Virus record (IMG/VR): IMGVR_UViG_3300020162_001876
Coordinates: 46,999-110,998 of that record
Reading direction: 5' to 3' (one strand)
From: a virus
DNA: 64,000 nt
This document shows positions 1 through 64,000 of this stretch, in pieces; position 1 is the first letter of the stretch; every line of letters begins with the position of its first letter. The position numbers were made by a program, and so were the translations under genes. The notes under the pieces were generated by a model. That model saw only the letters and a list, made by a program, of their open reading frames with translations. It did no database searches and was not told the origin of the DNA.

Positions 1-1
1 A

Positions 2-631
2 GAAACAGATCCTAATCAATTAAGTTTTGATTTAGAAGAAAATGAAATGTTAGATGAAATGGCTACATTTTATAAAATCAAACCAGGTATGGAAGATGAA
101 GCTAAAGATGCTATCGCAGCTGAAAAAGCTAAACTAAGACCTGGAACTAATTTTTATAATACTTTAGATTCATTAGAAAATACTGGTGAAGCTGATTATA
201 TAAAATTTAAAAAAGCTACTATTAGCCCTGAACTTCCTCAAGGAAAAGATGTAGCAACTTGGAATAATCCCGCGACTAGAGGAGTATTAGAAAAAGATGG
301 TCCTTTAGCTCAATTTCTTGATGCAGGTTCATCACCTAGCGTTAATAAATCAGGTCGTCCTAAAAGTGAAAAAGGTGAAGAAACAGCAACCCCTAAAGCT
401 CCTACTAAACCTAAAGAAGATAAGATTAAAATTACTACTCCTAAAACCTCATCGACATCAGCTGAAAAATCACCTGCTAAAGAAAGAGATTTAGCTCAAG
501 AAATAAAAGATGCTGAAGCTGAAGTGAAAAAATTAGGAACAGCCGCTTTAAAAAGTCAAGATCCAAAAGATATGGCTAAAGCTAAAGCAGCGACTGCTAA
601 ACTAAAAGCTTTAAGAGCTGAGGTAAAATAA
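2..631 (+). CDS. hypothetical Lys/Glu/Ala-rich protein, 5'-truncated by window edge
   Basis: Frame of ORF 47..631 is open back to position 2; followed by a terminator. Confidence 0.6.
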   Translation, partial: ETDPNQLSFDLEENEMLDEMATFYKIKPGMEDEAKDAIAAEKAKLRPGTNFYNTLDSLENTGEADYIKFKKATISPELPQGKDVATWNNPATRGVLEKDGPLAQFLDAGSSPSVNKSGRPKSEKGEETATPKAPTKPKEDKIKITTPKTSSTSAEKSPAKERDLAQEIKDAEAEVKKLGTAALKSQDPKDMAKAKAATAKLKALRAEVK

Positions 632-654
632 TACTTTATAAAATTAAAGAAAGT

Positions 655-681
655 AGCCTAACATTTACGTTAGGCTTTTTT
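655..681 (+). terminator. intrinsic terminator
   Basis: AGCCTAAC-atttac-GTTAGGCT plus T run. Confidence 0.75.
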
Positions 682-711
682 CTCCTTTATATAGTTATAT
701 AAAAAATTACA

Positions 712-2310
712 ATGAGTGATCAACAACTTCCATTAAAGGAAATCATAAAACAAGAATGGTTAAGATGTCATCAGGACCCAGTTTATTTTATGAAAAAATA
801 TTATTGGATTCAACATCCTCAACGAGGAAGAATTCAATTTAATTTATACCCATTCCAAGAAAAAGTATTACAGCAAATTCAAAAGAATGAGTATACAATT
901 ATTAACAAATCAAGACAGCTAGGTATATCAACATTAGCATCAGCTTATGCTTTATGGTTAATGTTATTTAATAAAGATAAAAACATACTTTGTATAGCAA
1001 CCAAGCAAGAAACTGCTAAAAATATGGTTACTAAAGTACGTTTTGCTTATGATAACTTACCTAAATGGATGAAATCTGGTGAGAAACCAGCTGAGAATAA
1101 TAAATTATCTCTTAAGTTAACTAATGGTTCTCAAATTAAAGCTGTTGGTGCAACAGCAGATGCTGGTAGATCTGAAGCTGTTTCTTTTCTTATTATTGAT
1201 GAGGCAGCGTTTATTGAGGGAATCGATGAGATATTCGCATCAGCACAACAAACCTTAGCAACTGGGGGACAATGTTTAGCGTTATCTACGCCTTATGGTA
1301 CAGGTAATTGGTTTCATAAATCTTTTACTAAAGCCCAAGCTAAAGAAAATAAATTTGTCCCTTTAAGATTACCTTGGACAGTACATCCTGAACGAGATCA
1401 AACTTGGAGAGATGCCCAAGATGAAATTTTAGGGCTTAGACATGCAGCTCAAGAATGTGATTGTGATTTTAGCACATCAGGAGATACTGTTATTGAACCT
1501 GATATGCTTAATTTCTTAGAATCTACTTTTGTAACAGAACCTATTGAAAGACGAGGAATAGATGGATCTTTATGGATATGGGAACAACCTGATTATTCAA
1601 AATCTTATATGGTTGTAGCCGATGTTGCTAGAGGTGATGGAAGTGATTACTCAGCATTTCATATTTTTGATATAGCTGAAGCTAAACAAGTAGCTGAATT
1701 TAAATCTCAAGTAACAACTAAAGATTATGCTCATATTTTATTTTCAATAGCTACAGAATATAATGATGCCTTATTAGTAGTAGAAAATGCTAATATTGGT
1801 TGGAGTGTATTAGAACAATTAATAGATAGAGGGTATAGAAATTTATATTATTCTTCTAAAGCAGATACAACAATGGGTGCTAACGAAAACCAACTAGCAA
1901 GAATGGAAAACGGCCAAGGTATGCTCCCAGGCTTTACTACTTCAATGAAGACAAGACCACTTTGTATCTCAAAATTAGTTTCGTACATTCAAGAAAAATC
2001 AGTTACAATACAATCTAAAAGATTATTAGATGAATTAAGAACTTTTGTTTGGAAAAATGGTAAAGCCCAATCACAAAATGGATACAATGATGACTTAGTA
2101 ATGTCATTCAGTATTGGTTTATTTTTACGTGATACTGCTCTTCGTTTTAGACAACAAGGTTTAGATTTAACTAGAGCTACTTTAGGAAGTTTTCATGTTT
2201 CAAGTCAACAAGCTCCAAGTGTATTCTCATATAATAATCATACAGATAACCCTTACAAAATGGATAATGGGGTAGGAGGAACTGAAGACTTTAGTTGGCT
2301 TCTTGGTTAA
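712..2310 (+). CDS. terL: terminase large subunit (T4 gp17-like)
   Basis: Walker A KSRQLGIST, Walker B LIIDEAA, nuclease motifs ADVARG and NDDLVMS; precedes portal. Confidence 0.95.
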   Translation: MSDQQLPLKEIIKQEWLRCHQDPVYFMKKYYWIQHPQRGRIQFNLYPFQEKVLQQIQKNEYTIINKSRQLGISTLASAYALWLMLFNKDKNILCIATKQETAKNMVTKVRFAYDNLPKWMKSGEKPAENNKLSLKLTNGSQIKAVGATADAGRSEAVSFLIIDEAAFIEGIDEIFASAQQTLATGGQCLALSTPYGTGNWFHKSFTKAQAKENKFVPLRLPWTVHPERDQTWRDAQDEILGLRHAAQECDCDFSTSGDTVIEPDMLNFLESTFVTEPIERRGIDGSLWIWEQPDYSKSYMVVADVARGDGSDYSAFHIFDIAEAKQVAEFKSQVTTKDYAHILFSIATEYNDALLVVENANIGWSVLEQLIDRGYRNLYYSSKADTTMGANENQLARMENGQGMLPGFTTSMKTRPLCISKLVSYIQEKSVTIQSKRLLDELRTFVWKNGKAQSQNGYNDDLVMSFSIGLFLRDTALRFRQQGLDLTRATLGSFHVSSQQAPSVFSYNNHTDNPYKMDNGVGGTEDFSWLLG

Positions 2311-2343
2311 AATCCAAATATTTATAATATATAATAAAATTTT

Positions 2344-4272
2344 ATGGTAGATACTTCATTCTTTGGTAGATTACAAAGATTATTTTCAACAGATGTAATA
2401 ATAAGAAATGTTGGAGGTAATCAATTAAAAGTAATGGATACAGATCGTATCCAACAACTTGGTACTATCCAAACAAACTCACTTTATGATAGATATAATA
2501 AAGTTTATACTACTACAGGTGGACTAAATTTTAATTATAATAATGATTTATCATATCCTACTACACGTATTCAGTTATACACTGATTATGAATTAATGGA
2601 TAGTGATTCAATTATTGCTTCTACATTAGATATATTAGCTGATGAAACTTGTTTAAGAAATGATTTAGGAGAAGTATTACAAATACGATCTTCAGATGAA
2701 ACCATACAAAAAATACTTTATAATTTATTTTATGATGTATTAAATATCGAGTTTAATCTTTGGTCTTGGACTCGTAATATGTGTAAGTATGGCGATTTTT
2801 ATCTTAAATTAGAAATATCAGAGAAATTTGGTGTATATAATGTAATACCATTTTCTTCTTATTCTATTATTAGATTAGAAGGTAAAAATCCTGAAAAGCC
2901 GCAAGAAGTAAAATTCAAATATGATCCAACTTTTACATCTCAACAATCACCATTAGGTCCTCAAGTTATTTCTAATTATAATCGCAATACTAATGAAGGT
3001 ATAATTTTTGATAATTATGAAATGGCTCACTTCAGATTATTATCTGATTTTAATTATTTACCTTATGGTAGATCTTATATTGAGCCTGCTCGTAAAATTT
3101 TCAAACAATTAACTTTAATGGAAGACGCGATGTTAATACATCGTATTGTAAGAGCACCTGAAAAACGTACATTCTTTATTAATGTTGGTAATATTCCACC
3201 TAATGAGGTAGAAAATTACATGCAAAAGACTATTAATAAGATGAAGAAAACTCCGCATATTGATCATCAAACTGGTGAATACAATTTAAAATATAATATG
3301 CAAAACATTCTTGAGGATTTTTACATTCCAGTAAGAGGTGGAGATGCAACTACAAGAATTGAGACTACAAAAGGATTAGAATACACTGCTATAGAAGATG
3401 TTACTTATTTAAGAGATAAATTATTCGCTGCTCTTAAAGTTCCAAAAGCTTATTTTGGATTTGAAAAAGATTTAACAGGTAAAGCAACTTTAGCTGCTGA
3501 AGATATTCGTTTTGTAAGAACTGTAGAGAGAATTCAAAGAATATTAATATCTGAATTAACCAAAATTGCTTTAGTTCATTTATACTCACAAGGATATGAT
3601 GGGGAGTCATTAACTAATTTTGAATTATCATTAACAGTTCCTTCAATTATATATGAACAAGAAAAAGTAGCCTTATTAAAAGAAAAATCTGGATTAGCTA
3701 CTGAATTATTACAAAATAAAATTGTTCCTACTGACTGGATTTATGATAATATTTTCCATTTTAGTGAAGATCAATATGATGAATATAGAGATTTAATACT
3801 TGAAGACGCTAAACGTAAGTTTAGAATAGATCAAATTGAAACTGAAGGTAATGATCCTTATAAAACAGGTGAAGCTTATGGTACGCCACATGCTTTAGCA
3901 TCACTTTATGGTTCTAGTAGATATCCTGGTACAGAAGGTGTGCCAAAAGGGTATAATGAAGATGGTGATACTTATCCTGATCAAGTATTAGGACGTCCTA
4001 AAGAAAGATCATCAAATATTAATACTCAAGATAGTGCTCTAGGTAAAGATAGATTAGGTAGAATTGGAATGAAAAAAGATGATTCTGAATCTAAAGGATT
4101 TAAAACTTCTTATAAAGGTGGTTCTCCATTAGCTTTAGAAAATGTTGCAACACAAGCAATTTATCATCAAATTTCAAATAATTTAAAAAATATGTTCCCT
4201 CAACGTAAAATAAAATTGTATGAAGAGAGCGATTTATTAAATGAAGATAACCTTTTAAAAGAAGATAAATAA
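2344..4272 (+). CDS. portal protein (T4 gp20-like)
   Basis: LMEDAMLIHRIVRAPEKRTFFINVGNIP and EDFYIPVRGG, typical gp20 motifs. Confidence 0.95.
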   Translation: MVDTSFFGRLQRLFSTDVIIRNVGGNQLKVMDTDRIQQLGTIQTNSLYDRYNKVYTTTGGLNFNYNNDLSYPTTRIQLYTDYELMDSDSIIASTLDILADETCLRNDLGEVLQIRSSDETIQKILYNLFYDVLNIEFNLWSWTRNMCKYGDFYLKLEISEKFGVYNVIPFSSYSIIRLEGKNPEKPQEVKFKYDPTFTSQQSPLGPQVISNYNRNTNEGIIFDNYEMAHFRLLSDFNYLPYGRSYIEPARKIFKQLTLMEDAMLIHRIVRAPEKRTFFINVGNIPPNEVENYMQKTINKMKKTPHIDHQTGEYNLKYNMQNILEDFYIPVRGGDATTRIETTKGLEYTAIEDVTYLRDKLFAALKVPKAYFGFEKDLTGKATLAAEDIRFVRTVERIQRILISELTKIALVHLYSQGYDGESLTNFELSLTVPSIIYEQEKVALLKEKSGLATELLQNKIVPTDWIYDNIFHFSEDQYDEYRDLILEDAKRKFRIDQIETEGNDPYKTGEAYGTPHALASLYGSSRYPGTEGVPKGYNEDGDTYPDQVLGRPKERSSNINTQDSALGKDRLGRIGMKKDDSESKGFKTSYKGGSPLALENVATQAIYHQISNNLKNMFPQRKIKLYEESDLLNEDNLLKEDK

Positions 4273-4313
4273 AATTAATATTTATAATTAGTAGTTAACT
4301 ATATATTGAATAA

Positions 4314-5171
4314 ATGGCTAATATAAAGCATAACAAATATAAAAACACTGGAATATTATTCGAATTGCTGGTAAGAAAAATTACAGCAGATACTATGTCT
4401 AGTCATGATTCTAAAGCTGTATCTTTAATTAAAAAGTATTTTGTTAATACTGAATTAGCTAAGGAAAATAAGCTTTACCAATCTATATCTAAATCACAAA
4501 ACATTAGTGAGGCTCAAGCAGAGTCGATTCTTTCAACCATTTTGGAGGTAAGTAAATCCTTAGATAAAACACAATTATCTAAGGAAAAATACAATTTGAT
4601 TAAAGAAATTAAATCAAATTTTGATATTGATGACTTTTTTAAGGCTAAGATTAATAATTATAAATTATTATCTTCAACATATACATTATTAGAGGCCAAT
4701 ATATCTCCTACTAAAAATTTAGAGGATATTCTTAGTTCTAAAATGAATATCCTAGAACATATAGCTCAAATTAATAATATAAACTCACCACTACCTTCTG
4801 TAAGTGAATTTGAAACTTTAGATAAAGGAACTCGTGCGTTAGTTTATAAAATAATGTTAGAAAAATTTAATAATAGATTTAATACTTTATCTAATGATCA
4901 AAAAGATGTATTAAAAGAATATATTAATCATATTTCTAATACTACTAATTTAAAAAAATATGTAGATTCTAAATTTACATTATTAAAAGAATCTCTTTTA
5001 AAATTTCTGCCTAAAATAGAAGATACTACTATTAAAATCAAAGTAAATGAGACAATAAATCTTATTAACCCTATTTTAGAATCTAAAACTCTAAAAGACG
5101 ATAATATAGTTACATTATTACAGTATCAAGAATTATATAGTGAATTAATAAAAATTCATAATGAACAATAA
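4314..5171 (+). CDS. hypothetical head-module protein
   Basis: 285 aa helical ORF between portal and protease, ATATTTAT motif upstream. Confidence 0.6.
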   Translation: MANIKHNKYKNTGILFELLVRKITADTMSSHDSKAVSLIKKYFVNTELAKENKLYQSISKSQNISEAQAESILSTILEVSKSLDKTQLSKEKYNLIKEIKSNFDIDDFFKAKINNYKLLSSTYTLLEANISPTKNLEDILSSKMNILEHIAQINNINSPLPSVSEFETLDKGTRALVYKIMLEKFNNRFNTLSNDQKDVLKEYINHISNTTNLKKYVDSKFTLLKESLLKFLPKIEDTTIKIKVNETINLINPILESKTLKDDNIVTLLQYQELYSELIKIHNEQ

Positions 5172-5832
5172 TTTAAAAGAACTAGTATTAAAACATTTAG
5201 CTGAACTTCTAGATGAAGAATCAGCTTCCAGTGGTGCTGGTGGATATTTAACTAAAGCTTTTGTTAGAAAACCAACTAATCAAGACAAAAATTCACCTAC
5301 AGGGTTTGAAAAAATGCCTAAATCTGGTGATGTTTATAAAAAAATGGGATTTAGAATTATTAAGCCTAATGAAAGAATTGATGCTAAAGATTTATGGAAG
5401 GGACAACATTTAGAAGAAAAAATGGGATACCCTACTCCTAAAGCTTTTAGAAAAATTAAAAAACAACATGAAATTTCTAAATCGGGGCATGAAGATTTAC
5501 CTAACCCTGATAAATACTTTGAACTAGTGAAATTTAAAATAGTTGAACCTGAAAAAGAAAAAAAAGAACCAATTAATGAAGTTCGTTACTCTCAATTTAA
5601 AAATGAAACTAGGACTAGAAAACCTCAAGAGCAATTACATATAGGAATTAAAAAAATTCAACATACTTTAGACGAAGTAAATAAATTAGTTGAGTTTGCT
5701 ACTAGAATGAAAACAGAATTAAAAGGTGATGCCGAACAAATGAATTACTTAAAACGTACTCATAATGCATTAATTAAAATCAATGAAAAAATACAATCAA
5801 TTAACGAAAAAATTAAAGGTTTAACAGAATAA
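5161..5832 (+). CDS. putative prohead core/internal head protein
   Basis: Charged protein with LLDEE/INE-type Glu sites; head module. Confidence 0.5.
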   Translation: MNNNLKELVLKHLAELLDEESASSGAGGYLTKAFVRKPTNQDKNSPTGFEKMPKSGDVYKKMGFRIIKPNERIDAKDLWKGQHLEEKMGYPTPKAFRKIKKQHEISKSGHEDLPNPDKYFELVKFKIVEPEKEKKEPINEVRYSQFKNETRTRKPQEQLHIGIKKIQHTLDEVNKLVEFATRMKTELKGDAEQMNYLKRTHNALIKINEKIQSINEKIKGLTE

Positions 5833-5981
5833 TGGCAGCCGTAAAATCAAAATCAAGTTCTACACCAACTAAAATAGATAAACCTAAAAGAAAAAGACCT
5901 GGTGTTCATTCTAAATCTAAAACTTCTAAGTTAAAAGGTTCTAAGAATTATAAAAAATTATATAGAGGACAAGGACTTTAA
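5832..5981 (+). CDS. small very basic protein (49 aa) ending YRGQGL, not in ORF track
   Basis: MAAVKSKSSSTPTKIDKPKRKRPGVHSKSKTSKLKGSKNYKKLYRGQGL; TAATG coupling to upstream gene. Confidence 0.7.
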   Translation: MAAVKSKSSSTPTKIDKPKRKRPGVHSKSKTSKLKGSKNYKKLYRGQGL

Positions 5982-5995
5982 AAATATTTATACCC

Positions 5996-7282
5996 ATGAC
6001 AGTACAAAATTTATACACGCAATACTTAGATGGTAAGGTAACCAAACAAAAATTTCTTTATGAAGTACGTAGAGATCAAAATCTTACTATGATATCTCCC
6101 AGCAATTCATTTGAAGATGTTGTTAAGATATTAAAAAATAAATCTATTATATCAGAAAAAGCTCATAAAGAAGCTAAACAATCTACTGGAAAGCAAGAAG
6201 TTGATATTATATCTAAAACTATTGATATGGTTAACCCATATGAGTATGCTAATGGTATGGATTATGAATTAGGAATTATAGATGTTCCTGTAACTGAGGG
6301 GGATTTAGATGAAGAAAATGTACTTAAAGTACAGAAAAAAGTATTAGCTAATCTTACTAAAAATCCTTCATATTATACTGAAAAATTGTATGGTAGAGTT
6401 AAATTCGATGGTGATAAAACTATTGAAATTAACAAAAAATCAATGGATGCTATTGGTAAAGGTAAAAATGCTAAAATAATCAGAGAAGGATTAGGAGACA
6501 AACAATACTTTGATGCTCTCCGCAATTCAGATGCAAATAGTATAGAATCTGCTAAAAAAGTTTTAAAAAGAAAATTTAAAGATTTAGGTGATAAGAATAT
6601 AGAATATTTAGCTAAAGAATGGGCTAAAAGAGCATTAGATGAACATGGGCAATATGCTGATAAAGTAGCTGATGTAAACCCACTTTCACAAAATGAATTA
6701 AAAGAAAATTACACTCCATTTTCTATAAATGAAGAACAAGAAGCCGTACTCCAAAGATATGCTGAAGCTACAGGTATACCATTAGACAATTTAAAAAATA
6801 TGGTTGCTGAAGCTAGAGCAAAGAAAGCTAAAAAAGATTATGATGGAGATGGAACAATAGAATTACCTGAAGAAGAATATATGGGGTCTCGTAATAAATC
6901 TATTAAACAATCTATGGCAGAAGATATAGATTTAGGTCATCAAGATAATGAACCTCGTATGATTAAAGGTGAATTATATCAAATAGCTAAACAAGCTACT
7001 GAATTGTACAAAATGATTGATTCCGTAGATAATATGGGAGAAATTGATTTTCCTCATTGGTGGCAGGCAAAAATTGTTTTAGCTAAAAATTATTTAACTG
7101 GAGCTAAAGATTATTTGGATAGTGCTTTAACAGTAGGTAATGAAGAAGGAGAAATGGATGAAGCAGTTGCTTTAAAAGATAAAGCAGGTAATACTCAATA
7201 TGCTAAAGATTCAACTGAAGCTTCAAATATAGAAAGAGCAGCTCGAACTAAAGGTGTAATCTTAACTAAAATGAATGTATAA
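5996..7282 (+). CDS. putative internal head protein, modular
   Basis: 428 aa; KKDYDGDG and WWQAKIVLAKNYL segments; TAATG-coupled to protease. Confidence 0.5.
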   Translation: MTVQNLYTQYLDGKVTKQKFLYEVRRDQNLTMISPSNSFEDVVKILKNKSIISEKAHKEAKQSTGKQEVDIISKTIDMVNPYEYANGMDYELGIIDVPVTEGDLDEENVLKVQKKVLANLTKNPSYYTEKLYGRVKFDGDKTIEINKKSMDAIGKGKNAKIIREGLGDKQYFDALRNSDANSIESAKKVLKRKFKDLGDKNIEYLAKEWAKRALDEHGQYADKVADVNPLSQNELKENYTPFSINEEQEAVLQRYAEATGIPLDNLKNMVAEARAKKAKKDYDGDGTIELPEEEYMGSRNKSIKQSMAEDIDLGHQDNEPRMIKGELYQIAKQATELYKMIDSVDNMGEIDFPHWWQAKIVLAKNYLTGAKDYLDSALTVGNEEGEMDEAVALKDKAGNTQYAKDSTEASNIERAARTKGVILTKMNV

Positions 7283-7899
7283 TGAGTAAATCATTATTAA
7301 TAGAATACGCCTTATTTACACCTAAATCAACAGTATTAACTGAAGGTAAAGGTGATAGAAACTTAGTAGTTCAAGGTGTTATTCAAAGAGCAGATGCTAA
7401 AAACCAAAACGGTAGAATTTACCCTAAAGATATTTTAGCACGTGAAGTTGAAAAATACATTGAAGGGCCTGTATCTGAAAACAGAGCATTAGGTGAATTA
7501 GATCACCCAGAATCAATGGTAATTAATTTAAAAAACGTATCTCATAACATCAAACAATTATGGTGGGATGGAGATGATTTAATGGGTAAAGTAGAAGTAT
7601 TACCAACACCTTCAGGTAACATCTTAAAAGAATTATTCTTAAATAAAATTACAGTAGGTATTTCTTCCCGCGGTATGGGTTCAGTTCAACCATTAGGAGA
7701 AGGTACAGTTGAAGTACAAGACGATTTCGAACTATTATGTTGGGATTTTGTTTCTACACCATCAACACAAGGGGCTTTTATGACTCCAACAGGATTAAGC
7801 GAAGGATATAAACCACAACATACAAGCAAATACTCAAAAATTAACTCACTAGTATCAGACATTATCTGTTCTCAATCAGGTATATGTTGTATTAGATAA
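7282..7899 (+). CDS. prohead core protease (T4 gp21-like)
   Basis: NQNGRIYP, ALGELDHP, VSH, GISSRGMGS, DFVSTPS. Confidence 0.95.
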   Translation: MSKSLLIEYALFTPKSTVLTEGKGDRNLVVQGVIQRADAKNQNGRIYPKDILAREVEKYIEGPVSENRALGELDHPESMVINLKNVSHNIKQLWWDGDDLMGKVEVLPTPSGNILKELFLNKITVGISSRGMGSVQPLGEGTVEVQDDFELLCWDFVSTPSTQGAFMTPTGLSEGYKPQHTSKYSKINSLVSDIICSQSGICCIR

Positions 7900-7916
7900 C
7901 CTTAAAAAAAATAAAC

Positions 7917-8159
7917 ATGGAAAACTTTAACTTTAAAAAATATCTTTCTGAAAGTAAATTATTAAAAGAGGATTTACAAAGCGACTTATTGTTAGCTAAT
8001 GATGGACCTTTAGGAACATTTGGAGTAATACAGAGAGCTATAGAAATGGCAGCTAGTAATAAAGTATCAACAGAAGAGTTATCAAACGCACTATATGAAG
8101 CCCTAACTGAAATAGGAGCTCTCACAGATGTAGAGATCCCGTCAACAGAATTCCGATAG
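7917..8159 (+). CDS. small putative internal head protein
   Basis: N-terminus MENFNFKKYLSE resembles that of ORF 49374. Confidence 0.55.
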   Translation: MENFNFKKYLSESKLLKEDLQSDLLLANDGPLGTFGVIQRAIEMAASNKVSTEELSNALYEALTEIGALTDVEIPSTEFR

Positions 8160-8203
8160 AATAAAAATTCTCTCTTAATTTTACCTAATTATTTTAAAAA
8201 ATC

Positions 8204-8232
8204 AAGCGCTTCCTAAAAAGAAGCGCTTTTTT
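8204..8232 (+). terminator. intrinsic terminator
   Basis: AAGCGCTTC-ctaaaaa-GAAGCGCTT plus T run. Confidence 0.75.
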
Positions 8233-8350
8233 ACTTCTCCTTATATATTTATGGATATCTCAATGATAGATTATCTCAATATAATCTCCCTCATAATCAA
8301 AACATTCTATATTACTTCCTAATAAGTAATCAAAACAATCACAAATTATT

Positions 8351-9289
8351 ATGGCAAACGAAAACACTAAAATTTTTAGTGAAGCAATCGCTGAAGCAAA
8401 AGCTATTAGAGAAACCGCAATGGCTAATGCTAAATTAGCTCTTGAAGAAGCTTTCGCTCCTCGTATCCAAGAAATGATGAACAATAAACTTGCATCATTA
8501 TCTGAAGATGAAGGAGAGATAGAAGAAGAATTTAAATCATCTAATGGAGCTATGCCTGGGACTGATTCAATGGAAGAAATTTCATTAGAAGAGTTACTAG
8601 CAGAATTAGAAGGTCTTGAAGAAGGTCAAGAAGAAGAACAACCAATAGAAGAAAACGAACTTTTTGAATTCGAAGAAGAAGATACAGTAGCTGAAATTAC
8701 AGTTGAAGATCTTAAAGATATCGTTAGAGAAGTAGTATCAGATTTATTAGGAGGTTCAGAAGAAACAGACGAAGAAGAAATGGCTGGCGAAGATGGAGAA
8801 ATGGATGGAGAAGAAGAAATAACAGATGAAGAAGATGAATTAAGTTTAGAAGAAATTTTAGCTGAACTTGATTTAGAAGAAACTTATGCTTATGATGATG
8901 TTCCTGAAGACAATCCAGATGATATTGAAGATGATAAAGAACTTGAAGAAGCTATGTCAACTATTGCGGAATTACGTTCTGAACTTAACGAAGTTAATCT
9001 TTTAAATTCTAAATTACTTTATGTTAACAAGTTGTTTAAATCTAAAAATTTAACAGAAGCTCAAAAAATAAAAGTTATTAACGCTTTTGATAGAGCTGAA
9101 ACAGTTAAAGAGTCTAAAAACATCTATGAAACGTTACAAGAATCATTAACAGCTACTCAAATTAAGAAGAATCCAATTAAAGAATCTCTTTCATTTGCTT
9201 CTAAACCAGCAGGGGTCGCTGATAGAAAACCAATCGTTGAAAATAACGATTTTATTGCAAGAATGCAAAAACTTGCAGGAATTATTTAA
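8351..9289 (+). CDS. prohead scaffolding protein (gp22-like position)
   Basis: Extremely acidic coiled coil immediately upstream of capsid gene; C-terminal RMQKLAGI. Confidence 0.8.
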   Translation: MANENTKIFSEAIAEAKAIRETAMANAKLALEEAFAPRIQEMMNNKLASLSEDEGEIEEEFKSSNGAMPGTDSMEEISLEELLAELEGLEEGQEEEQPIEENELFEFEEEDTVAEITVEDLKDIVREVVSDLLGGSEETDEEEMAGEDGEMDGEEEITDEEDELSLEEILAELDLEETYAYDDVPEDNPDDIEDDKELEEAMSTIAELRSELNEVNLLNSKLLYVNKLFKSKNLTEAQKIKVINAFDRAETVKESKNIYETLQESLTATQIKKNPIKESLSFASKPAGVADRKPIVENNDFIARMQKLAGII

Positions 9290-9325
9290 AAAATTAAAAA
9301 CAACAAAAATTAAAAAATTAAAAAC

Positions 9326-11008
9326 ATGTCAAATTTAGTAAATTCACTATTAGAGACTGCTAACCCATATACATCTATTCAAAAAGATGCAGCTAGATTA
9401 GCTGGAAAATGGGGTAGATCAGGTCTTTTAGAAGGTATTTCTAATGAAACTGATAAGTCTAACATGGCTATCATCTTAGAAAACCAAGCAAAACAATTAG
9501 TAGTAGAGTCTTCAAACACAGGTACTGGAGCATCTTTTACTGCGGGAACAGGTGAGCAATATGCAGCTGTAGCATTACCATTAGTACGTAAAGTATTTGG
9601 TCAATTAGCTGCTAAAGAATTTGTTTCTGTTCAACCAATGAGCTTACCAGCTGGTTTAGTATTCTTCTTAGATTTCCAATATGGAACTGATGTAGCTCCA
9701 TTCTCAACAGCAGCAGGTACTAACTCAATGTACGGTAATAACTCAGCTAACTTCGGTAACGAAAGAGCAGGTGGTTTATATGGTGCAGGTAGATTCGGAT
9801 ATTCATCTAACCAATTCTCAGGATCTCATGCAAGTGGTACAATTGGGCAAGCTGCTTCAACAAAAGCAACTCTTACATGTACAACAGCTTCATGGAGTGA
9901 TATTTCTTTTGATGCTGATTTATCTGGTTCTGTAGCTGCAGGTACTATTAAAGCTTTAACATTACCAACTTCAAGTATTACAAGTTGTGATGTAAACGCT
10001 ATTCGTGCTTTTGCAGTAAGTGGTTCAGGTGCTTTCACACCAGCTAAACAATTACCTCAATTTACACAATTAAATTTAGTTCCTGGTAATATTACTTATT
10101 TCTTTACTGCTTCTCAAGCTGAGGTTACAACAGCTGTAGCTGCTTTAACTACTATATTCTATAGTAAACAAACTGCTGATAACGCAAGAGGTGACTTCGA
10201 AGATGCTTCAGGTGCTGGATATCCAAACGCTGAATCATCTACTGAGATTAAAATTCCTGAGATTAACGTTCAAATGAGATCAGAAGCTATTGTTGCTAAA
10301 ACAAGAAAATTAAAAGCTCAATGGACTCCAGAATTCTCTCAAGATTTAAACGCTTTCCATTCATTAGATGCTGAAGCTGAATTAACTTCTATCTTATCAG
10401 AGTACATCTCATTAGAGATTGATCTTGAAATCTTAGATATGTTAATCCAAAACGTTCCAACTAACCAAGTTGAAGTATGGTCGGCTAAAATTGGTAACCA
10501 ATTAGTGAATGGTACTATGCAATCAAACACATCAGGTGCTTACTACACTCAAATGTCTTGGTTCCAAACTTTAGGAATTAAATTACAAAAGATTTCTAAC
10601 ATTATTCACCAAAGAACTTTAAGAGGTGGTGCTAACTTCATGGTAGTATCTCCAACTGTAGCTACAATCTTAGAATCAATCCCAGGATTCGCTGCTGATA
10701 CAGATGGTGATGTAACTAAAGCTTCATACGCGTTTGGTGTTCAGAAAATCGGTGCTTTAAACTCTAGATATAAAGTTTACAAAAACCCTTACATGTTAGA
10801 AAACACTATCTTGTTAGGATTTAGAGGTAACCAATTCTTAGAATCAGGTGCTGTTTATGCTCCATATGTTCCACTTATCATGACTCCATTAGTGTATGAT
10901 CCAAATACTTTCACTCCTAGAAAAGGTATCATGACTCGTTACGCTAAGAAAATGGTAAGACCAGAATTCTATGGTAAAGTATTAGTAGCTGATACTAACA
11001 TTATCTAA
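9326..11008 (+). CDS. major capsid protein (T4 gp23-like)
   Basis: VSVQPMSLPAGLVF, AKTRKLKAQWTPEFSQDL, YAPYVPL, FTPRKGIMTRYA. Confidence 0.97.
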   Translation: MSNLVNSLLETANPYTSIQKDAARLAGKWGRSGLLEGISNETDKSNMAIILENQAKQLVVESSNTGTGASFTAGTGEQYAAVALPLVRKVFGQLAAKEFVSVQPMSLPAGLVFFLDFQYGTDVAPFSTAAGTNSMYGNNSANFGNERAGGLYGAGRFGYSSNQFSGSHASGTIGQAASTKATLTCTTASWSDISFDADLSGSVAAGTIKALTLPTSSITSCDVNAIRAFAVSGSGAFTPAKQLPQFTQLNLVPGNITYFFTASQAEVTTAVAALTTIFYSKQTADNARGDFEDASGAGYPNAESSTEIKIPEINVQMRSEAIVAKTRKLKAQWTPEFSQDLNAFHSLDAEAELTSILSEYISLEIDLEILDMLIQNVPTNQVEVWSAKIGNQLVNGTMQSNTSGAYYTQMSWFQTLGIKLQKISNIIHQRTLRGGANFMVVSPTVATILESIPGFAADTDGDVTKASYAFGVQKIGALNSRYKVYKNPYMLENTILLGFRGNQFLESGAVYAPYVPLIMTPLVYDPNTFTPRKGIMTRYAKKMVRPEFYGKVLVADTNII

Positions 11009-11032
11009 GAATAACGATTCTTAATATTAAAG

Positions 11033-11061
11033 AGACCTAGCGAAAGCTAGGTCTTTTTTTT
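11033..11061 (+). terminator. intrinsic terminator after capsid gene
   Basis: AGACCTAGC-gaaa-GCTAGGTCT plus T run. Confidence 0.85.
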
Positions 11062-11102
11062 ATTACTTATTAATATTTATAATAAATTAAAACAATAAAA
11101 AA

Positions 11103-11366
11103 ATGGCAGATATTTTTGAAGGACACTTACCAAGACTAGAATCCCCATTAAGTAGATTAGAAGTAGTATCTTCTAGTTATACAAGCAGTGGGTATATTTT
11201 TGAACAAACTCCAAGAGCAATTAATTGTAGCTCAGATGGTACCTTATTAGTAACTATGGGTAGCTCTGTAACAGCATCTCTTTATGTAAATGCAGGACTA
11301 AACCCATACCGAATAGAAAAAATTCATTCAGGATCTTCAGCAGGAACTATAGTAGGATTATATTAA
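11103..11366 (+). CDS. small beta-rich virion/decoration protein (putative)
   Basis: 87 aa directly after capsid gene with ATATTTAT upstream. Confidence 0.5.
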   Translation: MADIFEGHLPRLESPLSRLEVVSSSYTSSGYIFEQTPRAINCSSDGTLLVTMGSSVTASLYVNAGLNPYRIEKIHSGSSAGTIVGLY

Positions 11367-11372
11367 GATATT

Positions 11373-11531
11373 ATGATAGGATCAAATATTTACATAACAA
11401 ATAGGTTTACAGTAGGTGATAAAATTACATCACGTATTAGTGCTTTCAAATCAAGAGTATTAGCAAATGGAGGAACTTTTGAAAGTGAGACCTGCTTAAA
11501 AAACACACTAACAACATTAAACAACCTATAA
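11373..11531 (+). CDS. 52 aa protein homologous to N-terminus of ORF 20014, not in ORF track
   Basis: SAFKSRVLANGGTFESETCL vs QAFKTRVLGDGSLFEAESCL; TAATG overlap with next gene. Confidence 0.75.
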   Translation: MIGSNIYITNRFTVGDKITSRISAFKSRVLANGGTFESETCLKNTLTTLNNL

Positions 11532-12790
11532 TGAGTTTACTAGATTCAGCTTCGTTAATTTTAACACCAAACGCTTACTCATCTTCAAAAATATATAGTA
11601 TAATTCCATCTAACGGGAATGGTGATGCAGTATTTCAAAGAAATAGTCAAGCTATAGTAACTAATTCATCAAATTTGCTAACTTTACAACCTAGCACACT
11701 ACCTAGAATACAATATCCTAACACAGGATCAGGTTGCCCTAGTTTCTTATTTGAATATGTCAAAACCCAACAAGTAACATATAGTACTACACCGTACTCT
11801 AGTTCTACCTTCTGGAATCAAGGTTCAGGGTCAACATCACAAGTATCAACTATAAATTCACCCGAAGGTATAGCCAATGCTTCTGAAATAATAGCATCAG
11901 GTTCAGGGGAGCATTACCTAAGATCACATACATTAGGGGCAGCAACTTCAGGATCTATGTATACTGTATCAGCATACGTAAAACAAAAAGAATATGAGTT
12001 TGTTCAATTAAGAACTGCAAATGCAATAACATCCGTGAGTACTTTTGACTTTACTACTAAAACTATAACTGCTGGAAATAACGCTGTAAGTGCGAGTTTT
12101 GAGGAACTTCCCAACGGTTGGTATAGAATATGGCACCGAACAACCCCAATTACATCAGGGTCATTCCGTGTTGGTATACACTTATTAAGTGGATCTTCTA
12201 CAACTACTAATTTTACAGCGCCTGAAGGTAATACTGATGGAGTGTATTTTTACGGACCTCAACTAGAGCTAGGAAATTTAACAAGTTACATACCTACTAC
12301 AAGTAGCGCAACTGCTACAAGAGTTGGCGAACCCCTAACAATATCTAATTTATATACAAATGATATAATAACCAACCAAGGAGGTACATGGTATGTAGAA
12401 TTGGATAATACTCAAACTCCCATAGTAAGAGATGCAGCTTTTGGAATAAGGTTAGATACAACATCAAGTCTGGGTAACCCAGCAACTAATTTTAGAATAT
12501 CACCTCAAACTAATGGGAAAATGAGTATAATATCAGGTTCTACTGCTGTTTCAAATAATCTAGGAACTACTGATACTCTTAAAATTGCAATGAAATGGAA
12601 TGGTACTAACTTAGTAAGTTTTTTTAACAATAATCAATCAGCATCAGTTGCATTTACCGCAACAAATATGGAATATTTACACATAGGTGGTTCTAATGGG
12701 CCTGGTGTTCCAATGTATCTAAAGAAATTATATATATTTCCAAAACCATTAACTGACGATGAATGTAGATCTTTAATACAATTACAATAA
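11531..12790 (+). CDS. head spike/fibre protein with carbohydrate-binding-like beta domains
   Basis: LLDSASLILTPN start, NGWYRI and YFYGPQLE motifs; paralog of ORF 20014. Confidence 0.65.
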   Translation: MSLLDSASLILTPNAYSSSKIYSIIPSNGNGDAVFQRNSQAIVTNSSNLLTLQPSTLPRIQYPNTGSGCPSFLFEYVKTQQVTYSTTPYSSSTFWNQGSGSTSQVSTINSPEGIANASEIIASGSGEHYLRSHTLGAATSGSMYTVSAYVKQKEYEFVQLRTANAITSVSTFDFTTKTITAGNNAVSASFEELPNGWYRIWHRTTPITSGSFRVGIHLLSGSSTTTNFTAPEGNTDGVYFYGPQLELGNLTSYIPTTSSATATRVGEPLTISNLYTNDIITNQGGTWYVELDNTQTPIVRDAAFGIRLDTTSSLGNPATNFRISPQTNGKMSIISGSTAVSNNLGTTDTLKIAMKWNGTNLVSFFNNNQSASVAFTATNMEYLHIGGSNGPGVPMYLKKLYIFPKPLTDDECRSLIQLQ

Positions 12791-12791
12791 T

Positions 12792-13082
12792 ATGCATATT
12801 TATAAATTAAAATACCAGGACAAAACAAAAGCTACACAAGATTTTGTTAAAAAAGGAATATACTTAGAAACATCTGAAGGGATACAGTGGAGTGATTTTA
12901 TATTAGCTATAGTTGATATAGGATTAATTGTAGATATAGATGGCACTTACGATTCTAATGATAATATAATTACACCACCTACTTTTATTCCTGGATATCA
13001 TTATGATATAATGAGTACATTGGAAATAGATTTTGGAGATAATGAAATTTTTCCAAACAATCCTAAACATGGATTTCTATAA
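12792..13082 (+). CDS. fibre-associated small protein, paralog of ORF 21942
   Basis: KLKY..., GYHYDIMS, NNPKH shared with ORF 21942. Confidence 0.65.
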   Translation: MHIYKLKYQDKTKATQDFVKKGIYLETSEGIQWSDFILAIVDIGLIVDIDGTYDSNDNIITPPTFIPGYHYDIMSTLEIDFGDNEIFPNNPKHGFL

Positions 13083-13087
13083 AATGC

Positions 13088-13112
13088 AAAGAGGACATAA
13101 GTCCTCTTTTTT
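13088..13112 (+). terminator. intrinsic terminator
   Basis: AAAGAGGAC-ataa-GTCCTCTTT plus T run. Confidence 0.75.
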
Positions 13113-13161
13113 ATTCAACATATTTTGTCTATATTTATAATAAACAAATAAACGTTTCACT

Positions 13162-13848
13162 ATGGCATCCAACCGTCACACTGATGAGGTTTTCACACAA
13201 AAAAGAAAACCAAAAAATCCAATTAAGTTCCAACTCCAACTTAATGAAGAACAAAAATTAGCAAAAGCACTTATTATAGAAAATCCAGTAGTCGTTTTGA
13301 AAGGAATGGCAGGATCAGGAAAAACTTTAGTAGCAGTACAAGCTGCGCTAGATATGCTGTTTAGTAGAGAAGTAGAGAAAATTATTATAACAAGACCTAC
13401 AGTAGCTAAAGAAGAATTAGGTTTTTTACCAGGGGATATTAAAGAAAAGATGGATCCGTGGTTAGCACCAATATATCACAACTTATACATGCTATACGGT
13501 AAGGATAAAGTTGATAAAGAATTAGAACAAGGTAATATTGAAATTGTACCATTTGCATTTATGAGAGGTAGAACATTTGTAAACTCTTTTGTAATAGTGG
13601 ATGAGGCGCAAAACGTTACTCAAGATCAAATGGAAACTGTTTTAGGAAGACTTGGTAAAGGATCTAAAATGGTAATATGCGGGGATTTAGCTCAAATAGA
13701 TTTAAAAGTAAAAAAAGAAACTGGATTTTCTTTCTTAACAAGAGTCGAAGAACAAGTAGCAGGATTTAAAATATTTGCTTTAAAACAAAACCACAGACAT
13801 GAAATTGTATCTCCAATATTAAAAGTATACCAAGACTTTAGAGATTAG
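13162..13848 (+). CDS. phoH: PhoH-like ATPase
   Basis: GMAGSGKT, LGFLPGDIKEKMDPW, FMRGRTF, DEAQN, GDLAQID. Confidence 0.95.
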   Translation: MASNRHTDEVFTQKRKPKNPIKFQLQLNEEQKLAKALIIENPVVVLKGMAGSGKTLVAVQAALDMLFSREVEKIIITRPTVAKEELGFLPGDIKEKMDPWLAPIYHNLYMLYGKDKVDKELEQGNIEIVPFAFMRGRTFVNSFVIVDEAQNVTQDQMETVLGRLGKGSKMVICGDLAQIDLKVKKETGFSFLTRVEEQVAGFKIFALKQNHRHEIVSPILKVYQDFRD

Positions 13849-13872
13849 AATATTTATATTAAATAATTTAAT

Positions 13873-15039
13873 ATGGCTAATTCACAAGTTTGGACAGGAA
13901 CTGCTACTTTTATTCAAGGCGCAGCTACTCCATTTGGATTTTATGATAATGACTACCAATTTCAGATAGATGCTGTAAAAGTAGCAAAATTTTGTGCTCA
14001 ACGTTTAGGATATCCTTCAATGGATATTGAAATGGATAGTGGTTCATTCTTTGCTTGTTTTGAAGAAGCTGTAACAACATATGGCAATGAACTTTATTTA
14101 TATCAAATTAGAAATAATTTTATATCTTTAGAAGCTAATCCAAATCAAACTGTTTTAAACAACATTGTAATCCAACCTTCATTAGGAAATTTAATTAGAA
14201 TAGCGTCTGATTATGGTAGTGAAGCGGGAGTAGGAGGACATACAAATTACTACTCAGGCTCATTGGATATGACAGCAGGTCAGCAAGATTATGACTTAAC
14301 CGCTTGGGCTTCATCTTCAGGAGTAATATCAGGAAATGATTCAATTGAAATAAAAAATATTTTTTATGAAAATGCACCTGCTATTGTAAGATATTTTGAC
14401 CCTTATGCGGGAACCGGATACGGTTCACAACAATTATTAGACGCTTTTGGATTTGGTAACCAATCCCCAGCTATTAACTTTATGTTAATGCCTCTTAACT
14501 ATGATCTTGCAACAATTCAAGCGATTGAATTAAATGATCAAATAAGAAGATCAGCATTTTCATTTAATATTGTAAATAATAAATTAAAAATATTTCCTAT
14601 CCCTACTCATGATAAAAAACTATATTTTGAATATATCAAAGTATCAGAAAGAGACAGTGTTATACCAACTAGTGGCCCTGGATCTGGAGATAATTTAATT
14701 ACTGATATTTCAAATGTCCCTTATGAAAACCCAACTTATTCTAATATAAACGCTCCAGGTAGATATTGGATATTTGAATATACCCTAGCATTAGCAGCTG
14801 AAACTCTAGCATTTATTAGAGGTAAATATACTCAAGTACCTATACCAGGCGCAGAAGTAACGTTAAATCAGGCAGATTTATTAGGAAAAGCTAAAGATCT
14901 ACAACTGGCGTTAATTGAAAAATTACGTTTAGATTTAGACGAAGCTTCACGTAAGATGCAATTAGAAAGAAAAAAAGCTGAAAATGATGCTATGCAATCT
15001 ACTTTACAGCAAATACCAATGAATATTTTTATAGGATAA
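13873..15039 (+). CDS. neck/head-tail adaptor protein (gp13-like)
   Basis: RLGYPSMDIE, RGKYTQVPIPGAEVTLN, C-terminal PMNIFIG; position. Confidence 0.75.
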   Translation: MANSQVWTGTATFIQGAATPFGFYDNDYQFQIDAVKVAKFCAQRLGYPSMDIEMDSGSFFACFEEAVTTYGNELYLYQIRNNFISLEANPNQTVLNNIVIQPSLGNLIRIASDYGSEAGVGGHTNYYSGSLDMTAGQQDYDLTAWASSSGVISGNDSIEIKNIFYENAPAIVRYFDPYAGTGYGSQQLLDAFGFGNQSPAINFMLMPLNYDLATIQAIELNDQIRRSAFSFNIVNNKLKIFPIPTHDKKLYFEYIKVSERDSVIPTSGPGSGDNLITDISNVPYENPTYSNINAPGRYWIFEYTLALAAETLAFIRGKYTQVPIPGAEVTLNQADLLGKAKDLQLALIEKLRLDLDEASRKMQLERKKAENDAMQSTLQQIPMNIFIG

Positions 15040-15040
15040 T

Positions 15041-15565
15041 ATGGCATATTTTGGAAGAAGTAGAGATATTAATACATTTACTAATATTAATAACGAATTA
15101 TTAGGACAAGTAATTGAACAAAAAGTTGGTTACTATCAAGTTATTTTAGATGAAACTACACCTAATATTTATGGTGAAAGTACAAATAAAAAATATAATG
15201 GTCCTGTATTATTAACTTGTTTATTAGAAAGAGGTGATACAACTCCTATAACAGATGATTTTGGAATGGATTTTGAAAGAAAATTAACTGTAAGATTTTT
15301 TAAACCTCATTTAATAATAGCCAATGTAGAACCTTCGGTAGGTGATGTAATTTTATGGAATGAAGATTACTATGAAGTAAATAATGTTAATGAAAATCAA
15401 TTAGTAGTTGGTAAAGATCCTGAATATGCTTATACAAGCCAAGATTTCGTCCCTGAAGCAGGTTCAAGTTTATCAATAATATTAGAATGTTTCTATATCC
15501 GCCCAGAAAAAGTTAATATCAGAGAAAATAGATACCCAGGTAATCCTGGTTCTTTAACAGTTTAA
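15041..15565 (+). CDS. head closure/neck protein (gp14-like)
   Basis: NIYGES and PSVGDVILW motifs; position after neck gene. Confidence 0.6.
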   Translation: MAYFGRSRDINTFTNINNELLGQVIEQKVGYYQVILDETTPNIYGESTNKKYNGPVLLTCLLERGDTTPITDDFGMDFERKLTVRFFKPHLIIANVEPSVGDVILWNEDYYEVNNVNENQLVVGKDPEYAYTSQDFVPEAGSSLSIILECFYIRPEKVNIRENRYPGNPGSLTV

Positions 15566-15574
15566 TAATTAATA

Positions 15575-16450
15575 ATGGAAATTAAACCACGTCCCATAAA
15601 TAGAAGAGAATTCTTAACATCTCTTTCAGAACCCTACCAAGAACCGGAAGTGGCAATACAACCCTATACTAATCCTAATTCTAAAGAATCCTTAAATGCC
15701 CAACCTGGACAACCTGAATTTAATAGAGCTTTAGAAACTTCATTAAAAAATGATGAAATTGCTACTATTAATATAGGATTAGAAGATCATGATAATGCTA
15801 TTTTATATTATTTAAATAATGTTATAAAACCTACAGTAATTCAAAATGAAAGACAAATAGCAGTTCCAATTATATATGGTTCACCTGAAAGATGGAAGTC
15901 AATTCAATATGATGGATTTTATCGTGATAAAAATGGAAAGACTATGGTTCCTTTAATTATGTTTAAAAGAGAATCATTTGAAAAGAATAGAACTTTAGGT
16001 AATAAGTTAGATGGTAATGTAGTTCATAATGTTCAATATTTTGAAAAACAATATTCACAACGAAATGTATATGATAATTTTGACGTTTTAAATAATCAAA
16101 AACCTCAAAAAGAATATATTTTAGGAATAATACCTGATTATATTACTTTAACTTATAAATTAAGCATTTTTACAGATTATATAGAGCAAATGAATCCTAT
16201 AATAGAAGCATTAGAATTCGCATCAGATTCATATTGGGGAGATCCACAAAAATATCAATTTAGAGCTATAATGAATTCTTTCCCTACTCCTGTATTATTA
16301 GAAAATAATACCGATAGAGCTAGCAAAAGTGAAATTACTTTAATTTTGCAGGGATATATTATACCTAATACTATAAATGTAGCTCAAGCAGGGCCTAATC
16401 CTAAATCATATAATGTTACAAAAACAATTTTTACTGAAAAAATAAAATAA
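15575..16450 (+). CDS. tail terminator/sheath stabiliser (gp15-like)
   Basis: VPIIYGSPERW, EQMNPIIE; position. Confidence 0.6.
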   Translation: MEIKPRPINRREFLTSLSEPYQEPEVAIQPYTNPNSKESLNAQPGQPEFNRALETSLKNDEIATINIGLEDHDNAILYYLNNVIKPTVIQNERQIAVPIIYGSPERWKSIQYDGFYRDKNGKTMVPLIMFKRESFEKNRTLGNKLDGNVVHNVQYFEKQYSQRNVYDNFDVLNNQKPQKEYILGIIPDYITLTYKLSIFTDYIEQMNPIIEALEFASDSYWGDPQKYQFRAIMNSFPTPVLLENNTDRASKSEITLILQGYIIPNTINVAQAGPNPKSYNVTKTIFTEKIK

Positions 16451-16451
16451 A

Positions 16452-16841
16452 ATGGCAGCAGGAACATACAATATTACATTAGAACAAGGTTCAACAGTAG
16501 ATTTTCAAATCCAATATAAGGATTCAAATAATAGTCCTATTAATCTAACAGGATATGGAGCTGCTATGCAAATTAGAAGCAATTATGCTGATAATAACCC
16601 TACAACTTACATAACTCTATCAAGTTCTTTAGCGACAGATGGAACAGGATTAAATATGGCCTCTTCAAGTACAGGATATATAGGAGTATTCATATCTGCC
16701 TGCTCATCATCAGCATTAAATTTTTCAAATGCTAGATATGATTTAGAAATATATTCAGGTAGTGTAGGTTCATGTCCTATAACTACACGTATTTTAGAAG
16801 GTCAAGTTTATTTAAGTAAAGAAACAACAAGATTTATATAA
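16452..16841 (+). CDS. virion Ig-like/fibre attachment protein
   Basis: YNITLEQGS, INLTGY..AMQIR, YDLEI, RILEG pattern. Confidence 0.6.
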   Translation: MAAGTYNITLEQGSTVDFQIQYKDSNNSPINLTGYGAAMQIRSNYADNNPTTYITLSSSLATDGTGLNMASSSTGYIGVFISACSSSALNFSNARYDLEIYSGSVGSCPITTRILEGQVYLSKETTRFI

Positions 16842-18313
16842 TGTCTCAAGTAAATATAACATTAAATACTAACACAGTTGACATTAATACAACTAATAAC
16901 CAAATAGTTGTAAATGATCCCTCTAATAATATAGTTAATGTAGTACAACCTGTCACTACAGTAGTAGAAGTAATTACTTCAGGACCACAAGGTCCACCAG
17001 GAACTAGTTCTATAGCTGATACAGGTTCATTTGTAACAACTTCATCATTTAACGCTTTTACTTCATCTTACAATACAGGAAGTTTTACAGGAAGTTTTAC
17101 AGGTTCTTTATTTGGTACATCTTCTTGGGCACAAAACTCAATATCTTCTTCATATCCATTAACAGTAATAGGAAGTAGTTTATTCTCAACTTATGCTCCA
17201 GGAGGAGGTAGCACAACTGGAAGTATTTATATTGGCAGTTCTGCCGGCGGCAATGCCGGAAGATCCAACTACTCAAACTTTATAGGTCAACAAGCTGGGC
17301 AATTAGCAACAAGTGCCAGCAACTCAAACTTCATAGGTCAAAATGCTGGTACTTTTGCTTCAAATGCTAATAATTCAAACTTTTTAGGTTGGGAAGCTGG
17401 CTATTCTGCATCATCTGCTAATAATTCAAACTTTTTAGGTAATCAAGCTGGTGATAGGGCACCAAATGCTAACAACTCAAACTTCTTAGGTAATCAAGCT
17501 GGTAAATTTGCAACGACTGCTCAATACTCAAACTTTTTTGGTGCTGGTGCTGGCTATTCTTCATCAACTGCTTATCATTCAAACTTTTTAGGAAACAATG
17601 CTGGATTTCAAGTAAGATCTGGTTACTACTCAAACTTTATGGGTCAAAATGCTGGATTTCAAGCTACAAATGCTGCATATTCAAACTTTATAGGTCATCA
17701 AGCTGGTTTTCAATCAACATATGCAAACAATTCAAACTTTTTTGGTGCTGGTGCTGGCGGGGCTGCAACAGATGCTGCATATTCAAACTTTATAGGTCAT
17801 CAAGCTGGTTATAGCGCTACAAATGCTAGCTATTCAACATTAATAGGCTATAGCGTAGGATCAAGTCTCAATTCTGTTAATACTAAAATTGGTGCAAACA
17901 ATATTATAATAGGTACTAATATTACCTTGGCAAGAGATATATCGAACGCAATTAATTTAGGAGGAATTATATTTGCAACCGGTTCATATTCAGCAATTAC
18001 AGGAAACCCATACTCAGGTTCACAATTTGGAACAGGTAGGGTAGGTATAAATGTAGTAAATCCAACATATACTTTAGAGGTAGGAGGAACAGTGGCATTT
18101 CCAAATATATCAAATGCAGCCCATCCAGATGTACTTTACCGTAGTCAAATAAATGGTGAGATAACATATGGAGCAGCACCATCAGCAGCAACCACAGCAA
18201 GCGTAAATCAAATAAACACCCCAAACACTAGTAATGTCTTTATAAGACCTCAAGAACTAGACCAAAGTAAATTTGCAACACATAATATTTATAATAATTT
18301 AAACTTTACATAA
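16841..18313 (+). CDS. fibre protein with 17-aa NSNF(L/I)G..AG beta-helical repeats
   Basis: About 12 tandem 17-aa repeats, short GPQGPPG collagen-like segment, GRVGINV motif. Confidence 0.75.
   Translation: MSQVNITLNTNTVDINTTNNQIVVNDPSNNIVNVVQPVTTVVEVITSGPQGPPGTSSIADTGSFVTTSSFNAFTSSYNTGSFTGSFTGSLFGTSSWAQNSISSSYPLTVIGSSLFSTYAPGGGSTTGSIYIGSSAGGNAGRSNYSNFIGQQAGQLATSASNSNFIGQNAGTFASNANNSNFLGWEAGYSASSANNSNFLGNQAGDRAPNANNSNFLGNQAGKFATTAQYSNFFGAGAGYSSSTAYHSNFLGNNAGFQVRSGYYSNFMGQNAGFQATNAAYSNFIGHQAGFQSTYANNSNFFGAGAGGAATDAAYSNFIGHQAGYSATNASYSTLIGYSVGSSLNSVNTKIGANNIIIGTNITLARDISNAINLGGIIFATGSYSAITGNPYSGSQFGTGRVGINVVNPTYTLEVGGTVAFPNISNAAHPDVLYRSQINGEITYGAAPSAATTASVNQINTPNTSNVFIRPQELDQSKFATHNIYNNLNFT
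17262..17850 (+). repeat. imperfect 51-bp coding tandem repeat (TCAAACTT...GCTGG)
   Basis: Recurrent tcaaacttt(t/a)taggt...gctgg units at 51-nt period. Confidence 0.8.
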
Positions 18314-18786
18314 TGGCCGGAGTAATATTAAACAAACAACCTATATTCACAGCAACACCTTTATTGATTACAAATCAAATTGATCCACAAATACCATCAA
18401 CACTCAGACAACCTGGAATAGATAACTATACTACAATTTATACAGATGCAAGTGATTATGGTTCTCTAATTACTAAAGTAACAGTTGTATCAACTGGTTT
18501 AGTTGGAGATACTGTTACAACTAAGGTAATTTATTTAGGTATAGTAGATACTACCTCTGGTGTAGCATCACTATACCAATCTAAAGTAATGACTGGTATA
18601 AGTGGTTTAACTTCAAATGATATAGTACCATATGTTACTTTTGAATTTGGTGGAGGATTAGTTATGAATAAAAATAAGGGATATCGATTAGTTATAGCCG
18701 CTAGTACTAATAATGATACTACTAGCGAAGCAGGAGACCAAATCAGTGTAATAGTAGAAGGTGGAACATACGACCAACCAGCATAA
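18313..18786 (+). CDS. putative virion structural protein
   Basis: NKQPIFTATP start and EGGTY end, in fibre cluster. Confidence 0.5.
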   Translation: MAGVILNKQPIFTATPLLITNQIDPQIPSTLRQPGIDNYTTIYTDASDYGSLITKVTVVSTGLVGDTVTTKVIYLGIVDTTSGVASLYQSKVMTGISGLTSNDIVPYVTFEFGGGLVMNKNKGYRLVIAASTNNDTTSEAGDQISVIVEGGTYDQPA

Positions 18787-18795
18787 TAAAATCAA

Positions 18796-20010
18796 ATGAA
18801 CAACGGATTTTACGAATTTTCTCGAGGTAAGCAAGAAACTGCTACAACTTCTTCGGTATTTCCATATACCGGATCAGCTATTATTACTGGTTCATTAACA
18901 ATAACAGGATCATTAGAAATAACAGGATCTTTAGATGTAAGTGGAATTATAACAGGTTCATTATTTGGAACAGCATCATTTGCTGCATCAAGCTCGCAAG
19001 CTGTTACCGCATCATATGCTTTGAATGGAGGAGTAACACAACTACTGGCAGGACCTAACATCACTCTAGCCCCTACTAACGGATTAGGGCAAGTTACAAT
19101 TAGTGCAGCAGGTAGTGGTGGTTCAAGTTTCAATACTGCAACTGGATCTTATGGATCATTCTATAGTACATCCTCACAAACAAATCCAGTAGCAAACATA
19201 CCTCGTTCAATGTCTCTTAACGAAACATATATTACAAATGGAGTATCAGTATCAGGTTCAACAAATCCTTTTAACACTTACATTAAAACAGAAAATGCAG
19301 GTGTGTATAATATACAATTTTCTGCTCAATTAGACAAAACTGATGCAGGAAAAGATGAGATATTAATATGGCTTAGAAAAAATGGAATTGATCTAACTGA
19401 TACTGCTACCACTGTAACATTGACTAATAATAATGATAAGGTTGTTGCTGCTTGGAACTGGTTTACAAATTCAGCAGCAAATGATTATTACCAAATCATG
19501 TGGTTATCTAATGATACTAATATAAGATTACTTGCTGAACCAATCTCAGAAACACATCCAGGTATCCCTTCTGTAATAGTAACAGTAAATAGAGTAGACC
19601 AATTCTTATCAAATACAGGTTCATTCTCAGGTTCATTTACAGGACAGTTTACAGGTTCATTATTTGGTACAGCTTCTTATGCATTGAATGCTTCAACAGC
19701 ATCTTTTGCTCCTTCATATTTACCAATCACTCTCCCTCAAACTACAGGATTAACAATTTCATTTACTCAAGATAGAGTGTACGGAACCTACTCATCACCT
19801 GAAACAGGAGGTAGTATAACATCTAATACAGGGTCAGCTATTTTAGGAGTTACAAACCTAATAATCCACAGCTCATCAGTAGCTCCAACTTTAGGATCTG
19901 ATTTTAAAAAATTAACAGGAAGTTCTAATTACGTAGCAGGACTAAACTACATCTATTGTACATACATTACAGATAATGAAATTATTTATTCAATAAATCA
20001 AGCAACATAG
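18796..20010 (+). CDS. fibre protein with C1q/TNF-like domain and TGS repeats
   Basis: TGS repeats; YGSFY, GVYNIQFSAQL, IWLRKNG, PSVIVTV. Confidence 0.65.
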   Translation: MNNGFYEFSRGKQETATTSSVFPYTGSAIITGSLTITGSLEITGSLDVSGIITGSLFGTASFAASSSQAVTASYALNGGVTQLLAGPNITLAPTNGLGQVTISAAGSGGSSFNTATGSYGSFYSTSSQTNPVANIPRSMSLNETYITNGVSVSGSTNPFNTYIKTENAGVYNIQFSAQLDKTDAGKDEILIWLRKNGIDLTDTATTVTLTNNNDKVVAAWNWFTNSAANDYYQIMWLSNDTNIRLLAEPISETHPGIPSVIVTVNRVDQFLSNTGSFSGSFTGQFTGSLFGTASYALNASTASFAPSYLPITLPQTTGLTISFTQDRVYGTYSSPETGGSITSNTGSAILGVTNLIIHSSSVAPTLGSDFKKLTGSSNYVAGLNYIYCTYITDNEIIYSINQAT

Positions 20011-20013
20011 GTT

Positions 20014-21945
20014 ATGGGATTAAGAAGAGTAATGCTCTTTACATTAGGAGCAAAAATAAAGAACTTAGTACAAGCTTTTAAAACTCGAGTATTAGGTGAT
20101 GGTAGTTTATTTGAAGCAGAGAGTTGTTTAGAAACCCAATTAAATGTAATAAATGACGAGGGGTTACTAGACTCCGCAAGTTTAGTTATAACACCAAATG
20201 GTTATGAGGAAAATGTATTATATAGTGTTATCCCAAATGATGGAACAACAGATTTAACTTTTACAAGAGCAACAACAGCAATAAGAGTTAATAATAATCA
20301 CTTAGTGGAGTTTGTTCCTTATAATATATTTAGTAGAAGTGAAGAGTTTGAGAACGGTTATTGGACTAAACAGGGTACATCAGTAACATCGAACAGTATG
20401 GAAGCACCTGATGGTACAATGACGGCTGATAGTATTATAGGAACATCAGGTAGAGCATATGCATATAATGGTGGAGTAGCGACAAATATTGTTTCAAGTG
20501 CTCTTACTAATAGAAATGAGGTGACGGTTTCTTTCTATTTAAAATATAAAGGATTAAATAGGATTAGAGTTATGTATGGGAATACTACTTCTATAAACAG
20601 TTATAGATATATAACAGTTAATTTAGAAAATGGGAGTCTTATAGACAATTCCGCAAATATAACCAATCCCTTTATTGAATCTGTTGAAGGGGGTTGGTAT
20701 AGAGTTGGATTTAGTAGTATTATGAATGTAGGAACTACCAATAATAGATTTGCTGTTGGTTTAGGAGATACAACAAAAACTACTGGTGATGGTGTTGACG
20801 GAGTTTATATGTGGGGTGCTCAATTAGTAGATGGGGACCAAGCTAAAGAATATTTCAGAGTAACAAACGGATTTAACGTGCCAAGACTTGATTACATATC
20901 TGGATCTGAATGTCCTACACTCCTTACTGAACCACAACTTACAAATAGTTGGACTAATAACAATGTTACAACTGGATATACTACCAATACAAATGCTATT
21001 AAAGGTGCTACTATTTCTAATGCTTTTGGAGAAGGGTTTGATGGGTTTGAGTATAATTTTATTGGTGGTGCAAGTTTTATAGCATCTTCTACTAATATTA
21101 GAGTTTTTGATACAAGAAATTTACCAGTACAAAGACTATGTTTATATGTTAAAGCACCATCATCTGATTTTTTTGGAATTCAATATTCAAATGTTGGGCA
21201 AGTTATATATAAATTTTCAACTTTAGAAGTAAGCAATAGTACTATTGGTGCAATTAAAAAGATAAATAATGACACCTATGCTCTATACATACACACTGAT
21301 ACAGCAGTAACGAGTCAGTTTTCACAAGTTAGGGTAGCATTCGTGACATCTCTAACAAATGATGATAATATTGATGGTAGTGCTATTTTAGGTTTAGCAT
21401 ATTATCAAGGAGCAGCAACAGGTACTACACTACCTCTAACTTATAACCCAATAATAACAGGCGCATCATCAGTTACAAAAAACGCTGAAACTCTCACTAA
21501 GACAGGTATTGAAAATCTCATAGGTCAAACAGAAGGTACTTTGTTAGTTAAGGGATACCAGTTCGATAGAGGTATTGTTTTAAGGATAAGGAACAGTGGA
21601 AGTACAACACTTAACAGAATTGCAATATTCTGTTCAAGTAATTCTGGTGTAGTTGAATGTGCTATAACTAAAAATGGTACACCTGTAAATTCAGGTACTT
21701 CGACATCACCAATTGTTTTTAAAAAAAATATTGCCTTTGTTTATTCAAATTTAGGTTTTAAAGTTTTTATAAATGGTGCTATAATTTTTACGCACACATA
21801 CGCAACACCAACAGATTTTACCGCAGCATTAGATACATTAGACTTAGGTTCTGTGTCTGAAAGAGCTACCGCTAGATTTGAATTAGTGGCTTTATGGAAA
21901 ACACAATTAACAGATGAACAAGCAATACAATTAACTACATTATGA
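20014..21945 (+). CDS. spike/fibre protein, paralog of 11373+11531
   Basis: LLDSASLVITPNG, FTRATTA, GWYRV, YMWGAQL, PRLDY. Confidence 0.65.
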   Translation: MGLRRVMLFTLGAKIKNLVQAFKTRVLGDGSLFEAESCLETQLNVINDEGLLDSASLVITPNGYEENVLYSVIPNDGTTDLTFTRATTAIRVNNNHLVEFVPYNIFSRSEEFENGYWTKQGTSVTSNSMEAPDGTMTADSIIGTSGRAYAYNGGVATNIVSSALTNRNEVTVSFYLKYKGLNRIRVMYGNTTSINSYRYITVNLENGSLIDNSANITNPFIESVEGGWYRVGFSSIMNVGTTNNRFAVGLGDTTKTTGDGVDGVYMWGAQLVDGDQAKEYFRVTNGFNVPRLDYISGSECPTLLTEPQLTNSWTNNNVTTGYTTNTNAIKGATISNAFGEGFDGFEYNFIGGASFIASSTNIRVFDTRNLPVQRLCLYVKAPSSDFFGIQYSNVGQVIYKFSTLEVSNSTIGAIKKINNDTYALYIHTDTAVTSQFSQVRVAFVTSLTNDDNIDGSAILGLAYYQGAATGTTLPLTYNPIITGASSVTKNAETLTKTGIENLIGQTEGTLLVKGYQFDRGIVLRIRNSGSTTLNRIAIFCSSNSGVVECAITKNGTPVNSGTSTSPIVFKKNIAFVYSNLGFKVFINGAIIFTHTYATPTDFTAALDTLDLGSVSERATARFELVALWKTQLTDEQAIQLTTL

Positions 21946-22256
21946 TAAAGATATCTAAATTAAAATATGATGATAGAGAATCAGGTATAAACGATTTAAT
22001 AAATAAGGAAGTTATAGATAGTGACGGAGTGTTTGGTACAGGTATAAATGCTGTAGTAGAAGTTGGTAGAATACTATTATTAGATGGGGTTTGTGATGAT
22101 GAAGGAAACGAGGTTGAACCAACTCAATATTATGATGGGTACCACTTTGATGTAATGAGTGAAAGAGAAATAATATTTGAAAATGAAATACAAGTTAATA
22201 ACCCAAAACATATGTTTGCAGGATATGAAAATTATGACAATCAAATAAATGAATAA
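21942..22256 (+). CDS. fibre-associated small protein, paralog of ORF 12792
   Basis: KLKYDD, GYHFDVMS, NNPKHMF. Confidence 0.65.
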   Translation: MIKISKLKYDDRESGINDLINKEVIDSDGVFGTGINAVVEVGRILLLDGVCDDEGNEVEPTQYYDGYHFDVMSEREIIFENEIQVNNPKHMFAGYENYDNQINE

Positions 22257-22518
22257 AATGAAAAAGAAATTATATAATATATTACCAAAATTTATTACCA
22301 CTTTAAAACATGGTGATAAAATTGCACATACACTTTACGGAACCTTATTCTACTTAATATTATTATTTATAGTAGGGCCTCATATTTCCTTATTTCTTAC
22401 ATGGGCCCTAGCTGTCGGAGTAGAGATATATGATACAAAAACCCATAAAGGAGACATAGTAGACTTTTTATCTACAATAATTTTACCAACTCTAATATAT
22501 TTATTAACAAATCAATAA
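22249..22518 (+). CDS. small membrane protein
   Basis: DKIAH followed by hydrophobic helices. Confidence 0.55.
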   Translation: MNKMKKKLYNILPKFITTLKHGDKIAHTLYGTLFYLILLFIVGPHISLFLTWALAVGVEIYDTKTHKGDIVDFLSTIILPTLIYLLTNQ

Positions 22519-22527
22519 AATTATAAT

Positions 22528-23034
22528 ATGAGTACAATTAGTACATCCGGTATATCAGTCTCTCAAGTAATCCGAGCAGAACATTTATTAAGAATAATAG
22601 GAGCATTAAATGGTACTCTTAATAATACTATAATACTATCAGGTTCCCTTTCAGTAACGGGTTCAGCCACTTTTAATAGTGGTATAACCGGATCATTACA
22701 AGGTACAGCATCATTTGCTTTAACCTCTTCAATAACTACAGCGATAACAGGTAGTACAGGGTACATCCCGATGTTTACTGGAAGTAGAGCTTTAAAAAAT
22801 TCTAATATATATCAAGATAAGGACGGTAGAGTAGGTATAGGAATAAGTGAACCACAATCATGTGCTTCTTTAGAAATAAGTTCATATGACAGTAAAGCAG
22901 GATTGATACTACCAATAGTTGAAAGTACAGGATCTATTAATTTACCTGCTAGAGGGTTAATGGTATTTGATATAAGTGTAAAGAAAGTAGCAGTATATGA
23001 AAGCTCAACTTGGAAATACTTAGCATTTCAGTAA
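22528..23034 (+). CDS. short fibre-like virion protein
   Basis: SGS/TGS repeats, RVGIGISEP, GLILP..., GLMVFD. Confidence 0.55.
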   Translation: MSTISTSGISVSQVIRAEHLLRIIGALNGTLNNTIILSGSLSVTGSATFNSGITGSLQGTASFALTSSITTAITGSTGYIPMFTGSRALKNSNIYQDKDGRVGIGISEPQSCASLEISSYDSKAGLILPIVESTGSINLPARGLMVFDISVKKVAVYESSTWKYLAFQ

Positions 23035-23049
23035 TAAATAAATAACGTT

Positions 23050-23301
23050 ATGATAAAACCAACAAAATTAAAACAAGAAGAATTACAAGAGTTACAAGAT
23101 TTTCAACAAAAATCTGAATTTTTAATTTCACAACTAGGTCAATTACAATTTAAAAAATTGCAAATTGAAAAAGAAGAATTAATTTTAAAAAATTCTTTTG
23201 ACCATATTACTAAATTAGAAACTGAATTAAGTGAAAAACTTAAAACATTATATGGTGATGTTCAAATAGATTTAAAAACAGGTGAAATAATATATTCCTA
23301 A
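23050..23301 (+). CDS. small coiled-coil protein (possible fibre chaperone)
   Basis: 83 aa heptad-rich, ends YGDVQIDLKTGEI. Confidence 0.55.
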   Translation: MIKPTKLKQEELQELQDFQQKSEFLISQLGQLQFKKLQIEKEELILKNSFDHITKLETELSEKLKTLYGDVQIDLKTGEIIYS

Positions 23302-23370
23302 AATATAGGTTTTGAGCCCTTTTTTAATATTTATTATCAAATGATTAACAATAAAACTAAATAAATAAAA

Positions 23371-25464
23371 ATGGCTGAAACTTTATTATCTCCAGGTGTT
23401 CTAACTAGAGAAAATGACCAATCACAGATTACTCAAGGCCCTATTACTGCGGGTGCAGCTATAATAGGACCTACAGTATCAGGTCCTGTTAGAATTCCAA
23501 CTTTAGTTACTTCTTATAGTGACTATTTAAATAAATTCGGTGGGTCTTTCATCAGTGGTGGAACATCCTACGAATACTTAACATCAATCTCTACTTATAA
23601 TTATTTCCAACAAGGTGGAACTACTTTATTAGTAACTAGAGCAGTAAGTGGTACATTCTTACCTGCTACCTCTAGTGCTACAAATAATATAGCTTCTATA
23701 GTTGGAGGATTCGCATCTGCTTCTTTTGTAACACAATCTTCTTCAACAGCTTCATGGAATCAAATTTTAATTACTACTAATACAGCATTTGGTGATGTAA
23801 GATATACTATTTATAATTATCCTTACTATAGTACTGGTTCTTATTTTTATGATAATACTATTAATACTTTATATGTTGGAGTAGGTAATGGGAATTTTGA
23901 TGGAATTAATGCTATAACTTCTACTTCTCAGTGGGCTACATTATTAACTAATGCAGTAAATGCTTCAGGTTCATCTGGAAATGCTCTTTCAAATCTAGTA
24001 TCAGCTTCAATATCAGGTAGTAGTATTAGATTCACAGCAGATAATGCAGGAACAATTTATAATAATTTAGCTTTAACTAGTAGTTTTGGATACGGAACTC
24101 CAGTAACATCTAGTTTTAGAGGTGGTACTGATTCAACCCCAAATACAGTATTTGTACTAGAAACATTATCTCAAGGTGCTATTAATAATAGTTTTAGTAC
24201 TGAAGGAACTAATAATACTTTACTATCAGGTTCAAATAATAACATTAGATATGAATTATTAAATGTTAGTACAGGAAGTGGTACATTTGATTTATTAATT
24301 AGAAGAGGTAACGATAATATTAATTCTAAAGTAGTATTAGAACAATGGACTGGATTATCATTAGATCCTAACCAGCCAAATTATATTGAAGCAGTAATTG
24401 GTAATCAATCAACAACTACTGATAATGGATATACACAAGTAACTGGTGACTACACTAACAAATCAAGATATGTAAGAGTAAAATCAGTAGCTTACACCAC
24501 TCCAAATTACTTTGATAATAATGGTACACCAGTATCTTCTTATACAGCATCTTTACCAATAGCTCAAAGTGGTTCATTCGGCGGAGCTTTAGGAGTTAAT
24601 TGTGCAGTTTACGGTTTATCAAACTCAGATTATACTTCATCAATTACTTTATTAAGCAACCCAGATGAATATAAATTTAACATAATCACTACTCCAGGTA
24701 TCACAGCTACAACAGGAAACGCCGTTATTACTTCATTAACTAATATGGCTTCTGATAGAGGAGATTGTATAGCAATTGTTGATATGTCTGCTTTTGGAAA
24801 CAATATAGCTACAGTAATTAATAATGCAACATCAGTTGATAGTTCATATGCAGCGACTTATTACCCATGGGTTCAAATTAGTGCTCCTAATACAGGAAAA
24901 TTAACATGGGTTCCACCATCAACAATCATACCAAGTGTTTATGCTTATAATGATAGAATAGGTGCTCCATGGTTTGCTCCTGCAGGATTTACAAGAGGTG
25001 GGTTAAGTGTTATTCAAGCTGAAAGAAAATTATCTCCATCTGATAGAGATGCTTTATATGCTGGTAAAATTAATTCATTAGCTACATTCCCTGGACAAGG
25101 TGTAGTAGCGTATGGTCAGAAAACTCTACAGAAAAAAGCATCAGCTTTAGATAGAATTAATGTTAGAAGATTATTAATTGAATTAAAATCTTATATTGGA
25201 CAAATAGCTGATGGATTAGTGTTTGAACAAAATACAGCTGCTACAAGAAATAGATTCTTAAGACAAGTAAATCCATACTTAGATTCAATTCAACAAAGAC
25301 AAGGTGTGTATGCTTATAAAGTAGTAATGGATGAATCAAATAATACAGCTGATGTAATTGATAGAAATCAATTATTAGGTCAAATTTTTATTCAACCTAC
25401 TAGAACTGCTGAGTTTATTATATTAGACTTTAATGTTACACCAACCGGTGCAACTTTCGCGTAA
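23371..25464 (+). CDS. tail sheath protein (gp18-like)
   Basis: LLSPGVLTREND, PWFAPAGFTRG, DRINVRRLL, QPTRTAEFI. Confidence 0.95.
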   Translation: MAETLLSPGVLTRENDQSQITQGPITAGAAIIGPTVSGPVRIPTLVTSYSDYLNKFGGSFISGGTSYEYLTSISTYNYFQQGGTTLLVTRAVSGTFLPATSSATNNIASIVGGFASASFVTQSSSTASWNQILITTNTAFGDVRYTIYNYPYYSTGSYFYDNTINTLYVGVGNGNFDGINAITSTSQWATLLTNAVNASGSSGNALSNLVSASISGSSIRFTADNAGTIYNNLALTSSFGYGTPVTSSFRGGTDSTPNTVFVLETLSQGAINNSFSTEGTNNTLLSGSNNNIRYELLNVSTGSGTFDLLIRRGNDNINSKVVLEQWTGLSLDPNQPNYIEAVIGNQSTTTDNGYTQVTGDYTNKSRYVRVKSVAYTTPNYFDNNGTPVSSYTASLPIAQSGSFGGALGVNCAVYGLSNSDYTSSITLLSNPDEYKFNIITTPGITATTGNAVITSLTNMASDRGDCIAIVDMSAFGNNIATVINNATSVDSSYAATYYPWVQISAPNTGKLTWVPPSTIIPSVYAYNDRIGAPWFAPAGFTRGGLSVIQAERKLSPSDRDALYAGKINSLATFPGQGVVAYGQKTLQKKASALDRINVRRLLIELKSYIGQIADGLVFEQNTAATRNRFLRQVNPYLDSIQQRQGVYAYKVVMDESNNTADVIDRNQLLGQIFIQPTRTAEFIILDFNVTPTGATFA

Positions 25465-25504
25465 GGATAGATTCGTTTAATATTTATAATAAAATAAAAA
25501 CAAC

Positions 25505-25993
25505 ATGGCAGTATTAAACCCTAACGAAATAATGTTCACTGCATTTGAACCTAAAGTATCAAATAGATTCATAATGTATATTGATGGAATTCCAGCTTAT
25601 ATGATTAAAAAAGCTTCAGCTCCAGGATTCGATGCAGGTGAAATCACACTAGATCACATAAATGTTTACCGTAAAATAAAAGGTAAAATTAAATGGAATG
25701 ATGTTAATATCTCATTATATGATCCAATTGCTCCAGCAGGATCACAAGCTGTAATGGAGTGGATGCGTCTATCTCACGAATCTGTAACGGGTAGAGATGG
25801 ATACTCAGATTTCTATAAAAAAGACTTAACATTTAATGTTTTAGGTCCTGTAGGTGATGTAGTTGGTGAATGGATTATAAAAGGTGCATTTGTTAAAACC
25901 GCAACATTTGGGGATTATGATTGGTCTCAAGGAGAAACAGCAATTGAAATCAATTGTACTTTAGCAATGGATTATTGTATCTTAAACTTCTAA
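25505..25993 (+). CDS. tail tube protein (gp19-like)
   Basis: Follows sheath; FEPKVSNRF, W.D..ISLYDPI, YKKD, GAF. Confidence 0.9.
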   Translation: MAVLNPNEIMFTAFEPKVSNRFIMYIDGIPAYMIKKASAPGFDAGEITLDHINVYRKIKGKIKWNDVNISLYDPIAPAGSQAVMEWMRLSHESVTGRDGYSDFYKKDLTFNVLGPVGDVVGEWIIKGAFVKTATFGDYDWSQGETAIEINCTLAMDYCILNF

Positions 25994-26015
25994 TTAAGAA
26001 AAATAAAAAGAAAAG

Positions 26016-26043
26016 AGCTCACATTTATTTGTGAGCTTTTTTT
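26016..26043 (+). terminator. intrinsic terminator
   Basis: AGCTCACA-tttatt-TGTGAGCT plus T run. Confidence 0.8.
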
Positions 26044-26080
26044 ATTTTACTATATTTATATATAAACACAAATAAAATTT

Positions 26081-26827
26081 ATGGAAAACCAAGTTACAAA
26101 ACCAAAATTCCCTACAGAAATTGTAGAACTTCCTTCAAAGGGTCTTTTATATGATAAAGATAATCCTCTTTCAAGTGGTCAAATTGAAATGAAATATATG
26201 ACTGCTAGAGAAGAAGATATTTTAACTAACTCAAATTATATCCAACAAGGTATTGTTTTAGATAAATTATTAGAATCACTTATTGTTTCTAAAGTAGATT
26301 TAAAAGATATTATTATTGGAGATAAAAACGCAATTTTAATTGCTTCTCGTATCTTGGGATATGGGCAAGAATATGAGTTTGAATCTGGAGGTAAACATTA
26401 TAAAGTAGATTTAACAACTTTAAAAGATAAAGAATTACCTAAAGATGTAGACTATACTAAAAGTAATCAATTTTATTATACCTTACCAGCATCAGGTGTT
26501 GAAGTAGGTTATAAAATTTTAACTCATGGTGATGAATTAGCTATAGAAGCTGAATTAAAAGGATTAAAGAAAATTTATCCTAATGGTGGTTTACCTGAAG
26601 TTTCTACTCGTTTAAAATATATTGTTAATACTATTAATGGAAATACTGATAGAAAAGTAGTTAGAGAATTTATTGATAATGAATTATTAGCTAGAGACGC
26701 AAGATCATTACGTCAAGAAATCAAAAGAGTATCACCAGATATTGATTTAACTATTCAAGGTGATGGCGGGGAGGACATCACAGTACCTATTAGTCTTAAC
26801 TTTTTTTGGCCTGACTACGAGTTATAG
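26081..26827 (+). CDS. tail/baseplate-hub assembly chaperone (gp26-like)
   Basis: VELPSKG, MTAREEDIL, GDKNAILIASR, C-terminal FFWP. Confidence 0.75.
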   Translation: MENQVTKPKFPTEIVELPSKGLLYDKDNPLSSGQIEMKYMTAREEDILTNSNYIQQGIVLDKLLESLIVSKVDLKDIIIGDKNAILIASRILGYGQEYEFESGGKHYKVDLTTLKDKELPKDVDYTKSNQFYYTLPASGVEVGYKILTHGDELAIEAELKGLKKIYPNGGLPEVSTRLKYIVNTINGNTDRKVVREFIDNELLARDARSLRQEIKRVSPDIDLTIQGDGGEDITVPISLNFFWPDYEL

Positions 26828-26846
26828 AATAAATTTATTTTCTCAA

Positions 26847-27080
26847 ATGAATGAAATAGTATTTCATGGTAAAGGAGGGTATACTTGGGATACAGTTTAT
26901 AATTGGCCTATTTGGCTTCGAAATTTTACCTTTAAAAAATTAAAAGAATGGTATGATAAAGAACAAGCACAAGCCGAAGCCCAAAATAATCAATTAACAA
27001 ATAATAATGTAGCTGAAGTAGCTAGACCTAATATTCTTCCAACAAGTACATATAATGCAACAGTGCCTACCAAAAAGTAG
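26847..27080 (+). CDS. second tail assembly chaperone segment, possibly a frameshift extension of the upstream gene
   Basis: GGYTWDTVYNWPIWLR; frame is open from 26760 across the T7 run at 26801-26807. Confidence 0.6.
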   Translation: MNEIVFHGKGGYTWDTVYNWPIWLRNFTFKKLKEWYDKEQAQAEAQNNQLTNNNVAEVARPNILPTSTYNATVPTKK

Positions 27081-27087
27081 GCACTTT
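27064..27087 (+). terminator. terminator, copy 1 of duplicated 24-bp element
   Basis: GTGCCTAC-caaaaa-GTAGGCAC-TTTTT. Confidence 0.75.
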
Positions 27088-27121
27088 TTATCTATTCAAT
27101 ATTTATATTAAAATTAAAATA

Positions 27122-27823
27122 ATGATATATTTAAAAGAAATAATTAAAGAAATTCTTATACAAGAGTTTACTCAAACTGATTTTAATAAAGCAAAAACCT
27201 GGGATGAAATTGTAAACTTATTTTCTCAATATAAAAGAGATTTAACCCCTTTTACTAAATATAAAGAAGAACATTCATTTTTAGGAAGCGGAAAAAACGG
27301 AAAAGTATTTAAAATAGAAAACTCAGATAAAGTTATTAAAATTACTAAAAATATATATGATATTTATATAGCTGATGATTTATTAGGAACCTCATATAAA
27401 CATTTACCTAAAATTTATAACGTAGTTGGATATGAAGAAGGAGTAAAAAACCCTTATTCTAAAAGAAGCAAATACGCAGGTGTTATAGTAATGGAATATT
27501 TAAATGAACTTCCAAAAGACTTATTCAAATTATTTTTAATGATGTTCCCTAATTATAATAAAAAAGGATTTTGGATGACAGATTTTTTAGATGGTATTTT
27601 AGATAGTAATGAAATAGGACAGTTATTAATAGAACTAGACCCTACAATTGAATCTACTATTAAAAAATATGATTTTTTAAATCAATTAGAAGGAATAAAA
27701 AATGATTTAAATCAAGCATTTGATTTAGAAGAAATAAGTGACCAACTAGACCCAACTCCAGGTAATTTCTTAATGAGAGGAAATACAATAGTATTTACTG
27801 ATATAGTACAATCTGATAATTAA
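27122..27823 (+). CDS. protein kinase-like protein
   Basis: Gly loop LGSGKNGKVF, VIK lysine, IVMEYL hinge, DPTPGN catalytic loop, FTD. Confidence 0.75.
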   Translation: MIYLKEIIKEILIQEFTQTDFNKAKTWDEIVNLFSQYKRDLTPFTKYKEEHSFLGSGKNGKVFKIENSDKVIKITKNIYDIYIADDLLGTSYKHLPKIYNVVGYEEGVKNPYSKRSKYAGVIVMEYLNELPKDLFKLFLMMFPNYNKKGFWMTDFLDGILDSNEIGQLLIELDPTIESTIKKYDFLNQLEGIKNDLNQAFDLEEISDQLDPTPGNFLMRGNTIVFTDIVQSDN

Positions 27824-27849
27824 AATTTAATTTTATTTTAATATAATAA

Positions 27850-27873
27850 TGCCTACTAAAAAGTAGGCACTTT
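27850..27873 (+). terminator. terminator, copy 2 of duplicated 24-bp element
   Basis: TGCCTAC-taaaaa-GTAGGCA-CTTT, 1 mismatch to copy 1. Confidence 0.7.
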
Positions 27874-27901
27874 CTATATTTATACTATATACTAAGTTAT
27901 T

Positions 27902-30253
27902 ATGGCTACAACACCTAATCAAAATTCACTAGAACAAGACTTAATTGACTTATTAAATCGTCGTAGGGGAATTGAAGAAGCAAGTCTAGATGATGCTAGG
28001 GATTTGGCTAATATTTTACAATCTCAAACTAAAGAAATTAAATTTCAAATAATAGAAAGAAATCAACTTCGTTCTATAGGGAGAGATATAGTTAAAATAT
28101 CAACAGAAGCCTATACTATTCAAGATAAAGAATTAGGTACTACTAAAAGTTTAACAGATTTAGCTAAACAAAGACAAGCTTTAGAAAAAAATATTTTACT
28201 TTTATCTTCTTTAAAAAACAAAAATTACTCCAGTGACGCTAAAATCAACCAGGATATAAAAAATTCCATCCAGGAACAAATTGAAGTCGCTATTAAGTTA
28301 AAACAAGAAATAGAAGGTATTGAAAAACTTTCTGAAAGTATATATAATAATTTTGGAGTTAAAACCTTTGGAGCTCTATCAGATATAGCAAAAGCTATAC
28401 CTGGATTAAAAAGATTCTCAGAACCCTTTAATGCCGCAGCGGAAGCCTCAAGAAAAGCAGCAGTTCTTAGTAAAGAATATATTAAAAATGAAAATTTAAA
28501 ATTAGCGGCAGCTACTAAAGGTAATGGATTAGATAGAGATAGAATTAAGCAATTAGGTTTAGAAAATGAATTACTAGATCGTAATGGCAATGCTATTCAA
28601 GGATCCGCAGCTGCCATGAAAGCCCAAGCGTTAATAAATAAAGATTTAGCTAAACCCCAAAATTCCTTTTTAGCTGGTGTTAAATCATTAGGTCCTGCTC
28701 TAACCAAAGCGTTTGGGCCTATGTTTATATTACTTGAAGTCTTTAATGCTTTTAAAGGGATAGATAAAGCTATAGGTGATACTGCTAAACAATTAGGTAT
28801 TTCTTATGAATCATCTGCTAAATTAAGTAGAGAATTTAACTCTATAGCTAATAATAGTAATAATGTATTTGTTACTACTAAAGGGCTACATGAGTCATTT
28901 AATCAAATAAATGCTGCTTTAGGCACTAACTCAGTTTTAAATGAAGAATTATTATTAACTCAAACTGAACTTACCAAACAAGCTGGTTATAGTGTTGAAG
29001 CTGCTACTCAAATTTCTAAATTATCTTTAGCTACAGGAAAGCCTGCTAAAGAAATCACTACAGCTTTTTTAGGACAAGCTAAAGCTTTAAATTTAACTAA
29101 CAAAACTGCTATTAATGAAAAATCATTATTAGAAAGTATAGCTAAAACTTCAAAAGCCACTTTAATTACATTTGCCGCTCAACCTGGTAAATTAGCTGAA
29201 GCGGCATATGAAGCTAAAAGGGTAGGATTAGAATTAGAGTCAATAAAAGGAATACAAGATTCATTACTTAATATTGAATCCTCAATTGCCTCTGAATTTG
29301 AAGCAGAAGTAATAACTGGTAAACAATTAAATTTAGAAAGAGCAAGATATTATGCTTTAACTAATAATATAGCAGGAGTAGCAAAAGAATTAGGAAATCA
29401 AGGTATTGACCAAAATAGATTTGCTAAAATGAACCTTCTACAACAAGAATCTATAGCTAAAGCTATGGGTATGAGTAGAGATCAAATGGCAGAAATGTTA
29501 ATGGATCAAACTGCTATGAGTAGATTATCACAAGTTGATGGAAATACTGCTAAAGAAAAATTTGATAACTTAGTAAAACAAGTTGGGTTAGAAGAAGCTA
29601 AAAAACAATTAGGAGATGAAACTTTAGCCCAACAAATGGCATCTGCTTCTATCCAAGACAGATTCTTAGCATCTGTTGAAAAATTAAAAGAAGTATTTGT
29701 AACTTTAGCTGAACCTTTAATACCTGTAGTAAGTGCATTTGCAAACGCTTTTGCTTACCTAGCAAAAATGCCAGGATTATTAACTACTATATCAGTTTTA
29801 TTAGCTGGAATGGCAGCACGAAGTATAGCTACAGCTATAGCTAGTATATTCACTAGTAGCGCTATGTTAGGTCCTATAGGAATAGCTGCAGGAATAGCAG
29901 GATCTATAGGAATGATGGCTATGATAGCAAAAAGTGAATCAGCGGTTCCTGTAGGAGATATCAATTCCCCAGCTAGTGGCAAAACTCAGGTTTCTACTAA
30001 AGAAGGAGGATTATTTAATTTAAGTGAAAATGATGATTTAGTAGCATTTCCAGGAGCATCTCAAATGATGAGACAACCCAAAACTGTAGTGGTTAATAAT
30101 TCTCAATCTCCTATGATTGATTATGAAAAATTGGGAATGCATGTTGCTAAAGCTGTAACAGCTAATCCCATCCAAGCTGTAGCTAATATAGATGGAGTTA
30201 GTATAACAAGGGAAATGCAAACCCCAATGGGAATAACTACACGCAAAATATAA
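27902..30253 (+). CDS. tape measure protein
   Basis: Long Ala/Leu-rich helical protein after tube and chaperones, LLNIESSIASEFEAEVITGKQLNLERAR, hydrophobic C-terminal part. Confidence 0.8.
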   Translation: MATTPNQNSLEQDLIDLLNRRRGIEEASLDDARDLANILQSQTKEIKFQIIERNQLRSIGRDIVKISTEAYTIQDKELGTTKSLTDLAKQRQALEKNILLLSSLKNKNYSSDAKINQDIKNSIQEQIEVAIKLKQEIEGIEKLSESIYNNFGVKTFGALSDIAKAIPGLKRFSEPFNAAAEASRKAAVLSKEYIKNENLKLAAATKGNGLDRDRIKQLGLENELLDRNGNAIQGSAAAMKAQALINKDLAKPQNSFLAGVKSLGPALTKAFGPMFILLEVFNAFKGIDKAIGDTAKQLGISYESSAKLSREFNSIANNSNNVFVTTKGLHESFNQINAALGTNSVLNEELLLTQTELTKQAGYSVEAATQISKLSLATGKPAKEITTAFLGQAKALNLTNKTAINEKSLLESIAKTSKATLITFAAQPGKLAEAAYEAKRVGLELESIKGIQDSLLNIESSIASEFEAEVITGKQLNLERARYYALTNNIAGVAKELGNQGIDQNRFAKMNLLQQESIAKAMGMSRDQMAEMLMDQTAMSRLSQVDGNTAKEKFDNLVKQVGLEEAKKQLGDETLAQQMASASIQDRFLASVEKLKEVFVTLAEPLIPVVSAFANAFAYLAKMPGLLTTISVLLAGMAARSIATAIASIFTSSAMLGPIGIAAGIAGSIGMMAMIAKSESAVPVGDINSPASGKTQVSTKEGGLFNLSENDDLVAFPGASQMMRQPKTVVVNNSQSPMIDYEKLGMHVAKAVTANPIQAVANIDGVSITREMQTPMGITTRKI

Positions 30254-30291
30254 CTTTACAATATTTATTATAAACAATAAAATATAACACA

Positions 30292-30579
30292 ATGGGATTA
30301 TTAACATTATTAAACTCAGGAGTAAGTAATTTAGGATATGATGGAACACCTGTTCCTTCAACTATAAATAACAACCCTCCAGGATTTACTCGTCATAATT
30401 TATTTTCTACTAATGGTCAACCTAACGTAGCATCTAATATTATAGTTGGAGGAGTGACAGGATTACAGGCACCTCCTGTAACTTATATTCCTTCAAATTT
30501 AGAAGAAAGAGATCCATTAAATACTAGCATTTACAGAAATGCTCCAGGACAAGGATACCTAGACAACTTACCAGGATAA
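30292..30579 (+). CDS. hypothetical tail/baseplate-region protein
   Basis: 95 aa, ATATTTAT upstream, ends YLDNLPG. Confidence 0.5.
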   Translation: MGLLTLLNSGVSNLGYDGTPVPSTINNNPPGFTRHNLFSTNGQPNVASNIIVGGVTGLQAPPVTYIPSNLEERDPLNTSIYRNAPGQGYLDNLPG

Positions 30580-30583
30580 TTAA

Positions 30584-32524
30584 ATGGCTTTAAGATATCT
30601 TCGAACTAGTCTAAAGTCTCTCCAGTTCGGTAACGATACTCCTGGAGGTGGCTCTAGTGGTCTTCCATATATTAAAACGGGTTTACCTGAAGACTCACCT
30701 GCGGGTGAGTACTTAGCAGGAATCGCACGAAATAGTATGGATTGGCCGCTTAGAGGTGGGGCTTACTCAACTGTAGCGTCTACTATAGACTCGGTTAGAA
30801 TATCGCGTTTTTTAACTGATCTTCCTAGAGGATATGTATTTACCTCTAAACAAGTTCAATTACAAAAATCTAATCCTAAAATTGAGACAGGAGGTTTTGC
30901 TTCTAGATTAAATACTCAAACTTACAATTTAAATGCTAATTTACTAGCACAAGTTTTTGAACAAGGTACTGGTGTTCATATACCAAGACCGGGTGCTAAT
31001 GCTAATGAATTAGGGCCTGACAATCCTCAAGCTAAATATGAGTGGATTGTATCTCATAAAGACACAAATCAAAACAGATTAGTAGCACTTTATGGTTCTA
31101 AAATTCAACAAAATTCAACTGGATTATTTCTTGATTCTGCTGTAACTAAATTAGGAATCTCTACTGATGATAATATTTTATTTGATTATGAAATGGGACC
31201 TGATTCATTGTATGGAGATGGTAACACAACTATATTTAGAACTACAAATACTACTACAGCTTTTAAAGGGTATACTTCTAAAGGATTTATTAAAACTGGA
31301 TATAATCCTATTTTTAAAACATTATCTCAAGATACTCCTTATAGTTCAAGTTATATAGCGTCTTTATATAATACTTCTAATGTAGATGCCTTCATACAAT
31401 CATCTATAGTAGCACAATCATTTGGTATTCCTAGTAATGCCCAAACAGTAAATCTTATAAGAGATGAATTTAATTCTGAAGATAATACAAGTTATCAACA
31501 ATCATCTCCCGATTATATAAGGCCTGAATTTGTACCTGTAGGTACGTCTCCTATAAATTACTTTGGTAATACAATGGGTTATAGTGCTTTATTAGCATCT
31601 GAACCTGGTAAATTACAGGATTTTAGAACAGCTACTATAGATCTTAATCCTTTAGCTGAAGATTATACTGATTTTTATGTTCCAATGATTACTAGAATTG
31701 GAATAGGAAGTCCCGGAGCCAGAAAAGATAGAAGTAATCCTTATATTCCTTTTGCAGAAGGGCAGGATAAGATTAATATGTCTCCTATTTATAGAAGTGA
31801 TATTAATGATAGAGTTGAAGACGATAGCCCATCTGTTAGAGATTTAATTAAGTTTTGTATAGAAGTTATAGATAATGATAATCCCAATATAACAGATAGA
31901 ATGCATTTTAGAGCATTTATTACTAATTTCTCTGATGATATAGGAGCTGAATGGGATTCAAAAAAATACATGGGTAGAGGTGAAAACTTTTACACTTACC
32001 AAGGATTTACAAGAGAAGTAGGATTTACTTTTATAGTAGCAGCCCAGTCAGTTCAAGAAATGGAAAAACTTTACCAAAAAACTAACTACTTAGCTTCTAC
32101 ATTATTACCTGATTATCAATTAGGCACAGGATTTATGAGGGGTAGTCTTCATAAATTAACTATAGGAGAATATTTTTATAGAGTTCCTGGAGTTATTACA
32201 TCTATGAATATAAGTGTAGAGGACAATTATGCTTGGGAAATTAAAATGAAACAACCTGAATTAAGAAAACAAAATAATGATAAAGGGGTAGGTAAAGATC
32301 AACTTCAAATGGAAGTTCCGCAAATATTAAAAATTCAAATGCGTTTTAAACCTATAATGGGTAAATTACCACAAAAAGGTCTTAAAGAACCTGTCATAGT
32401 TTCTGAAGCTATAGCTAATAATTATTTATTAAGAGAAGATTTTAATTATGAATATAAGTTTCCTAAACCATCAGCAATAACTAATCCTACAGATTTAAAA
32501 GAAATTTCTCCAGAATTAAATTAG
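30584..32524 (+). CDS. baseplate/tube-initiator-like protein
   Basis: C-terminal HFRAFITNFSD, YMGRGENFYTYQGFTREV, LTIGEY tube-like domain. Confidence 0.6.
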   Translation: MALRYLRTSLKSLQFGNDTPGGGSSGLPYIKTGLPEDSPAGEYLAGIARNSMDWPLRGGAYSTVASTIDSVRISRFLTDLPRGYVFTSKQVQLQKSNPKIETGGFASRLNTQTYNLNANLLAQVFEQGTGVHIPRPGANANELGPDNPQAKYEWIVSHKDTNQNRLVALYGSKIQQNSTGLFLDSAVTKLGISTDDNILFDYEMGPDSLYGDGNTTIFRTTNTTTAFKGYTSKGFIKTGYNPIFKTLSQDTPYSSSYIASLYNTSNVDAFIQSSIVAQSFGIPSNAQTVNLIRDEFNSEDNTSYQQSSPDYIRPEFVPVGTSPINYFGNTMGYSALLASEPGKLQDFRTATIDLNPLAEDYTDFYVPMITRIGIGSPGARKDRSNPYIPFAEGQDKINMSPIYRSDINDRVEDDSPSVRDLIKFCIEVIDNDNPNITDRMHFRAFITNFSDDIGAEWDSKKYMGRGENFYTYQGFTREVGFTFIVAAQSVQEMEKLYQKTNYLASTLLPDYQLGTGFMRGSLHKLTIGEYFYRVPGVITSMNISVEDNYAWEIKMKQPELRKQNNDKGVGKDQLQMEVPQILKIQMRFKPIMGKLPQKGLKEPVIVSEAIANNYLLREDFNYEYKFPKPSAITNPTDLKEISPELN

Positions 32525-32545
32525 GTTCCATTAGGAACCTTTTTT
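32523..32545 (+). terminator. intrinsic terminator
   Basis: AGGTTCC-atta-GGAACCT plus T run. Confidence 0.75.
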
Positions 32546-32576
32546 ATTTTGCATATTTATATTAAAATGTAAAAGT

Positions 32577-32897
32577 ATGCCAAGTAGATACCAAATGATC
32601 TCTACAATGAAATCAGATACAGGTGTTACCTCAACCTCAGGTAAAACTATGTATAAACCAACTTATTACCCTAATATTGAAGCTCAATCTGATGATAATT
32701 ATATTTTAACAGGAGTAGCTGATAGGCTAGATAATATAGCTTTTGATTTTTATGGAGATTCCACTTTATGGTGGGTCATATCTATGGTTAATAATTTAGA
32801 AGGTGATTCTATTTATCCTCCATTAGGAATGTATTTAAGAATACCTAAGGATTTAGCTAATATTTTATCTAAATATAATCAATCAAATAATATATAA
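32577..32897 (+). CDS. LysM-like baseplate wedge protein (gp53-like)
   Basis: DRLDNIAFDFYGDSTLWWVISMVN...LRIP. Confidence 0.8.
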   Translation: MPSRYQMISTMKSDTGVTSTSGKTMYKPTYYPNIEAQSDDNYILTGVADRLDNIAFDFYGDSTLWWVISMVNNLEGDSIYPPLGMYLRIPKDLANILSKYNQSNNI

Positions 32898-32903
32898 TAA
32901 GTT

Positions 32904-35447
32904 ATGGCCGATTTAGATTACACTAATATCGCAGGTTCACCCTTTCAACCTTATGTTGCTACTCAAATAGAGAAACGTAAAGCTTTAGTTAATAAAGACT
33001 ATAGAAGTTCATCTGAACTAAATTGGTTATCTAATAAAAATGTTTGGATTAGAGTAAGTTCTGGAGCTAATGTTAAATATGGTAACATGGGTTATCAAGG
33101 ATTACAAGGAGACGAATTATCTAAAAAATACATCCTGCAAGGAGGATTATTAAATCATCTCCCAGGAGCGGACATCTACTCATTACGTTCAGGAATAGGC
33201 CCTGATGGAGCTTATGGTATAGGTGGAACTGATTTTGGTTTGACTCCTATGCCAGGTATGACTAACATTTCTATTAAAACTGGTGGTAAATTAGGTACTT
33301 TAAAAGAAACAACTATTGACTTTGTATGCCATAATATGGAGCAACTTAATATAATGGAAGCTCTATATATGAAATTAGGTTTTGGTTTATTAGTAGAATG
33401 GGGGCATACTTATTATATTGATAATAAAACTGAAAAAATAGAAAATGTTCCTCAACCCCTTCCTTTTTATGGCATTCATACCAAAGAAGAACTAATGGGA
33501 GCTATTACAACTCATAGAAAATTGCATAGTGGTAATTATGATGCTTCTTGGGGTACTATTAAAAATTTCACTTATTCTTTATCTAAAAACGGTACATTTA
33601 ATTGCCAAGTCCAATTAGTAGGAGCAGGAGACATTTTAGAATCCTTAAAAGTTAACATATCAGGAGATTATTCAGGTAGTGCTCCTACAGATAATGAATT
33701 ATCAGGTTCAATATATCCAGTAGTTTCAGATTTTAATAAATCATTATTAAATAAAGCTTTATATAAAATATATTCTAAAGATGTAATTAATGCTCCTGAT
33801 GATACTAGTGGTTTAGAAAAACTAGCTAATAAAGCAGCTGATTTTTTATTTGGAGATAATATAGTAAGGGATAACTATACTATAGAAACTAATATTAATT
33901 ATCTAAATTATATTCAACCTTTTTATTCTAATATAAATCTTAATTTATTAAATTGGGGTAATAATACAGAATTACAAAGAAAAGGATATCATTATAGATT
34001 AGTTAATGAGCCCGGTGTATCTACTAATTATGATGGAGATATAGATACTAAAGTACCAGCTATTACAGTTTCTAATTATTTCGCTCGATTAGTGATGGAT
34101 TACGAATTATCAGGAGAAGAAGAAGCTAATACTACAGATATTACTAAACCAGGTTTAGCTCAAGTGTATATAACTTTAGGTAATTTATTACTATTAATAA
34201 AATCTACAGGAATGTTATATCAAAGAAATGACGGGGAAGGGTCAGATAAACAACGTCCTTACATCTATATAGATGTAAACCCAGATACTAATAGATGTTT
34301 TACTTTCCAAGGACATTGCTCTTTAGATCCTTCAATATGTTTAATAGGTTCAGATACTTTACCATTTGGAATAACTTCTCAAGTATTTTATGATATAAGA
34401 GCTAATTTTCCTTGGCATAATGATAATTCAAATTTGGGTGGTAGATTTATGTGGACTTTAGTAAATGTAGATTGGGTAGCTAGTTTAATAAAAAAATGGA
34501 GAGCAAATGATAAAAAAGGAAATGTTTATTTTGTAGATTTAGTTAAAGATATTTTAGATGGAATTTCTAAAGCTACTGGGGGATATAATGAATTTAGAAT
34601 TGTACCTGATGATGATTCAAGATGTGTAAGAATACTAGATGATAGAAGAATGATAAATCCTGGGGCAACTATTCCTGATAATTATTATACTGAAATACCT
34701 ATATTAGGTAAAAGAAGTATAGTTTATGATTTTAATTATACTTCTAAAATTGCACCTAATACTGCTGCTATGATTGTAGTAGCTGCCCAAGCACAACCTT
34801 ATGGAGTTCAAGGAACCGAAAACGCCTTAGCTTTTTCTCATTTAAATAAAGGATTATATAATAGATTAGATACAGTAGTAGTAGATTCGGGGACTGAAAG
34901 TAATAAAAATACTAATCCTAATAGTAATGTTATTGAAAGATATGTTGAATTAAGAGATTTTATAAAAGAAATTTACAGCGGGGAAGGAGGAGTTAACGCC
35001 ATATCTGATCCTAATGAAGCTAATAAAATATTAGAACAAAACGAAGCATCAGGTTCAGTAAATTCAGCTTTAGTAAAAGAAGCATTACCTACAGCCTTAA
35101 AAACTCTTTACTTTGAATTAGTAGCTGAAGCTACAAAAATTGACTCTAATTTTGCAAATACTGAAGAAGCAGTGGCTTTACAAAACTCATATAATGATGC
35201 TCTTAAATGGTTGCAAAATTCTAAAGCAGAAGATTTAGTAGATAGATTAGAATCCTATAAAATCCTATCAGAGTCTACTAAAAAATATAGATATTTAGTA
35301 GCCGATATAATATCAGGTCCTGGTTCAGTAGTAGGAAGTTATCCTACTAGATTTTATAAATCTCCTAATACTTTAGATAGTGATATAGAAAGTGCTTGGG
35401 AAGCATATATTGATAAAATATTTGTAAATTCTAAATCTAATTTCTAA
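32904..35447 (+). CDS. baseplate hub-like protein
   Basis: PMPG, LVEWGH, GNYDA motifs; position. Confidence 0.55.
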   Translation: MADLDYTNIAGSPFQPYVATQIEKRKALVNKDYRSSSELNWLSNKNVWIRVSSGANVKYGNMGYQGLQGDELSKKYILQGGLLNHLPGADIYSLRSGIGPDGAYGIGGTDFGLTPMPGMTNISIKTGGKLGTLKETTIDFVCHNMEQLNIMEALYMKLGFGLLVEWGHTYYIDNKTEKIENVPQPLPFYGIHTKEELMGAITTHRKLHSGNYDASWGTIKNFTYSLSKNGTFNCQVQLVGAGDILESLKVNISGDYSGSAPTDNELSGSIYPVVSDFNKSLLNKALYKIYSKDVINAPDDTSGLEKLANKAADFLFGDNIVRDNYTIETNINYLNYIQPFYSNINLNLLNWGNNTELQRKGYHYRLVNEPGVSTNYDGDIDTKVPAITVSNYFARLVMDYELSGEEEANTTDITKPGLAQVYITLGNLLLLIKSTGMLYQRNDGEGSDKQRPYIYIDVNPDTNRCFTFQGHCSLDPSICLIGSDTLPFGITSQVFYDIRANFPWHNDNSNLGGRFMWTLVNVDWVASLIKKWRANDKKGNVYFVDLVKDILDGISKATGGYNEFRIVPDDDSRCVRILDDRRMINPGATIPDNYYTEIPILGKRSIVYDFNYTSKIAPNTAAMIVVAAQAQPYGVQGTENALAFSHLNKGLYNRLDTVVVDSGTESNKNTNPNSNVIERYVELRDFIKEIYSGEGGVNAISDPNEANKILEQNEASGSVNSALVKEALPTALKTLYFELVAEATKIDSNFANTEEAVALQNSYNDALKWLQNSKAEDLVDRLESYKILSESTKKYRYLVADIISGPGSVVGSYPTRFYKSPNTLDSDIESAWEAYIDKIFVNSKSNF

Positions 35448-36421
35448 TGGCTTTAATTTTAGATCTCGGAAAAACAGATTCATGTTTAAATACTTATAGA
35501 GAAGTATTCTCTGATCCTTATAAATCAGGAGATGATAACTCCTTCAATGCTGGGGTTATATTACCTTTAGATTTTAGTTTAGAAATGGATGGATTAAGTG
35601 GAATAATCCCTCATTCGGCCTTTGTAATCCCTTCAAATTCATTACCACAATCATATCTAATCCAATCAGGTTCTGAAGCTGGTAAACAAAAAATTGCTTT
35701 TATTCTTCATACAATAGATCAAAATTTTAATAATAATAAATGGACAACTAAAATTACAGGACAAACTCTTAATATTAGATTTGAACCACTAACTGAAGAA
35801 GAAAAGGCAGCTATTAAAAAAGCTCAAGAAGCTAATAAAGAACCAAGTTTATCAGATTATGGAAGTGCTGGAAATCAAACTTCTAGTAAAAATAAACAGG
35901 TAGCTTATGATAAAATGGAAGCTACATTCCCTGGATTTAAAACTAAATTAAAACAAGTAGCAGCTAATATAGGAGTGACAGAAGATATCTTAACTACAGT
36001 AATGTACAAAGAATCGGGTATAAGAACCAATATCAGAAATAGTATAGGGTGTGTAGGATTAATTCAATTTTGTCCTGATAAAGGAGGAGGAATTACTAAA
36101 ACTATAAGTGGTAAAACTTATAATCTATCATTTGTTCAAAATATGAATGGTTTAGATCAATTAGATGTAGTTGAAAGATACTTTAAAGCTTTAGGTTTTA
36201 ATAGTAGTAAAAATTCTAATGCTGGTGAGTTATATGGAGCTACTTTTTATCCTATTTCTAAAGGAAAACCTCAAAATTGGATTATGGGTAGTGAAAAAAG
36301 TGCAGAGTATGCTATCAAAGTAGCCACTCAAAATCCTGGCATAACTAAATTTAGTACTGCTAGATTAAATGGTCAAACTGTAATTGATAAAGCAGCATTT
36401 GAGAAATATGTTTATTCTTAA
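35447..36421 (+). CDS. hub C-terminal segment fused to lytic transglycosylase-like domain
   Basis: MYKESG and VGLIQF lysozyme-fold motifs; N-terminal LPLDFSLEMDGLSGI. Confidence 0.65.
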   Translation: MALILDLGKTDSCLNTYREVFSDPYKSGDDNSFNAGVILPLDFSLEMDGLSGIIPHSAFVIPSNSLPQSYLIQSGSEAGKQKIAFILHTIDQNFNNNKWTTKITGQTLNIRFEPLTEEEKAAIKKAQEANKEPSLSDYGSAGNQTSSKNKQVAYDKMEATFPGFKTKLKQVAANIGVTEDILTTVMYKESGIRTNIRNSIGCVGLIQFCPDKGGGITKTISGKTYNLSFVQNMNGLDQLDVVERYFKALGFNSSKNSNAGELYGATFYPISKGKPQNWIMGSEKSAEYAIKVATQNPGITKFSTARLNGQTVIDKAAFEKYVYS

Positions 36422-36427
36422 TAAATT

Positions 36428-37024
36428 ATGAAATACTTTCCAAAATCAAGAGTAATAACTAACCAAAAATCATCCCCAGGTCAATTTAAAACAACTAATG
36501 GGGATGAATATAATGGGCTCTATTATACTACATTTAAAGGAGAATCATTCACCGGAGAAAGTCCTACTAATGGTTTTTCAGCTCCCTTAACTGATACCCC
36601 TCCGGTAGCTAGTTTCGATTTTAGTAATCCTACAATTGAAAATTATAAACAATTAAAACCTGTTAATATTAATTTAGTTGATCCTACCCCTTTTACTCCA
36701 CGTCCTACTGAAGAAGATTATAGAATTGGTAAAATAACAAGATATTTTGCTAGACAAAGAAATGGCACTACCTTTAGGTTAATGGAAATTGATAAAGCAA
36801 CATATAATGCTTTTGCAAATGGTGTTGGTAATGCTAATACTTCATTATGGAAAGTAGTCTCAATATTTTGGCAGATATCAGGTCCACTTTATAATGAGAA
36901 AACAAATAATATAACAATTAGAGCTGGTATAATAGATACTAATCAAAGAATATTAGATAAAACTGAACCTAATTTTATTGGTATAAAACAGTATTTAACT
37001 GATTTAAAACAATTTTCAAGATAA
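36428..37024 (+). CDS. hypothetical baseplate-region protein
   Basis: 198 aa, PTEEDYRIGKITRYF. Confidence 0.5.
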   Translation: MKYFPKSRVITNQKSSPGQFKTTNGDEYNGLYYTTFKGESFTGESPTNGFSAPLTDTPPVASFDFSNPTIENYKQLKPVNINLVDPTPFTPRPTEEDYRIGKITRYFARQRNGTTFRLMEIDKATYNAFANGVGNANTSLWKVVSIFWQISGPLYNEKTNNITIRAGIIDTNQRILDKTEPNFIGIKQYLTDLKQFSR

Positions 37025-37089
37025 TTAAAAAATTAAATATTTATAATAAACTAGTTTTTTAATAATAGTTAAACATAAATAATTAAAAT

Positions 37090-37782
37090 ATGTCTCATAT
37101 CAAATTGCAAGATCTTCTTAATGAAATCGATTGGATAATTAACTCTAAAACAGCCTCTAGTGGAGGAGGTGGTAAAAGATTTATCCCTACAGAAGGAAAA
37201 GTTCCTAGTAAAGTATTTACAAGTTTACCTGACCATTTTAAATTAAGAGGAAGTAGAGTATTAATATCTCCTGATGCTATTATTGCTATAAATTCTATCC
37301 AAAGAGGTAGAGGTGGGGCGACTAATTATAAAGAATTAGTAGGCAAAATCCAACAAGCTTTTGCTGTAAAAAGAGAAAAAGCAGACCTTAATATAGGACC
37401 CGCAGATACTACTAGTGATTTATCTACTTTTAAAAAAGGATTAATAGGTAGACTAGACTCAGCTGTTATAAATGGTAAAGAATTTAAAGTATGGAATGGA
37501 GAAGGTAAAGCTAAAGAAGATGGTAGTTTTATATTTCCATTAAGTCAATTTAAAACTTCTTCCTTACAAGAAAATGAAGAAGGTCTTACTTCACAACTAT
37601 ATACCCTTATTAGTAATGAAATGAGATTAGGTAAAAGAGCAAATATGACTGGGGCATCCCATCATATAGAAGAACATGAAAAAGCAGAAAAAGCAGTTGA
37701 AAATTTTCTTAGAATGAACCCATCTATGGAAGAACAACGAGATAGAATTGAAGATCATTTTTATAAACAACTATTTAAATAA
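37090..37782 (+). CDS. putative internal head protein
   Basis: N-terminal IKLQDLLNE leader; ATATTTAT upstream. Confidence 0.5.
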   Translation: MSHIKLQDLLNEIDWIINSKTASSGGGGKRFIPTEGKVPSKVFTSLPDHFKLRGSRVLISPDAIIAINSIQRGRGGATNYKELVGKIQQAFAVKREKADLNIGPADTTSDLSTFKKGLIGRLDSAVINGKEFKVWNGEGKAKEDGSFIFPLSQFKTSSLQENEEGLTSQLYTLISNEMRLGKRANMTGASHHIEEHEKAEKAVENFLRMNPSMEEQRDRIEDHFYKQLFK

Positions 37783-37802
37783 AATCTTAAATAATAAATT
37801 AA

Positions 37803-37834
37803 TTTGGCTCCTATAAGGAGCCTTTTTATATTTA
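37803..37834 (+). promoter_or_regulatory. early-type promoter TTTGG-N19-TATATTTA with embedded hairpin
   Basis: Same spacing at 11 sites; resembles Bacteroidota -33 TTTG / -7 TAnnTTTG consensus. Confidence 0.75.
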
Positions 37835-37853
37835 ATTAAATAAAGGTTATAAT

Positions 37854-39185
37854 ATGTTTTATATAGTAGAATCACAAGAGCAATTATCGCAATTACATCC
37901 ACAAGAAAGTTGTTATATTAATACAATCCCATTATCATCTAACTACCACCCAGTATTAACTGAAGTATCATTAATTTATTATAAACCAAAATATGGTAAG
38001 GGATTAGTATTTACTATAAATCACAGTGAGGGATTTTACTTAAGTTTAGATAAAGTAAAAGAATTTATTTTAAACCATAAAATAATTTATGTTTTAGATA
38101 AAAAAACCACTTCTCATTTAATAGGAGAGGAATTTTTACAAAGTAAAGTACAAGATATTAATTTATTGTCATTACACGCCTCCCCAATCACTCCGTATAT
38201 ACAAGATTGTGAAACAAGCATTCACACTCATTTCCAAAGACTTTATAAGGATAAACCATATTTAAACTCTATTATTCCTATTTGTAAACATTATGACACT
38301 CAAGAAAAAATTTATAATGTAATACAAGAATGGGTAGAAAAACAACATGAAATCAAGTATTATAACGAGGAATATATTAAAGTGTTCTATCACATCGAAA
38401 AGCAAGGTATAACGTTAGATTTACCGGTTTTTAATGAAAGTTTTAATTTAAGTAATCCTAAATTTAATATAAAAGATGATAAAATTTATACACAATTTAA
38501 CTTAAATAATTTTACTTCTCGTCCTTCAAATTCATTTAATGGAATAAATTTTGCAGCTTTAAATAAACATAATGGACAACGAGCCTCTTTTATACCTCAA
38601 AATGATTACTTATTTGAATTTGATTATGATTCATATCATCCTCGTATTTTAGCTAAATTAATTGGATATGAATTTGAGGAAGAATCAGTTCATACTCATT
38701 TAGGGCAAATGTATTTTAAAACCAATATATTAACAGAGGAACAATACCAACAATCTAAAGAGTTAACATTTAAACAACTATATGGAGGGGTTTTTGAACA
38801 ATATAAAGATATTCCATATTTTGCTAAAATTATCCAATATACTGATAAAATATATAAAGATTTTAATTCCCTGGGATATATTGAATTAATAGGAGGGAGA
38901 AAACTATATAATATAGAAAATGCAACTCCACAAAAACTATTAAATTATATAATACAATCAGGAGAAACTTTTTATAATGTAAATTCTATAAAGAAAGTAT
39001 TAGAATATTTGGAGAATAAAAAAAGTAATATTATCTTATATACCTACGATTCTATATTAATAGATTATGATAAAGAAGATGGAAAAGAAACTCTAAAAGG
39101 TATTAGAAATATATTAGAAAATAGTTTTGGATTTAAAATAAACGCTAGTTATGGGACAAATTACAATAATTTAACAAAAATATAA
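37854..39185 (+). CDS. compact family A DNA polymerase
   Basis: Motif A FDYDSYHPRI, motif B SKELTFKQLYGG, LNYIIQS, motif C YTYDSILI. Confidence 0.8.
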   Translation: MFYIVESQEQLSQLHPQESCYINTIPLSSNYHPVLTEVSLIYYKPKYGKGLVFTINHSEGFYLSLDKVKEFILNHKIIYVLDKKTTSHLIGEEFLQSKVQDINLLSLHASPITPYIQDCETSIHTHFQRLYKDKPYLNSIIPICKHYDTQEKIYNVIQEWVEKQHEIKYYNEEYIKVFYHIEKQGITLDLPVFNESFNLSNPKFNIKDDKIYTQFNLNNFTSRPSNSFNGINFAALNKHNGQRASFIPQNDYLFEFDYDSYHPRILAKLIGYEFEEESVHTHLGQMYFKTNILTEEQYQQSKELTFKQLYGGVFEQYKDIPYFAKIIQYTDKIYKDFNSLGYIELIGGRKLYNIENATPQKLLNYIIQSGETFYNVNSIKKVLEYLENKKSNIILYTYDSILIDYDKEDGKETLKGIRNILENSFGFKINASYGTNYNNLTKI

Positions 39186-39194
39186 ATAAAAATT

Positions 39195-39662
39195 ATGATT
39201 AATACACAGGTTATAGATCCTTCATATATTTATTTCAAATACGACATTGATGTCACATGCCCTGATTTAAAAGATATGAATAAATTATTTTGCACATTTT
39301 CTAGCAAAAATGACTTAGAGGAAACTCTTTCAAAAATACAATCTCAATACAAAATTTTATTTAGTAAAATATTTGTACTATACATAGAATCTACTGAGGA
39401 ATATGTTTGTACTTATAATATAGATCATAATAATATGACTAATAACTTATTATATAATACTATTTTATTACATAGAAAGAAAGAAAGTAATACTCTTTAT
39501 ACTATTAATGCTTTAAATGATTTGATTAAATCATTAAATGGTGGTGTGTTAGATAATAGTTTTATGATTAATTGGAGAGATTATCAAAATAGTATATTAC
39601 TTACTCATACAGGAGCATTGAAAAAACTTGATACTAAGATTTACAAAATAATCACTTTATAA
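39195..39662 (+). CDS. hypothetical replication-block protein
   Basis: 155 aa between polymerase and SSB, LHRKKESNTLYTINALN. Confidence 0.6.
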   Translation: MINTQVIDPSYIYFKYDIDVTCPDLKDMNKLFCTFSSKNDLEETLSKIQSQYKILFSKIFVLYIESTEEYVCTYNIDHNNMTNNLLYNTILLHRKKESNTLYTINALNDLIKSLNGGVLDNSFMINWRDYQNSILLTHTGALKKLDTKIYKIITL

Positions 39663-39667
39663 AAACA

Positions 39668-39699
39668 TTTGGCTTCCTTAGGAAGCCTTATTATATTTA
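39668..39699 (+). promoter_or_regulatory. early-type promoter TTTGG-N19-TATATTTA with embedded hairpin
   Basis: tttggcttccttaggaagccttattatattta. Confidence 0.75.
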
Positions 39700-39740
39700 C
39701 GAATACAAATTAGTTTTAACATTTTAAATTTAAAAAAGTT

Positions 39741-40568
39741 ATGAATTTAGACTTGATTCAAAACAAGCTTAATGAATTGTCTGCACCTAAAGGGGGAGGA
39801 CAAAAAACAAACGATAAAGCACTTAGCTTTTGGAAACCACCTGTTGGGAAAGCCTTAGTAAGGTTTGTACCTTCAAAATTTAATCCTGAAAATCCATTTA
39901 GAGAATTATACTTCCATTATGGTATAGGGAAAAGAACAATTATTTCACCTTCAAACTTTGGTGAAAAAGATCCAATTATTGAATTTGCAAAAGAGCTTCG
40001 CAAAACTAAAGAACCTGAAAACTGGAAATTAGCTAAAAAACTTGAACCTAAAATGAGAGTTTTTGCCCCTGTTATTGTTAGAGGTGAAGAAGAAAAAGGA
40101 GTTCGTTTATGGGAATTTGGTAAAGAAATTTACCAATCATTATTATCACTAGCAGCTGATGAGGATATCGGAGATTTCACAGATGTGATGGAAGGTAGAG
40201 ATATGAAAGTTGAAACAGTAGGTCCTGAAACTACAGGAACTGATTATAATAAATCTCGTATTATGCCTGCTCTTAAAACTTCACCATTATGTAATGACAA
40301 TAGTGAATTAACTAAATGGTTAGAAACTCAACCAGATCCAACTTCATTCTCTAAAAAGTATACTTTTGATGAGATTAAACAATTTTTAGCTGAATGGTTA
40401 AATCCTGAAGAAGAAACTAAAGAAGAAGGAAGTATTATAGATGGTCCTGCTACAGATTTCGAACCATCTACTCCAGTAGAATCTAAATTTGAATTAGATA
40501 CTAAACCAAAAGCTAAAAGGGAAATTCCAACAGCAGATGAGTTTGAGGATTTATTTAACGAAGACTAA
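39741..40568 (+). CDS. single-stranded DNA-binding protein (gp32-like)
   Basis: FWKP, VRFVP, LWEFGKEIY, acidic C-terminal tail. Confidence 0.8.
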   Translation: MNLDLIQNKLNELSAPKGGGQKTNDKALSFWKPPVGKALVRFVPSKFNPENPFRELYFHYGIGKRTIISPSNFGEKDPIIEFAKELRKTKEPENWKLAKKLEPKMRVFAPVIVRGEEEKGVRLWEFGKEIYQSLLSLAADEDIGDFTDVMEGRDMKVETVGPETTGTDYNKSRIMPALKTSPLCNDNSELTKWLETQPDPTSFSKKYTFDEIKQFLAEWLNPEEETKEEGSIIDGPATDFEPSTPVESKFELDTKPKAKREIPTADEFEDLFNED

Positions 40569-40575
40569 TTAATTT

Positions 40576-41646
40576 ATGGCCAGTAAAAAAGAAGAAAGCC
40601 TTTCCGGCAAAGTCGGAAAGGCAGTTACTGGAACTTTTTCACTTGATAAGTTCAAAAAAGGTAAAAATTTAGGACAGGGTGCTTCAAATTTTAAACCACA
40701 AGCGTGGATTAAATTTACTGAACCGGTTGCTGAAACATTAGAAATGCCTGGTATCCCTAAAGGGCATATCTCATTAGTGAGGGGTCATAGTAATACAGGT
40801 AAAACAACCTTATTAATTGAAGCGGCTATTGAAGCTCAAAAAACCAACGTACTTCCAGTTATTATAATTACTGAGATGAAACACAGTTGGGAACATTGGT
40901 CAGCAATGGGATTTGATTTAGGGGAAACTGTAGATACAGATGGTAATAAGGAATATGCTGGATTTTTCTTATATGCTGATAGAGAACAACTTCAATCAAT
41001 TGAAGATGTAGCAGCATTTATTGCTGATTTATTAGATGAACAGAAAAAAGGAAATTTACCTTATGATTTATTATTCTTATGGGATTCAATTGGTTCTATT
41101 CCCTGCCAAATGTCATTAGAGAAAAATTCTAATTCTCCAATGTGGAATGCTGGAGCGATGTCTCAGCAGTTTAGTAATTTTATTAATCAAAGAATTGTAA
41201 TGTCTCGTAAGGAATCACAACCTTATACTAATACAATGCTTTGTGTAAATAAAGTATGGGTAGAACCCGCTTTAATGCCTATGGCTCAACCTAAATTACG
41301 TAATAAAAACGGTGATAGTATGTTTTTTGATGCTTCATTTATTATTACTTTTGGTAACGTAACTAGTCCTGGTACTCAAAAAGTTAAAGCTACTAGAAAT
41401 GGTAAAGAAATTGAGTTTGCATTAAAAACTAAAATATCTTGTGATAAAAATCACGTAACAGGTGTAACCGCTAAAGGGACTATTGTAAGTACAGCTCACG
41501 GGTTTATTAAAAATTCACCTAATGAAATAAATAAGTATAAAAAAGAACATTCTAAAAATTGGGCTAGCATTTTAGGTAGTGATGATTTTGACATTGTTGA
41601 AGAAGAAAATACAGATTTTGTTGGGATAGATACATCAGAAATTTAA
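40576..41646 (+). CDS. uvsX: RecA/UvsX-like recombinase
   Basis: Walker A GHSNTGKT, Walker B FLWDSIGS, KNHV near C-terminus. Confidence 0.8.
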   Translation: MASKKEESLSGKVGKAVTGTFSLDKFKKGKNLGQGASNFKPQAWIKFTEPVAETLEMPGIPKGHISLVRGHSNTGKTTLLIEAAIEAQKTNVLPVIIITEMKHSWEHWSAMGFDLGETVDTDGNKEYAGFFLYADREQLQSIEDVAAFIADLLDEQKKGNLPYDLLFLWDSIGSIPCQMSLEKNSNSPMWNAGAMSQQFSNFINQRIVMSRKESQPYTNTMLCVNKVWVEPALMPMAQPKLRNKNGDSMFFDASFIITFGNVTSPGTQKVKATRNGKEIEFALKTKISCDKNHVTGVTAKGTIVSTAHGFIKNSPNEINKYKKEHSKNWASILGSDDFDIVEEENTDFVGIDTSEI

Positions 41647-41648
41647 TT

Positions 41649-42677
41649 ATGAATTATAAAGATCTTTTAAATAATATAAAAGAAGATTCAACTAGTGAGG
41701 CCCTGCATTTAAATAGTAGGGTCTTACTTGTCGATAGTATGAATACCTTCTTAAGATCATTTGCTGTTATAAACAGTACAAATACTCAAGGAACTCAAAT
41801 AGGAGGTATGGTTGGATTTTTAAGATCATTAGCTTATGTAGTTAACTTAATACAACCTACTAGGGTAATATGTGTTTTTGATGGTGAAGGAAATACTACA
41901 AGTAGAAAAAATTTATATTCTGATTATAAAGCTAATCGTAAATTAAAAAGAGTGACAAATTGGTCCTCATTTGATAATTTAGAAGAAGAATCTGCTTCAT
42001 TATCACAACAAATGTTAAGATTAATTGATTATTTAAAAACGCTACCTATAAACATTATAACAAGGGATAAATTAGAAGCAGATGATATTATAGGTTATTT
42101 ATCCCCTAGATTCGATTCTACTATTATAATGTCAGCGGACCAGGATTTTTTACAATTATGTAGTGATAAAGTGCAAGTATATTCACCAATTAAGAAAAAA
42201 TTTTATGGTCCTAAAGAAGTGTTCGATGAATATGGGTTATGGCCTCAAAACTTTATAAATTATAAAGTATTAATGGGTGACACATCAGATAATTTACCTG
42301 GAGTTAAAGGTTTAGGTCCTAAAAAATTATATAAATTATTTCCTGAAATAACAGGAGATAGACAAGTACCTTTACAAGAAATTATTCAAAAAGGATATGA
42401 TAATAGTGAGGTAAATGGTCTTTATGGTAATGTTTATTTATTTAGAAAACAGTTGGAAATCAACGAGAAACTAATGTCATTAGCAAACCCCAATATGCCT
42501 GACTATGATATCAAAGTACTTAAAGATCTAATTAAAGAAGAACCTTATACTCTAAATCAAACAAGATTCTTACAATTACATCAATCAGATTTACTAGAAA
42601 TTCAAATCTCTCCTAATATAGAGTTTTGGGTCTCAAATAATTTTTCATATCTTACAAAATATAAACATAAAAAATAA
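41649..42677 (+). CDS. 5'-3' exonuclease / T4 RNase H-like flap nuclease
   Basis: VFDG, YKANR, EADDIIG, SADQDFLQL, GDTSDNLPGVKGLGPK. Confidence 0.92.
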   Translation: MNYKDLLNNIKEDSTSEALHLNSRVLLVDSMNTFLRSFAVINSTNTQGTQIGGMVGFLRSLAYVVNLIQPTRVICVFDGEGNTTSRKNLYSDYKANRKLKRVTNWSSFDNLEEESASLSQQMLRLIDYLKTLPINIITRDKLEADDIIGYLSPRFDSTIIMSADQDFLQLCSDKVQVYSPIKKKFYGPKEVFDEYGLWPQNFINYKVLMGDTSDNLPGVKGLGPKKLYKLFPEITGDRQVPLQEIIQKGYDNSEVNGLYGNVYLFRKQLEINEKLMSLANPNMPDYDIKVLKDLIKEEPYTLNQTRFLQLHQSDLLEIQISPNIEFWVSNNFSYLTKYKHKK

Positions 42678-42688
42678 AAGTTATATAA

Positions 42689-44074
42689 ATGGTTGCATTT
42701 TCAAGTTTAAAGGATTATGGTCCTACTTTTCAAATAAAAGTTATAAGTTCCTTGTTAAAAAATAAGGGATTTTTACTTAATGTTAGAGACATTATTGATG
42801 ATAATCATTTTGAACATCCTGGCCATAAATGGATTTTAACTGAAGCATTAAAATATTTTGATAAATTTCATACTACTCCTACTCTTGATTCATTAAAAAT
42901 AGAAGTTAAGAAAATTGATAATGATATTTTACAAACAGCTGTAAAAGAGCAATTAAAATTAATTTACACCACTCAATATGATGATCAAGAATATGTTGAA
43001 GAAGAATTTGCTAACTTCTGTAAAAATCAATTACTAAAAAACGCATTACTTGATTCAGTAGATTTATTAAAAAGTGGTCATTACGATGATATTAGATTAT
43101 TAATTGATAATGCTTTAAAAGCAGGGGCCGATAAAAATCTAGGTCACGAGTATAAAAAAGATGTTGAATCTCGTTATAGAGAATCAAGTAGAAAAGTAGT
43201 ACCTACACCTTGGGCCATATTAAATACATTACTACAAGGTGGATTAGGTGGAGGTGATTATGGTTTAATCTATGGTGGTCCTGGTGGTGGTAAATCATGG
43301 GATTTAGTAGCCTTAGGAGCATTTGCTGGTTCATTAGGTTATAAAGTAATTCATTATACTTTAGAATTAGGTGAAGATTATGTTGGTAAAAGATATGATG
43401 CCTACTACACAGGGATTTCTGTAAGTGATGTTCACAATTTTCAAGATAAAATTAAGGAAATGTTAGATGAATATGATGATAATATTATTATTAAAGAATA
43501 TCCATCTAAAGGAGCATCTTTAACTACAATTAAATCGCATATTCAAAAAACAATGGATTTAGGTTTTACTCCTGATTTAATTTTAATTGATTATGTAGAT
43601 TTATTAAAACCTCCTTCAAGACGTAAAGAAAAAAAAGAAGAAATTGATGATTTACATTATGGAACTAAAGGTTTAGCCAAAGAATTAAATTTGCCTATTT
43701 GGTCTGTTTCACAAGTAAATAGAGCAGGTGCTAAAGATGAAATTGTAGAAGGTGATAAATCAGCAGGTTCATATGAAAAACAAGCCATTGTAGATTTTGG
43801 TATGTCTCAATCTAGGTTGAAAAAAGATAAAACTGAAGGTACAGGTAGATGGCATATTCAAAAGAATCGTTATGGTCCTGATGGTATGACTTACAATGTC
43901 AATATTGATACATCTTGTGGTCATATTGAAGTGCTAGGAGAATATGATGATACTGAAGATTATAAAAATCAACCACAAGCTTCTGCATCTAAATTTGGAG
44001 GAATTACTTCTAATGAGAAAAATACAATGAGTAATTTATTTAAAAATTTTACTTTAAACACTGATACTGAATAA
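42689..44074 (+). CDS. replicative helicase (DnaB/gp41-like)
   Basis: GGPGGGKS, TLEL, IDYVDLL, SQVNR, KNRYG. Confidence 0.92.
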   Translation: MVAFSSLKDYGPTFQIKVISSLLKNKGFLLNVRDIIDDNHFEHPGHKWILTEALKYFDKFHTTPTLDSLKIEVKKIDNDILQTAVKEQLKLIYTTQYDDQEYVEEEFANFCKNQLLKNALLDSVDLLKSGHYDDIRLLIDNALKAGADKNLGHEYKKDVESRYRESSRKVVPTPWAILNTLLQGGLGGGDYGLIYGGPGGGKSWDLVALGAFAGSLGYKVIHYTLELGEDYVGKRYDAYYTGISVSDVHNFQDKIKEMLDEYDDNIIIKEYPSKGASLTTIKSHIQKTMDLGFTPDLILIDYVDLLKPPSRRKEKKEEIDDLHYGTKGLAKELNLPIWSVSQVNRAGAKDEIVEGDKSAGSYEKQAIVDFGMSQSRLKKDKTEGTGRWHIQKNRYGPDGMTYNVNIDTSCGHIEVLGEYDDTEDYKNQPQASASKFGGITSNEKNTMSNLFKNFTLNTDTE

Positions 44075-44109
44075 TATTTATAACCACGTCTTTTAAATTT
44101 TAAAAATTT

Positions 44110-45060
44110 ATGTTAACAATACCTCGCCATTATTATAAACCATTTGAATATCAAGAAGCTTTTGATTTTTATTTAAATCAACAAAGAGCTCACTGGTTAG
44201 CAGATGAAGTTCCTTTAGCATCTGATTTAAATGATTGGAAATTAAAACTAACAGAAGAAGAAAAAAACCTAATAGGTAACATTTTAAAATCATTTGCTCA
44301 AACTGAAGTACATGTAAATGATTATTGGTCATCAAATGTATCTAAATGGTTCCCAAAACCTGAAATAGTAGCAATGACTTCTACATTTGGTTCTTTTGAA
44401 GCAATTCATGCTCAAGCATATGCTCGATTAAACGAAGAATTAGGATTAGAAGATTTTGCAGCCTTTTTGGAAGATGAAGCATCAGCTGCTAAAATTGATA
44501 GATTATTAAATACTCCTAATGAAACTTTAGAAGAAAAAGCGCAATCTTTAGCAATATTTTCTGCTTTTACTGAAGGTGTTAATTTGTTTTCTTCATTCGC
44601 TATATTAATGTCTTTTCAATTAAGAAATTTAATGAAAGGTACCGGACAAATTGTAGAATGGAGTGTAAGAGATGAATCTTTACATTCAAAAGCTGGGTGT
44701 TGGCTATTTAGAACTTTATTAAATGAGAATCCTAAATTAAACACTGATGATTTACGTAATAAAATAACTGAAGCTTGTCATTTATCAGTAAAATTAGAAT
44801 TTGATTTTATTGATAAAGCTTTTGAAATGGGTGATATTGAAGGTTTAAATAAAGATCAATTAAAAAACTTTATTAAAGCTAGAGCAAATGAAAAAATAGT
44901 TGAATTGGGTTATCATGCTATATATAATGATATTGACCCAAATTTATTAAAACAAATGGAGTGGTTTGGTCATTTAACATCAGGTAAAACACATCAAGAT
45001 TTTTTCGCAGGTAGAGTAACAAGTTATGCAAAATCCACAGCCGATTGGGATGATTTATAA
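44110..45060 (+). CDS. nrdB: ribonucleotide reductase class Ia beta subunit
   Basis: EAIHAQAY, EGVNLFSSF, RDESLH, DFFAGRVTSY. Confidence 0.93.
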   Translation: MLTIPRHYYKPFEYQEAFDFYLNQQRAHWLADEVPLASDLNDWKLKLTEEEKNLIGNILKSFAQTEVHVNDYWSSNVSKWFPKPEIVAMTSTFGSFEAIHAQAYARLNEELGLEDFAAFLEDEASAAKIDRLLNTPNETLEEKAQSLAIFSAFTEGVNLFSSFAILMSFQLRNLMKGTGQIVEWSVRDESLHSKAGCWLFRTLLNENPKLNTDDLRNKITEACHLSVKLEFDFIDKAFEMGDIEGLNKDQLKNFIKARANEKIVELGYHAIYNDIDPNLLKQMEWFGHLTSGKTHQDFFAGRVTSYAKSTADWDDL

Positions 45061-45074
45061 ATAAATAATTAAAA

Positions 45075-46802
45075 ATGAGTATACAAGTAGATACAAGTAC
45101 ATGGGTTAAAGGAAAACAATACCCAACATGGGCTGATGAAATTTCATTAAGTATTATTTCTAAAGGGTATTTATTACCTGAAGAAGATATGTTTAAGGCT
45201 TTTACTAGAGTTAGCAAAGCATCAGCACGAAGATTAAAAAGAAAAGACTTACAACCATTCTTTTATGAAGCAATGGTTAAAAATTGGTTATGTTTAGCAT
45301 CACCTGTATTTTCAAATATGGGAACTGAAAGAGGTATGCCTATTTCATGTTTTGGAATTGATGTAGATGATTCAATTGAAGGAATTGCTCATTCTAATTC
45401 TGAATTAATGAGATTATCTTCACAAGGGGGTGGAGTAGGAGTAGGTTTATCTCGTATTAGAGGTAGAGGTAAAACTATTAAAGATAACGGTGTAAGTGAA
45501 GGAGTAGTACCTTGGGCTAAAATATTTGATTCAACTATATTAGCAACTAATCAAGGCTCAGTACGTAGAGGAGCAGCATCTGTTAATTTAAGTATTAATC
45601 ATCCTGATATCGAAGAATTTATGAGTATTCGTAGACCAAAAGGTGATGTTAATAGACAATGCTTAAATCTTCATCAATGTGTTATAATTGATGATGAATT
45701 TATGAATAAACTTGAAGAAAGAGATCCTAAATCATTAAAATTATGGGGAGAAATTCTTAAAACTCGTTTAGAAACAGGTGAACCCTATATAATGTTTGAG
45801 GATAATATTAATAATACTAACCCTCAACCCTATAAAAATAATAATCTTAAAGTAACAATGACAAACATTTGTTCTGAAATTGCACTTTATACAGATGAAT
45901 TACACTCATTCATATGTTGTTTATCCTCATTAAATTTAGCAAGATGGGATGAATGGAAAGATTATAAATTTGAAAATGGTATGACCTTACCCGAGTTATC
46001 TACTTGGTTTTTAGAAGGAGCATTACAAGAATTTATTGATAGAGCAAAACATATTAAGTTTTTTGAAAATACTGTACGTTCCGCTACTAAAGGAAGAGCA
46101 ATTGGCTTAGGGGTTTTAGGATGGCATACATTTTTACAATCTAAAAATTTACCATTTATCGGAATACAAGCAGATACTTATACTAGAATGATGTTTGATT
46201 TTATTGAACAAGAATCTATTAAAGCCTCTAAAGCTCAAGCATTAGAATATGGTGAACCTGAATGGTGTAAAGGAACCGGATTACGTCATACACATTTAAT
46301 GGCTATAGCTCCAACAGTATCAAATGCCCATATTTCAGGGGGTGTTTCACCTTCAATTGAACCAATTCCTGCTAATGTTTTTAATTTAAAAACAGCTAAA
46401 GGAGTATTTATTAAGAAAAATCCAATATTAGAAAAATTATTAGAAAGTAAAGGATTTAATATTGATAGTGTTTGGGATCAAATATTAAAAGATCAAGGTT
46501 CAGTATTAGGATTACCTGATTATATTTTATCAGATGAAGAAAAAGAAGTATTTTTAACTTTTAAAGAGATTAACCAGTTAGAAATTGTAAAACAAAATGC
46601 TATTAGACAAAAATATGTTGATCAAGCAATTTCTTTAAATTTATCTTTTGATCCTAACGATACACCTAAATGGATTAGTACTGTACATAAAGAAGCACAT
46701 GCTTTAGGGATTAAAACCTTATACTATTTAAGAACTGAATCAGTATTAAGAGGAGATAATTTACAACGTACCGCTGAAAGTTGTGTTAGTTGTGAAGGTT
46801 AA
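45075..46802 (+). CDS. nrdA: ribonucleotide reductase class Ia alpha subunit (no ATP cone evident)
   Basis: PISCF, TNICSE, APTVS, KTLYY, C-terminal CVSCEG. Confidence 0.93.
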   Translation: MSIQVDTSTWVKGKQYPTWADEISLSIISKGYLLPEEDMFKAFTRVSKASARRLKRKDLQPFFYEAMVKNWLCLASPVFSNMGTERGMPISCFGIDVDDSIEGIAHSNSELMRLSSQGGGVGVGLSRIRGRGKTIKDNGVSEGVVPWAKIFDSTILATNQGSVRRGAASVNLSINHPDIEEFMSIRRPKGDVNRQCLNLHQCVIIDDEFMNKLEERDPKSLKLWGEILKTRLETGEPYIMFEDNINNTNPQPYKNNNLKVTMTNICSEIALYTDELHSFICCLSSLNLARWDEWKDYKFENGMTLPELSTWFLEGALQEFIDRAKHIKFFENTVRSATKGRAIGLGVLGWHTFLQSKNLPFIGIQADTYTRMMFDFIEQESIKASKAQALEYGEPEWCKGTGLRHTHLMAIAPTVSNAHISGGVSPSIEPIPANVFNLKTAKGVFIKKNPILEKLLESKGFNIDSVWDQILKDQGSVLGLPDYILSDEEKEVFLTFKEINQLEIVKQNAIRQKYVDQAISLNLSFDPNDTPKWISTVHKEAHALGIKTLYYLRTESVLRGDNLQRTAESCVSCEG

Positions 46803-46826
46803 ATAATATTATAAATCTTTAAAAAG

Positions 46827-46852
46827 AAGCCCTAGATATTCTAGGGCTTTTT
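46827..46852 (+). terminator. intrinsic terminator
   Basis: AAGCCCTAGA-tat-TCTAGGGCTT plus T run. Confidence 0.8.
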
Positions 46853-46929
46853 ATATTTATATTAAAATAGTTCTTGTTAATATGGTTTTATTATTAGGTT
46901 ATAATTAATCAATTTAAAAACATATTATT

Positions 46930-47169
46930 ATGGGATTTTTTAGCATTTTTAAGAAATCAAATGATTACAACGAAAAAGTTGTAATAGGATTTCTATCTTT
47001 TATGGTAATGGTTATCGCAATCGCAATAGACCTAATTACAGGATACATGGGCAAGGCATTGGAATTAAATGAATACATATTTGATGCATTCATGTATATA
47101 ACTCTTGGCAGTTTTCTTCCTGATGTAATTGAAAAGTTTGCCGGTTTTAGAAATAATAAACCAGAATAA
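46930..47169 (+). CDS. small two-TM membrane protein (holin-like)
   Basis: Two hydrophobic segments, start of lysis block. Confidence 0.55.
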   Translation: MGFFSIFKKSNDYNEKVVIGFLSFMVMVIAIAIDLITGYMGKALELNEYIFDAFMYITLGSFLPDVIEKFAGFRNNKPE

Positions 47170-47179
47170 ACTTAAAATC

Positions 47180-47575
47180 TTGAAAAACTTAAATGAATTT
47201 ATACCTGCATTTCTAAATGGGGGATGGGTAGTATTATTAATAGGGGCAGCAGGAATGATTGCCCGATTAGTGACTTCCTCTTCTCCTGAAGAAACCAGTA
47301 CCAATAATATTGTTAAAAATATCATAGCAGCTATGATTACTTCTTTATTGGCTTGGTTTATCCTAGAACAATTTGAAATTGACTCATTATATAAGGCTTT
47401 AATTTACGGTTTAGGAGGTCTAAATTCACCAGAAATCTTAAGTGGAATTTTAAAAATATCTACATCATTCTCAAATAACCCAGGTGAGTTCCTTTCAAAT
47501 ATAAAATCAGGTAAGGTACAAACATCTCCTAAAAGAAATACAAAAGTCATAAAAAGACCAGTTAAAAGAAAATAA
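47180..47575 (+). CDS. three-TM membrane protein (holin-like), TTG start inferred
   Basis: Hydrophobic helices and basic C-terminal tail. Confidence 0.55.
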   Translation: MKNLNEFIPAFLNGGWVVLLIGAAGMIARLVTSSSPEETSTNNIVKNIIAAMITSLLAWFILEQFEIDSLYKALIYGLGGLNSPEILSGILKISTSFSNNPGEFLSNIKSGKVQTSPKRNTKVIKRPVKRK

Positions 47576-47579
47576 TTAT

Positions 47580-48281
47580 ATGAACAACCAAAAGACATTT
47601 ATGTTAGTTTTAACCTCAATCGTTCTACTTATTGCAGGTTATGGAATTTATGTAGAGAAGAGTATTAAAGCTTCTGCTACAACAATCTTAGAGGATAGGC
47701 TAAAACCTGTACCTCTTATCTCTCACAGATTCGATTACTATGGAACTACCATCCAGGATAACTTTTCCAGTAATGTAGTTAACTATGAACAATTACTAGC
47801 CAATAGAGGGGAAATGGAAAGAGTAAAGAGAGAAACTGAAGAAGGTTGGAATGCTTACAAAGAAACTTACTTAACTCCTGAAGAAGCAAAATTAGTAGAA
47901 CGTGCTCAAAAGGGAATGGATGAGGCTGATGCTTTGGTTAGTTTATTATTAGAAAAAGCAGTTACTGATAGAAAAGCAGTAGATAGTATTCTAAAAACTG
48001 GAATATTAAATGAAAAAATCACTCCTGTACTTGACGATACCAATGCTTTAATGGATTTACAAACTGAGGTTGGTAAACAAGAAACTATCAAAATGATTGA
48101 GTTACTTAAAAACTTTTCAAATTTTATGATGGGTGCCTTAGCTTTAGCAATTGTATTACTAGGTTCTATAGTATATCCAATGATAAAGAAGCCAAAAGAA
48201 CAACCTAAAACAAGAAGAAAAGCTCCTGTTAAAAAACCAGCGGCTAGAAAAACAACACCTAGAAAAACTGTTAAAAAATAA
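47580..48281 (+). CDS. membrane protein with chemoreceptor-type four-helix-bundle sensor domain
   Basis: TM - ILEDRLKPV...WNAYKETYLTPEEAKL...LMDLQ - TM - Lys-rich tail. Confidence 0.6.
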   Translation: MNNQKTFMLVLTSIVLLIAGYGIYVEKSIKASATTILEDRLKPVPLISHRFDYYGTTIQDNFSSNVVNYEQLLANRGEMERVKRETEEGWNAYKETYLTPEEAKLVERAQKGMDEADALVSLLLEKAVTDRKAVDSILKTGILNEKITPVLDDTNALMDLQTEVGKQETIKMIELLKNFSNFMMGALALAIVLLGSIVYPMIKKPKEQPKTRRKAPVKKPAARKTTPRKTVKK

Positions 48282-48721
48282 TGAAAAAACTTTTTATCTT
48301 TTTTATATTTTTAATATCTTTTATGAGCTATTCTCAAGCTAAATATTATATATGTTTTGCCCCAAATATAGCTTTTAATTCAACCACCCAAGATCCCAAA
48401 AACTTATTAGGATGTAACATAGAAATAGGTAAGTATGTAGGAAATACTTCTATAGGAATTACAACAGGTTTATACTCTATAGAGAGTAAATCATTATACT
48501 CAGAATTAATTGTCACTGTACCTATCAGTAAAGAATATCCAATTTCAATATCAGCAGGAGTAGGATGGTTTTATTTCCAAAAAGATATTACAATGGAGTA
48601 TGATATTAACTATGCTTTTAAACTTAAAGATGATTTATCACTTATAATAACATTAAATAATCAAAGTGCTTTTGGTACTACTTCACAAGCTTTTTGCATA
48701 GGGTTAAATAAGGATTTTTAA
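48281..48721 (+). CDS. secreted/outer-membrane beta-barrel-like protein
   Basis: Signal peptide MKKLFIFFIFLISFMSYSQ, alternating beta pattern, terminal Phe. Confidence 0.55.
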   Translation: MKKLFIFFIFLISFMSYSQAKYYICFAPNIAFNSTTQDPKNLLGCNIEIGKYVGNTSIGITTGLYSIESKSLYSELIVTVPISKEYPISISAGVGWFYFQKDITMEYDINYAFKLKDDLSLIITLNNQSAFGTTSQAFCIGLNKDF

Positions 48722-48754
48722 TTAAATATTTATTATAAATAAAAACCACATAAT

Positions 48755-49366
48755 ATGAGTTTAACATCACTACAGACTAAAATTGGAGTAGCAGCTGACG
48801 GAGCATTTAGCCCAGGCACAATGAAAAAAGCAATGGAGTTTTATAAATTAACTCCAGTAAGAGCAGCACATTTCTTTGCTCAAACCTCTCACGAAACAGG
48901 AGGGTTTAAAGCATTCTCGGAAAATTTAAACTACTCAGCACAAGGTCTACAAGGTATATTTGGAAAATATTTTCCAGGTAATTTAGAAGAATCTTACGCT
49001 AGAAATCCTGAAAAGATTGCAAATAGAGTCTATGCATCGAGAATGGGTAATGGAGATGAAAAATCAGGAGATGGTTGGAAATTTAGAGGAAGAGGTGCTC
49101 TTCAGTTAACTGGAAAAGATAACTACAAGGCATTTTCAGACTACTTAAAGAAACCTGAAATCATGACTAACCCTGATCTAGTAGCTACAACGTATTCATT
49201 TGAATCAGCAATGTTCTTCTTTGATAAAAACAAATTATGGTCAATCTGTGATCAAGGAATCAATGATGCAGCTATATTAGCTCTTACAAAAAGAATTAAC
49301 GGTGGTACTCACGGGTTAGAAGATAGAAATCAAAAAACTAAAAAGTATTACGAATACGTTAAATAA
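48755..49366 (+). CDS. glycoside hydrolase family 19 endolysin
   Basis: AHFFAQTSHETGG, ENLNYS, FRGRGALQLTGKDNY, TKRINGG. Confidence 0.93.
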   Translation: MSLTSLQTKIGVAADGAFSPGTMKKAMEFYKLTPVRAAHFFAQTSHETGGFKAFSENLNYSAQGLQGIFGKYFPGNLEESYARNPEKIANRVYASRMGNGDEKSGDGWKFRGRGALQLTGKDNYKAFSDYLKKPEIMTNPDLVATTYSFESAMFFFDKNKLWSICDQGINDAAILALTKRINGGTHGLEDRNQKTKKYYEYVK

Positions 49367-49373
49367 AATTGTT

Positions 49374-49964
49374 ATGGATAACTTTGATATAAAAAAATAT
49401 CTAATTGAAAATCAACTAACAACTAATTCACAGCAGTTAAATGAAATAAATTGGAAAGGATTAGCCGCTGGGGCTGCTATGACGTTGGGTACGTTAGGCG
49501 CGCAAGGACAAACAACAGAACCAACTGCACAAACATCAACAACTCAAACAACACAACAAAAATCAATGTTCGGTACACCAGAACAAAGAGCTGCTGCTAA
49601 GGCTAAAAGAGAAGCTCAACGTAAAAAGAATTTTGATATTTCTGTAAATAATGCTTATGGAATGGGATTTGTTGAAGATATTGAAGAAGAAGAATTTAAT
49701 ACTGGTTGTAATATAGCCAATAATCAAGAATTAAAATATTTAGATAGTTCATCACCTGAATTCCCTAATTTCGTATATAGAGAAATGGAAGATGGTACCA
49801 AAGTTAAGATTAATATGAAAAAATATCTTAATTATATTAGAAAACAAAATAAACAAGCTGATGTACCTTTAGATGGGTTACAAGGACCTAACTTTAAATC
49901 AACAAAATGTGGTGTTTCAAAGGATGCTGCTAAACAATCTAAAAGTGATTGGGGAAAAAAATAA
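49374..49964 (+). CDS. putative internal head protein with hydrophobic segment after leader
   Basis: MDNFDIKKYLIEN...LNE then WKGLAAGAAMTLGTLGAQG. Confidence 0.5.
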   Translation: MDNFDIKKYLIENQLTTNSQQLNEINWKGLAAGAAMTLGTLGAQGQTTEPTAQTSTTQTTQQKSMFGTPEQRAAAKAKREAQRKKNFDISVNNAYGMGFVEDIEEEEFNTGCNIANNQELKYLDSSSPEFPNFVYREMEDGTKVKINMKKYLNYIRKQNKQADVPLDGLQGPNFKSTKCGVSKDAAKQSKSDWGKK

Positions 49965-49975
49965 TTTAAGTTAAT

Positions 49976-50401
49976 ATGAAAACATCACTTATAATCACAT
50001 TAACATTGACAACAGCTTGCGCATTTATAGGTTCCTACTTTATGGAACTCACAGCAGATAACATCGAACAATATCTTTCAGTAGCATTTGTAGTATTTGC
50101 TGATGGATTTTTTGGTGTGTGGGCAGGTACAAAAACTAAGGGTTTCCAAACTTGCAAAGCATTAAAAGTATTAAGAACCTTTGGATTCTGGGTAGTAATG
50201 CTATCTGCTATATTAACTATAGAGAAAGGATTTACTGGAACATCGTGGTTAAGTGAAACTATTATGGCTCCATTTTTAGTATTTCAATTAATTTCTATTT
50301 TTAAAAATGCTTCAATGGTAGGTATAGTAAAAAATGAGCTACTTATACAAATTTTAGACAAACTAGATAAACATAAAGGTGAAAGAGATAACAGCAATTA
50401 A
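49976..50401 (+). CDS. phage holin
   Basis: Multi-TM, D..FGVW..., ISIFKNA...G pattern; near endolysin. Confidence 0.7.
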   Translation: MKTSLIITLTLTTACAFIGSYFMELTADNIEQYLSVAFVVFADGFFGVWAGTKTKGFQTCKALKVLRTFGFWVVMLSAILTIEKGFTGTSWLSETIMAPFLVFQLISIFKNASMVGIVKNELLIQILDKLDKHKGERDNSN

Positions 50402-50744
50402 CAAGCAAAATATAGTGTTAGCTATAGTAGCAGGACTATTAATATGGAACCTTATCAATACTAGAGGAATTTCTACAGATATTAAACAATACAAAAAACA
50501 GATAGAGCTAATAGAAACAAAAGTAGACTCTGCAAAAACTATAGACAAAACTATAACAGTAAAGATAGACTCAGTTCAACAAAGAGTGTTTGGAATTTCA
50601 AAAGAAATTCACTATATTGATAAAAATATAAACATAATAAAAAAACAAACAGATGAAAAAGTTAGCAGTTCTAATAGGTTTTCTAATGCTGAGCTTGAGC
50701 AGTTTTTCTCAAACAGATACAACCAAGGTAGTAATTCCAACTAA
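50379..50744 (+). CDS. inner-membrane spanin-like protein
   Basis: N-terminal TM plus periplasmic coiled coil; overlaps next gene. Confidence 0.55.
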   Translation: MKEITAINKQNIVLAIVAGLLIWNLINTRGISTDIKQYKKQIELIETKVDSAKTIDKTITVKIDSVQQRVFGISKEIHYIDKNINIIKKQTDEKVSSSNRFSNAELEQFFSNRYNQGSNSN

Positions 50745-51054
50745 GACTGCTAGACTTATAGTAGCAGATCTTATCAGATATGATGGATGTAAATTTGAAT
50801 TAGAACTTACTAAAGAGAAAATAGCAAAACTCCAAGAAAGAGAGGCACAGAAAGACACCATCATAAAATTACTAAATGATAAGGATGAGAATAATAAATT
50901 CATCATTCGTCAACAAGAATTACAAATAGGTCAATATGAACACTTAACAGATGATTTAACTAAAGAAATCAAAAGTAAAAAAAGAAGTACAGTGTTTTGG
51001 AAAATGACAACCGGAGTTACTACTTTTTTTAGTATTTATCTTCTTTTAAAATAA
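50653..51054 (+). CDS. spanin-partner-like secreted coiled-coil protein
   Basis: Signal peptide, coiled coil, hydrophobic C-terminus; 92-nt overlap with upstream gene. Confidence 0.5.
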   Translation: MKKLAVLIGFLMLSLSSFSQTDTTKVVIPTKTARLIVADLIRYDGCKFELELTKEKIAKLQEREAQKDTIIKLLNDKDENNKFIIRQQELQIGQYEHLTDDLTKEIKSKKRSTVFWKMTTGVTTFFSIYLLLK

Positions 51055-51056
51055 AA

Positions 51057-51088
51057 TTTGGCTCTCTTAAAGAGCCTTATTATATTTA
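51057..51088 (+). promoter_or_regulatory. early-type promoter TTTGG-N19-TATATTTA with embedded hairpin
   Basis: tttggctctcttaaagagccttattatattta. Confidence 0.75.
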
Positions 51089-51109
51089 GTTATATAAATT
51101 ATTTAAGTT

Positions 51110-51895
51110 ATGAAAATTTCACATGAATTACCACTCAGTCTATTTCCATATAGTATAGACTGGAACGATTACGAATATTGTTTACCTCATTTGTTAGATA
51201 AACATGAAGATTATAGACAATTTTTTCTAGACTCTAATGAAAGAGGCCGTTTTATTATAATGGATAATGGTCTATTTGAAGGTGTTACTCACACAACTCA
51301 GGATTTATTAGAAAAAATAGATTTAATTCAACCTAATATTTTCATTGTACCTGATGAATGGAATGAAAGGGACATTACGGCTAAAAACGCCAAACATTGG
51401 ACTCAGTACAAATTGCCGTTTAAAACTAAATTAATGGTAGTATTGCAAGGTAAGACCGTAAATGAAATACATACTTTATATCAACAATGTGTAGATTTAG
51501 GTTATACACATTTTGCTTTTAACCATTCATCAATTGTTTACCAAGAACTAGGAGGATCAGAAAACCCATTAGCTAATCAATCTGTTGGAAGAGTATTATT
51601 AATACAATACTTACTATCACAAAATGTAATTAAAGAACATCATTACATCCATTTATTAGGGGCATCAACCCCTCAAGAATTTACATTTTATAGAGACGCT
51701 TTACCTACATTAATTAATTCAGTTGATACTTCAAATCCAATTATTTGCGGAGCTTTAGGTATTAAGTATACTGAATTTGGTTTATTAGAAAAACCTAAAG
51801 AAAAAATTGAAGAGTTTATGGAAAAAGATTTGTCTTCCTCATTAGAAGATATTATATTTAATATAAATAAATTTAAAGAATTTTGTAATAAATGA
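51110..51895 (+). CDS. TGT/DpdA-like guanine transglycosylase-fold protein
   Basis: IMDNGLFE, IVPDE, VLQGK, HLLG, SVDTS motifs in TGT order; near queC. Confidence 0.65.
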   Translation: MKISHELPLSLFPYSIDWNDYEYCLPHLLDKHEDYRQFFLDSNERGRFIIMDNGLFEGVTHTTQDLLEKIDLIQPNIFIVPDEWNERDITAKNAKHWTQYKLPFKTKLMVVLQGKTVNEIHTLYQQCVDLGYTHFAFNHSSIVYQELGGSENPLANQSVGRVLLIQYLLSQNVIKEHHYIHLLGASTPQEFTFYRDALPTLINSVDTSNPIICGALGIKYTEFGLLEKPKEKIEEFMEKDLSSSLEDIIFNINKFKEFCNK

Positions 51896-52035
51896 TAAAG
51901 TTTTATTTAATACAATTTATTAATTACCCACTTAGATGGTTTGGGTATAGTTATCAAAGAATAGCTGAGATAAATTATGAAACCTTTGAGATAACTTATC
52001 ATCCTTGGAAATTAGAAAAATTAAAACAAAAATAA
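51892..52035 (+). CDS. hypothetical 47 aa protein, not in ORF track
   Basis: ATGA overlap with upstream stop, fills the gap. Confidence 0.45.
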   Translation: MIKFYLIQFINYPLRWFGYSYQRIAEINYETFEITYHPWKLEKLKQK

Positions 52036-52039
52036 AATT

Positions 52040-52264
52040 ATGGAAGAACAAAAATCTTATATGATGTCTCTTTATGATTATCTAGGTAAAGCAGCTGGGC
52101 CTGAATTAGGTAAAGAAGTAGCAGAAACTGCTGTAAAGTTAAAAGAAACTATAGAAAAAAGGTATGTAACTAATACTCGCTATAAGGGAGAAATACTAAT
52201 GTATCGTAGAGAATTTTTAGATGAATATTTTGGGAATAAAAAATACGAAGGAGAACAAAAATAG
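52040..52264 (+). CDS. hypothetical protein
   Basis: 74 aa, SLYDYLGKAAG. Confidence 0.6.
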   Translation: MEEQKSYMMSLYDYLGKAAGPELGKEVAETAVKLKETIEKRYVTNTRYKGEILMYRREFLDEYFGNKKYEGEQK

Positions 52265-52312
52265 CGTTTGCCTATACGCTTAAAATACCTGGCTTATTTA
52301 AAATTATAAATT

Positions 52313-53182
52313 ATGTCTAAAAAACATGTTGTAGTATCACTATCAGGTGGTATGGACTCAAGTACTTTGTTACTTAGATGTCTAAAAGAGTATGACACAG
52401 TTACTGCTATTAGCTTTGACTATGGTCAAAAACACAGAGTAGAGCTAGAGAGAGCTCAATCATTAGTAGATTATATCAACTATTGGGAAAATAAAATAGT
52501 TGAAGATGGTGATAAAGCACCATACTTTCAAATCAACTATCGTCAAATCCAATTAAATGGATTAGTTGATTTACTAGATTCAGCTTTAGTAACAGGAGGT
52601 GAAGATGTACCAGAAGGTCATTATGCAGAAGATAATATGAAAGCAACAGTTGTTCCTAACAGAAACAAAATATTTGCTTCTATTACCCAAGCAGTAGCTT
52701 TATCAGTTGCAAATAGAACAGGAGAGACTTGTGATATTGCAATGGGTATTCACGCAGGTGATCATGCAATCTATCCAGACTGTAGACAAGAATTCAGAGA
52801 TGCAGACGATGCAGCTTTTAGATTAGGTAATTGGGATGCTGAAAGAGTAGGATATTTTACACCTTATTTACAAGGAGATAAATTTACTATCCTACAAGAC
52901 GGAGAAGTATTATATGGAGAATTGGGATTAGATTTTGATGAAGTTTATAAAAGAACTAATACTTCCTATAAGCCAATCTTTATCCCTTATGAAAGCTTGA
53001 CAGACACAGCACCAGGTAAATGGTATTCAGATTATAAATCAGCTTCATCAGTTGAAAGAGTAGAAGCATTTATTAAATTAGGAAGAAAAGATCCAGCACC
53101 TTATGCAGACGAAAGTGGCCCAGTAACATGGGAACATGTAGTGGCGGAAGTAACAAAAGTATTAGATAACCATAACAAATAA
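52313..53182 (+). CDS. queC: 7-cyano-7-deazaguanine synthase
   Basis: SLSGGMDS, FDYGQKH, TVVPNRN, YPDCR. Confidence 0.92.
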   Translation: MSKKHVVVSLSGGMDSSTLLLRCLKEYDTVTAISFDYGQKHRVELERAQSLVDYINYWENKIVEDGDKAPYFQINYRQIQLNGLVDLLDSALVTGGEDVPEGHYAEDNMKATVVPNRNKIFASITQAVALSVANRTGETCDIAMGIHAGDHAIYPDCRQEFRDADDAAFRLGNWDAERVGYFTPYLQGDKFTILQDGEVLYGELGLDFDEVYKRTNTSYKPIFIPYESLTDTAPGKWYSDYKSASSVERVEAFIKLGRKDPAPYADESGPVTWEHVVAEVTKVLDNHNK

Positions 53183-53187
53183 AAATT

Positions 53188-53523
53188 ATGTTTGAAGCAA
53201 GCACAACAAACCTAGTAAACGGATACTCGGGTACATCAATAACAACTAACACCTTAGGAACACCTTATATTGGAACAACAAGTAATTTAGGTTTATCACA
53301 ATCAGTCACAAATCAAAATAATATGACAAAACAAGTAAAAGTAGCAGTATTTACTGTAGAAAGAAATGATAAAAATGAAGTTATTTCTTCAAAATTTATT
53401 AAAGAATTATGGGTTGAACAAAAGAATAGTTCATCTATTGAATTAGCAGTATCTAAATTTTTAGAACCTGATTTTGACCCAGAAACAATTGTAATAAAAA
53501 TACTCTATACTGCTTTATTTTAA
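53188..53523 (+). CDS. hypothetical protein
   Basis: 111 aa ORF in operon. Confidence 0.5.
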
Positions 53524-53524
53524 T

Positions 53525-53788
53525 ATGGGACTTTATAGAAAGAAACCAGTTGTAATTGAAGCAGTTCAATTAAGAGACTTAGAAGTACGTACCTTAATGG
53601 CACTTCAAAATATTGCAGGATTAGGTAATGATATTTTTCGAGTTGAATCAGATGGTATTGTAATTAAAACTCTAGAAGGGGATATGAAAGCTTCAATAGG
53701 TGACTTTATCATTAAAGGAGTACAGGGAGAATTTTATCCATGCAAACCAGATATTTTTGAAAAAACTTACGAAGAAGTTTGGGATTAG
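53525..53788 (+). CDS. conserved small phage protein ([12 protein letters not shown]...[11 protein letters not shown] type)
   Basis: Recognisable widespread phage motif set. Confidence 0.75.
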
Positions 53789-53809
53789 CAAAAAAATTTC
53801 ATATATTTA
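53778..53809 (+). promoter_or_regulatory. early-type promoter TTTGG-N19-TATATTTA
   Basis: Consensus and spacing match. Confidence 0.7.
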
Positions 53810-53843
53810 AGTATAAATTAATTAACAAATAAAAAAACAAAAA

Positions 53844-54026
53844 ATGAAAAAAGTATTTTTAGTATTAGCATTAGTAGCAACAGTTTTAGTATCTTGTAAC
53901 AAAGTAAACACAGCTGAAACATCAACAGTAGATTCAACAGCAGTAGTAGTTGATACAGTACAAGTTGATTCAACAGTAGTTAGCGATGATGAAGCGAGAG
54001 ATTATTTAAAAGATACTGTAAAGTAA
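53844..54026 (+). CDS. small lipoprotein
   Basis: MKKVFLVLALVATVLVS-C lipobox, DST/DTV-rich tail. Confidence 0.75.
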   Translation: MKKVFLVLALVATVLVSCNKVNTAETSTVDSTAVVVDTVQVDSTVVSDDEARDYLKDTVK

Positions 54027-54182
54027 TTACCAACGCTCGCTGTTAATTGAGAAGTAGAGTGTATTAATTTCCGAACAAGGGTTTATAGTAGGAAGAGCTC
54101 ACTCATTGCACTCAATCAGAAACCCTGCTCAAAGTAATAGGTACAAATTCCTATTATTCCCTGAAAGACCAAGGTTGGTAAT
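54026..54182 (+). ncRNA. putative structured RNA with possible pseudoknot
   Basis: Closing stem ATTACCAAC/GTTGGTAAT; crossing helices 54057-63/54107-13 and 54078-84/54120-26. Confidence 0.5.
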
Positions 54183-54189
54183 AAAAAAG

Positions 54190-54276
54190 AGTCGATTGGT
54201 GTAAGTGGGAATAAATACCACATTAGAGTAACATCGAGGCTGCCTCGGGATGAGGGTTCGAATCCCTCATCGACTC
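54190..54276 (+). ncRNA. tRNA-like RNA with 3-nt anticodon loop and D-loop insertion
   Basis: Acceptor AGTCGAT/ATCGACT, T arm GAGGG-TTCGAAT-CCCTC, arm CGAGG-ctg-CCTCG. Confidence 0.6.
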
Positions 54277-54317
54277 CAAATTAAACTACCGTTCTTTGAA
54301 ATAAACTAAATATAATT

Positions 54318-54629
54318 ATGGAACAAATTTTAGCATTTGTTTTAGGTGTTAGTGCAGTTGCCTTTGTATGGGTAGTTGTGGTAGCGTTTAAGACAGCAAG
54401 CAAAGTAAAGGGATTTGAAAAACAATTCCAATCTATATACACATCTTTAATTAACAGAGATGAATTAGTAAATCGTAGAATAGACGAAGAAATCAACAGA
54501 GTAGATCTAATCTACAGCGAATGTAACAGACATACAGACTCCAGAGTAGATAAATTAGAAGCAAAAATCTTATCAGTTAATAAGGATGGTTGCAAACCTG
54601 TTAAGAAAAAAAAATTAATAAAAGGATAA
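54318..54629 (+). CDS. N-terminal TM coiled-coil protein, flanked by 12-bp inverted repeat
   Basis: Hydrophobic N-terminus; IR at 54285-96 and 54639-50. Confidence 0.65.
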   Translation: MEQILAFVLGVSAVAFVWVVVVAFKTASKVKGFEKQFQSIYTSLINRDELVNRRIDEEINRVDLIYSECNRHTDSRVDKLEAKILSVNKDGCKPVKKKKLIKG

Positions 54630-54656
54630 ATTAATCCGAAGAACGGTAGTAAAATA

Positions 54657-54688
54657 TTTGGCTTCCCAAAAAGAAATTATTATATTAA
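54657..54688 (+). promoter_or_regulatory. early-type promoter TTTGG-N19-TATATTAA
   Basis: Consensus and spacing match. Confidence 0.7.
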
Positions 54689-54762
54689 GTTATATTAAAA
54701 AAAGAAAAAAATAATTCGAGGTTTTTATCTCTATTATATATTTATAATCACATAAAATTAAA

Positions 54763-54909
54763 ATGACAACAATTCAAAACATACATCAAGATTTAACTAC
54801 AATAATGAGTAGAGCACTTAATACGTGGTCGCAGCTGTTATGTGGGGATGTCATTTTAGGCTTTAGCGCGTATAATAACGAACCGAAACAAGGTGGGATC
54901 GGAGTATGA
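54763..54909 (+). CDS. 48 aa putative leader peptide upstream of tRNA array, not in ORF track
   Basis: MTTIQNIHQDLTTIMSRALNTWSQLLCGDVILGFSAYNNEPKQGGIGV; A-rich start context, ATATTTAT at 54738. Confidence 0.6.
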   Translation: MTTIQNIHQDLTTIMSRALNTWSQLLCGDVILGFSAYNNEPKQGGIGV

Positions 54910-54939
54910 TATAATTAAGTAAACATATAAACTTAAATC

Positions 54940-54978
54940 AAGACTCGGATCAAAATAAAAGATTCGAGTCTTTTTTTT
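54940..54978 (+). terminator. intrinsic terminator / putative attenuator
   Basis: AAGACTCGGATC-aaaataaaa-GATTCGAGTCTT plus T8; 5' arm can alternatively pair with 54897-54905. Confidence 0.8.
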
Positions 54979-54986
54979 CACTTAGG

Positions 54987-55018
54987 TTTGGCTTTTGGAA
55001 ATAAGTTTCGTATATTAT
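54987..55018 (+). promoter_or_regulatory. early-type promoter for tRNA array
   Basis: tttgg-N19-tatattat. Confidence 0.7.
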
Positions 55019-55068
55019 AGCATAATAAGAAAATAAAGAAAAAGAAAGTAAAAAAGATTTAAAATAAG

Positions 55069-55140
55069 TTTGGCTCTCGAAAAAGAGTTTCGTATATTAA
55101 ATCATAATAAAAAATAAAGAGTTCATTGACATATTGGATA
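55069..55140 (+). promoter_or_regulatory. early-type promoter plus boxA-like element
   Basis: tttgg-N19-tatattaa then GTTCATTGACATATTGGATA; near-duplicated at 58634-58698. Confidence 0.7.
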
Positions 55141-55149
55141 AAGTAAAAA

Positions 55150-55234
55150 GGAGGTGTGGACAGTTGGTTGTTAAGCGGTCTTGAAAATCGTCGCCCGTGC
55201 ATTCGGGTTGCAGGTTCGAATCCTGTCGCCTCCG
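55150..55234 (+). tRNA. tRNA-Ser(TGA)
   Basis: Cloverleaf with long variable arm, loop CT-TGA-AA. Confidence 0.85.
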
Positions 55235-55240
55235 CAATAT

Positions 55241-55312
55241 TGGCTCATAGTGTAACGGTTAGCACAAAACACTTTGACTGTTTTAGTCCAAGTTCGAATC
55301 TTGGTGAGCCAA
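55241..55312 (+). tRNA. tRNA-Gln(TTG)
   Basis: AAACA-CT-TTG-AC-TGTTT. Confidence 0.9.
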
Positions 55313-55321
55313 CAACAATTT

Positions 55322-55392
55322 CTAGTAGCGAAGCCCGGTTTCATGCCTCACTTGGACTGAGGAGTACGCAGGTTCGAATCCTGCCTATTAGA
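55322..55392 (+). tRNA. tRNA-Pro(TGG), atypical D arm
   Basis: CCTCA-CT-TGG-AC-TGAGG, canonical T arm. Confidence 0.75.
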
Positions 55393-55398
55393 CGAAAG

Positions 55399-55454
55399 GA
55401 GACTGTTACTAATTTATTGGACCTCATAGTGGGGGGAATCGTAGAATTAGATTT
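55399..55454 (+). repeat. inter-tRNA repeat element copy 1
   Basis: GAGACTGTTACTAATT...CGTAGAATTAGATTT. Confidence 0.8.
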
Positions 55455-55455
55455 T

Positions 55456-55528
55456 GCCTTCGAAGCTCATGTGGACGGGCACTCCGCTTTTAACGGAGGG
55501 GTAGATGGTTCGAGGCCATCCGGGGGTA
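55456..55528 (+). tRNA. tRNA-Lys(TTT)
   Basis: CTCCG-CT-TTT-AA-CGGAG. Confidence 0.85.
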
Positions 55529-55534
55529 CGAGAA

Positions 55535-55596
55535 GAGACTGTTACTAATTCATAGAAGACCACGCGAGTAAGTCCTCGAAGCGTAGAATTAGATTT
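55535..55596 (+). repeat. inter-tRNA repeat element copy 2
   Basis: Same 16-nt and 15-nt flanks as copy 1, different core. Confidence 0.8.
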
Positions 55597-55667
55597 GCCT
55601 CGTTGGCGTAATGGTAGCGTATTTGTTTTACATGCAAATGGCAGTGGTTCGATTCCACTACGAGGTA
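55597..55667 (+). tRNA. tRNA-Val(TAC)
   Basis: TTTGT-TT-TAC-AT-GCAAA. Confidence 0.88.
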
Positions 55668-55768
55668 CAAAAATGGGGATGATAGGCGATATCTAGCGGC
55701 AATTGGGTATCTGGGTTCATAGCCATACTATGAAATGTTAGTTTTGCCGAATTAATAGAGTAGTAGTT

Positions 55769-55838
55769 TCGTTAATAGTGTAGCGGAAACACGCCAGCTG
55801 TGAAAGCTGGAGGGTAGGGTTCGAGACCCGTTAATGAG
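55769..55838 (+). ncRNA. aberrant tRNA-like RNA (loop TGTGAAA, weak T stem)
   Basis: Acceptor TCGTTAA/TTAATGA, D arm GTGT-agcggaa-ACAC, arm CCAGC/GCTGG. Confidence 0.5.
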
Positions 55839-55845
55839 CAAAATT

Positions 55846-55927
55846 GGGTAGCAAAAGTCGTTCGGATACGGCAGCGAGACTGTAAATCTCGTCCTTATAG
55901 GGAGTGGTTCGAGTCCACTGTTACCCA
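55846..55927 (+). tRNA. tRNA-Tyr(GTA)
   Basis: CGAGA-CT-GTA-AA-TCTCG, variable arm. Confidence 0.85.
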
Positions 55928-55940
55928 CTGTATTAACTTG

Positions 55941-56013
55941 GGGCCTTTTGTATAGCTGGTGCGTACGCTAGTCTGAAGAACTAGAGGAACAGGTTCGATT
56001 CCTGTAGGGCCCA
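55941..56013 (+). tRNA. tRNA-Phe(GAA)
   Basis: CTAGT-CT-GAA-GA-ACTAG. Confidence 0.88.
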
Positions 56014-56092
56014 CGAAGAAGGAGAATGTGGGTTCGAATCCCACCTGGTCTAGCTAAAACTGGGTCGGTAGTGTAACGGTAACATAACTTCG
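56014..56092 (+). ncRNA. circularly permuted tRNA-like RNA (T arm, looped acceptor, D arm)
   Basis: GTGGG-TTCGAAT-CCCAC, then CTGGTCTAG-ctaaaa-CTGGGTCGG, then TA-GTGT-aacggta-ACAT, closed by CGAAG/CTTCG. Confidence 0.65.
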
Positions 56093-56097
56093 CATTA

Positions 56098-56169
56098 GGA
56101 TCCTTAGCTCAGAGGCAGAGCGGTTGTTTGTTAGGCAACGGGTCGAGATTTCGAAATTCTCAGGATCCT
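56098..56169 (+). tRNA. tRNA-Asn(GTT) copy 1, atypical T loop
   Basis: GTTGT-TT-GTT-AG-GCAAC; acceptor GGATCCT/AGGATCC. Confidence 0.75.
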
Positions 56170-56175
56170 CAAAAT

Positions 56176-56247
56176 TGGCTTGTCGTATAAAGGTTATTAC
56201 GGATGACTGTTAATCATCTTATGAAGGTTCGATTCCTTCCAGGCCAG
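56176..56247 (+). tRNA. tRNA-Asn(GTT) copy 2
   Basis: GATGA-CT-GTT-AA-TCATC. Confidence 0.9.
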
Positions 56248-56254
56248 CAAAATT

Positions 56255-56326
56255 GCTCCTATAGTAGAATGGTTAGCACACATCTCTGATAAGGATGAAA
56301 TGGAGGTTCAATTCCTTCTAGGAGTA
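56255..56326 (+). tRNA. tRNA-Ile(GAT)
   Basis: CATCT-CT-GAT-AA-GGATG. Confidence 0.88.
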
Positions 56327-56332
56327 CAAAAT

Positions 56333-56417
56333 GGAAAGTAAATCACACAGGGTGTGAGACCGCTTGCTAAGCGAATCATGCGTTAATTCGCATGGGGATC
56401 GAGACCTCTGCTTTCCT
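56333..56417 (+). tRNA. tRNA-Ser(GCT)
   Basis: Loop TT-GCT-AA, long variable arm CATGCG/CGCATG. Confidence 0.75.
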
Positions 56418-56548
56418 CAAAAAAACCTCTTCACCGTCCTCACAACGCATCTAAGGAATGTAGGAGATGAAAGTACGAACGGGGCCCTGTGGTAAGACAC
56501 TTTAAAATCAGATAGTACAATGATAGAGTAAGGGGTTCTCTATCAACT

Positions 56549-56618
56549 GCCGACTTGATCAGGTGATCGAAAATATCTCATAAGTATTTTCAGAGTGGAT
56601 CGTTACCACTAGTCGGTA
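56549..56618 (+). tRNA. tRNA-Met(CAT), elongator-like
   Basis: AATAT-CT-CAT-AA-GTATT; acceptor GCCGACT/AGTCGGT. Confidence 0.75.
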
Positions 56619-56621
56619 CAA

Positions 56622-56672
56622 AAATCAACGAGACGAAGGAGGTCACGTAGGTTCGAATCCTACCGTTGATTT
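56622..56672 (+). ncRNA. minihelix-like tRNA mimic (acceptor + T arm only)
   Basis: AAATCAACG-16 nt-GTAGG-TTCGAAT-CCTAC-CGTTGATTT. Confidence 0.55.
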
Positions 56673-56679
56673 AGTATAT

Positions 56680-56750
56680 GGTGGTTCTAGCTTATCGGTA
56701 AAGCGCTTGACTGTGAATCAGGAGAACAGGGTTCGATCCCCGGAATCACC
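56680..56750 (+). tRNA. tRNA-His(GTG)
   Basis: CTTGA-CT-GTG-AA-TCAGG; G-1 and C73 present. Confidence 0.9.
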
Positions 56751-56764
56751 CAAAATTAATTATT

Positions 56765-56965
56765 ATGGCAAGAGAATACAGTGAAAGTGAAAAAATGCTA
56801 CTTGAAGCAGTAGTTGGATTGTTTATAATACATCCTAACCCTCAATTAAAAGGTAAAGAAAAAAGAGTAATGAAAATTGCTTATGAGGTAATGGATAAAA
56901 TGTTAGAAAAAAATGCCCCTGTGGTGAAAATGGTAAACACACTATCTTTAAACGGTAGCGCTTAG
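56765..56965 (+). CDS. hypothetical protein whose 3' end runs into tRNA-Leu
   Basis: Good A-rich start; stop falls inside the tRNA variable arm. Confidence 0.45.
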   Translation: MAREYSESEKMLLEAVVGLFIIHPNPQLKGKEKRVMKIAYEVMDKMLEKNAPVVKMVNTLSLNGSA

Positions 56966-56994
56966 GCTTGCTGGTTCGACTCCAGTCAGGGGTA
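56915..56994 (+). tRNA. tRNA-Leu(TAA)
   Basis: CTATC-TT-TAA-AC-GGTAG, variable arm. Confidence 0.88.
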
Positions 56995-56999
56995 CAAAA

Positions 57000-57102
57000 T
57001 TGGAGTGGTGGAATTGGTAAACATCTTCCCTATCCGGCAGAGATAGGTACACTAGGCTGAGGATGCAATAAACTCAGTGCAGGTTCAAATCCTGTCTCCA
57101 AC
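57000..57102 (+). ncRNA. expanded tRNA-like RNA with two internal hairpins
   Basis: TTGGAG/CTCCAA acceptor, Leu-like D arm, CCTATC-cggcaga-GATAGG, CTGAG/CTCAG, T arm GCAGG-TTCAAAT-CCTGT. Confidence 0.55.
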
Positions 57103-57108
57103 TTAACT

Positions 57109-57181
57109 GGTCTTATAGCATAAATGGAAATGCACTTGAATACGAATCAAGAGATTGTAGGTTCGACTCCTACTAAGACCT
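57109..57181 (+). tRNA. tRNA-Arg(ACG)
   Basis: CTTGA-AT-ACG-AA-TCAAG. Confidence 0.85.
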
Positions 57182-57186
57182 CAACT

Positions 57187-57257
57187 GCCCTTATAGTTCA
57201 AAGGAAGAACATATCTCTTCTAAAGATAGAATCCTGGTTCGAGTCCAGGTAGGGGTT
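57187..57257 (+). tRNA. tRNA-Arg(TCT)
   Basis: TATCT-CT-TCT-AA-AGATA. Confidence 0.88.
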
Positions 57258-57331
57258 CAAAAAAATCGTCTTGGATCATTTGATATGATTTAATGGGTAA
57301 CACCTGGTAGGTTAAGCGATATCCTATAAAT

Positions 57332-57400
57332 GCGTCACAGGCTAAGGTAGCCAAATGGATTCCAACCCCATAGGACAGAGTTCGATTCTTTGGTGGCGCG
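57332..57400 (+). tRNA. tRNA-Trp(CCA)
   Basis: ATGGA-TT-CCA-AC-CCCAT; acceptor GCGTCAC/GTGGCGC. Confidence 0.8.
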
Positions 57401-57404
57401 CAAT

Positions 57405-57477
57405 TGGGGTAAAAGCACATAAGGATGTGCAGGCGGTAGACGCCGCAAGGCCTGGGTTCGAATCCCAAGTACTCCAC
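57405..57477 (+). ncRNA. tRNA-like RNA with 4-5 nt anticodon loop
   Basis: TGGGGTA/TACTCCA, D arm GCAC/GTGC, GGCG-gtaga-CGCC, T loop TTCGAAT. Confidence 0.55.
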
Positions 57478-57543
57478 AAAAGTATTAATTATGAAAAAGA
57501 AATTCGATGCTCATTAGGTTTATTAACCTAAAATTTGAGCAAA

Positions 57544-57723
57544 ATGAGAATCAAAAACTATACTAACAAAGAGTATAAAAAAGAAAAAAGAAAAGAGTAT
57601 AAGGAATGGGATACTTGGTTTGAAGATTATTGGAGTAAAAAGTCAAAAATATGGGCTTTTAAATACCGAGAATATAGAACCTGGAAGTATAACAGAAAAA
57701 CACAATATAAACCTTTAAAATAA
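57544..57723 (+). CDS. small basic/aromatic protein ending RTWKYNRKTQYK
   Basis: ATG at 57544 follows a hairpin; K/W/Y-rich. Confidence 0.55.
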   Translation: MRIKNYTNKEYKKEKRKEYKEWDTWFEDYWSKKSKIWAFKYREYRTWKYNRKTQYKPLK

Positions 57724-57729
57724 GTTATC

Positions 57730-58236
57730 ATGAGTAAACATCAGAAAACACTAGTAGTGGATTCAAGCTTTATCGCAAGAAGTATTATACCTGCAGAAAG
57801 AGCATTTGTGATTTCTTATAAAGGTAATGCAGAGGTAATAGCAGAACATCCAGAAACATTTGGATTAGTAAATCCAAATCTAGAGATTTACAAACCTTCT
57901 ATTATTAGAGTATTCACTTATGTGAAACAACACATACATAAAGTTGCTCTGACAAGAGATAACATCTACAAAAGAGATAACTATGAATGTGTATATTGTG
58001 GAAGTTCAAATCAAAGAACACTAACATTGGATCACGTGGTTCCTCAATCAAAAGGAGGAAAAGATAGCTGGGACAATTTAGTAACAGCATGCAGAACATG
58101 TAATCAGGAAAAAGCTGATTTAACATTAGAGGAATATGGAAAAGAAATTCCAGAACCAAAACGTCCACATTACCTGATGCTATTAAGACAAGTTCAGGAC
58201 ATACCAAGAGAATGGGAAACATTTTTATTCTTTTAG
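57730..58236 (+). CDS. HNH endonuclease (McrA-like)
   Basis: RDNYECVYCG, TLDHVVPQSKGG, WDNLVTACRTCNQEK. Confidence 0.92.
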   Translation: MSKHQKTLVVDSSFIARSIIPAERAFVISYKGNAEVIAEHPETFGLVNPNLEIYKPSIIRVFTYVKQHIHKVALTRDNIYKRDNYECVYCGSSNQRTLTLDHVVPQSKGGKDSWDNLVTACRTCNQEKADLTLEEYGKEIPEPKRPHYLMLLRQVQDIPREWETFLFF

Positions 58237-58245
58237 TAAAAAAAG

Positions 58246-58277
58246 TTTGGAAATTAGAAATAAAGTTCGTATATTTA
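58246..58277 (+). promoter_or_regulatory. early-type promoter TTTGG-N19-TATATTTA
   Basis: Consensus and spacing match. Confidence 0.7.
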
Positions 58278-58295
58278 AGTATAAGAAATTAAGAT

Positions 58296-58469
58296 ATGAA
58301 AGATTTTTTAAATTGGTTAGTAGGACTTCCAAAATGTAAAAAAGGAGGAAGATGTAATTCAGATTCAGAAATGGAATATACATTAGCCTCAAAAAGATTC
58401 TTTGAAAAGACAAATAGATGGTGCTGTTCTAAATGTAATAAAGAAGTAACAGACTATTTTAAAATTTAA
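58296..58469 (+). CDS. 57 aa Cys-rich protein (possible Zn ribbon), not in ORF track
   Basis: MKDFLNWLVGLPKCKKGGRC...WCCSKCNKEVTDYFKI directly behind a promoter. Confidence 0.55.
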   Translation: MKDFLNWLVGLPKCKKGGRCNSDSEMEYTLASKRFFEKTNRWCCSKCNKEVTDYFKI

Positions 58470-58543
58470 AATCACCTACTACAAAACAGCACGTGAAATT
58501 AATACTGACTTGTACTGTCTGGAAGGTCAGGCTAGGTGAATTT

Positions 58544-58613
58544 GGGCAGGATGGTCTTGGAGGCCGGCAGGATTGCAAACTCTGCAGAGTAAGTTCGATT
58601 CTTACCTTGCCCT
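58544..58613 (+). tRNA. tRNA-Cys(GCA)
   Basis: Loop TT-GCA-AA, U73 discriminator. Confidence 0.8.
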
Positions 58614-58633
58614 CAAAAAAAGATTAAAAAAGG

Positions 58634-58698
58634 TTTGGCTATCGGAAATTAATTTCGTATATTAAATCATAATAAAAAGATCATTGAAATATTGGATA
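58634..58698 (+). promoter_or_regulatory. second tRNA-block promoter plus boxA-like element
   Basis: tttgg-N19-tatattaaatcataataaaaa then GATCATTGAAATATTGGATA. Confidence 0.7.
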
Positions 58699-58707
58699 AG
58701 ATAAATT

Positions 58708-58780
58708 GCCCGAGTGGTGGAACGGCAGACACGCTTGACTTAGGATCAAGATATTGCGGGTTCGAATCCCGCCTTGGGTA
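58708..58780 (+). tRNA. tRNA-Leu(TAG) with short variable loop
   Basis: CTTGA-CT-TAG-GA-TCAAG; only ATATT between anticodon and T arms. Confidence 0.85.
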
Positions 58781-58789
58781 CAAAATTTA

Positions 58790-58970
58790 AAATCACTTGC
58801 TTGAAGATAAACAAATGATAAGAGGTAGTCTATTACAAACGTACAAAATAGATTATCATTAAACTGTACTAGCAGTTGTGTTTGTTGTAGAGATAGACCT
58901 GGAAAAACAGGATAAAGAAGAGAATCTGGAAACAGTAAATCTATTCCACTAGAATTTGGACAAGTGATTT
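58790..58970 (+). ncRNA. putative ~180 nt multi-hairpin RNA
   Basis: Perfect 10-bp closing stem AAATCACTTG/CAAGTGATTT, several internal hairpins. Confidence 0.5.
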
Positions 58971-58980
58971 AAAACTAAAA

Positions 58981-59047
58981 TTAGAGTTAGCTTATAGTAA
59001 AGCAGCAGGGGCTAACCTGCAGAACGGATACGAGAACCGGCTCTAAT
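58981..59047 (+). ncRNA. tRNA-like RNA with 6-nt loop GGCTAA and degenerate T arm
   Basis: TTAGAGT/GCTCTAA, GCTT/AAGC D stem, GCAGG/CCTGC. Confidence 0.5.
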
Positions 59048-59052
59048 TATTT

Positions 59053-59124
59053 GCTTCTGAAACATAAATGGTAATGTACTTGATTTGTACTCAAGAAAAC
59101 GGGGTTCGATTCCTCGCAGAAGCT
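59053..59124 (+). tRNA. tRNA-Thr(TGT)
   Basis: CTTGA-TT-TGT-AC-TCAAG. Confidence 0.85.
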
Positions 59125-59132
59125 CAATAATT

Positions 59133-59206
59133 GCATCATTCGCCTAGTAGGTATGGCACCACACTTCCAATGTGGAATAAGGCCGGTTCGAGACCGGCAT
59201 GATGCT
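59133..59206 (+). tRNA. tRNA-Gly(TCC)
   Basis: CCACA-CT-TCC-AA-TGTGG, U73. Confidence 0.88.
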
Positions 59207-59257
59207 CAAGGGTGTGTGGGAACCCAAGAATATGTGATGAACATATACCCACAATCT

Positions 59258-59329
59258 GCTGCGTTAGTGAAGAGGTTAACACGTATCACTTTCTATGATA
59301 AGGCACGGGTTCGAATCCCGTACGCAGTA
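59258..59329 (+). tRNA. tRNA-Glu(TTC)
   Basis: TATCA-CT-TTC-TA-TGATA. Confidence 0.85.
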
Positions 59330-59335
59330 CAATTT

Positions 59336-59407
59336 GGGGCTATAGTATAACGGCTATTACAATGGTTTTGCAAATCATAAATTGGAGTTCGATTCTCCAT
59401 AGCTCCA
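59336..59407 (+). tRNA. tRNA-Ala(TGC)
   Basis: ATGGT-TT-TGC-AA-ATCAT, G3:U70 pair. Confidence 0.9.
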
Positions 59408-59463
59408 CAATAGCTTAATCGACTTTTGACAGATTTGACAACTTGGAACAGACAAGTAATTTT

Positions 59464-59535
59464 GGTCTATTGGTCCAGGGGAATGGATGCCTGCCTGTCA
59501 CGTAGGAGACCCGGGTTCGAATCCCGGATAGACCG
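59464..59535 (+). tRNA. tRNA-Asp(GTC)
   Basis: CCTGC-CT-GTC-AC-GTAGG, G73. Confidence 0.9.
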
Positions 59536-59540
59536 CATAT

Positions 59541-59613
59541 CGCGAGGGGGAGGTAAGGTATCTCATGACTCTCATAAGGTCACTTAAATCGGTTCAATTC
59601 CGGTCCTACGCTA
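59541..59613 (+). tRNA. tRNA-Met(CAT), initiator-like, irregular acceptor
   Basis: Starts CGCG, loop CT-CAT-AA. Confidence 0.65.
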
Positions 59614-59619
59614 CAAATT

Positions 59620-59691
59620 GGTCTCGTAGCTCAGAGGTAGAGCAAGTTCCTCATAAGAACGAGGTCGGGATATCATAATTCCCCGGGACCA
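59620..59691 (+). tRNA. tRNA(CAT), Ile2- or Met-type
   Basis: GTTC-CT-CAT-AA-GAAC; acceptor GGTCTCG/CGGGACC; atypical T loop. Confidence 0.7.
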
Positions 59692-59757
59692 CAAAATTTA
59701 TCCAATATGAGAGCAATTCAATCGTCTCCAATGTAGTTTTAGCTATTAGCTAAAATT

Positions 59758-59991
59758 ATGACTCAGAAATTGAGAATTTGGAGAGTAGTCCCAACCAGCA
59801 TGACTGGTGTTCAGGCTCCCACGTTTTTTGTTGAAACAACACAGAACGGACGAGAAGAAGCAGAAAAATCTGCAAACCTACAAGCAAGACAAAAATCTAG
59901 CTTGGGTAAGTTTAACAATTGGTATTTTGATTTAACAAGAATGAATGTCAGAGTTGACAAACATGGGAGGTATATCAAACATCACCAATAA
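59758..59991 (+). CDS. hypothetical protein
   Basis: 77 aa, start preceded by hairpin. Confidence 0.5.
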   Translation: MTQKLRIWRVVPTSMTGVQAPTFFVETTQNGREEAEKSANLQARQKSSLGKFNNWYFDLTRMNVRVDKHGRYIKHHQ

Positions 59992-60012
59992 TAAAAAGTA
60001 TTTGAAGAAAGA

Positions 60013-60044
60013 TTTGGATATCTGGATCTTTCTTCTTATATTTA
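60013..60044 (+). promoter_or_regulatory. early-type promoter TTTGG-N19-TATATTTA
   Basis: Consensus and spacing match. Confidence 0.7.
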
Positions 60045-60061
60045 AGTATAAAATAAAAGTT

Positions 60062-60502
60062 ATGGAAAAAGAATTTGTACCTTACGAACAAGCATTAGAT
60101 TTAAAAGAATTAGGGTTTAATAGAAGAACATTCTCGCAGTATAATACACACCAGGGTAATGAGTGGATATTAACATTTGATTTGTCGGGAGAAGGTCAGT
60201 ATCCTAATAACTCTCCAGCATGTATAGCACCAACATTTTCACAAGCATTTAGATGGTTGTTAATTTTAGTAAATAAAAATAAACATTTTAGTAACAAATG
60301 GACAATTAGCTACAATGAGGATTATTACTCTTTATTTTTAGGCGGTTGTAATATGGGAGTATTTAAAGCAGAACTTGAATGTTTAAAGAAACTAATTGAA
60401 ATAGTAAAACAATCACAAAAAATATATGATGAGAGTCCACATAGTAAAACATTCAGAACACCTGCAAGTGATTACAACTCTAGAGGTGGTTATCGTAAAT
60501 AA
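60062..60502 (+). CDS. hypothetical phage protein (MEKEFVPYEQALDLKELGF...APTFSQAFRW)
   Basis: Start moved to the ATG downstream of the promoter at 60013. Confidence 0.7.
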   Translation: MEKEFVPYEQALDLKELGFNRRTFSQYNTHQGNEWILTFDLSGEGQYPNNSPACIAPTFSQAFRWLLILVNKNKHFSNKWTISYNEDYYSLFLGGCNMGVFKAELECLKKLIEIVKQSQKIYDESPHSKTFRTPASDYNSRGGYRK

Positions 60503-60546
60503 AATTAATAGAAATAGTAAATAATAAATAATAAAATAGTATAGTT

Positions 60547-61458
60547 ATGAAAAATTCGTTATCAACAAAAGGGTTATCAATGTCTCAAGCACAATCAGTT
60601 TCTAACTTGTGCAACCAAAGATCAAAAGAAATCACTAATAAGTTAGTGGATATTAACAATGTTTCAAAAACATTAGTTATCAACTCAGAAACTTATACTG
60701 AGACTCAAGGTAATCCAATGCCTACAAATGTAGTAGAATTGTTAACTGAAAAAGCAAGACTGTCTGCTACACAAGCATTTTTGATGGAGAACATCAAAGC
60801 AAAAGACGAATTAATCACAAGCATCCAAAGAGATCAGTTTGAGTATGAGGTAGAAGCACCTCAAAGACCAAAAACAGAAGTAAGAGTTTTACCTTTCTTA
60901 GTTGATGAGAATTGGGGTTGGAGTCAATTATCAGCTGCTGAACACAATGAGTATTTAGAGGCTGAAGCATATGCTTCACATATTGGACAATTTATCCATA
61001 AAGGAGGTAAATTGGATAAATTGAGATCAGAATTACCTACCATTAAAACTTTAGAGTTTATGGAAATTGAGGTAGGAAAGAAAACACCTATGAAAGTAAG
61101 TGTTCACCACACCTCAGACCAGTTACTTGAAATCCATGAACAGTTAGCAGCTCTACATAGAGGGTATGAGCAAAAAGTAAATTACTTTAAAGCCAAAGTA
61201 AAAAATTCAGTAACAACTGAAAATGCTCGTATTGCTAAAGAAAGAGCTGATATCCAATCAGAGGTAAATGAAATTAACTCAAAACAAGATGTTGAGTACA
61301 AAAATGCTTACGATAAATGGGCAGCTGAGTATAAGAAAGCATCTCAAGAATTTGAGATTGATCGTCAGAATAGAATTCACGAAACTGCCAATTTAAAAAT
61401 CGAAGTAGCAGAAAGATTCCAGCCTGTGATTGATATGTTCTTAAATAAATTAAAATAA
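60547..61458 (+). CDS. 303 aa coiled-coil protein of unknown function, followed by structured RNA
   Basis: Heptad-rich; AEAYASHIGQFIHKGG core. Confidence 0.75.
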   Translation: MKNSLSTKGLSMSQAQSVSNLCNQRSKEITNKLVDINNVSKTLVINSETYTETQGNPMPTNVVELLTEKARLSATQAFLMENIKAKDELITSIQRDQFEYEVEAPQRPKTEVRVLPFLVDENWGWSQLSAAEHNEYLEAEAYASHIGQFIHKGGKLDKLRSELPTIKTLEFMEIEVGKKTPMKVSVHHTSDQLLEIHEQLAALHRGYEQKVNYFKAKVKNSVTTENARIAKERADIQSEVNEINSKQDVEYKNAYDKWAAEYKKASQEFEIDRQNRIHETANLKIEVAERFQPVIDMFLNKLK

Positions 61459-61503
61459 TTTGGTACCAAAGGGCTAAGCACAAGCCGATGCCCTAAGGTT
61501 TTA

Positions 61504-61809
61504 TGTCGGGAGTAGAAAGATTTTTATAAAACTATATATAAGATTTATTAATCATACTATGACATCAGCAAGACTTAGTGTCTCGCTTTAACAACTTTCG
61601 CTTCCACTACAACACCCAACAACTTCTGAGATAGAACTCAATCGTTAAACAAGTTACTGAAAGCTCATAGAGAAAGAGGAATCTTTACCACTAGACAGAT
61701 AATTGGTTAACAAAAAGAGACTTAGATTTTGTCTTTGCCTTTGAGGTAGAGGAAGGTTTTTGACATTGATTTGGTATTTGACATCGTCTATATACTTTTT
61801 CTCCCGACA
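61504..61809 (+). ncRNA. putative ~310 nt structured RNA
   Basis: ORF-free gap closed by TGTCGGGAG/CTCCCGACA; inner CTTCCACTAC/GTAGAGGAAG. Confidence 0.6.
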
Positions 61810-61839
61810 ACATATTTTTTAAAAATAATTACAAAAAGG

Positions 61840-61871
61840 CTTGCTTACGCAGGTCTTTTTTCGTATATTTA
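61840..61871 (+). promoter_or_regulatory. early-type promoter (CTTGC-N19-TATATTTA variant)
   Basis: Spacing conserved. Confidence 0.6.
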
Positions 61872-61888
61872 GGTATAAGAAAGAAGTT

Positions 61889-62539
61889 ATGAAAATAGTA
61901 TTAGAAAAAGGACAACAATTGTTCTTCACATCAGACACACATTACTCACACTCAAACATTTGTAGTGCTACTACAAACTGGTCTGTGAACGATGGATATG
62001 CTCGTCAATTTGATTCATTACAAGATATGAACCAAAGACTGGTGGATAACATCAACAACATGGTTGGTGAAGATGATATTCTAATTCACTTAGGAGATTG
62101 GTCATTTGGAGGATTTGATAAGATTGAAGAATTTAGAAGTCAAATCAACTGTAAAAACATCCACTTGGTACTTGGAAATCATGATCACCACATTGAAAGA
62201 AACAAAGAAGGCGTACAAAGACTATTCTCTTCAGTACAAAACTACTTGAGATTAGAAGTAAAAAGACCAATCAACAAAGCAACAACTGAAAAGTTTACTT
62301 TCATTTGTATGCACTATCCAATTGCGTCATGGCACGATATGAACCAAGGAGTAATTCACTTGCATGGCCACGTTCATTTACCTGAACATTTAAGAATAGC
62401 AGAGGGTAAAGCAATGGATGTTGGAGTAGATGGAAACAAATTGGAACCTATATCATTAGATGAAATAGTAGAGATAATGAAAGATCGTCCAATTAAAAAA
62501 TTAGCCTTACCAAAGGATCATCACGAAAAAAGAATTTAA
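61889..62539 (+). CDS. calcineurin-like metallophosphoesterase
   Basis: SDTHY, LGDW, GNHD, MHYP, HGHVH, DVGVD; start reassigned downstream of promoter. Confidence 0.9.
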   Translation: MKIVLEKGQQLFFTSDTHYSHSNICSATTNWSVNDGYARQFDSLQDMNQRLVDNINNMVGEDDILIHLGDWSFGGFDKIEEFRSQINCKNIHLVLGNHDHHIERNKEGVQRLFSSVQNYLRLEVKRPINKATTEKFTFICMHYPIASWHDMNQGVIHLHGHVHLPEHLRIAEGKAMDVGVDGNKLEPISLDEIVEIMKDRPIKKLALPKDHHEKRI

Positions 62540-62540
62540 T

Positions 62541-62735
62541 ATGAAACTGCAGAAACTTTTTATAAAAGGAAGAAAATATAAAACTGATAAGACTATAGTA
62601 CTATGTACAAAGACAACCTGTAATTATTCTACAGAACATTTCCAAGGAGTGGTATTAGAATCAAAAGAGTACGCAACTGGAAGATTTAGTAAAACTTGGA
62701 TTATGGGAAGATTTGAAGAAGTAATTGAAGAATAA
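62541..62735 (+). CDS. hypothetical protein
   Basis: 64 aa ORF in operon. Confidence 0.5.
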   Translation: MKLQKLFIKGRKYKTDKTIVLCTKTTCNYSTEHFQGVVLESKEYATGRFSKTWIMGRFEEVIEE

Positions 62736-62738
62736 AAT

Positions 62739-63122
62739 ATGAAAGAGTTATTTTTATTAAGAGGATTACCAGGAGCAGGTAAATCAACATTAGCGAAATC
62801 ATTAGGTGGTTCGCATATGGAGGCTGATAAGTATTTTATGGATAAGGGTGAATATAAATTTGATCCAAGTAAAACAAGAGATGCTCATGAGTGGTGTCAA
62901 AATGCAGTAAGTGTTTGGATGGCAAACAATACAGAAAAGATTGTAGTATCAAACACATTTACTCAGGAATGGGAAATGGAGTATTACTTTGAATTAGCAA
63001 AAGAATACGGATACAGAGTTTATTCTTTAATTGTAGAAAATAGACATTCAGGAGTTAATTCTCATGGAGTACCAGAAGAAAAATTAGTACAAATGAAAAA
63101 TAGATTCGAGATATCGCTATGA
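62739..63122 (+). CDS. P-loop polynucleotide-kinase-like protein
   Basis: RGLPGAGKST, VSNTFT, HGVP. Confidence 0.85.
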   Translation: MKELFLLRGLPGAGKSTLAKSLGGSHMEADKYFMDKGEYKFDPSKTRDAHEWCQNAVSVWMANNTEKIVVSNTFTQEWEMEYYFELAKEYGYRVYSLIVENRHSGVNSHGVPEEKLVQMKNRFEISL

Positions 63123-63697
63123 GAGAAACATTTGAAGATTACTTACAAAGACTAAAAGACAGACGCACAGAAGACGATTACAAGTACACTGATGAAGATT
63201 TTAAAAACTATATTCACTATATTTTCAATTGTTATGAAACTAACTTAAGTGTTTATAAATGTCTTGAATTTATGTATTTTGCAGAAAGAGATATAGATGA
63301 TACTTTATTCAATAGAGAACCTATTGAAGAATTAGGAATACTAGAAGTACCAATGCCTATACAGAAAGAAGAAAAAAGGTATAGTGAGGAAGAAGTAGAT
63401 TCCATTATAGCTGAAACTTGGAACAGTTGCGAAGATAATGAGGGGGATGAAACGTTTACACAAGCAAGAGGTAGGATTTTAAATCAATATAAACATAAAC
63501 AAGAGTCTACAGCTGATTACATTGACAGGCATATTATACAAGCGATGGTAGAATTACATAGACAAGAACAACACGACTTCTTACCAGGATTTATAAATCA
63601 ATTTGATCCTAAAGAAGGAGAAATAAATGGAGAAGAATGGACAGCAGTTCAGTTTTTAAAATGGTTAGAATTAAATAAATTTAAAATTATAAAATAA
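63119..63697 (+). CDS. hypothetical mosaic protein
   Basis: 192 aa, YSEEEV module. Confidence 0.5.
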   Translation: MRETFEDYLQRLKDRRTEDDYKYTDEDFKNYIHYIFNCYETNLSVYKCLEFMYFAERDIDDTLFNREPIEELGILEVPMPIQKEEKRYSEEEVDSIIAETWNSCEDNEGDETFTQARGRILNQYKHKQESTADYIDRHIIQAMVELHRQEQHDFLPGFINQFDPKEGEINGEEWTAVQFLKWLELNKFKIIK

Positions 63698-64000
63698 ATG
63701 GAAAATAACAACAGCTGCTGTTTTGTAGCAAAAATAAATGAAGTAAAAGCAATTGAAGGTGCTGATAACATCGAACAAGCAGTTATCGGTGGGTGGAATA
63801 CTATTGTAAAAAAAGGAGCACATCAAGTAAATGATTTAGTAGTATGTGCAACTACTGATGCAGTTATTCCATCAGAAATTTCTGATAGTATTGGTGTAAC
63901 CAATTACCTAAGAAAAGGAAACAGAGTAAGAACTGTAAAACTAAGAGGAGTATATTCAGAATGTTTAATCATCTCTCTAGACCTATTACCACAAATGAAA
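63698..64000 (+). CDS. RNA ligase (DRB0094-like) N-terminal domain, 3'-truncated
   Basis: IEGADNIE, GWNTIVKKG, RVRTVKLRGVYSECL; catalytic domain lies beyond window. Confidence 0.75.
   Translation, partial: MENNNSCCFVAKINEVKAIEGADNIEQAVIGGWNTIVKKGAHQVNDLVVCATTDAVIPSEISDSIGVTNYLRKGNRVRTVKLRGVYSECLIISLDLLPQMK

Follow-up and report, generated by a model that had tools for sequence, protein, structure and literature searches.

The leader region and its tRNA array

The window (the whole stretch of viral DNA that was analysed, 64,000 nucleotides) contains a tRNA array on the plus strand at 55150..59691, with about 27 genes that together serve all 20 amino acids, as a sequence-only reading of this DNA had claimed. 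Its members include Ser(gct) (56333-56418), Trp(cca) (57332-57401) and a third CAT tRNA (59620-59691), missed by default ARAGORN. The motif GTTCATTGACATATTGGATAA (55121..55141, +) is situated ~10 nt before the first tRNA, occurs a second time at 58679-58699, and directly precedes tRNA-Ser in nearly all relatives. The phage is of Flavobacterium type.

Ahead of the array lie a 48-codon ORF (54763..54909, +), referred to here as the leader ORF, and an intrinsic terminator (54940..54978, +). The start context of the ORF is A-rich and has no SD sequence, the lack of which is usual in Bacteroidota. Promoter motifs had been proposed upstream of the ORF, and promoter-like sequences are indeed found there, with ATATTTAT beginning at 54738 and TTGGCT at 54658; their activity is inferred. 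The more distal one is a repeat of the TTTGGCT-N-TATATT type (54655..54690, +; TTGGCT N17 TATATT at 54658), a motif family with at least 10 copies in the genome that is also conserved in phage immuto. The leader's own promoter-like element (54720..54748, +) has a TATATTTAT box ~20 nt upstream of the ATG, which we take to be near the Bacteroidota -7 consensus TAnnTTTG. The position of this box is kept in all relatives, although the flanking sequences differ. Two further promoter-like repeats, TTTGGCT...TTTCGTATATTA, occupy 54987..55100 (+) between the terminator and the array, with sites at 54988 and 55070. The earlier caveat that promoters also follow the terminator thus holds, and it extends to most relatives, in which one or two such motifs are found between terminator and array; in loci L022, L073 and L085 there is no room for them (18-26 nt).

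Homologs were compared in 44 non-identical loci, to which about 11 more were added (~55 distinct loci). A short ORF upstream of tRNA arrays had been anticipated in related phages and was found. In all 41 loci with enough flank, a plus-strand tRNA array begins 106-290 nt downstream of the ORF (772 nt once), and tRNA-Ser(tga) is the first gene called by ARAGORN in 38 of these 41 arrays, with an order of mostly Ser-Gln-Pro.... Wherever the flank suffices, the ORF is accompanied by its own promoter-like box, the terminator and the plus-strand array. The ORF is linked to the array rather than to its upstream neighbour; on two contigs, where ~40 kb separate the array from the neighbouring 103-aa gene, the ORF is found at the array. 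The linkage is fixed. Phage immuto, the nearest named relative, was considered as a homolog and rejected; at the corresponding place it carries a 51-aa ORF without relation to the leader and lacks a terminator.

Alternative pairings and ribosome position

The terminator is strong, as had been noted, with a 12-bp stem formed by AAGACTCGGATC (54940-51) and GATTCGAGTCTT (54961-72), a 9-nt loop, and a T8 run that ends at 54978 (-15.7 kcal/mol). It was missed by a simple scanner because its loop exceeds 8 nt. Relatives have stems of 9-12 bp followed by a T-run, and across 42 sequences 99.5% of cells are paired, with compensatory changes in 5 of 10 pairs. The exceptions are L137, in which the 3' arm is deleted, and L075, in which an arm is mutated.

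A competing structure is predicted between the tail of the ORF and the terminator. Its 5' strand (54897..54920, +; GATCGGAGT / TGAT / TTAAGT) consists of the last four codons, the stop and 11 nt beyond, and its 3' strand (54931..54951, +; ACTTAA / ATCA / ACTCGGATC) overlaps the terminator 5' arm. The antiterminator and terminator are mutually exclusive because the last 9-12 nt of 54931-54951 are the terminator 5' arm. This alternative pairing, put forward in the sequence-only reading, does exist; the idea that its outer 9-bp helix is unbroken fails, as a central G-G mismatch leaves 8 of 9 pairs. In the window, the duplex of tail and arm has an energy of -10.5 kcal/mol (p=0.004 vs shuffled tails). 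The energies range from -7.6 to -13.2 kcal/mol in 41/42 sequences, and the advantage over shuffled tails reaches p<=0.05 in 35/42 and p<=0.075 in 41/42.

RNAalifold gave no consensus for the tail-to-arm segment, whose pairing register differs from clade to clade and whose 3' end MAFFT had misaligned. The pairing was assessed instead by folding each sequence separately, by permuting arms and by counting pairs in a fixed register. When folding was limited to nascent RNA ending with the 5' arm, the tail paired with the arm in 40 of 42 sequences. The mean energy of each tail with its own arm was -9.3, compared with -8.14 +/- 0.29 when arms were permuted among 23 haplotypes (0/20,000 permutations). 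Fixed-register counting gave 92.4% paired cells, with compensatory changes in 3 of 5 pairs (0/500 shuffles). The two strands were observed to change jointly (CCGAG/CTCGG, CCGGG/CCCGG, GATTTGGG/CCCAAATC and GGUACC/GGUACC), and distant clades have arrived at other pairing solutions, such as UUCCGGG/CCCGGAA with 7 bp in L144 and GGUACC/GGUACC in L134-136. The expectation that the antiterminator pairing would covary in homologs while the local peptide varies was therefore borne out by compensatory changes. The terminator (-11 to -16.6 kcal/mol) is thermodynamically stronger than the outer helix of the antiterminator, so a switch between them must act kinetically.

A further hairpin is predicted by RNAalifold within the ORF (54829..54888, +), where codons 23-28 pair with codons 37-42 (12 bp with a bulge). 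Most relatives have it in strong form, with one compensatory change from G-C to A-U (L115); in the clade of the window it is weakened, broken and uncompensated, and L144 lacks it. Whether this predicted helix serves as a pause or timing hairpin remains a question. It leaves the tail unsequestered, and no anti-antiterminator pairing has been demonstrated; in the model, an untranslated leader therefore reads through, with the antiterminator still forming in the absence of a ribosome in 34/40 loci.

The effect of ribosome position was modelled in silico by letting the ribosome cover nt -15 to +14 relative to the A site, with a strict tail window. In all 40 loci modelled, the tail could pair with the arm while the A site was at codons 1 to ~41, and this pairing was lost once the A site was at the last 6-7 codons or the stop, so that the last antiterminator-compatible codon lies 6-7 codons before the ORF end (40/40). 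The set of 20 amino acids is completed within one codon of this last permissive point, again in 40/40 loci. Under a looser stall model with a wider tail window, the 5' arm paired with the Pro codon, CCGA, across the ribosome in 14/40 loci; these cross-ribosome pairings were taken to be a modelling artefact, and the strict version is reported. We consider it probable that the element is a ribosome-mediated leader-peptide transcription attenuator that heads the phage tRNA operon. Comparative evidence supports this reading; translation, termination and read-through in vivo are inferred from sequence.

Coding content of the leader ORF

The leader ORF runs from ATG to TGA and encodes 48 aa of 20 amino-acid types with 35 distinct codons, as originally described. 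Its diversity was compared with all 25,941 48-codon windows from the 102 ORFs of >=100 aa in the same 111-kb genome, which has 29.7% GC, and was found to be far above that of random windows. These windows have a mean of 16.0 amino-acid types (P(all 20) = 0.0049; with window lengths of 40-48 codons in this genome, P = 0.0014-0.005) and a mean of 24.1 distinct codons (sd 2.75; P(>=35) = 0.00015). Even the 127 windows with 20 amino-acid types have only 27.9 +/- 2.2 codons and a maximum of 33, compared with 35 in the leader. The G/C-ending codons that had seemed out of place are so, accounting for 35% of leader codons vs 13.6% genome-wide (P = 0.003). The genome uses ACG for 1% of Thr, and its usage of the other rare leader codons is similarly low (CTG 1%, TCG 2%, CCG 2%, GTC 3%, AGC 3%, GGC 4% and GCG 5%). 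Freezing of synonymous sites is limited, in that rare codons are kept in 6/22 conserved columns vs 4/41 in a control gene. This retention is only modestly above the control, and the predicted ORF-internal helix, in which several rare G/C-ending codons fall, explains part of it. A decayed tRNA was considered as the origin of the GC-rich ORF and rejected, since tRNA models find no match and relatives preserve the reading frame, with indels that never break it.

Conservation of the frame is directly observed. No complete copy of the ORF is interrupted (~55 loci, 44-51 codons), all of its indels comprise whole codons, including insertions of 1, 4 and 6 codons, and variation is highest at the third codon position. 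All 20 amino acids are kept in 42/42 complete loci, and in 116/120 close and 15/21 distant cluster representatives. A column-shuffle null yields 100.8 +/- 2.4 complete inventories against the 116 observed (0/2000). The His of column 8 is absent in 13 sequences, all 13 of which have His elsewhere, at four different positions; a second His occurs in only 4% of the sequences that retain the column-8 His. Similar shifts of position are seen for Trp, Tyr, Arg and Cys, such that single-copy residues move rather than vanish. The proposed check on the content of homologs thus came out in favour of the attenuator reading, and the 20-amino-acid inventory appears to be under selection, as judged from these alignments. 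Such a requirement for one of each amino acid, with residues free to relocate, is an unusual kind of sequence constraint.

It is conceivable that the attenuator reports general translation status, namely ribosome availability, elongation rate or inhibitors, with the inventory as a by-product or of minor importance. The terminator/antiterminator and geometry evidence fits such a sensor equally well, one codon per amino acid without runs of regulatory codons implies a low gain per tRNA, and one or two amino acids are lacking in 6/21 distant representatives, as well as in 4/120 close ones. A pure rate sensor, however, needs no inventory at all, whereas the inventory is kept far above the column-shuffle expectation and its single-copy residues relocate, with at least four independent relocations of His. 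We regard this explanation as unlikely without being negligible. The only case in which a gap in the leader could be compared with a gap in the array was L143, where Cys is absent from the leader and tRNA-Cys is present in the array, so no mirroring was seen.

The peptide itself had been expected to vary while the spread of codons is kept. This stands for the tail, which occurs as GGIGV, GGTEV, TKTGI, KDTDLG, TNHIWE or PRHISGYIMS, and does not stand for the core, S-L-C-G-D-V-I-L-G-F..Y-N-N-E-P-K (pN/pS 0.36), which is more conserved than pure codon sampling requires. The core is kept beyond the need of selection for presence only, which hints at a peptide- or RNA-level role. Over the whole ORF, pN/pS (0.70, vs 0.68 for the neighbouring 103-aa gene) does not tell the leader apart from a protein gene. 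Conservation of the core also lends weight to a reading in which the ORF is simply a small phage protein gene, with a promoter of its own and an unremarkable terminator, and its product acts in trans, perhaps in tRNA biology; the complementarity and the inventory would then have no regulatory meaning. The downstream promoters could drive the array alone, and the terminator could merely end the upstream unit. We nevertheless find this quite unlikely, as it leaves unexplained the compensatory changes between tail and terminator arm in several registers, the near-neutral evolution of the N-terminal 20 residues (pN/pS 0.88) and the tail (1.28), and the way in which single-copy residues have switched between the N- and C-terminal regions. 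Nor does it account for the lack of any confidently predicted fold or recognisable family; the peptide has no family in Pfam or PHROGs and no useful match in the ESM Atlas (best score 0.78), and AlphaFold2 gave a mean pLDDT of 56 and a pTM of 0.25.

The most conserved segment, Y-N-N-E-P-K, ends exactly at the last codon that leaves the tail free, and Pro is frequent at the ends of known arrest peptides. Both would suit a sensor that works by nascent-peptide arrest, as TnaC, SecM and Erm leaders do, with some ligand or state causing the core to halt the ribosome near N-N-E-P-K and so free the tail. Yet E-P-K becomes Q-P-K, E-Y-K, E-L-K or Q-P-R in distant relatives, and neither selection for a complete inventory nor the relocating residues would be explained, making such a sensor very unlikely. 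A non-coding RNA (sRNA or structured leader) with an accidental open frame is scarcely credible, for although the region is GC-richer than its surroundings and its 286 nt are more stably folded than shuffled versions (z = -4.3), no complete copy has a broken frame, indels are all in multiples of three, the third codon position is the most variable, and the only Rfam match at E<=10 in 54700-54980 is a chance one to mir-15.

A proposed attenuator and its known counterparts

Under the attenuator reading, a host-type promoter ~20 nt upstream would give rise to a short mRNA, and the 48-codon ORF would be translated behind the moving RNA polymerase. The last ORF codons are complementary to the terminator 5' arm ~30 nt downstream. 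A ribosome already at the stop or within the last 6-7 codons when the terminator is transcribed would cover the tail, allowing the terminator to form and transcription to end at ~54978. A ribosome lagging in the first ~41 codons would leave the tail free to capture the emerging 5' arm, resulting in read-through into the array, and in the model an untranslated ORF would lead to the same state. Since the permissive part of the ORF has at least one codon per amino acid, any shortage of charged tRNA should raise read-through, and extra phage tRNAs would probably be made whenever any codon is decoded slowly. The new tRNAs would restore decoding and shut the switch, closing a feedback loop on decoding capacity. 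That the ORF is translated and that the host couples transcription to translation is inferred, as are the sign and magnitude of the response and its physiological trigger.

We tentatively suggest that the leader may act as a universal decoding gauge, in which loss of any single charged tRNA turns up the phage's complete tRNA set as homeostatic feedback. This is a plausible possibility in which we place less confidence than in attenuation as such. The triggers of tRNA loss could be host shut-off, starvation or a tRNA-cleaving defence; the link to anticodon nucleases is speculative. As promoter-like motifs follow the terminator, the switch may add only part of the transcription of the array.

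Attenuators of amino-acid operons include trpL, hisL, leuL and pheL, as well as the multivalent thrL and ilvGMEDA leaders. Leader-peptide transcription attenuators of this kind have been modelled (PMC1183508). In common with trpL-type attenuators, the phage element has a short leader ORF, predicted to be translated, followed by an intrinsic terminator, and an antiterminator that shares the 5' arm; ribosome position would likewise select the hairpin, and slow decoding would lead to read-through. Unlike them, it controls tRNAs rather than biosynthetic enzymes, has one or a few codons per amino acid in place of tandem regulatory codons, lacks a demonstrated 1:2 anti-antiterminator, and is long (44-51 codons), with a conserved core, phage-borne, and set in a Bacteroidota-type host. 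Among the criteria for an attenuator, an open leader ORF, an intervening terminator, a covarying antiterminator and overlap of antiterminator and ORF (the latter in silico) are met. Clustered regulatory codons are not, as there are no runs and every amino acid occurs at least once, and an array without a promoter of its own is not found in most loci, insofar as the promoter-like motifs, whose activity is inferred, are promoters.

Erm/Cat-type leaders stall ribosomes in response to translation inhibitors. The mef/mel leader is a ribosome-stalling attenuator that also responds to translation inhibitors (PMC4335068). The phage leader resembles these systems in that a leader ORF would turn elongation trouble into downstream expression; they rely on drug- or peptide-specific stalling and serve resistance genes, whereas the phage leader has a full inventory and precedes tRNA genes. 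T-box riboswitches likewise report tRNA charging by a terminator/antiterminator switch. They bind uncharged tRNA directly, without translation and with a conserved T-box sequence, whereas the phage antiterminator strand lies inside an ORF, and the T-box leader model had no match at E<=10 in 54000-60500. An inducible long tRNA array, the trn operon, is known from Anabaena sp. PCC 7120 (PMC8421152), and it too is supernumerary, horizontally mobile and induced when translation is impaired. That array is cellular and, according to the portion of PMC10272220 available to us, controlled by the transcriptional repressor TrcR, with no leader peptide or attenuator described in that portion; the window's array is viral. 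Phage tRNAs have been described as a counter-defence against tRNA-cleaving immunity (PMC10264068, PMC11464382), a setting in which loss of host tRNA makes the phage tRNA supply decisive. Those studies cover the tRNAs themselves, not the sensing or regulation of their expression. No published description of an all-amino-acid leader attenuator before phage tRNAs was found in the literature.

Why and when phages use large tRNA sets is a long-standing question, to which codon compensation, host tRNA decay and escape from anticodon nucleases have been proposed as answers. The system described here is compact (~230 nt) and directly testable, and may offer a naturally occurring readout of global decoding capacity in Bacteroidota, a phylum in which transcription-translation coupling has been little studied. 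If the proposed mechanism is true, Yanofsky-type attenuation would be extended beyond amino-acid genes to those for tRNAs, and to the sensing of all twenty amino acids instead of one, and the phage tRNA supply would be regulated on demand rather than constitutive.

The tRNA array and its upstream ORF

The window covers the final 64 kb of an IMG/VR virus record 111 kb long (GC 29.7%), whose closest named relative is Flavobacterium phage vB_FspM_immuto, with 89.7% DNA identity limited to the 103-aa gene neighboring the leader ORF. A plus-strand tRNA array occupies 55150-59691. ARAGORN called 24 genes, and Rfam together with relaxed ARAGORN recovered Ser(gct) (56333-56418, +), Trp(cca) (57332-57401, +) and a third CAT-anticodon tRNA (59620-59691, +), all missed under default settings; with these additions, the array spans all 20 amino acids. 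Upstream lies the leader ORF (54763-54909, +), present as previously claimed, with 48 codons running from ATG to TGA. By standard wobble rules, 30 of its 35 distinct codons can be read by the array, as can ATA provided that one of the CAT tRNAs carries lysidine; ACT, CTT and GGT require U-U reading, and GTC and GGC require U-C reading. A GC-rich island (~50% GC) at 54200-54300, immediately 5' of the 103-aa gene, matches the place of an annotated tRNA-Cys in immuto. No tRNA was found there by ARAGORN, and the island may represent a decayed or atypical tRNA-like element.

Peptide scans of viral and metagenome contigs yielded 44 non-identical loci, and a later scan about 11 more. The leader ORF is intact in every complete copy (44-51 codons; 54 in one protein-database copy), with length differences always of whole codons. 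A TATATTTAT-type box lies ~20 nt 5' of an A-rich start in each copy, and the same terminator lies 3' of the ORF, the exceptions to the latter being two variant loci, L137 and L075. A plus-strand tRNA array begins 106-290 nt past the leader stop in 41/41 loci with enough downstream DNA, apart from one outlier at 772 nt, and its first genes are tRNA-Ser(tga), Gln(ttg) and Pro(tgg) in 38 of the 41 (ARAGORN). Where a contig separates the array from the 103-aa gene by ~40 kb, the leader ORF accompanies the array; it therefore belongs with the array and not with the upstream genes. The syntenic place in immuto (3387-3542), directly before tRNA-Ser and with few tRNAs nearby, holds an unrelated annotated 51-aa ORF with 18 amino-acid types and no terminator; the leader system is thus absent from the nearest named phage.

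Promoter-like repeats 3' of the terminator, raised as a caveat in the sequence-only reading, were found at 54987-55100 and in most loci, only three of which lack room for a promoter between terminator and array. For this reason, the switch may govern only part of array transcription. The module TTTGGNT-N13-TTTCGTATATTA has at least 10 copies genome-wide (e.g. 54658, 54988, 55070 and 58635 of the window, and 12-4692 of the whole record), clustering in the contig's first 5 kb and around tRNA blocks. It is a class distinct from the leader's TATATTTAT box, so timing may differ between the two. A conserved 21-nt motif, GTTCATTGACATATTGGATAA, precedes the first tRNA of each promoter-headed block by ~10 nt (55121-55141, and 58679-58699 with 2 mismatches). 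It also precedes tRNA-Ser in nearly all relatives, including those without a preceding promoter-like motif, and probably belongs to the 5' leader of the pre-tRNA. In loci L014, L016, L023, L082, L135 and L137, the terminator and this motif are separated by a ~130-nt insertion that begins GGGGCGGTGGT, holds GGTTCGA-type T-arm motifs, and resembles two atypical tRNA-like elements lodged between the attenuator and tRNA-Ser.

Codon and amino-acid inventory of the leader

The reported 20 amino-acid types and 35 distinct codons were recounted and stand. The proposed comparison with random windows was made against all 25,941 48-codon windows from the genome's 102 long ORFs, which average 16.0 amino-acid types (P(all 20) = 0.0049) and 24.1 +/- 2.75 distinct codons (P(35 or more) = 0.00015). 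Even windows with all 20 amino acids hold only 27.9 +/- 2.2 distinct codons, with a maximum of 33. The claimed excess of G/C-ending codons is likewise real (35% vs 13.6% genome-wide, P = 0.003), and no other non-tRNA ORF of 30-60 aa in the genome contains all 20 amino acids.

This inventory is complete in 42/42 complete loci. Searching 5.8 billion proteins with a profile returned 234 hits; among the 120 cluster representatives listed, 116 contain all 20 amino acids and the other four lack one each. Shuffling residues within columns left 100.8 +/- 2.4 sequences complete (maximum 107 in 2000 trials), the observed excess arising because lost single residues are compensated elsewhere. In 13 sequences Gln stands in for the usual His at column 8, and each of the 13 carries a His at column 6, 12, 16 or 51; a second His occurs in only 4% of sequences retaining His-8, and two-His intermediates exist. 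One sequence has lost the usual Tyr and has a new one five residues upstream, and another has lost the usual Trp and carries one inside a 4-codon insertion. Of 21 distant representatives, 44-54 aa long and from clusters at no more than 50% identity, 15 are complete, and positions of Arg, Trp, His and Cys differ widely. In locus L143, an exception to the inventory, the array does not mirror the missing amino acid.

We consider it unlikely that the leader ORF is merely an ordinary small gene. The expectation of a variable peptide was met in the tail, i.e. the last codons (pN/pS 1.28), and in the almost neutral N-terminal 20 residues (0.88), but not in the core S-L-C-G-D-V-I-L-G-F..Y-N-N-E-P-K (0.36). 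Much of this core falls within a hairpin predicted inside the ORF (codons 23-28 paired with 37-42), which, if formed, would account for retention of TCG, AAC, CCG and other rare codons. Its helix shows only one compensatory change and is weaker in the clade of the window itself; rare-codon retention only modestly exceeds that in a control gene. As far as sequences can indicate, a constraint on presence anywhere in the peptide, and not on position, is what would be predicted of a codon-sampling leader but not of a folded protein.

Mutually exclusive structures and ribosome position

The terminator lies where it had been placed, with a 12-bp stem (54940-51/54961-72), a 9-nt loop and T8. Comparative support for it is strong, with 99.5% of cells paired over 42 sequences and compensatory changes in 5 of 10 pairs. 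The alternative pairing of tail with terminator 5' arm was confirmed in position, the sole correction being a G-G mismatch within its outer helix. Tail and arm are complementary in every clade and change together. In the first 42 sequences, a CCGAG tail occurs with a CTCGG arm (15/15) and never with CCCGG; CCGGG is matched by CCCGG, or by CTCGG via G-U, (G)ATTTGGG by CCCAAATC or CCCGAATC, and GATCTGGG by CCCGGATC. A later-found clade does combine CCGAG with CCCGG, and there an acquired GGUACC upstream in the arm pairs with GGUACC in the tail. The clade furthest removed, at 41% peptide identity and with a different and longer peptide tail, has a perfect 7-bp pairing.

Duplexes of each tail with its own arm average -9.3 kcal/mol, vs -8.14 +/- 0.29 for permuted arms (23 haplotypes; 0/20,000 permutations), and single duplexes outperform shuffled tails in 35/42 sequences (p<=0.05). 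Counted in one fixed register, pairing extends to 92.4% of cells, with compensatory changes at 3 of 5 pairs (0/500 shuffles); it falls to 55% or less in slid-register controls. Since the tail peptide varies while this pairing is kept, the constraint on the tail is on RNA, not protein. Two relatives carry natural switch variants: L137 (about 6200) has lost the terminator 3' arm, and in L075 (about 320) the 5' arm bears a G-to-A substitution that weakens terminator and antiterminator alike. Both could serve as natural controls if the phages were cultured.

When nascent RNA is cut at the end of the 5' arm, the minimum-energy fold pairs tail with arm in 40/42 sequences, enclosing a conserved hairpin that holds the stop codon (-7.4 to -18.5 kcal/mol); once the 3' arm is included, the terminator prevails. 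Stalling was modeled by masking a footprint of -15 to +14 nt around the A-site codon, codon by codon, and refolding. The modeling supports the suggested position-dependent switch: in 40/40 loci, tail:arm pairing is possible until 6-7 codons before the ORF end, and never once the A site has reached the last three codons or the stop. The 20-amino-acid set is completed within one codon of this boundary in all 40, and the protein set shows a matching prefix pattern; the boundary shifts by about one codon with the assumed footprint. Without a ribosome, the antiterminator forms in 34/40 loci, and the model therefore predicts read-through of an untranslated leader.

Relation to known attenuators

A translation-coupled attenuator of some kind is, in our judgment, the likely identity of the leader. 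The narrower proposal that it gauges the supply of all charged tRNAs is held with less assurance, as somewhat the better bet; its observational basis was confirmed, and both readings draw on comparative evidence, without experiment. A T-box riboswitch was rejected for want of an Rfam match. The nearest published biology found concerns Anabaena, where translational stress induces a tRNA array (PMC8421152); the control described for that array is a repressor, not an attenuator (PMC10272220). Full-text literature searches turned up no account of tRNA genes controlled by a leader peptide.

Also pertinent are studies showing that tRNAs encoded by phages can save an infection from tRNA-cleaving defence (PMC10264068, PMC11464382). 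The phage leader shares the working principle of Yanofsky-type leader-peptide attenuators and satisfies their criteria of ORF, terminator, antiterminator and overlap, but not those of a regulatory codon run and of downstream genes without a promoter of their own. What is new relative to such attenuators is that the targets are tRNA genes and that the leader carries a one-of-each amino-acid inventory.

Follow-up and report, generated by a model that had tools for sequence, protein, structure and literature searches.

The spacers between three consecutive tRNA genes of a phage tRNA array hold two copies of a recurrent element, which is a family with well over 100 homologues in the phage contigs of IMG/VR and which we class with the small structured RNA elements that lie within the tRNA arrays of viruses. 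The element is a discrete and optional unit of about 55-85 nt that abuts tRNA ends on the tRNA strand, and it is found in a group of aquatic phages, phages of Flavobacteriaceae among them. It may quite possibly be an undescribed structured small RNA, freed by the processing cleavages of the flanking tRNAs and binding a conserved partner, an explanation which we prefer and hold tentatively.

The DNA analysed here, hereafter the window, is a stretch of 64,000 nt from a virus record of 110,998 bases (IMGVR_UViG_3300020162_001876). The phage is of myovirus type, with terminase, portal, major head and sheath genes, and ARAGORN predicts at least 24 tRNA genes in the window, forming an array on a single strand (55150-59612). 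A QueC gene precedes this array, which also contains a gene for an HNH endonuclease. The 16-mer GAGACTGTTACTAATT occurs exactly twice in the window (55399-55414 and 55535-55550), as does the 15-mer CGTAGAATTAGATTT (55440-55454 and 55582-55596), the two being separated by 25 nt in copy 1 and by 31 nt in copy 2, with unrelated bases in the two gaps. Over the whole record, the two-block pattern is represented by these two copies only, which lie 136 nt apart in one array. A lone repeated 16-mer would not be remarkable in 64 kb; a colinear second 15-mer, found twice in the same context, excludes chance. The tRNA ends given by ARAGORN make each copy one full inter-tRNA spacer, of 62 or 67 nt. An earlier note on this DNA, which had described twin spacers with identical flanks between the Pro and Lys and the Lys and Val tRNAs, separated by a variable core of 25 or 31 nt, was correct in every detail.

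All the features of this region lie on the plus strand. Copy 1 follows tRNA-Pro(UGG) (55319..55393; ARAGORN, and 36.5 bits with the Rfam tRNA model), whose acceptor stem UCUAGUA/UAUUAGA, in our own pairing, would start at 55321 and leave the discriminator C at 55393. It fills the entire 62-nt Pro/Lys spacer (55394..55455) and begins with a purine-rich linker (55394-55400) and a near-invariant single-stranded tail, GACUGUUA (55401-55408), both delimited by the position profile and the latter also by the tail variants retrieved when the tail was left unpatterned. The 5' strand of the helix P1, CUAAUUU, the last U of which wobbles with G (55409..55415), is followed by the internal loop AUU (55416-55418), a G (55419), an apical part (55420-55439) in which CCUC (55422-55425) pairs with GGGG (55433-55436), a C (55440), the opposite loop GUA (55441-55443) and the 3' strand of P1, GAAUUAG (55444-55450); the P1 strands were placed from pair counts, the loops and the apical part from an anchored-helix search and the minimum free energy (MFE) fold. 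The invariant A (55451) and a U-rich link lead, up to 55455, to tRNA-Lys(UUU) (55456..55529; ARAGORN, Rfam tRNA 39.4 bits). Copy 2 fills the entire 67-nt Lys/Val spacer (55530..55596) with the same succession, supported by the same kinds of evidence: the linker GAGAAGA (55530-55536), the tail GACUGUUA (55537-55544), the P1 5' strand CUAAUUC (55545..55551), the loop AUA (55552-55554), a G (55555), an apical part (55556-55581), a C (55582), the loop GUA (55583-55585), the P1 3' strand GAAUUAG (55586-55592), the invariant A (55593) and a UUU link to tRNA-Val(UAC) (55597..55668; ARAGORN, Rfam tRNA 64.4 bits). The pairing of CTAATT with AATTAG, already proposed from the letters of this stretch, is thus confirmed and the helix reaches 7 bp (CUAAUUY/GAAUUAG).

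Both blocks recur in 53 IMG/VR stretches when searched as a two-block pattern, and looser patterns return, as estimates, about 130 stretches with the 5' half fixed, about 160 with the 3' half fixed and about 140 with a third pattern. The retrieval relied on exact patterns only, so that conservation is in part built in wherever a pattern was imposed; whatever a given scan left free is likewise conserved. With the 5' half fixed, 64 of the 74 unique strings have a free 3' block made of AAUUAG preceded by CGUAG or CAUAG. With the 3' half fixed (115 loci returned), the 10 nt before AAUU are GACUGUUACU in 76 matches, GAUUGUUACU in 22 and GACCGUUACU in five, while three rarer variants differing by one or two bases account for four matches and nine matches are unrelated chance occurrences. 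We define here the "inter-tRNA hairpin" family by the tail GAYYGUUA, the CUAAUUY/GAAUUAG stem, the AUA/RUA loop, the G-C pair, and a location between tRNAs on the tRNA strand. The covariance model R1 was built from 105 unique rows; both window copies belong to the family and are matched by R1, the seed alignment of which (A1) contains two rows from locus L018 identical to, or one base off, these copies, at 60.0 bits for copy 1 (55392-55455, E 5.6e-10) and 65.6 bits for copy 2 (55528-55597, E 3.9e-11). In 1.30 Mb of element-bearing arrays, the covariance-model search advised by the earlier note returned 109 matches, all of at least 50 bits, with nothing weaker down to an E-value of 0.1.

Among prokaryotes, a single stretch, located on a contig of a metagenome-assembled genome, was retrieved from 185,579 species represented by one genome each, which assigns the element to phages. 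Its carriers span unrelated phage taxa, Lightbulbvirus and Pachyviridae, and include two cultured phages: Cellulophaga phage phi4:1 has the element between tRNA-Pro and tRNA-Glu (NC_021788, 87269-87352; 36.6 bits, with a 40-nt core) and Tenacibaculum phage Gundel_1 between tRNA-Pro and tRNA-Gln (MT732474, about 74357-74419; 58 bits). It is unannotated in both records. The DNA runs holding the window stretch are labelled as freshwater, lake, aquatic or drinking-water metagenomes.

The common anatomy of the family starts with the purine-rich linker, which has A at position -2 in 58 of 72 elements and G at -1 in all 72, and continues with ACUGUUA; the consensus of the tail, GAYYGUUA, is near-invariant and single-stranded. 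P1 is an AU-rich helix of 7 bp surmounted by an internal loop of AUA opposite RUA, in which R stands for A in 47 of the 88 unique elements, for G in 39 and for U in two, then by the G-C pair and the variable apical part. Past P1 stands an A that is invariant (72/72) and then a short A/U-rich link. P1 is a real helix. Its cells are paired at 99.8% in the 105 rows, where the outer C-G pair becomes U-A in two rows, and the inner pair is U-A in two rows and U-G in ten. In a free-stem scan that left the five middle P1 pairs unconstrained (69 unique elements), 98.6% of the cells are paired. UAAUU/AAUUA is retained in 58 of these 69 elements; among the other 11, three pairs have one both-side change each, two rows have G-U and eight have a mismatch, an outcome that none of 500 shuffles attained. 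Over the two sets, changes on both sides are seen at five of the seven pairs.

The variable apical part also tends to fold. A helix near the base of the core averages 3.4 bp against 2.8 bp in shuffles in the anchored-helix search, and reaches at least 4 bp in 39 of 80 cores against 24.5% of the shuffles. In a subfamily of 13 rows, the apical helix P2 is 98.7% paired against at most 44% when the strands are slid; one of its pairs appears as GU, UA, AU and CG, and another is G-U in all 13 rows. RNAalifold recovers P1 and P2 unaided, and suggests a further pair between R and the U of the AUA loop (U-A in seven rows, U-G in six). The third copy present in locus L041 keeps the tail, P1 and the loop with only ACUAAA (6 nt) between the G and the C, indicating that the apical helix is dispensable. 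The wobbles of P1 and P2 are on the tRNA-sense strand, with only two C-A cells, which designates the sense strand as the folded one, either as RNA or, less likely, as single-stranded DNA. The fold brings no extra stability, either for the window copies (MFE of -8.2 and -8.4 kcal/mol, z of 0.63 and 0.06 against shuffles) or for the cores (mean z of -0.02, n=72). Pairing between linker and core shows no general excess (-4.02 kcal/mol vs -3.72 with mismatched partners); a few elements stand out, such as that of locus L168 with 8 bp between linker and core. No K-turn, loop E, tetraloop-receptor or bulge-helix-bulge motif fits the element by eye.

These data bear directly on two readings suggested by the layout of the window copies. 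The proximity of the two copies, in a single array, could reflect a local duplication scar or a chance repeat devoid of function; this deserves virtually no credence, refuted as it is by more than 100 homologues in other phages with different cores, by the covariation of the helices and by a conservation far above that of the adjoining tRNA. The earlier note was right in seeing a genuine family, in which the scaffold is constant and the apical part varies, as established by these homologues, by helix covariation and by the exact fit between tRNAs. Its suggestion of a guide-like core fared less well. A guide-type RNA, with a constant handle and a variable target-pairing core, as in a CRISPR mini-array or another viral guide system, would agree with the constant-variable-constant layout and with cores that differ between phages at one and the same junction. 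We regard it as highly improbable, since the core is a covarying hairpin that can shrink to 6 nt and no effector gene is common to the loci. The target search of the cores, carried out with the 20-mer of the copy 2 core, retrieved three IMG/VR stretches, all of them copies of the element and none a protospacer. A CRISPR repeat or mini-array was rejected because the block on the 5' side differs from that on the 3' side instead of repeating it; a CRISPR-DR match appeared in one of 20 elements at 20.5 bits, below the gathering score of 36.

To survey the genomic context, ARAGORN was applied to 101 distinct contexts of the element, extending at most 10 kb in either direction. The tail is preceded at 2-9 nt by the end of a tRNA in 70 of them, the stem is followed at 3-7 nt by the start of a tRNA in 67, and all of the 1299 surveyed tRNAs are on the strand of the element; some of the unpaired contexts correspond to interrupted or odd tRNAs uncalled by ARAGORN, such as the 149-nt tRNA-Leu-like genes in locus L023. 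There is one copy in 80 loci, two in nine and three in one, and all tRNA types together, 68 of 996 tRNAs are followed by the element. In locus L009, from a relative, the orthologous Pro/Lys junction consists of AAATT only and the element is absent. Elsewhere, an identical linker and core occur beside different tRNAs, on both sides. This absence at an orthologous junction, together with the transfer of the element with its own linker, is more evocative of a small gene than of a processing requirement. Clustering of the neighbouring genes within 10 kb in 99 loci showed homing endonucleases to be the commonest, of HNH type in 29 loci and of GIY-YIG type in 26, at variable distances, ahead of a cyclic-phosphate-processing receiver domain in 14, QueC in 11 and an AAA_33 kinase in 11. 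In the window, a phosphoesterase, a polynucleotide-kinase-like ATPase and an RNA-ligase-type OB domain are encoded 2-4 kb downstream. This clustering found no gene common to all 99 loci and hence singles out no partner; Pfam applied to the remainder of the phage genome gave no RNase or recombinase candidate, and a 578-aa protein with a weak IntS11_C match has no relative found in the PDB.

A distinctly unlikely alternative is situated at the DNA level. In these arrays, which are full of free-standing homing endonuclease genes, the element would be a site of recombination or homing, or else a small mobile unit, its sequence being maintained through an enzyme that binds the DNA or its single-stranded hairpin, or through repeated co-conversion. 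The conservation of the inverted-repeat arms beyond pairing, the presence/absence polymorphism at the Pro/Lys junction, the occurrence of the same unit beside different tRNAs and in unrelated phage taxa, and the HNH and GIY-YIG genes all agree with it. Against it stand the strictly tRNA-like orientation (0/1299 tRNAs on the opposite strand), wobbles tolerated on the sense strand only, compensatory changes that preserve the helices, the asymmetric invariant tail outside the repeat, the lack of a visible target-site duplication when the L009 junction is compared, and the fact that no endonuclease or recombinase is found at a fixed distance. Integron attC sites, IS200/IS605 ends and the PeSL boundaries of T4-type phages are known examples of conserved inverted arms around a variable centre, strand-specific, that bound small shuffled genes. 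The element shares with them these arms, the variable centre and the strand specificity; it differs by its invariant tail outside the repeat, by the absence of any integrase or HUH transposase seen nearby, and by having 1-3 copies per array rather than one per gene. As candidate recombination sites, the copies do not amount to one per tRNA. Neither a tyrosine recombinase nor an HUH transposase was present in the Pfam scans or among the top 16 neighbour clusters, most of the proteins being without a family.

A preferential association with one tRNA is apparent: the element follows tRNA-Pro(UGG) in 36 of 72 distinct cases, and every other tRNA type in at most 10%. It is much more conserved than this neighbour, which partly follows from the retrieval by exact patterns. 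The 34 unique tRNA-Pro genes adjoining an element share a mean pairwise identity of 58%, with eight invariant columns out of 96, while 22 of the 33 elements partnered with tRNA-Pro have an identical 19-mer and the remainder are one or two bases off. About 33 nt of the element are nearly fixed, including a helix sequence kept beyond what pairing demands, which points to a partner that reads sequence.

The same association could be taken as the mark of a cis-acting signal that punctuates the tRNA precursor or directs its processing, the excised piece having no function of its own, a possible reading that we find rather doubtful. An endonuclease of the host or of the phage (of RNase E/G type, RNase P or RNase Z with a minihelix-like hairpin as substrate, or an enzyme encoded by the phage) would read the tail and the hairpin, and thereby set the 3' end of the upstream tRNA, especially tRNA-Pro, or the element would insulate the folding of the neighbouring tRNAs. 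The fit to the tRNA ends is exact, the 7-bp stem and the invariant A resemble, in our reading, an acceptor stem with its discriminator, and the possible end-processing genes downstream in the window and the cyclic-phosphate-processing domain in 14 of 99 loci would suit such a role, as would the link with tRNA-Pro(UGG), which common descent would also explain. However, the Pro/Lys junction of the relative L009 works without the element, which is also missing behind half of the tRNA-Pro genes, no match to the spacer is given by the Rfam tRNA model at E-values up to 10, and a mere cleavage site is not expected to hold about 33 nt near-invariant.

The location directly 3' of phage tRNA genes recalls theta ribozymes, minimal HDV-like ribozymes adjoining phage tRNAs, with the layout P1-J1/2-P2-P3-L3-P3'-P1'-P1.1-L4-J4/2-P2' (supplement 5 of PMC10879173). 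Theta ribozymes resemble the element in being small (about 55 nt) and located on the tRNA strand, and have in common with it the strings CUAA-UUC (in theta, J4/2 and the beginning of the 3' strand of P2) and GUAGAA (in theta, the 5' strand of P2). A new class of small self-cleaving ribozymes, acting like theta at or near the upstream tRNA 3' end and leaving a cyclic phosphate for phage end-healing enzymes, would be in accordance with this position and these shared strings (PMC10879173), with conserved nucleotides in the single-stranded and loop parts, and with RNA end-healing and sealing genes near the arrays. It is nevertheless a very unlikely explanation. In comparison with the published theta layout, CUAA-UUC precedes GUAGAA in the element, in reversed order, and the two form a hairpin with an unpaired AUA/RUA loop, devoid of the double pseudoknot, of a P1 paired with the linker, and of P3, L3 and P1.1. 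Neither the constant parts nor the cores contain a complement to the linker (e.g. GAGAAGA), as needed for an HDV/theta P1 starting from the cleavage site G1 after the tRNA, and a permuted-HDV reading of the shared strings was rejected for want of P1 and P3 partners. A descriptor of the theta layout applied to 38 loci and to positions 54001-60500 of the window gave 11 AU-rich matches, none of them on the element, and the HDV-type Rfam models gave no match at E-values up to 10 in the window spacers and 20 further elements. The earlier statement that the spacers do not fit the HDV-like theta topology is borne out by Rfam, by the descriptor scan and by threading by eye, all negative. Sequence kept beyond pairing in a stem would also be unusual for the helices of a ribozyme. 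A hammerhead is rejected as well, the core CUGANGA...GAAA and the three-way junction being absent; the element has CUGUUAC and a two-way hairpin, and no Rfam match.

More generally, Rfam 15 searched with both window spacers at E-values up to 10 returned no family match, the sole overlap being with an unstructured lncRNA model at 13.7 bits, no ribozyme family was matched, and no recurring family emerged from the 20 further elements. Several other classes were discarded. A tRNA or tRNA-like gene is not called by ARAGORN in either spacer, where the Rfam tRNA model remains silent at E-values up to 10. As for an intrinsic terminator, the stem is AU-rich and is followed by A and a U- or A-rich run (AAAAUU in many elements), with a tRNA within 3-7 nt. 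A Type III toxin-antitoxin RNA of ToxI type does not agree with 1-3 copies per locus split by tRNAs and the lack of tandem repeats, and no endoribonuclease toxin gene was found among the frequent neighbours of the 99 loci. A sigma-70 or Bacteroidota-type promoter was considered on account of the -10-like TAGAAT; the spacing from it to any -35-like hexamer changes with the length of the core, and the start would fall inside the tRNA.

The preferred explanation, that of a structured small RNA with a conserved partner, would involve the following steps. The module would be transcribed within the single-strand tRNA array of the phage, and cleavage at the 3' end of the upstream tRNA, by RNase Z or another 3' nuclease, combined with the RNase P cut of the downstream one, would free the hairpin RNA. 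Because the element extends from the 3' end of one tRNA to the 5' end of the next, ordinary tRNA processing would release it with no need for a signal of its own. The invariant tail, the stem and the internal loop would form the surface bound by the partner, for which a phage protein or a protein of the host's RNA machinery is the likeliest candidate, and the apical hairpin would be a tolerated periphery rather than a guide. Transcription of the element is weakly indicated by contigs of relatives from four RNA-library runs: contigs from one study bridge tRNA-Gln, the element of a relative and tRNA-Val, contigs of this kind showing no RNA ends and possibly deriving from DNA carry-over.

Precedents exist for small RNAs of this origin. 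The tRNA cluster of phage T4 encodes "species 1 and 2" (rnaC and rnaD), small stable RNAs that are co-transcribed with the tRNAs and trimmed by tRNA-processing enzymes; they are about twice as long as the element and partly tRNA-like. The element would resemble them as a small RNA of a phage tRNA cluster. On the host side, 3'ETS-leuZ of E. coli is a small RNA derived from the spacer or trailer of a tRNA operon, which acts as a base-pairing sponge. The biogenesis proposed for the element is the same, a spacer freed by the processing of tRNA ends; unlike this sponge, the invariant part of the element has no excess of complementary sites in the window, the tail having 10 sites with at most three mismatches where 15 are expected.

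A more specific and unlikely proposal makes the element the RNA component of an undescribed system, consisting of RNA and protein or of RNA only, in phages of the Flavobacteria type. It would act either as a new class of self-cleaving or self-processing RNA that matures tRNA-Pro, or as a decoy or inhibitor. As a decoy, the RNA would be made in bulk from the array and its tail, resembling an anticodon loop, would trap a host defence nuclease that targets tRNAs. The tail GACUGUUA is identical to the first 8 nt of the anticodon arm of the phage's own tRNA-Asn.

We found no published description of the element. Its motif strings retrieved only unrelated primers from the full texts searched. They are absent from the nine searched supplement files of PMC10879173 and from the searched supplements of PMC10690425, a survey of viral RNAs with 10,006 candidates, of which three files lay outside the search and where an unnamed listing is possible. 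A literature search covering new tRNA-linked ribozyme classes from 2023 onwards yielded theta only.

Phage tRNA arrays are regarded as tools for codon supply and counter-defence. To our knowledge, the RNA between phage tRNAs is almost unexplored and theta ribozymes are the only class of small elements described there. The retention of about 33 near-fixed nt next to tRNA-Pro genes that drift to 58% identity points to a demanding reader. As two of the phages are in culture with their hosts, phi4:1 with Cellulophaga baltica and Gundel_1 with Tenacibaculum, the RNA ends, the partners and the phenotype are directly testable. Annotators would gain a model for a recurrent and hitherto unannotated feature and, whether it proves to be a small RNA, a processing signal or a ribozyme, the element would be a new part for phage RNA biology in Bacteroidota.

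The near-invariant single-stranded tail of the inter-tRNA element, GACUGUUA (window 55401-55408 and 55537-55544), recurs without a mismatch in the phage's own tRNA-Asn(GUU) (56205-56218), where it covers the end of the 5' stem strand and the start of the anticodon loop. This identity with the anticodon arm may reflect either chance or mimicry.

By visual inspection, the 50-nt spacer 3' of tRNA-Gly (59208-59257) can form an extended hairpin, with the pairing UGUGGG...AUAUGU-GAUGA-ACAUAU...CCCACA, and is an inter-tRNA element distinct from that of the Pro/Lys and Lys/Val spacers. The tRNA-Met/tRNA-His spacer of 60 nt (56620-56679) is mini-tRNA-like: a normal T arm (GUAGG-UUCGAAU-CCUAC) is closed off by an acceptor-like stem of 6 bp (UCAACG/CGUUGA), with neither D arm nor anticodon arm. 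The tRNA-Phe/tRNA-Asn spacer (56015-56097) contains tRNA fragments, in which a purine-rich stretch is followed by a T arm, GUGGGUUCGAAUCCCAC, and then by the 5' part of a tRNA, GGGUCGGUAGUGUAACGGUAAC.

ARAGORN made no call at several tRNA-like sites in and beside the array. One is a 105-nt tRNA-like gene, interrupted or long-armed, at 56999-57103, which matched the tRNA model with 30 bits; the candidate at 57332-57400 gave a sub-threshold match of 27.2 bits and that at 59620-59691 a good one of 45.3 bits. At L023, another locus carrying the element, two tRNA-Leu-like genes of ~149 nt each lie on either side of it (1344-1492 and 1554-1702); their acceptor, D and T parts are normal and ~65 nt are inserted in each. 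Both were likewise without an ARAGORN call and fell below the Rfam gathering threshold, and they may be phage tRNAs with introns.

A ~45-nt block with the pattern UUUGGCU...UUUCGUAUAUUA.A.CAUAAUAA is present in three copies, at 54985-55035, 55060-55149 and 58630-58707. Two of the three are followed by UCAUUGAMAUAUUGGAUAA, and an array segment begins with its leading tRNA directly downstream. The block may be a phage promoter.

Protein genes accompany the array. An HNH homing endonuclease gene of 168 aa lies within it (57730-58236), and its family is the most frequent neighbour of the element (29 of the 99 loci whose neighbouring genes were clustered), at a varying distance. Downstream of the array, an RNA end-healing and sealing cassette (61841-64000) comprises genes for a calcineurin-like phosphoesterase and for an ATPase of the AAA_33 family that resembles polynucleotide kinase, an ORF of 192 aa with no assigned family and an ORF with a PHA02142 OB-fold of RNA-ligase type, which extends past the window end. 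In the rest of the same genome (L394 in the Pfam scan), an ORF of 578 aa at 12629-14362 (G000:C1:32629-34362) gave a weak, sub-threshold match to the IntS11 C-terminal domain of Integrator, and a search for a PDB relative found none; this ORF may encode a beta-CASP-type nuclease.

What the first reader, a model, noticed from the sequence alone, without database searches (positions are those of the whole stretch)
60547..61815. Coiled-coil protein gene followed by a ~310 nt closed, highly paired non-coding RNA
Seen in sequence: a ~430 nt gap with no substantial ORF follows a 303 aa helical protein in an otherwise gene-dense genome. It holds a small hairpin (AGGGC/GCCCT, 61470-94). A domain follows that is closed by a perfect 9-bp long-range stem, TGTCGGGAG (61504-12) with CTCCCGACA (61801-09), extended by AGAAAG/CTTTTT. 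It also has an inner helix CTTCCACTAC/GTAGAGGAAG, a repeated AGACTTAG, a CAAC-rich 5' half and a TTG(A/T)C(A/T)TTG-periodic 3' half. No terminator separates it from the gene. Inference: a protein-RNA pair (RNP, RNA antitoxin/decoy or scaffold) placed between the tRNA array and the RNA-repair genes. I cannot assign it to a known family.
Basis: partly seen in the sequence, partly recalled or inferred. Interest (0 to 1): 0.72.

Follow-up and report, generated by a model that had tools for sequence, protein, structure and literature searches.

The report
Phage folded RNA with partner protein
An uncultured large phage encodes an unknown 303-aa protein followed at once by a roughly 350-base, intricately folded RNA with two rows of evenly spaced six-base units. 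The two travel together in every one of more than 230 phage sequences examined and match no described family, so they are probably an undescribed RNA-protein particle.

Summary
The gap after the 303-aa gene holds a real + strand structured RNA (about 61462-61812).

- **Structure:** on 99 distinct homologues, 46 of 48 proposed base pairs show compensatory changes. 87.8% of cells are paired, against 71% in shuffles and 40-53% in slid controls. G-U pairs fit only the + strand.
- **Repeats:** the RNA has a 5' hairpin with a conserved loop, a 14-bp closing helix, three inner helices and two arrays of five NNN-UUG hexamers.
- **Linkage:** it runs both ways without exception. Protein-first searches found the RNA in 76/76 viral and 68/68 metagenome loci that had room. 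An RNA-first search found the protein in 91/91. No third gene is conserved.
- **No known family:** no Rfam family matches. The protein has no Pfam, PHROG or PDB relative. It is predicted to form a symmetric homodimer.
- **Context:** tRNA genes lie within 1.5 kb in about half of the loci.

My best reading is a new phage ribonucleoprotein in which the protein docks on the hexamer arrays. Binding and function are not shown. Known analogues are ROOL/GOLLD by context and TRAP and VIPR by periodic repeats, but their membership tests fail. This scan has met the same family before on other genomes (e1-5834751, e1-5709757, e1-5668671). I found no publication describing it.

The parts
60547..61458 (+). 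Gene for the 303-aa partner protein. It is an orphan family. The predicted fold is two helix/beta-hairpin/helix modules plus long helices, forming a predicted symmetric homodimer. pI is about 6.
   Evidence: ORF. No Pfam, PHROG or PADLOC family. AF2 pLDDT 86.5. No fold relative apart from an uncharacterised phage homologue. Dimer ipSAE 0.52 against control 0.00. 807 clusters at 50% identity in metagenomes, all about 300 aa.
61462..61812 (+). The structured non-coding RNA, whole conserved span. It runs from the invariant GGU to the invariant AC that follows the closing helix.
   Evidence: nhmmer full-length matches in all loci with room. Covariation. Strand: 401 G-U cells against 88 A-C cells. 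No conserved ORF. No Rfam match.
61465..61499 (+). P1 hairpin. The stem is 10 bp, with two A-A mismatches in this lineage. The conserved 15-nt loop UAAGCACAAGCCGAU (61475-61489) contains a 2-bp mini-helix, 61478-79 with 61484-85.
   Evidence: helices 1 and 2: all 12 pairs have changes on both sides. Loop conservation.
61504..61519 (+). P2 closing helix, 5' strand (9 bp + 5 bp). It pairs with 61796-61809.
   Evidence: helix 3: 13 of 14 pairs have changes on both sides., I1. The helix is a continuous 15-16 bp in one clade.
61796..61809 (+). P2 closing helix, 3' strand. It is followed by the invariant AC (61811-12) and then A/U-rich sequence.
61567..61587 (+). Variable hairpin that holds this lineage's extra AGACTTAG copy. 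In relatives it is replaced by other hairpins, often capped by UUCG or GNRA-type loops.
61601..61610 (+). P3 long-range helix, 5' strand. It pairs with 61746-61755 and is preceded by the invariant CG (61599-61600).
   Evidence: helix 4: all 10 pairs have changes on both sides, 89.8% paired.
61627..61640 (+). P4 hairpin, UGAG-AUAGAA-CUCA. It is almost invariant in sequence. In the most distant clade a different, pseudoknot-like element takes its place.
   Evidence: and 58 (helix 5).
61644..61711 (+). P5 domain. Helices are 61644-48 with 61707-11 and 61650-52 with 61703-05. There is a conserved internal loop (GUUAC / GAUAAU) and a distal hairpin of variable length (61657-61698).
   Evidence: helix 6: 96.9% paired, 7 of 8 pairs with changes on both sides..
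61720..61743 (+). Hexamer array A: NNN-U(U/A)G units with conserved G at 61725, 31, 37 and 43, preceded by the invariant GAGAC (G at 61719). It runs directly into the P3 3' strand (61746-61755).
   Evidence: Column counts. Periodicity test. No indels among the 99 sequences.
61757..61786 (+). Hexamer array B: five NNN-UUG-type units with conserved G at 61762, 68, 74, 80 and 86 (the last is G or A). It is followed by the invariant CUAUAU (61788-61793).
61817..61881 (+). Not part of the RNA. This is a terminator hairpin (61833-61860) plus a promoter-like cassette. It recurs elsewhere in this and related phage genomes and in Flavobacterium phage vB_FspM_immuto.

Best explanation
The gap encodes a genuine + strand structured RNA of about 350 nt. 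It is made as the 3' part of the transcript that also encodes the 303-aa protein. The two form a two-component module that is specific to large uncultured phages, probably of Bacteroidota-type hosts.

**Fold (shown by covariation):**
- A 5' hairpin with a conserved loop.
- A 14-bp helix that brings the two ends together.
- A core of three further helices.

**Single-stranded part:** it carries two fixed arrays of five NNN-UUG hexamers, one on each side of one helix strand.

**Inferred mechanism:**
- The protein is predicted to be a symmetric homodimer.
- It docks on the two hexamer arrays, reading the conserved UUG triplets. TRAP reads spaced triplets in a comparable way.
- This would give a stable ribonucleoprotein whose paired ends protect it after release from the polycistronic, often tRNA-containing, transcript.

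What the particle does is unknown. Its frequent place at or inside tRNA arrays suggests a role in phage RNA or translation take-over.

**Shown:** the structure, the strand, the repeat arrays and the obligate linkage.
**Inferred:** co-transcription, processing, binding and function.
For: **Structure**
- fold_alignment: 27 of 35 predicted pairs have compensatory changes.
- Named structure on 99 distinct sequences: 87.8% of cells paired against 71.4% in shuffles and 40-53% in slid controls. 46 of 48 pairs have changes on both sides. Covariation score 0.542 against 0.246. 0 of 500 shuffles reach any measure.

**Strand:** 401 G-U cells against 88 A-C cells.

**Not coding:** the homologous stretch is stop-free in only 10 of 99 sequences, and lengths are spread over all three residues mod 3.

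**Linkage**
- RNA present in 76/76 viral loci found through the protein.
- Protein directly upstream on the same strand in 91/91 loci found through an RNA pattern, with 6 more lacking room.
- RNA present in 68/68 metagenome loci with room.
- RNA also present in the MAG contigs.
- The gap between them is usually 6-40 nt, too short for a promoter of its own, with no conserved upstream motif.
- Only the 303-aa gene is conserved beside the RNA: 94/99, with the next gene family at 21/99.

**Conservation:** the RNA core is more conserved than the protein. One example has 85.6% nt identity where the protein has 65% aa identity.

**Hexamer arrays**
- Conserved G every 6 nt in two runs, with U at -1 and -2.
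- 13 G-G pairs at distance 6 against 4.0 +/- 1.6 expected, 0 of 20000 shuffles.
- No indels in the arrays.

**Homodimer**
- Complex prediction score 0.52, best of 3 controls 0.00.
- That mark was reached by 20 of 30 proteins solved as pairs of one chain and by 1 of 23 solved as single chains. These counts hold only roughly, because my own alignment was used.
- The runs agree in at least 95% of contacts and partner pLDDT is at least 88.
- The model supports pairing. It does not show it.
Against: - No transcript, end-mapping or binding data exist.
- The protein is slightly acidic (pI 5.6-6.1) and has no recognisable RNA-binding domain.
- Many of its invariant residues lie in the predicted dimer interface rather than on an obvious RNA-binding face.
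- Synteny alone cannot separate a particle from a cis-acting 3' UTR or from mere co-expression.
- The hexamer arrays could instead bind a host factor or take part in RNA tertiary structure.
Confidence: 0.6

Rival explanations
1. An RNA-only 'ornate' phage RNA in the manner of ROOL and GOLLD. The RNA would act, and perhaps self-assemble, without the protein. The protein gene would be linked only because the two share a transcript or a time of expression.
For: - ROOL and GOLLD are phage and prophage RNAs that often lie near tRNA islands. They have no known protein partner and no known function (PMC12286853).
- This RNA is at or near tRNA genes in 47 of 87 loci.
- It has a rich, conserved core.
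- The protein is acidic and has no RNA-binding domain.
Against: - Linkage is absolute in more than 230 loci while every other neighbour is shuffled. That is hard to explain without a functional tie.
- The RNA is much smaller than ROOL or GOLLD.
- cmscan gives no hit to either family, even at E up to 10.
Confidence: 0.15
2. A cis-acting 3' UTR element of the protein's mRNA. It would act as a stabiliser against 3' exonucleases, an autoregulatory operator bound by the protein, or both, and would not be a free RNA.
For: - The element begins 6-40 nt after the stop codon and has no promoter of its own.
- In some loci the next gene starts about 30 nt after it with no terminator between them.
Against: - About 350 nt with five covarying helices and about 100 near-invariant positions is far more elaborate than known stabilisers or operators.
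- It is more conserved than the protein it would serve.
- In about 10% of loci one to three unrelated small ORFs lie between the gene and the RNA, and the RNA is unchanged.
Confidence: 0.12
3. A programmable guide system like VIPR. The conserved triplets would be held by the protein, and the variable 3-nt spacers would together spell a non-contiguous guide against a nucleic-acid target.
For: - VIPR is phage-encoded. It pairs one protein with an RNA of conserved triplets alternating with variable bases, followed by a structured tail (bioRxiv 10.64898/2026.04.26.720920).
- This RNA likewise alternates conserved UUG triplets with less conserved spacers.
Against: - The spacers are not hypervariable. 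Among close pairs they differ at 0.049 per site, against 0.068 for the rest of the RNA.
- The number of units is fixed at 5+5 with no indels.
- The period is 6 and the triplet is UUG, not YNNGG.
- The RNA is about 350 nt and single-copy, not arrays of about 100-nt RNAs.
- The protein model shows no RRM/RAMP-like match.
Confidence: 0.05
4. A type III toxin-antitoxin pair (RNA antitoxin, protein toxin), or another decoy against host defence.
For: The module has two components, a protein and an RNA with repeats, and it is carried by a phage.
Against: - There are no tandem repeats of 30-40 nt.
- The RNA is downstream of the gene with no terminator between them, the opposite of ToxIN-type loci.
- No PADLOC family passes a meaningful threshold.
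- The protein fold is helical and unlike the known toxins of this type. That last point rests on my own knowledge and was not tested by direct comparison.
Confidence: 0.04
5. A DNA-level element, such as a replication origin with iterons, a packaging site or a promoter cluster, rather than an RNA.
For: The 3' half is rich in TTTG words. These resemble the -33 element of Bacteroidota promoters (my own knowledge) and are repeated like iterons.
Against: - Compensatory changes maintain helices up to 300 nt apart.
- G-U pairs are tolerated on one strand only.
- The 6-nt period does not fit a DNA helical repeat.
- The sigma-70-type promoter scan found no more sites than expected by chance.
Confidence: 0.03

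Closest known systems
ROOL and GOLLD RNAs (large ornate RNAs of phages and prophages; PMC12286853)
   Same: - Both are phage-encoded and highly structured.
- Both were found by covariation.
- Both often lie beside tRNA islands.
- Function is unknown for both.
   Different: - No Rfam match to either.
- This RNA is about 350 nt, against about 580 and over 800 nt.
- It carries two hexamer arrays.
- It has an obligate protein-gene partner, which ROOL and GOLLD lack.
TRAP (MtrB) and the Bacillus trp leader RNA
   Same: A fixed number of conserved triplets (U/G-A/U-G type) is separated by short non-conserved spacers in single-stranded RNA. This is the signature of an oligomeric protein that reads one triplet per site. 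The description of TRAP rests on my own knowledge.
   Different: - TRAP is a ring of 11 small beta-sandwich subunits that reads 11 triplets. It is a host regulator of an operon.
- Here there are 5+5 units embedded in a large folded RNA.
- The candidate reader is an unrelated 303-aa helical protein predicted to dimerise.
- Pfam gives no TRAP match.
VIPR systems (Vipr RAMP protein + vrRNA; bioRxiv 10.64898/2026.04.26.720920)
   Same: A phage-encoded minimal module: one protein plus an RNA that alternates conserved triplets with other bases and has a structured constant part.
   Different: - Vipr is a RAMP, and vrRNAs are about 100 nt with 9-16 YNNGG units.
- The NN positions of vrRNAs are hypervariable and programmable.
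- Here the period is 6 and the triplet is UUG.
- The unit number is fixed, and the spacers evolve no faster than the rest of the RNA.
- The protein shows no RAMP-like match.
Stable RNAs C and D (species 1 and 2) of the phage T4 tRNA gene cluster
   Same: Non-tRNA stable RNAs of unknown function, encoded within or at the end of a phage tRNA cluster and released by processing. This rests on my own knowledge.
   Different: - The T4 RNAs are much shorter, about 120-140 nt.
- They have no linked protein gene and no hexamer arrays.

Membership tests
Any Rfam 15 family (including GOLLD, ROOL, 6S, RNase P, tmRNA, group I intron, HEARO, OLE, raiA) | A match to the family's covariance model at or near its gathering score. 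| tested here: not met
   At gathering thresholds only tRNAs appear in the whole window. With E up to 10 on 61300-62000, only chance-level hits below 20 bits to unrelated snoRNA and sRNA models appear. ARAGORN finds no tmRNA.
ROOL / GOLLD | A phage or prophage location, often beside tRNA islands. | tested here: met
   All loci are viral or metagenome contigs. A same-strand tRNA lies within 1.5 kb in 47 of 87 loci.
ROOL / GOLLD | No dedicated protein partner, and a size of about 580 nt or over 800 nt. | tested here: not met
   The upstream protein gene is obligate. The conserved span is about 300-375 nt.
VIPR | A Vipr protein with the RAMP (RRM, G-loop, thumb) fold. | tested here: inconclusive
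   The AF2 model (pLDDT 86.5) has helix/beta-hairpin/helix modules. No Cas5/6/7 or RRM chain appears among the Foldseek or VIA-align matches. Absence from such lists is not proof.
VIPR | A vrRNA made of 9-16 YNNGG units with hypervariable NN. | tested here: not met
   The units are NNN-UUG hexamers, fixed at 5+5. Spacer divergence is 0.049 per site against 0.068 for other positions in close pairs.
TRAP-trp leader | A TRAP (MtrB) protein family member. | tested here: not met
   No Pfam hit above noise for any of 38 family members.
TRAP-trp leader | Conserved triplets separated by 2-3 nt spacers in unpaired RNA. | tested here: met
   Two runs of U(U/A)G triplets with 3-nt spacers, conserved in 99 sequences. 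This is a likeness of design, not of descent.
Type III toxin-antitoxin (ToxIN-like) | Tandem direct repeats of about 36 nt upstream of the toxin gene, separated from it by a terminator. | tested here: not met
   TRF finds no tandem array. The RNA is downstream of the gene with no terminator between them.
Group I intron | Interrupts a gene, has a conserved P3-P7 core, and matches the Rfam model. | tested here: not met
   It lies between genes whose downstream member varies. There is no Rfam hit. The candidate AGACU/AGUCU pairing shows no compensatory change (inspection).
T4 stable RNAs C/D | Sequence or structure likeness to the T4 rnaC and rnaD products. | not testable with these tools
   No reference sequence was at hand. 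No phage record in the collection holds the protein, and only the terminator cassette matched at the DNA level.

The most novel reading that the evidence does not exclude
The pair is a new class of phage ribonucleoprotein machine. A dimeric orphan protein reads two five-unit UUG-hexamer arrays on a ribozyme-sized folded RNA. The particle acts on RNA during infection, for example on tRNAs or the translation apparatus, as a catalytic or scaffolding complex with no counterpart among known RNPs.
Probability: 0.3. Interest if true: 0.92.

Novelty: categorically new. Interest (0 to 1): 0.8.

Why it matters
Large, strongly covarying RNAs of unknown function are rare. In the past they have turned out to be ribozymes, riboswitches, RNP scaffolds or RNA cages.

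This one is widespread:
- The protein family has 807 clusters at 50% identity.
- Loci come from lakes, sediments, sludge and marine samples.

It comes with a defined protein partner and a simple, testable recognition feature, the two hexamer arrays. That makes it more tractable than ROOL or GOLLD, whose partners are unknown.

It may also say something about why big phages place special RNAs beside their tRNA arrays. That question has been open since the T4 stable RNAs.

Tried and rejected
**Readings tested and rejected**
- *Coding:* no ORF is conserved on either strand.
- *Known RNA families:* none match.
- *Tandem-repeat antitoxin:* none found.
- *Pseudoknot between the A/C-rich joiner (61611-61626) and array A:* it fits some lineages (CAAAAC with GUUUUG, CACA with UGUG) but not this window, so I dropped it.
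- *Pairing of GAGACU (61717-22) with AGUCUA (61786-91):* variants do not compensate, so I rejected it.
- *A short end-to-end helix between the 5' GGU and the 3' AC:* both sides are invariant and the rare variants do not compensate. It remains unsupported.
- *GGUR co-varying with the base at 61794:* this reflects phylogeny only.

**Searches that found no relative of the protein**
- Pfam, PHROG, PADLOC, PDB sequences, Foldseek (PDB, BFVD), VIA-align wide and the ESM Atlas gave nothing beyond uncharacterised homologues and helical-bundle noise.
- No GenBank phage record carries the protein.

**Steps that failed or were blocked**
- The search for related loci with single distant representatives or a too-diverse alignment found nothing usable.
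I therefore could not examine the most distant protein relatives (E 1e-30 to 1e-3) for the RNA.
- I did not build a covariance model. The alignment exceeds 400 columns and the model length exceeds the calibration limit.
Full report
**Setting.** The window is part of a 111-kb IMG/VR viral contig, estimated 68% complete. The region carries a 24-tRNA array at 55150-59612. After it come two small ORFs, the 303-aa ORF at 60547-61458, and a 430-nt stretch with no ORF over 40 aa. Next are a calcineurin-like phosphoesterase and an AAA_33/polynucleotide-kinase-like gene. At the DNA level, the only match to a cultured phage is a 65-nt terminator-plus-promoter cassette (61817-61881). It is shared with Flavobacterium phage vB_FspM_immuto.

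**Observation.** On its own the sequence is not convincing. The minimum-free-energy z-score is -2.2 on either strand, and the 9-mer pattern occurs by chance at about this rate. The verdict therefore rests on comparison with relatives.

**Relatives.**
- A protein-first scan of viral contigs gave 80 loci with 51-93% aa identity. BLAST and an iterated nhmmer profile found the non-coding element downstream in all 76 loci that reach far enough.
- An RNA-first pattern scan gave 97 loci. The protein gene lies directly upstream on the same strand in 91, and the other 6 end too early.
- A metagenome scan added 80 loci. The RNA follows in all 68 with room.
- Five MAG contigs also carry the module. They are labelled with various phyla, are probably mis-binned phage DNA, and include one contig of 363 kb.
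- The usual gap between stop codon and RNA is 6-40 nt. In roughly a tenth of loci, one to three unrelated small ORFs are inserted.
- Clustering all same-strand neighbours within 4.5 kb shows that only the 303-aa gene is conserved with the RNA: 94 of 99 unique loci, with the next family at 21 of 99.
- The RNA core is more conserved than the protein. One example has 85.6% nt identity where the protein has 65% aa identity.

**Structure.**
- RNAalifold on 60 sequences predicted 35 pairs, 27 with compensatory changes.
- An all-against-all covariation scan found the same helices and no further strong ones.
- I then named a 48-pair structure and had it counted on 99 distinct sequences:
  - 87.8% of cells paired, against 71.4% in shuffles and 40-53% when partners are slid.
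  - 46 pairs with changes on both sides.
  - Covariation score 0.542 against 0.246.
  - 0 of 500 shuffles reach any measure.
- G-U cells outnumber A-C cells 401 to 88, so the + strand is the RNA.
- No ORF is conserved on either strand.

The helices are as follows.

| Helix | Window coordinates | Notes |
|---|---|---|
| P1 | 61465-61499 | Hairpin with a conserved 15-nt loop |
| P2 | 61504-19 with 61796-809 | Closing helix |
| P3 | 61601-10 with 61746-55 | Long-range |
| P4 | 61627-40 | Hairpin, nearly invariant |
| P5 | 61644-52 with 61703-11 | Conserved internal loop and variable tip |

Variable hairpins capped by stable tetraloops, and insertions of variable length, are typical of structural RNAs. 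The conserved span starts at an invariant GGU (61462) and ends with an invariant AC (61811-12).

**Hexamer arrays.** Column counts on the 99 sequences show G conserved at 61719, 25, 31, 37 and 43, and again at 61762, 68, 74, 80 and 86. U is near-invariant at the two preceding positions, and the three spacer positions are less conserved. In the window, G-G pairs at distance 6 number 13 against 4.0 +/- 1.6 in shuffles, 0 of 20000. The two arrays flank the 3' strand of P3 and never vary in unit number. The spacers evolve slightly more slowly than the rest of the RNA: 0.049 against 0.068 differences per site among close pairs.

**The protein.**
- No Pfam, PHROG, PADLOC or PDB-sequence relative.
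- The AlphaFold2 model is confident (pLDDT 86.5, pTM 0.77). It shows two helix/beta-hairpin/helix modules and long C-terminal helices.
- Foldseek finds only an uncharacterised phage homologue.
- VIA-align gives only generic helical matches with Z below 8.
- A profile search of 1.84 billion representatives finds 807 clusters at E up to 0.001. All are about 300 aa, with no fused forms.
- No GenBank phage has the protein.
- pI is 5.6-6.1.
- A two-copy fold scores 0.52 against 0.00 for the best of 3 controls. That mark was reached by 20 of 30 proteins solved as pairs of one chain and by 1 of 23 solved as single chains. Those counts hold only roughly, because my own alignment was used. The runs agree in at least 95% of contacts and partner pLDDT is at least 88. 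This supports a symmetric homodimer. It does not show one.

**Context.** Same-strand tRNA genes lie within 1.5 kb in 47 of 87 unique loci with enough flank: upstream in 36, downstream in 10, both in 1 (examples). The downstream phosphoesterase and kinase genes of this window are frequent neighbours but not conserved ones.

**Interpretation.** The structured RNA and the obligate two-gene module are, in my view, settled. The tight spacing and the lack of any conserved upstream motif point to co-transcription. The closing helix, and the frequent lack of a terminator after the RNA, point to release by processing. Both points are inferences.

The fixed arrays of conserved triplets with 3-nt spacers are the kind of site that an oligomeric protein reads one triplet at a time, as TRAP does. 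Two arrays and a predicted twofold dimer fit together. I therefore favour an RNP in which the partner protein docks on the arrays (confidence 0.6). The main caveats are the protein's acidity and the lack of any RNA-binding domain.

The rivals are:
- an RNA-only ornate RNA like ROOL or GOLLD;
- a cis-acting 3' UTR;
- a VIPR-like guide, disfavoured by slow-evolving spacers and a fixed unit number;
- a type III toxin-antitoxin pair, disfavoured by architecture;
- a DNA element, excluded by strand-specific covariation.

**Comparison with known systems.**
- ROOL and GOLLD share the phage and tRNA-island setting and the unknown function (PMC12286853). They do not share sequence, size or the protein partner.
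- VIPR shares the design of a phage protein plus a periodic-repeat RNA. It differs in protein fold, period, motif, variability and RNA size.
- TRAP shares only the logic of spaced triplets.
- None of the membership tests is passed.

**Novelty.** Four literature searches found no description of this RNA or protein. Earlier notes of this same scan describe the same family on other genomes and reach similar readings. I reached the structure, linkage and hexamer results independently before reading them. I then tested the VIPR lead they named.

**Limits.**
- No expression data could be obtained.
- No covariance model was built.

Noticed in passing
window 61817-61881: A 65-nt cassette of a terminator hairpin plus a promoter-like TATATTTAGG stretch. 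It recurs in this genome, in many related phage contigs at other positions, and three times in Flavobacterium phage vB_FspM_immuto. It looks like a portable inter-operon punctuation element.
   Followed up: partly
window 57730-58236: An HNH endonuclease gene (168 aa) sits inside the tRNA array, between tRNA-Arg(tct) and tRNA-Cys. A homologue lies at the same relative place in 19 of 99 related loci.
   Followed up: partly
L056:2843-2920 and L060:2674-2751: ARAGORN calls a tRNA with anticodon UUA, which would read the stop codon UAA, just upstream of the protein gene in two related phages. This hints at stop-codon suppression or recoding in that lineage.
   Followed up: no
L074, L075, L077, L078, L080, L081, L082 (alignment A3 columns about 270-305): In the most distant RNA clade the near-invariant P4 hairpin is replaced by a U-run/GUGG ... 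A-run/CCAC arrangement. It looks like an H-type pseudoknot.
   Followed up: no
L181, L184 (genome contigs): MAG contigs labelled Omnitrophota and Paceibacterota (one of 363 kb) carry the phage protein-RNA module. They are probably phage contigs binned into bacterial MAGs.
   Followed up: no
window 61889-62539 and 62739-63122: A calcineurin-like phosphoesterase (PHROG 547) and an AAA_33/polynucleotide-kinase-like ATPase lie downstream, with weak likeness to RNA-ligase-associated modules. They recur in 17 and 14 of 99 related loci respectively.
   Followed up: partly
loci with ORFs inserted between gene and RNA (for example L015, L032, L038, L005): The roughly 10 nt before the RNA (AAAAUAAUUU, including the stop codon of whatever ORF precedes) stay the same even when the upstream ORF is a different gene. 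The insertions therefore seem to land at a fixed point just upstream of that leader.
   Followed up: no
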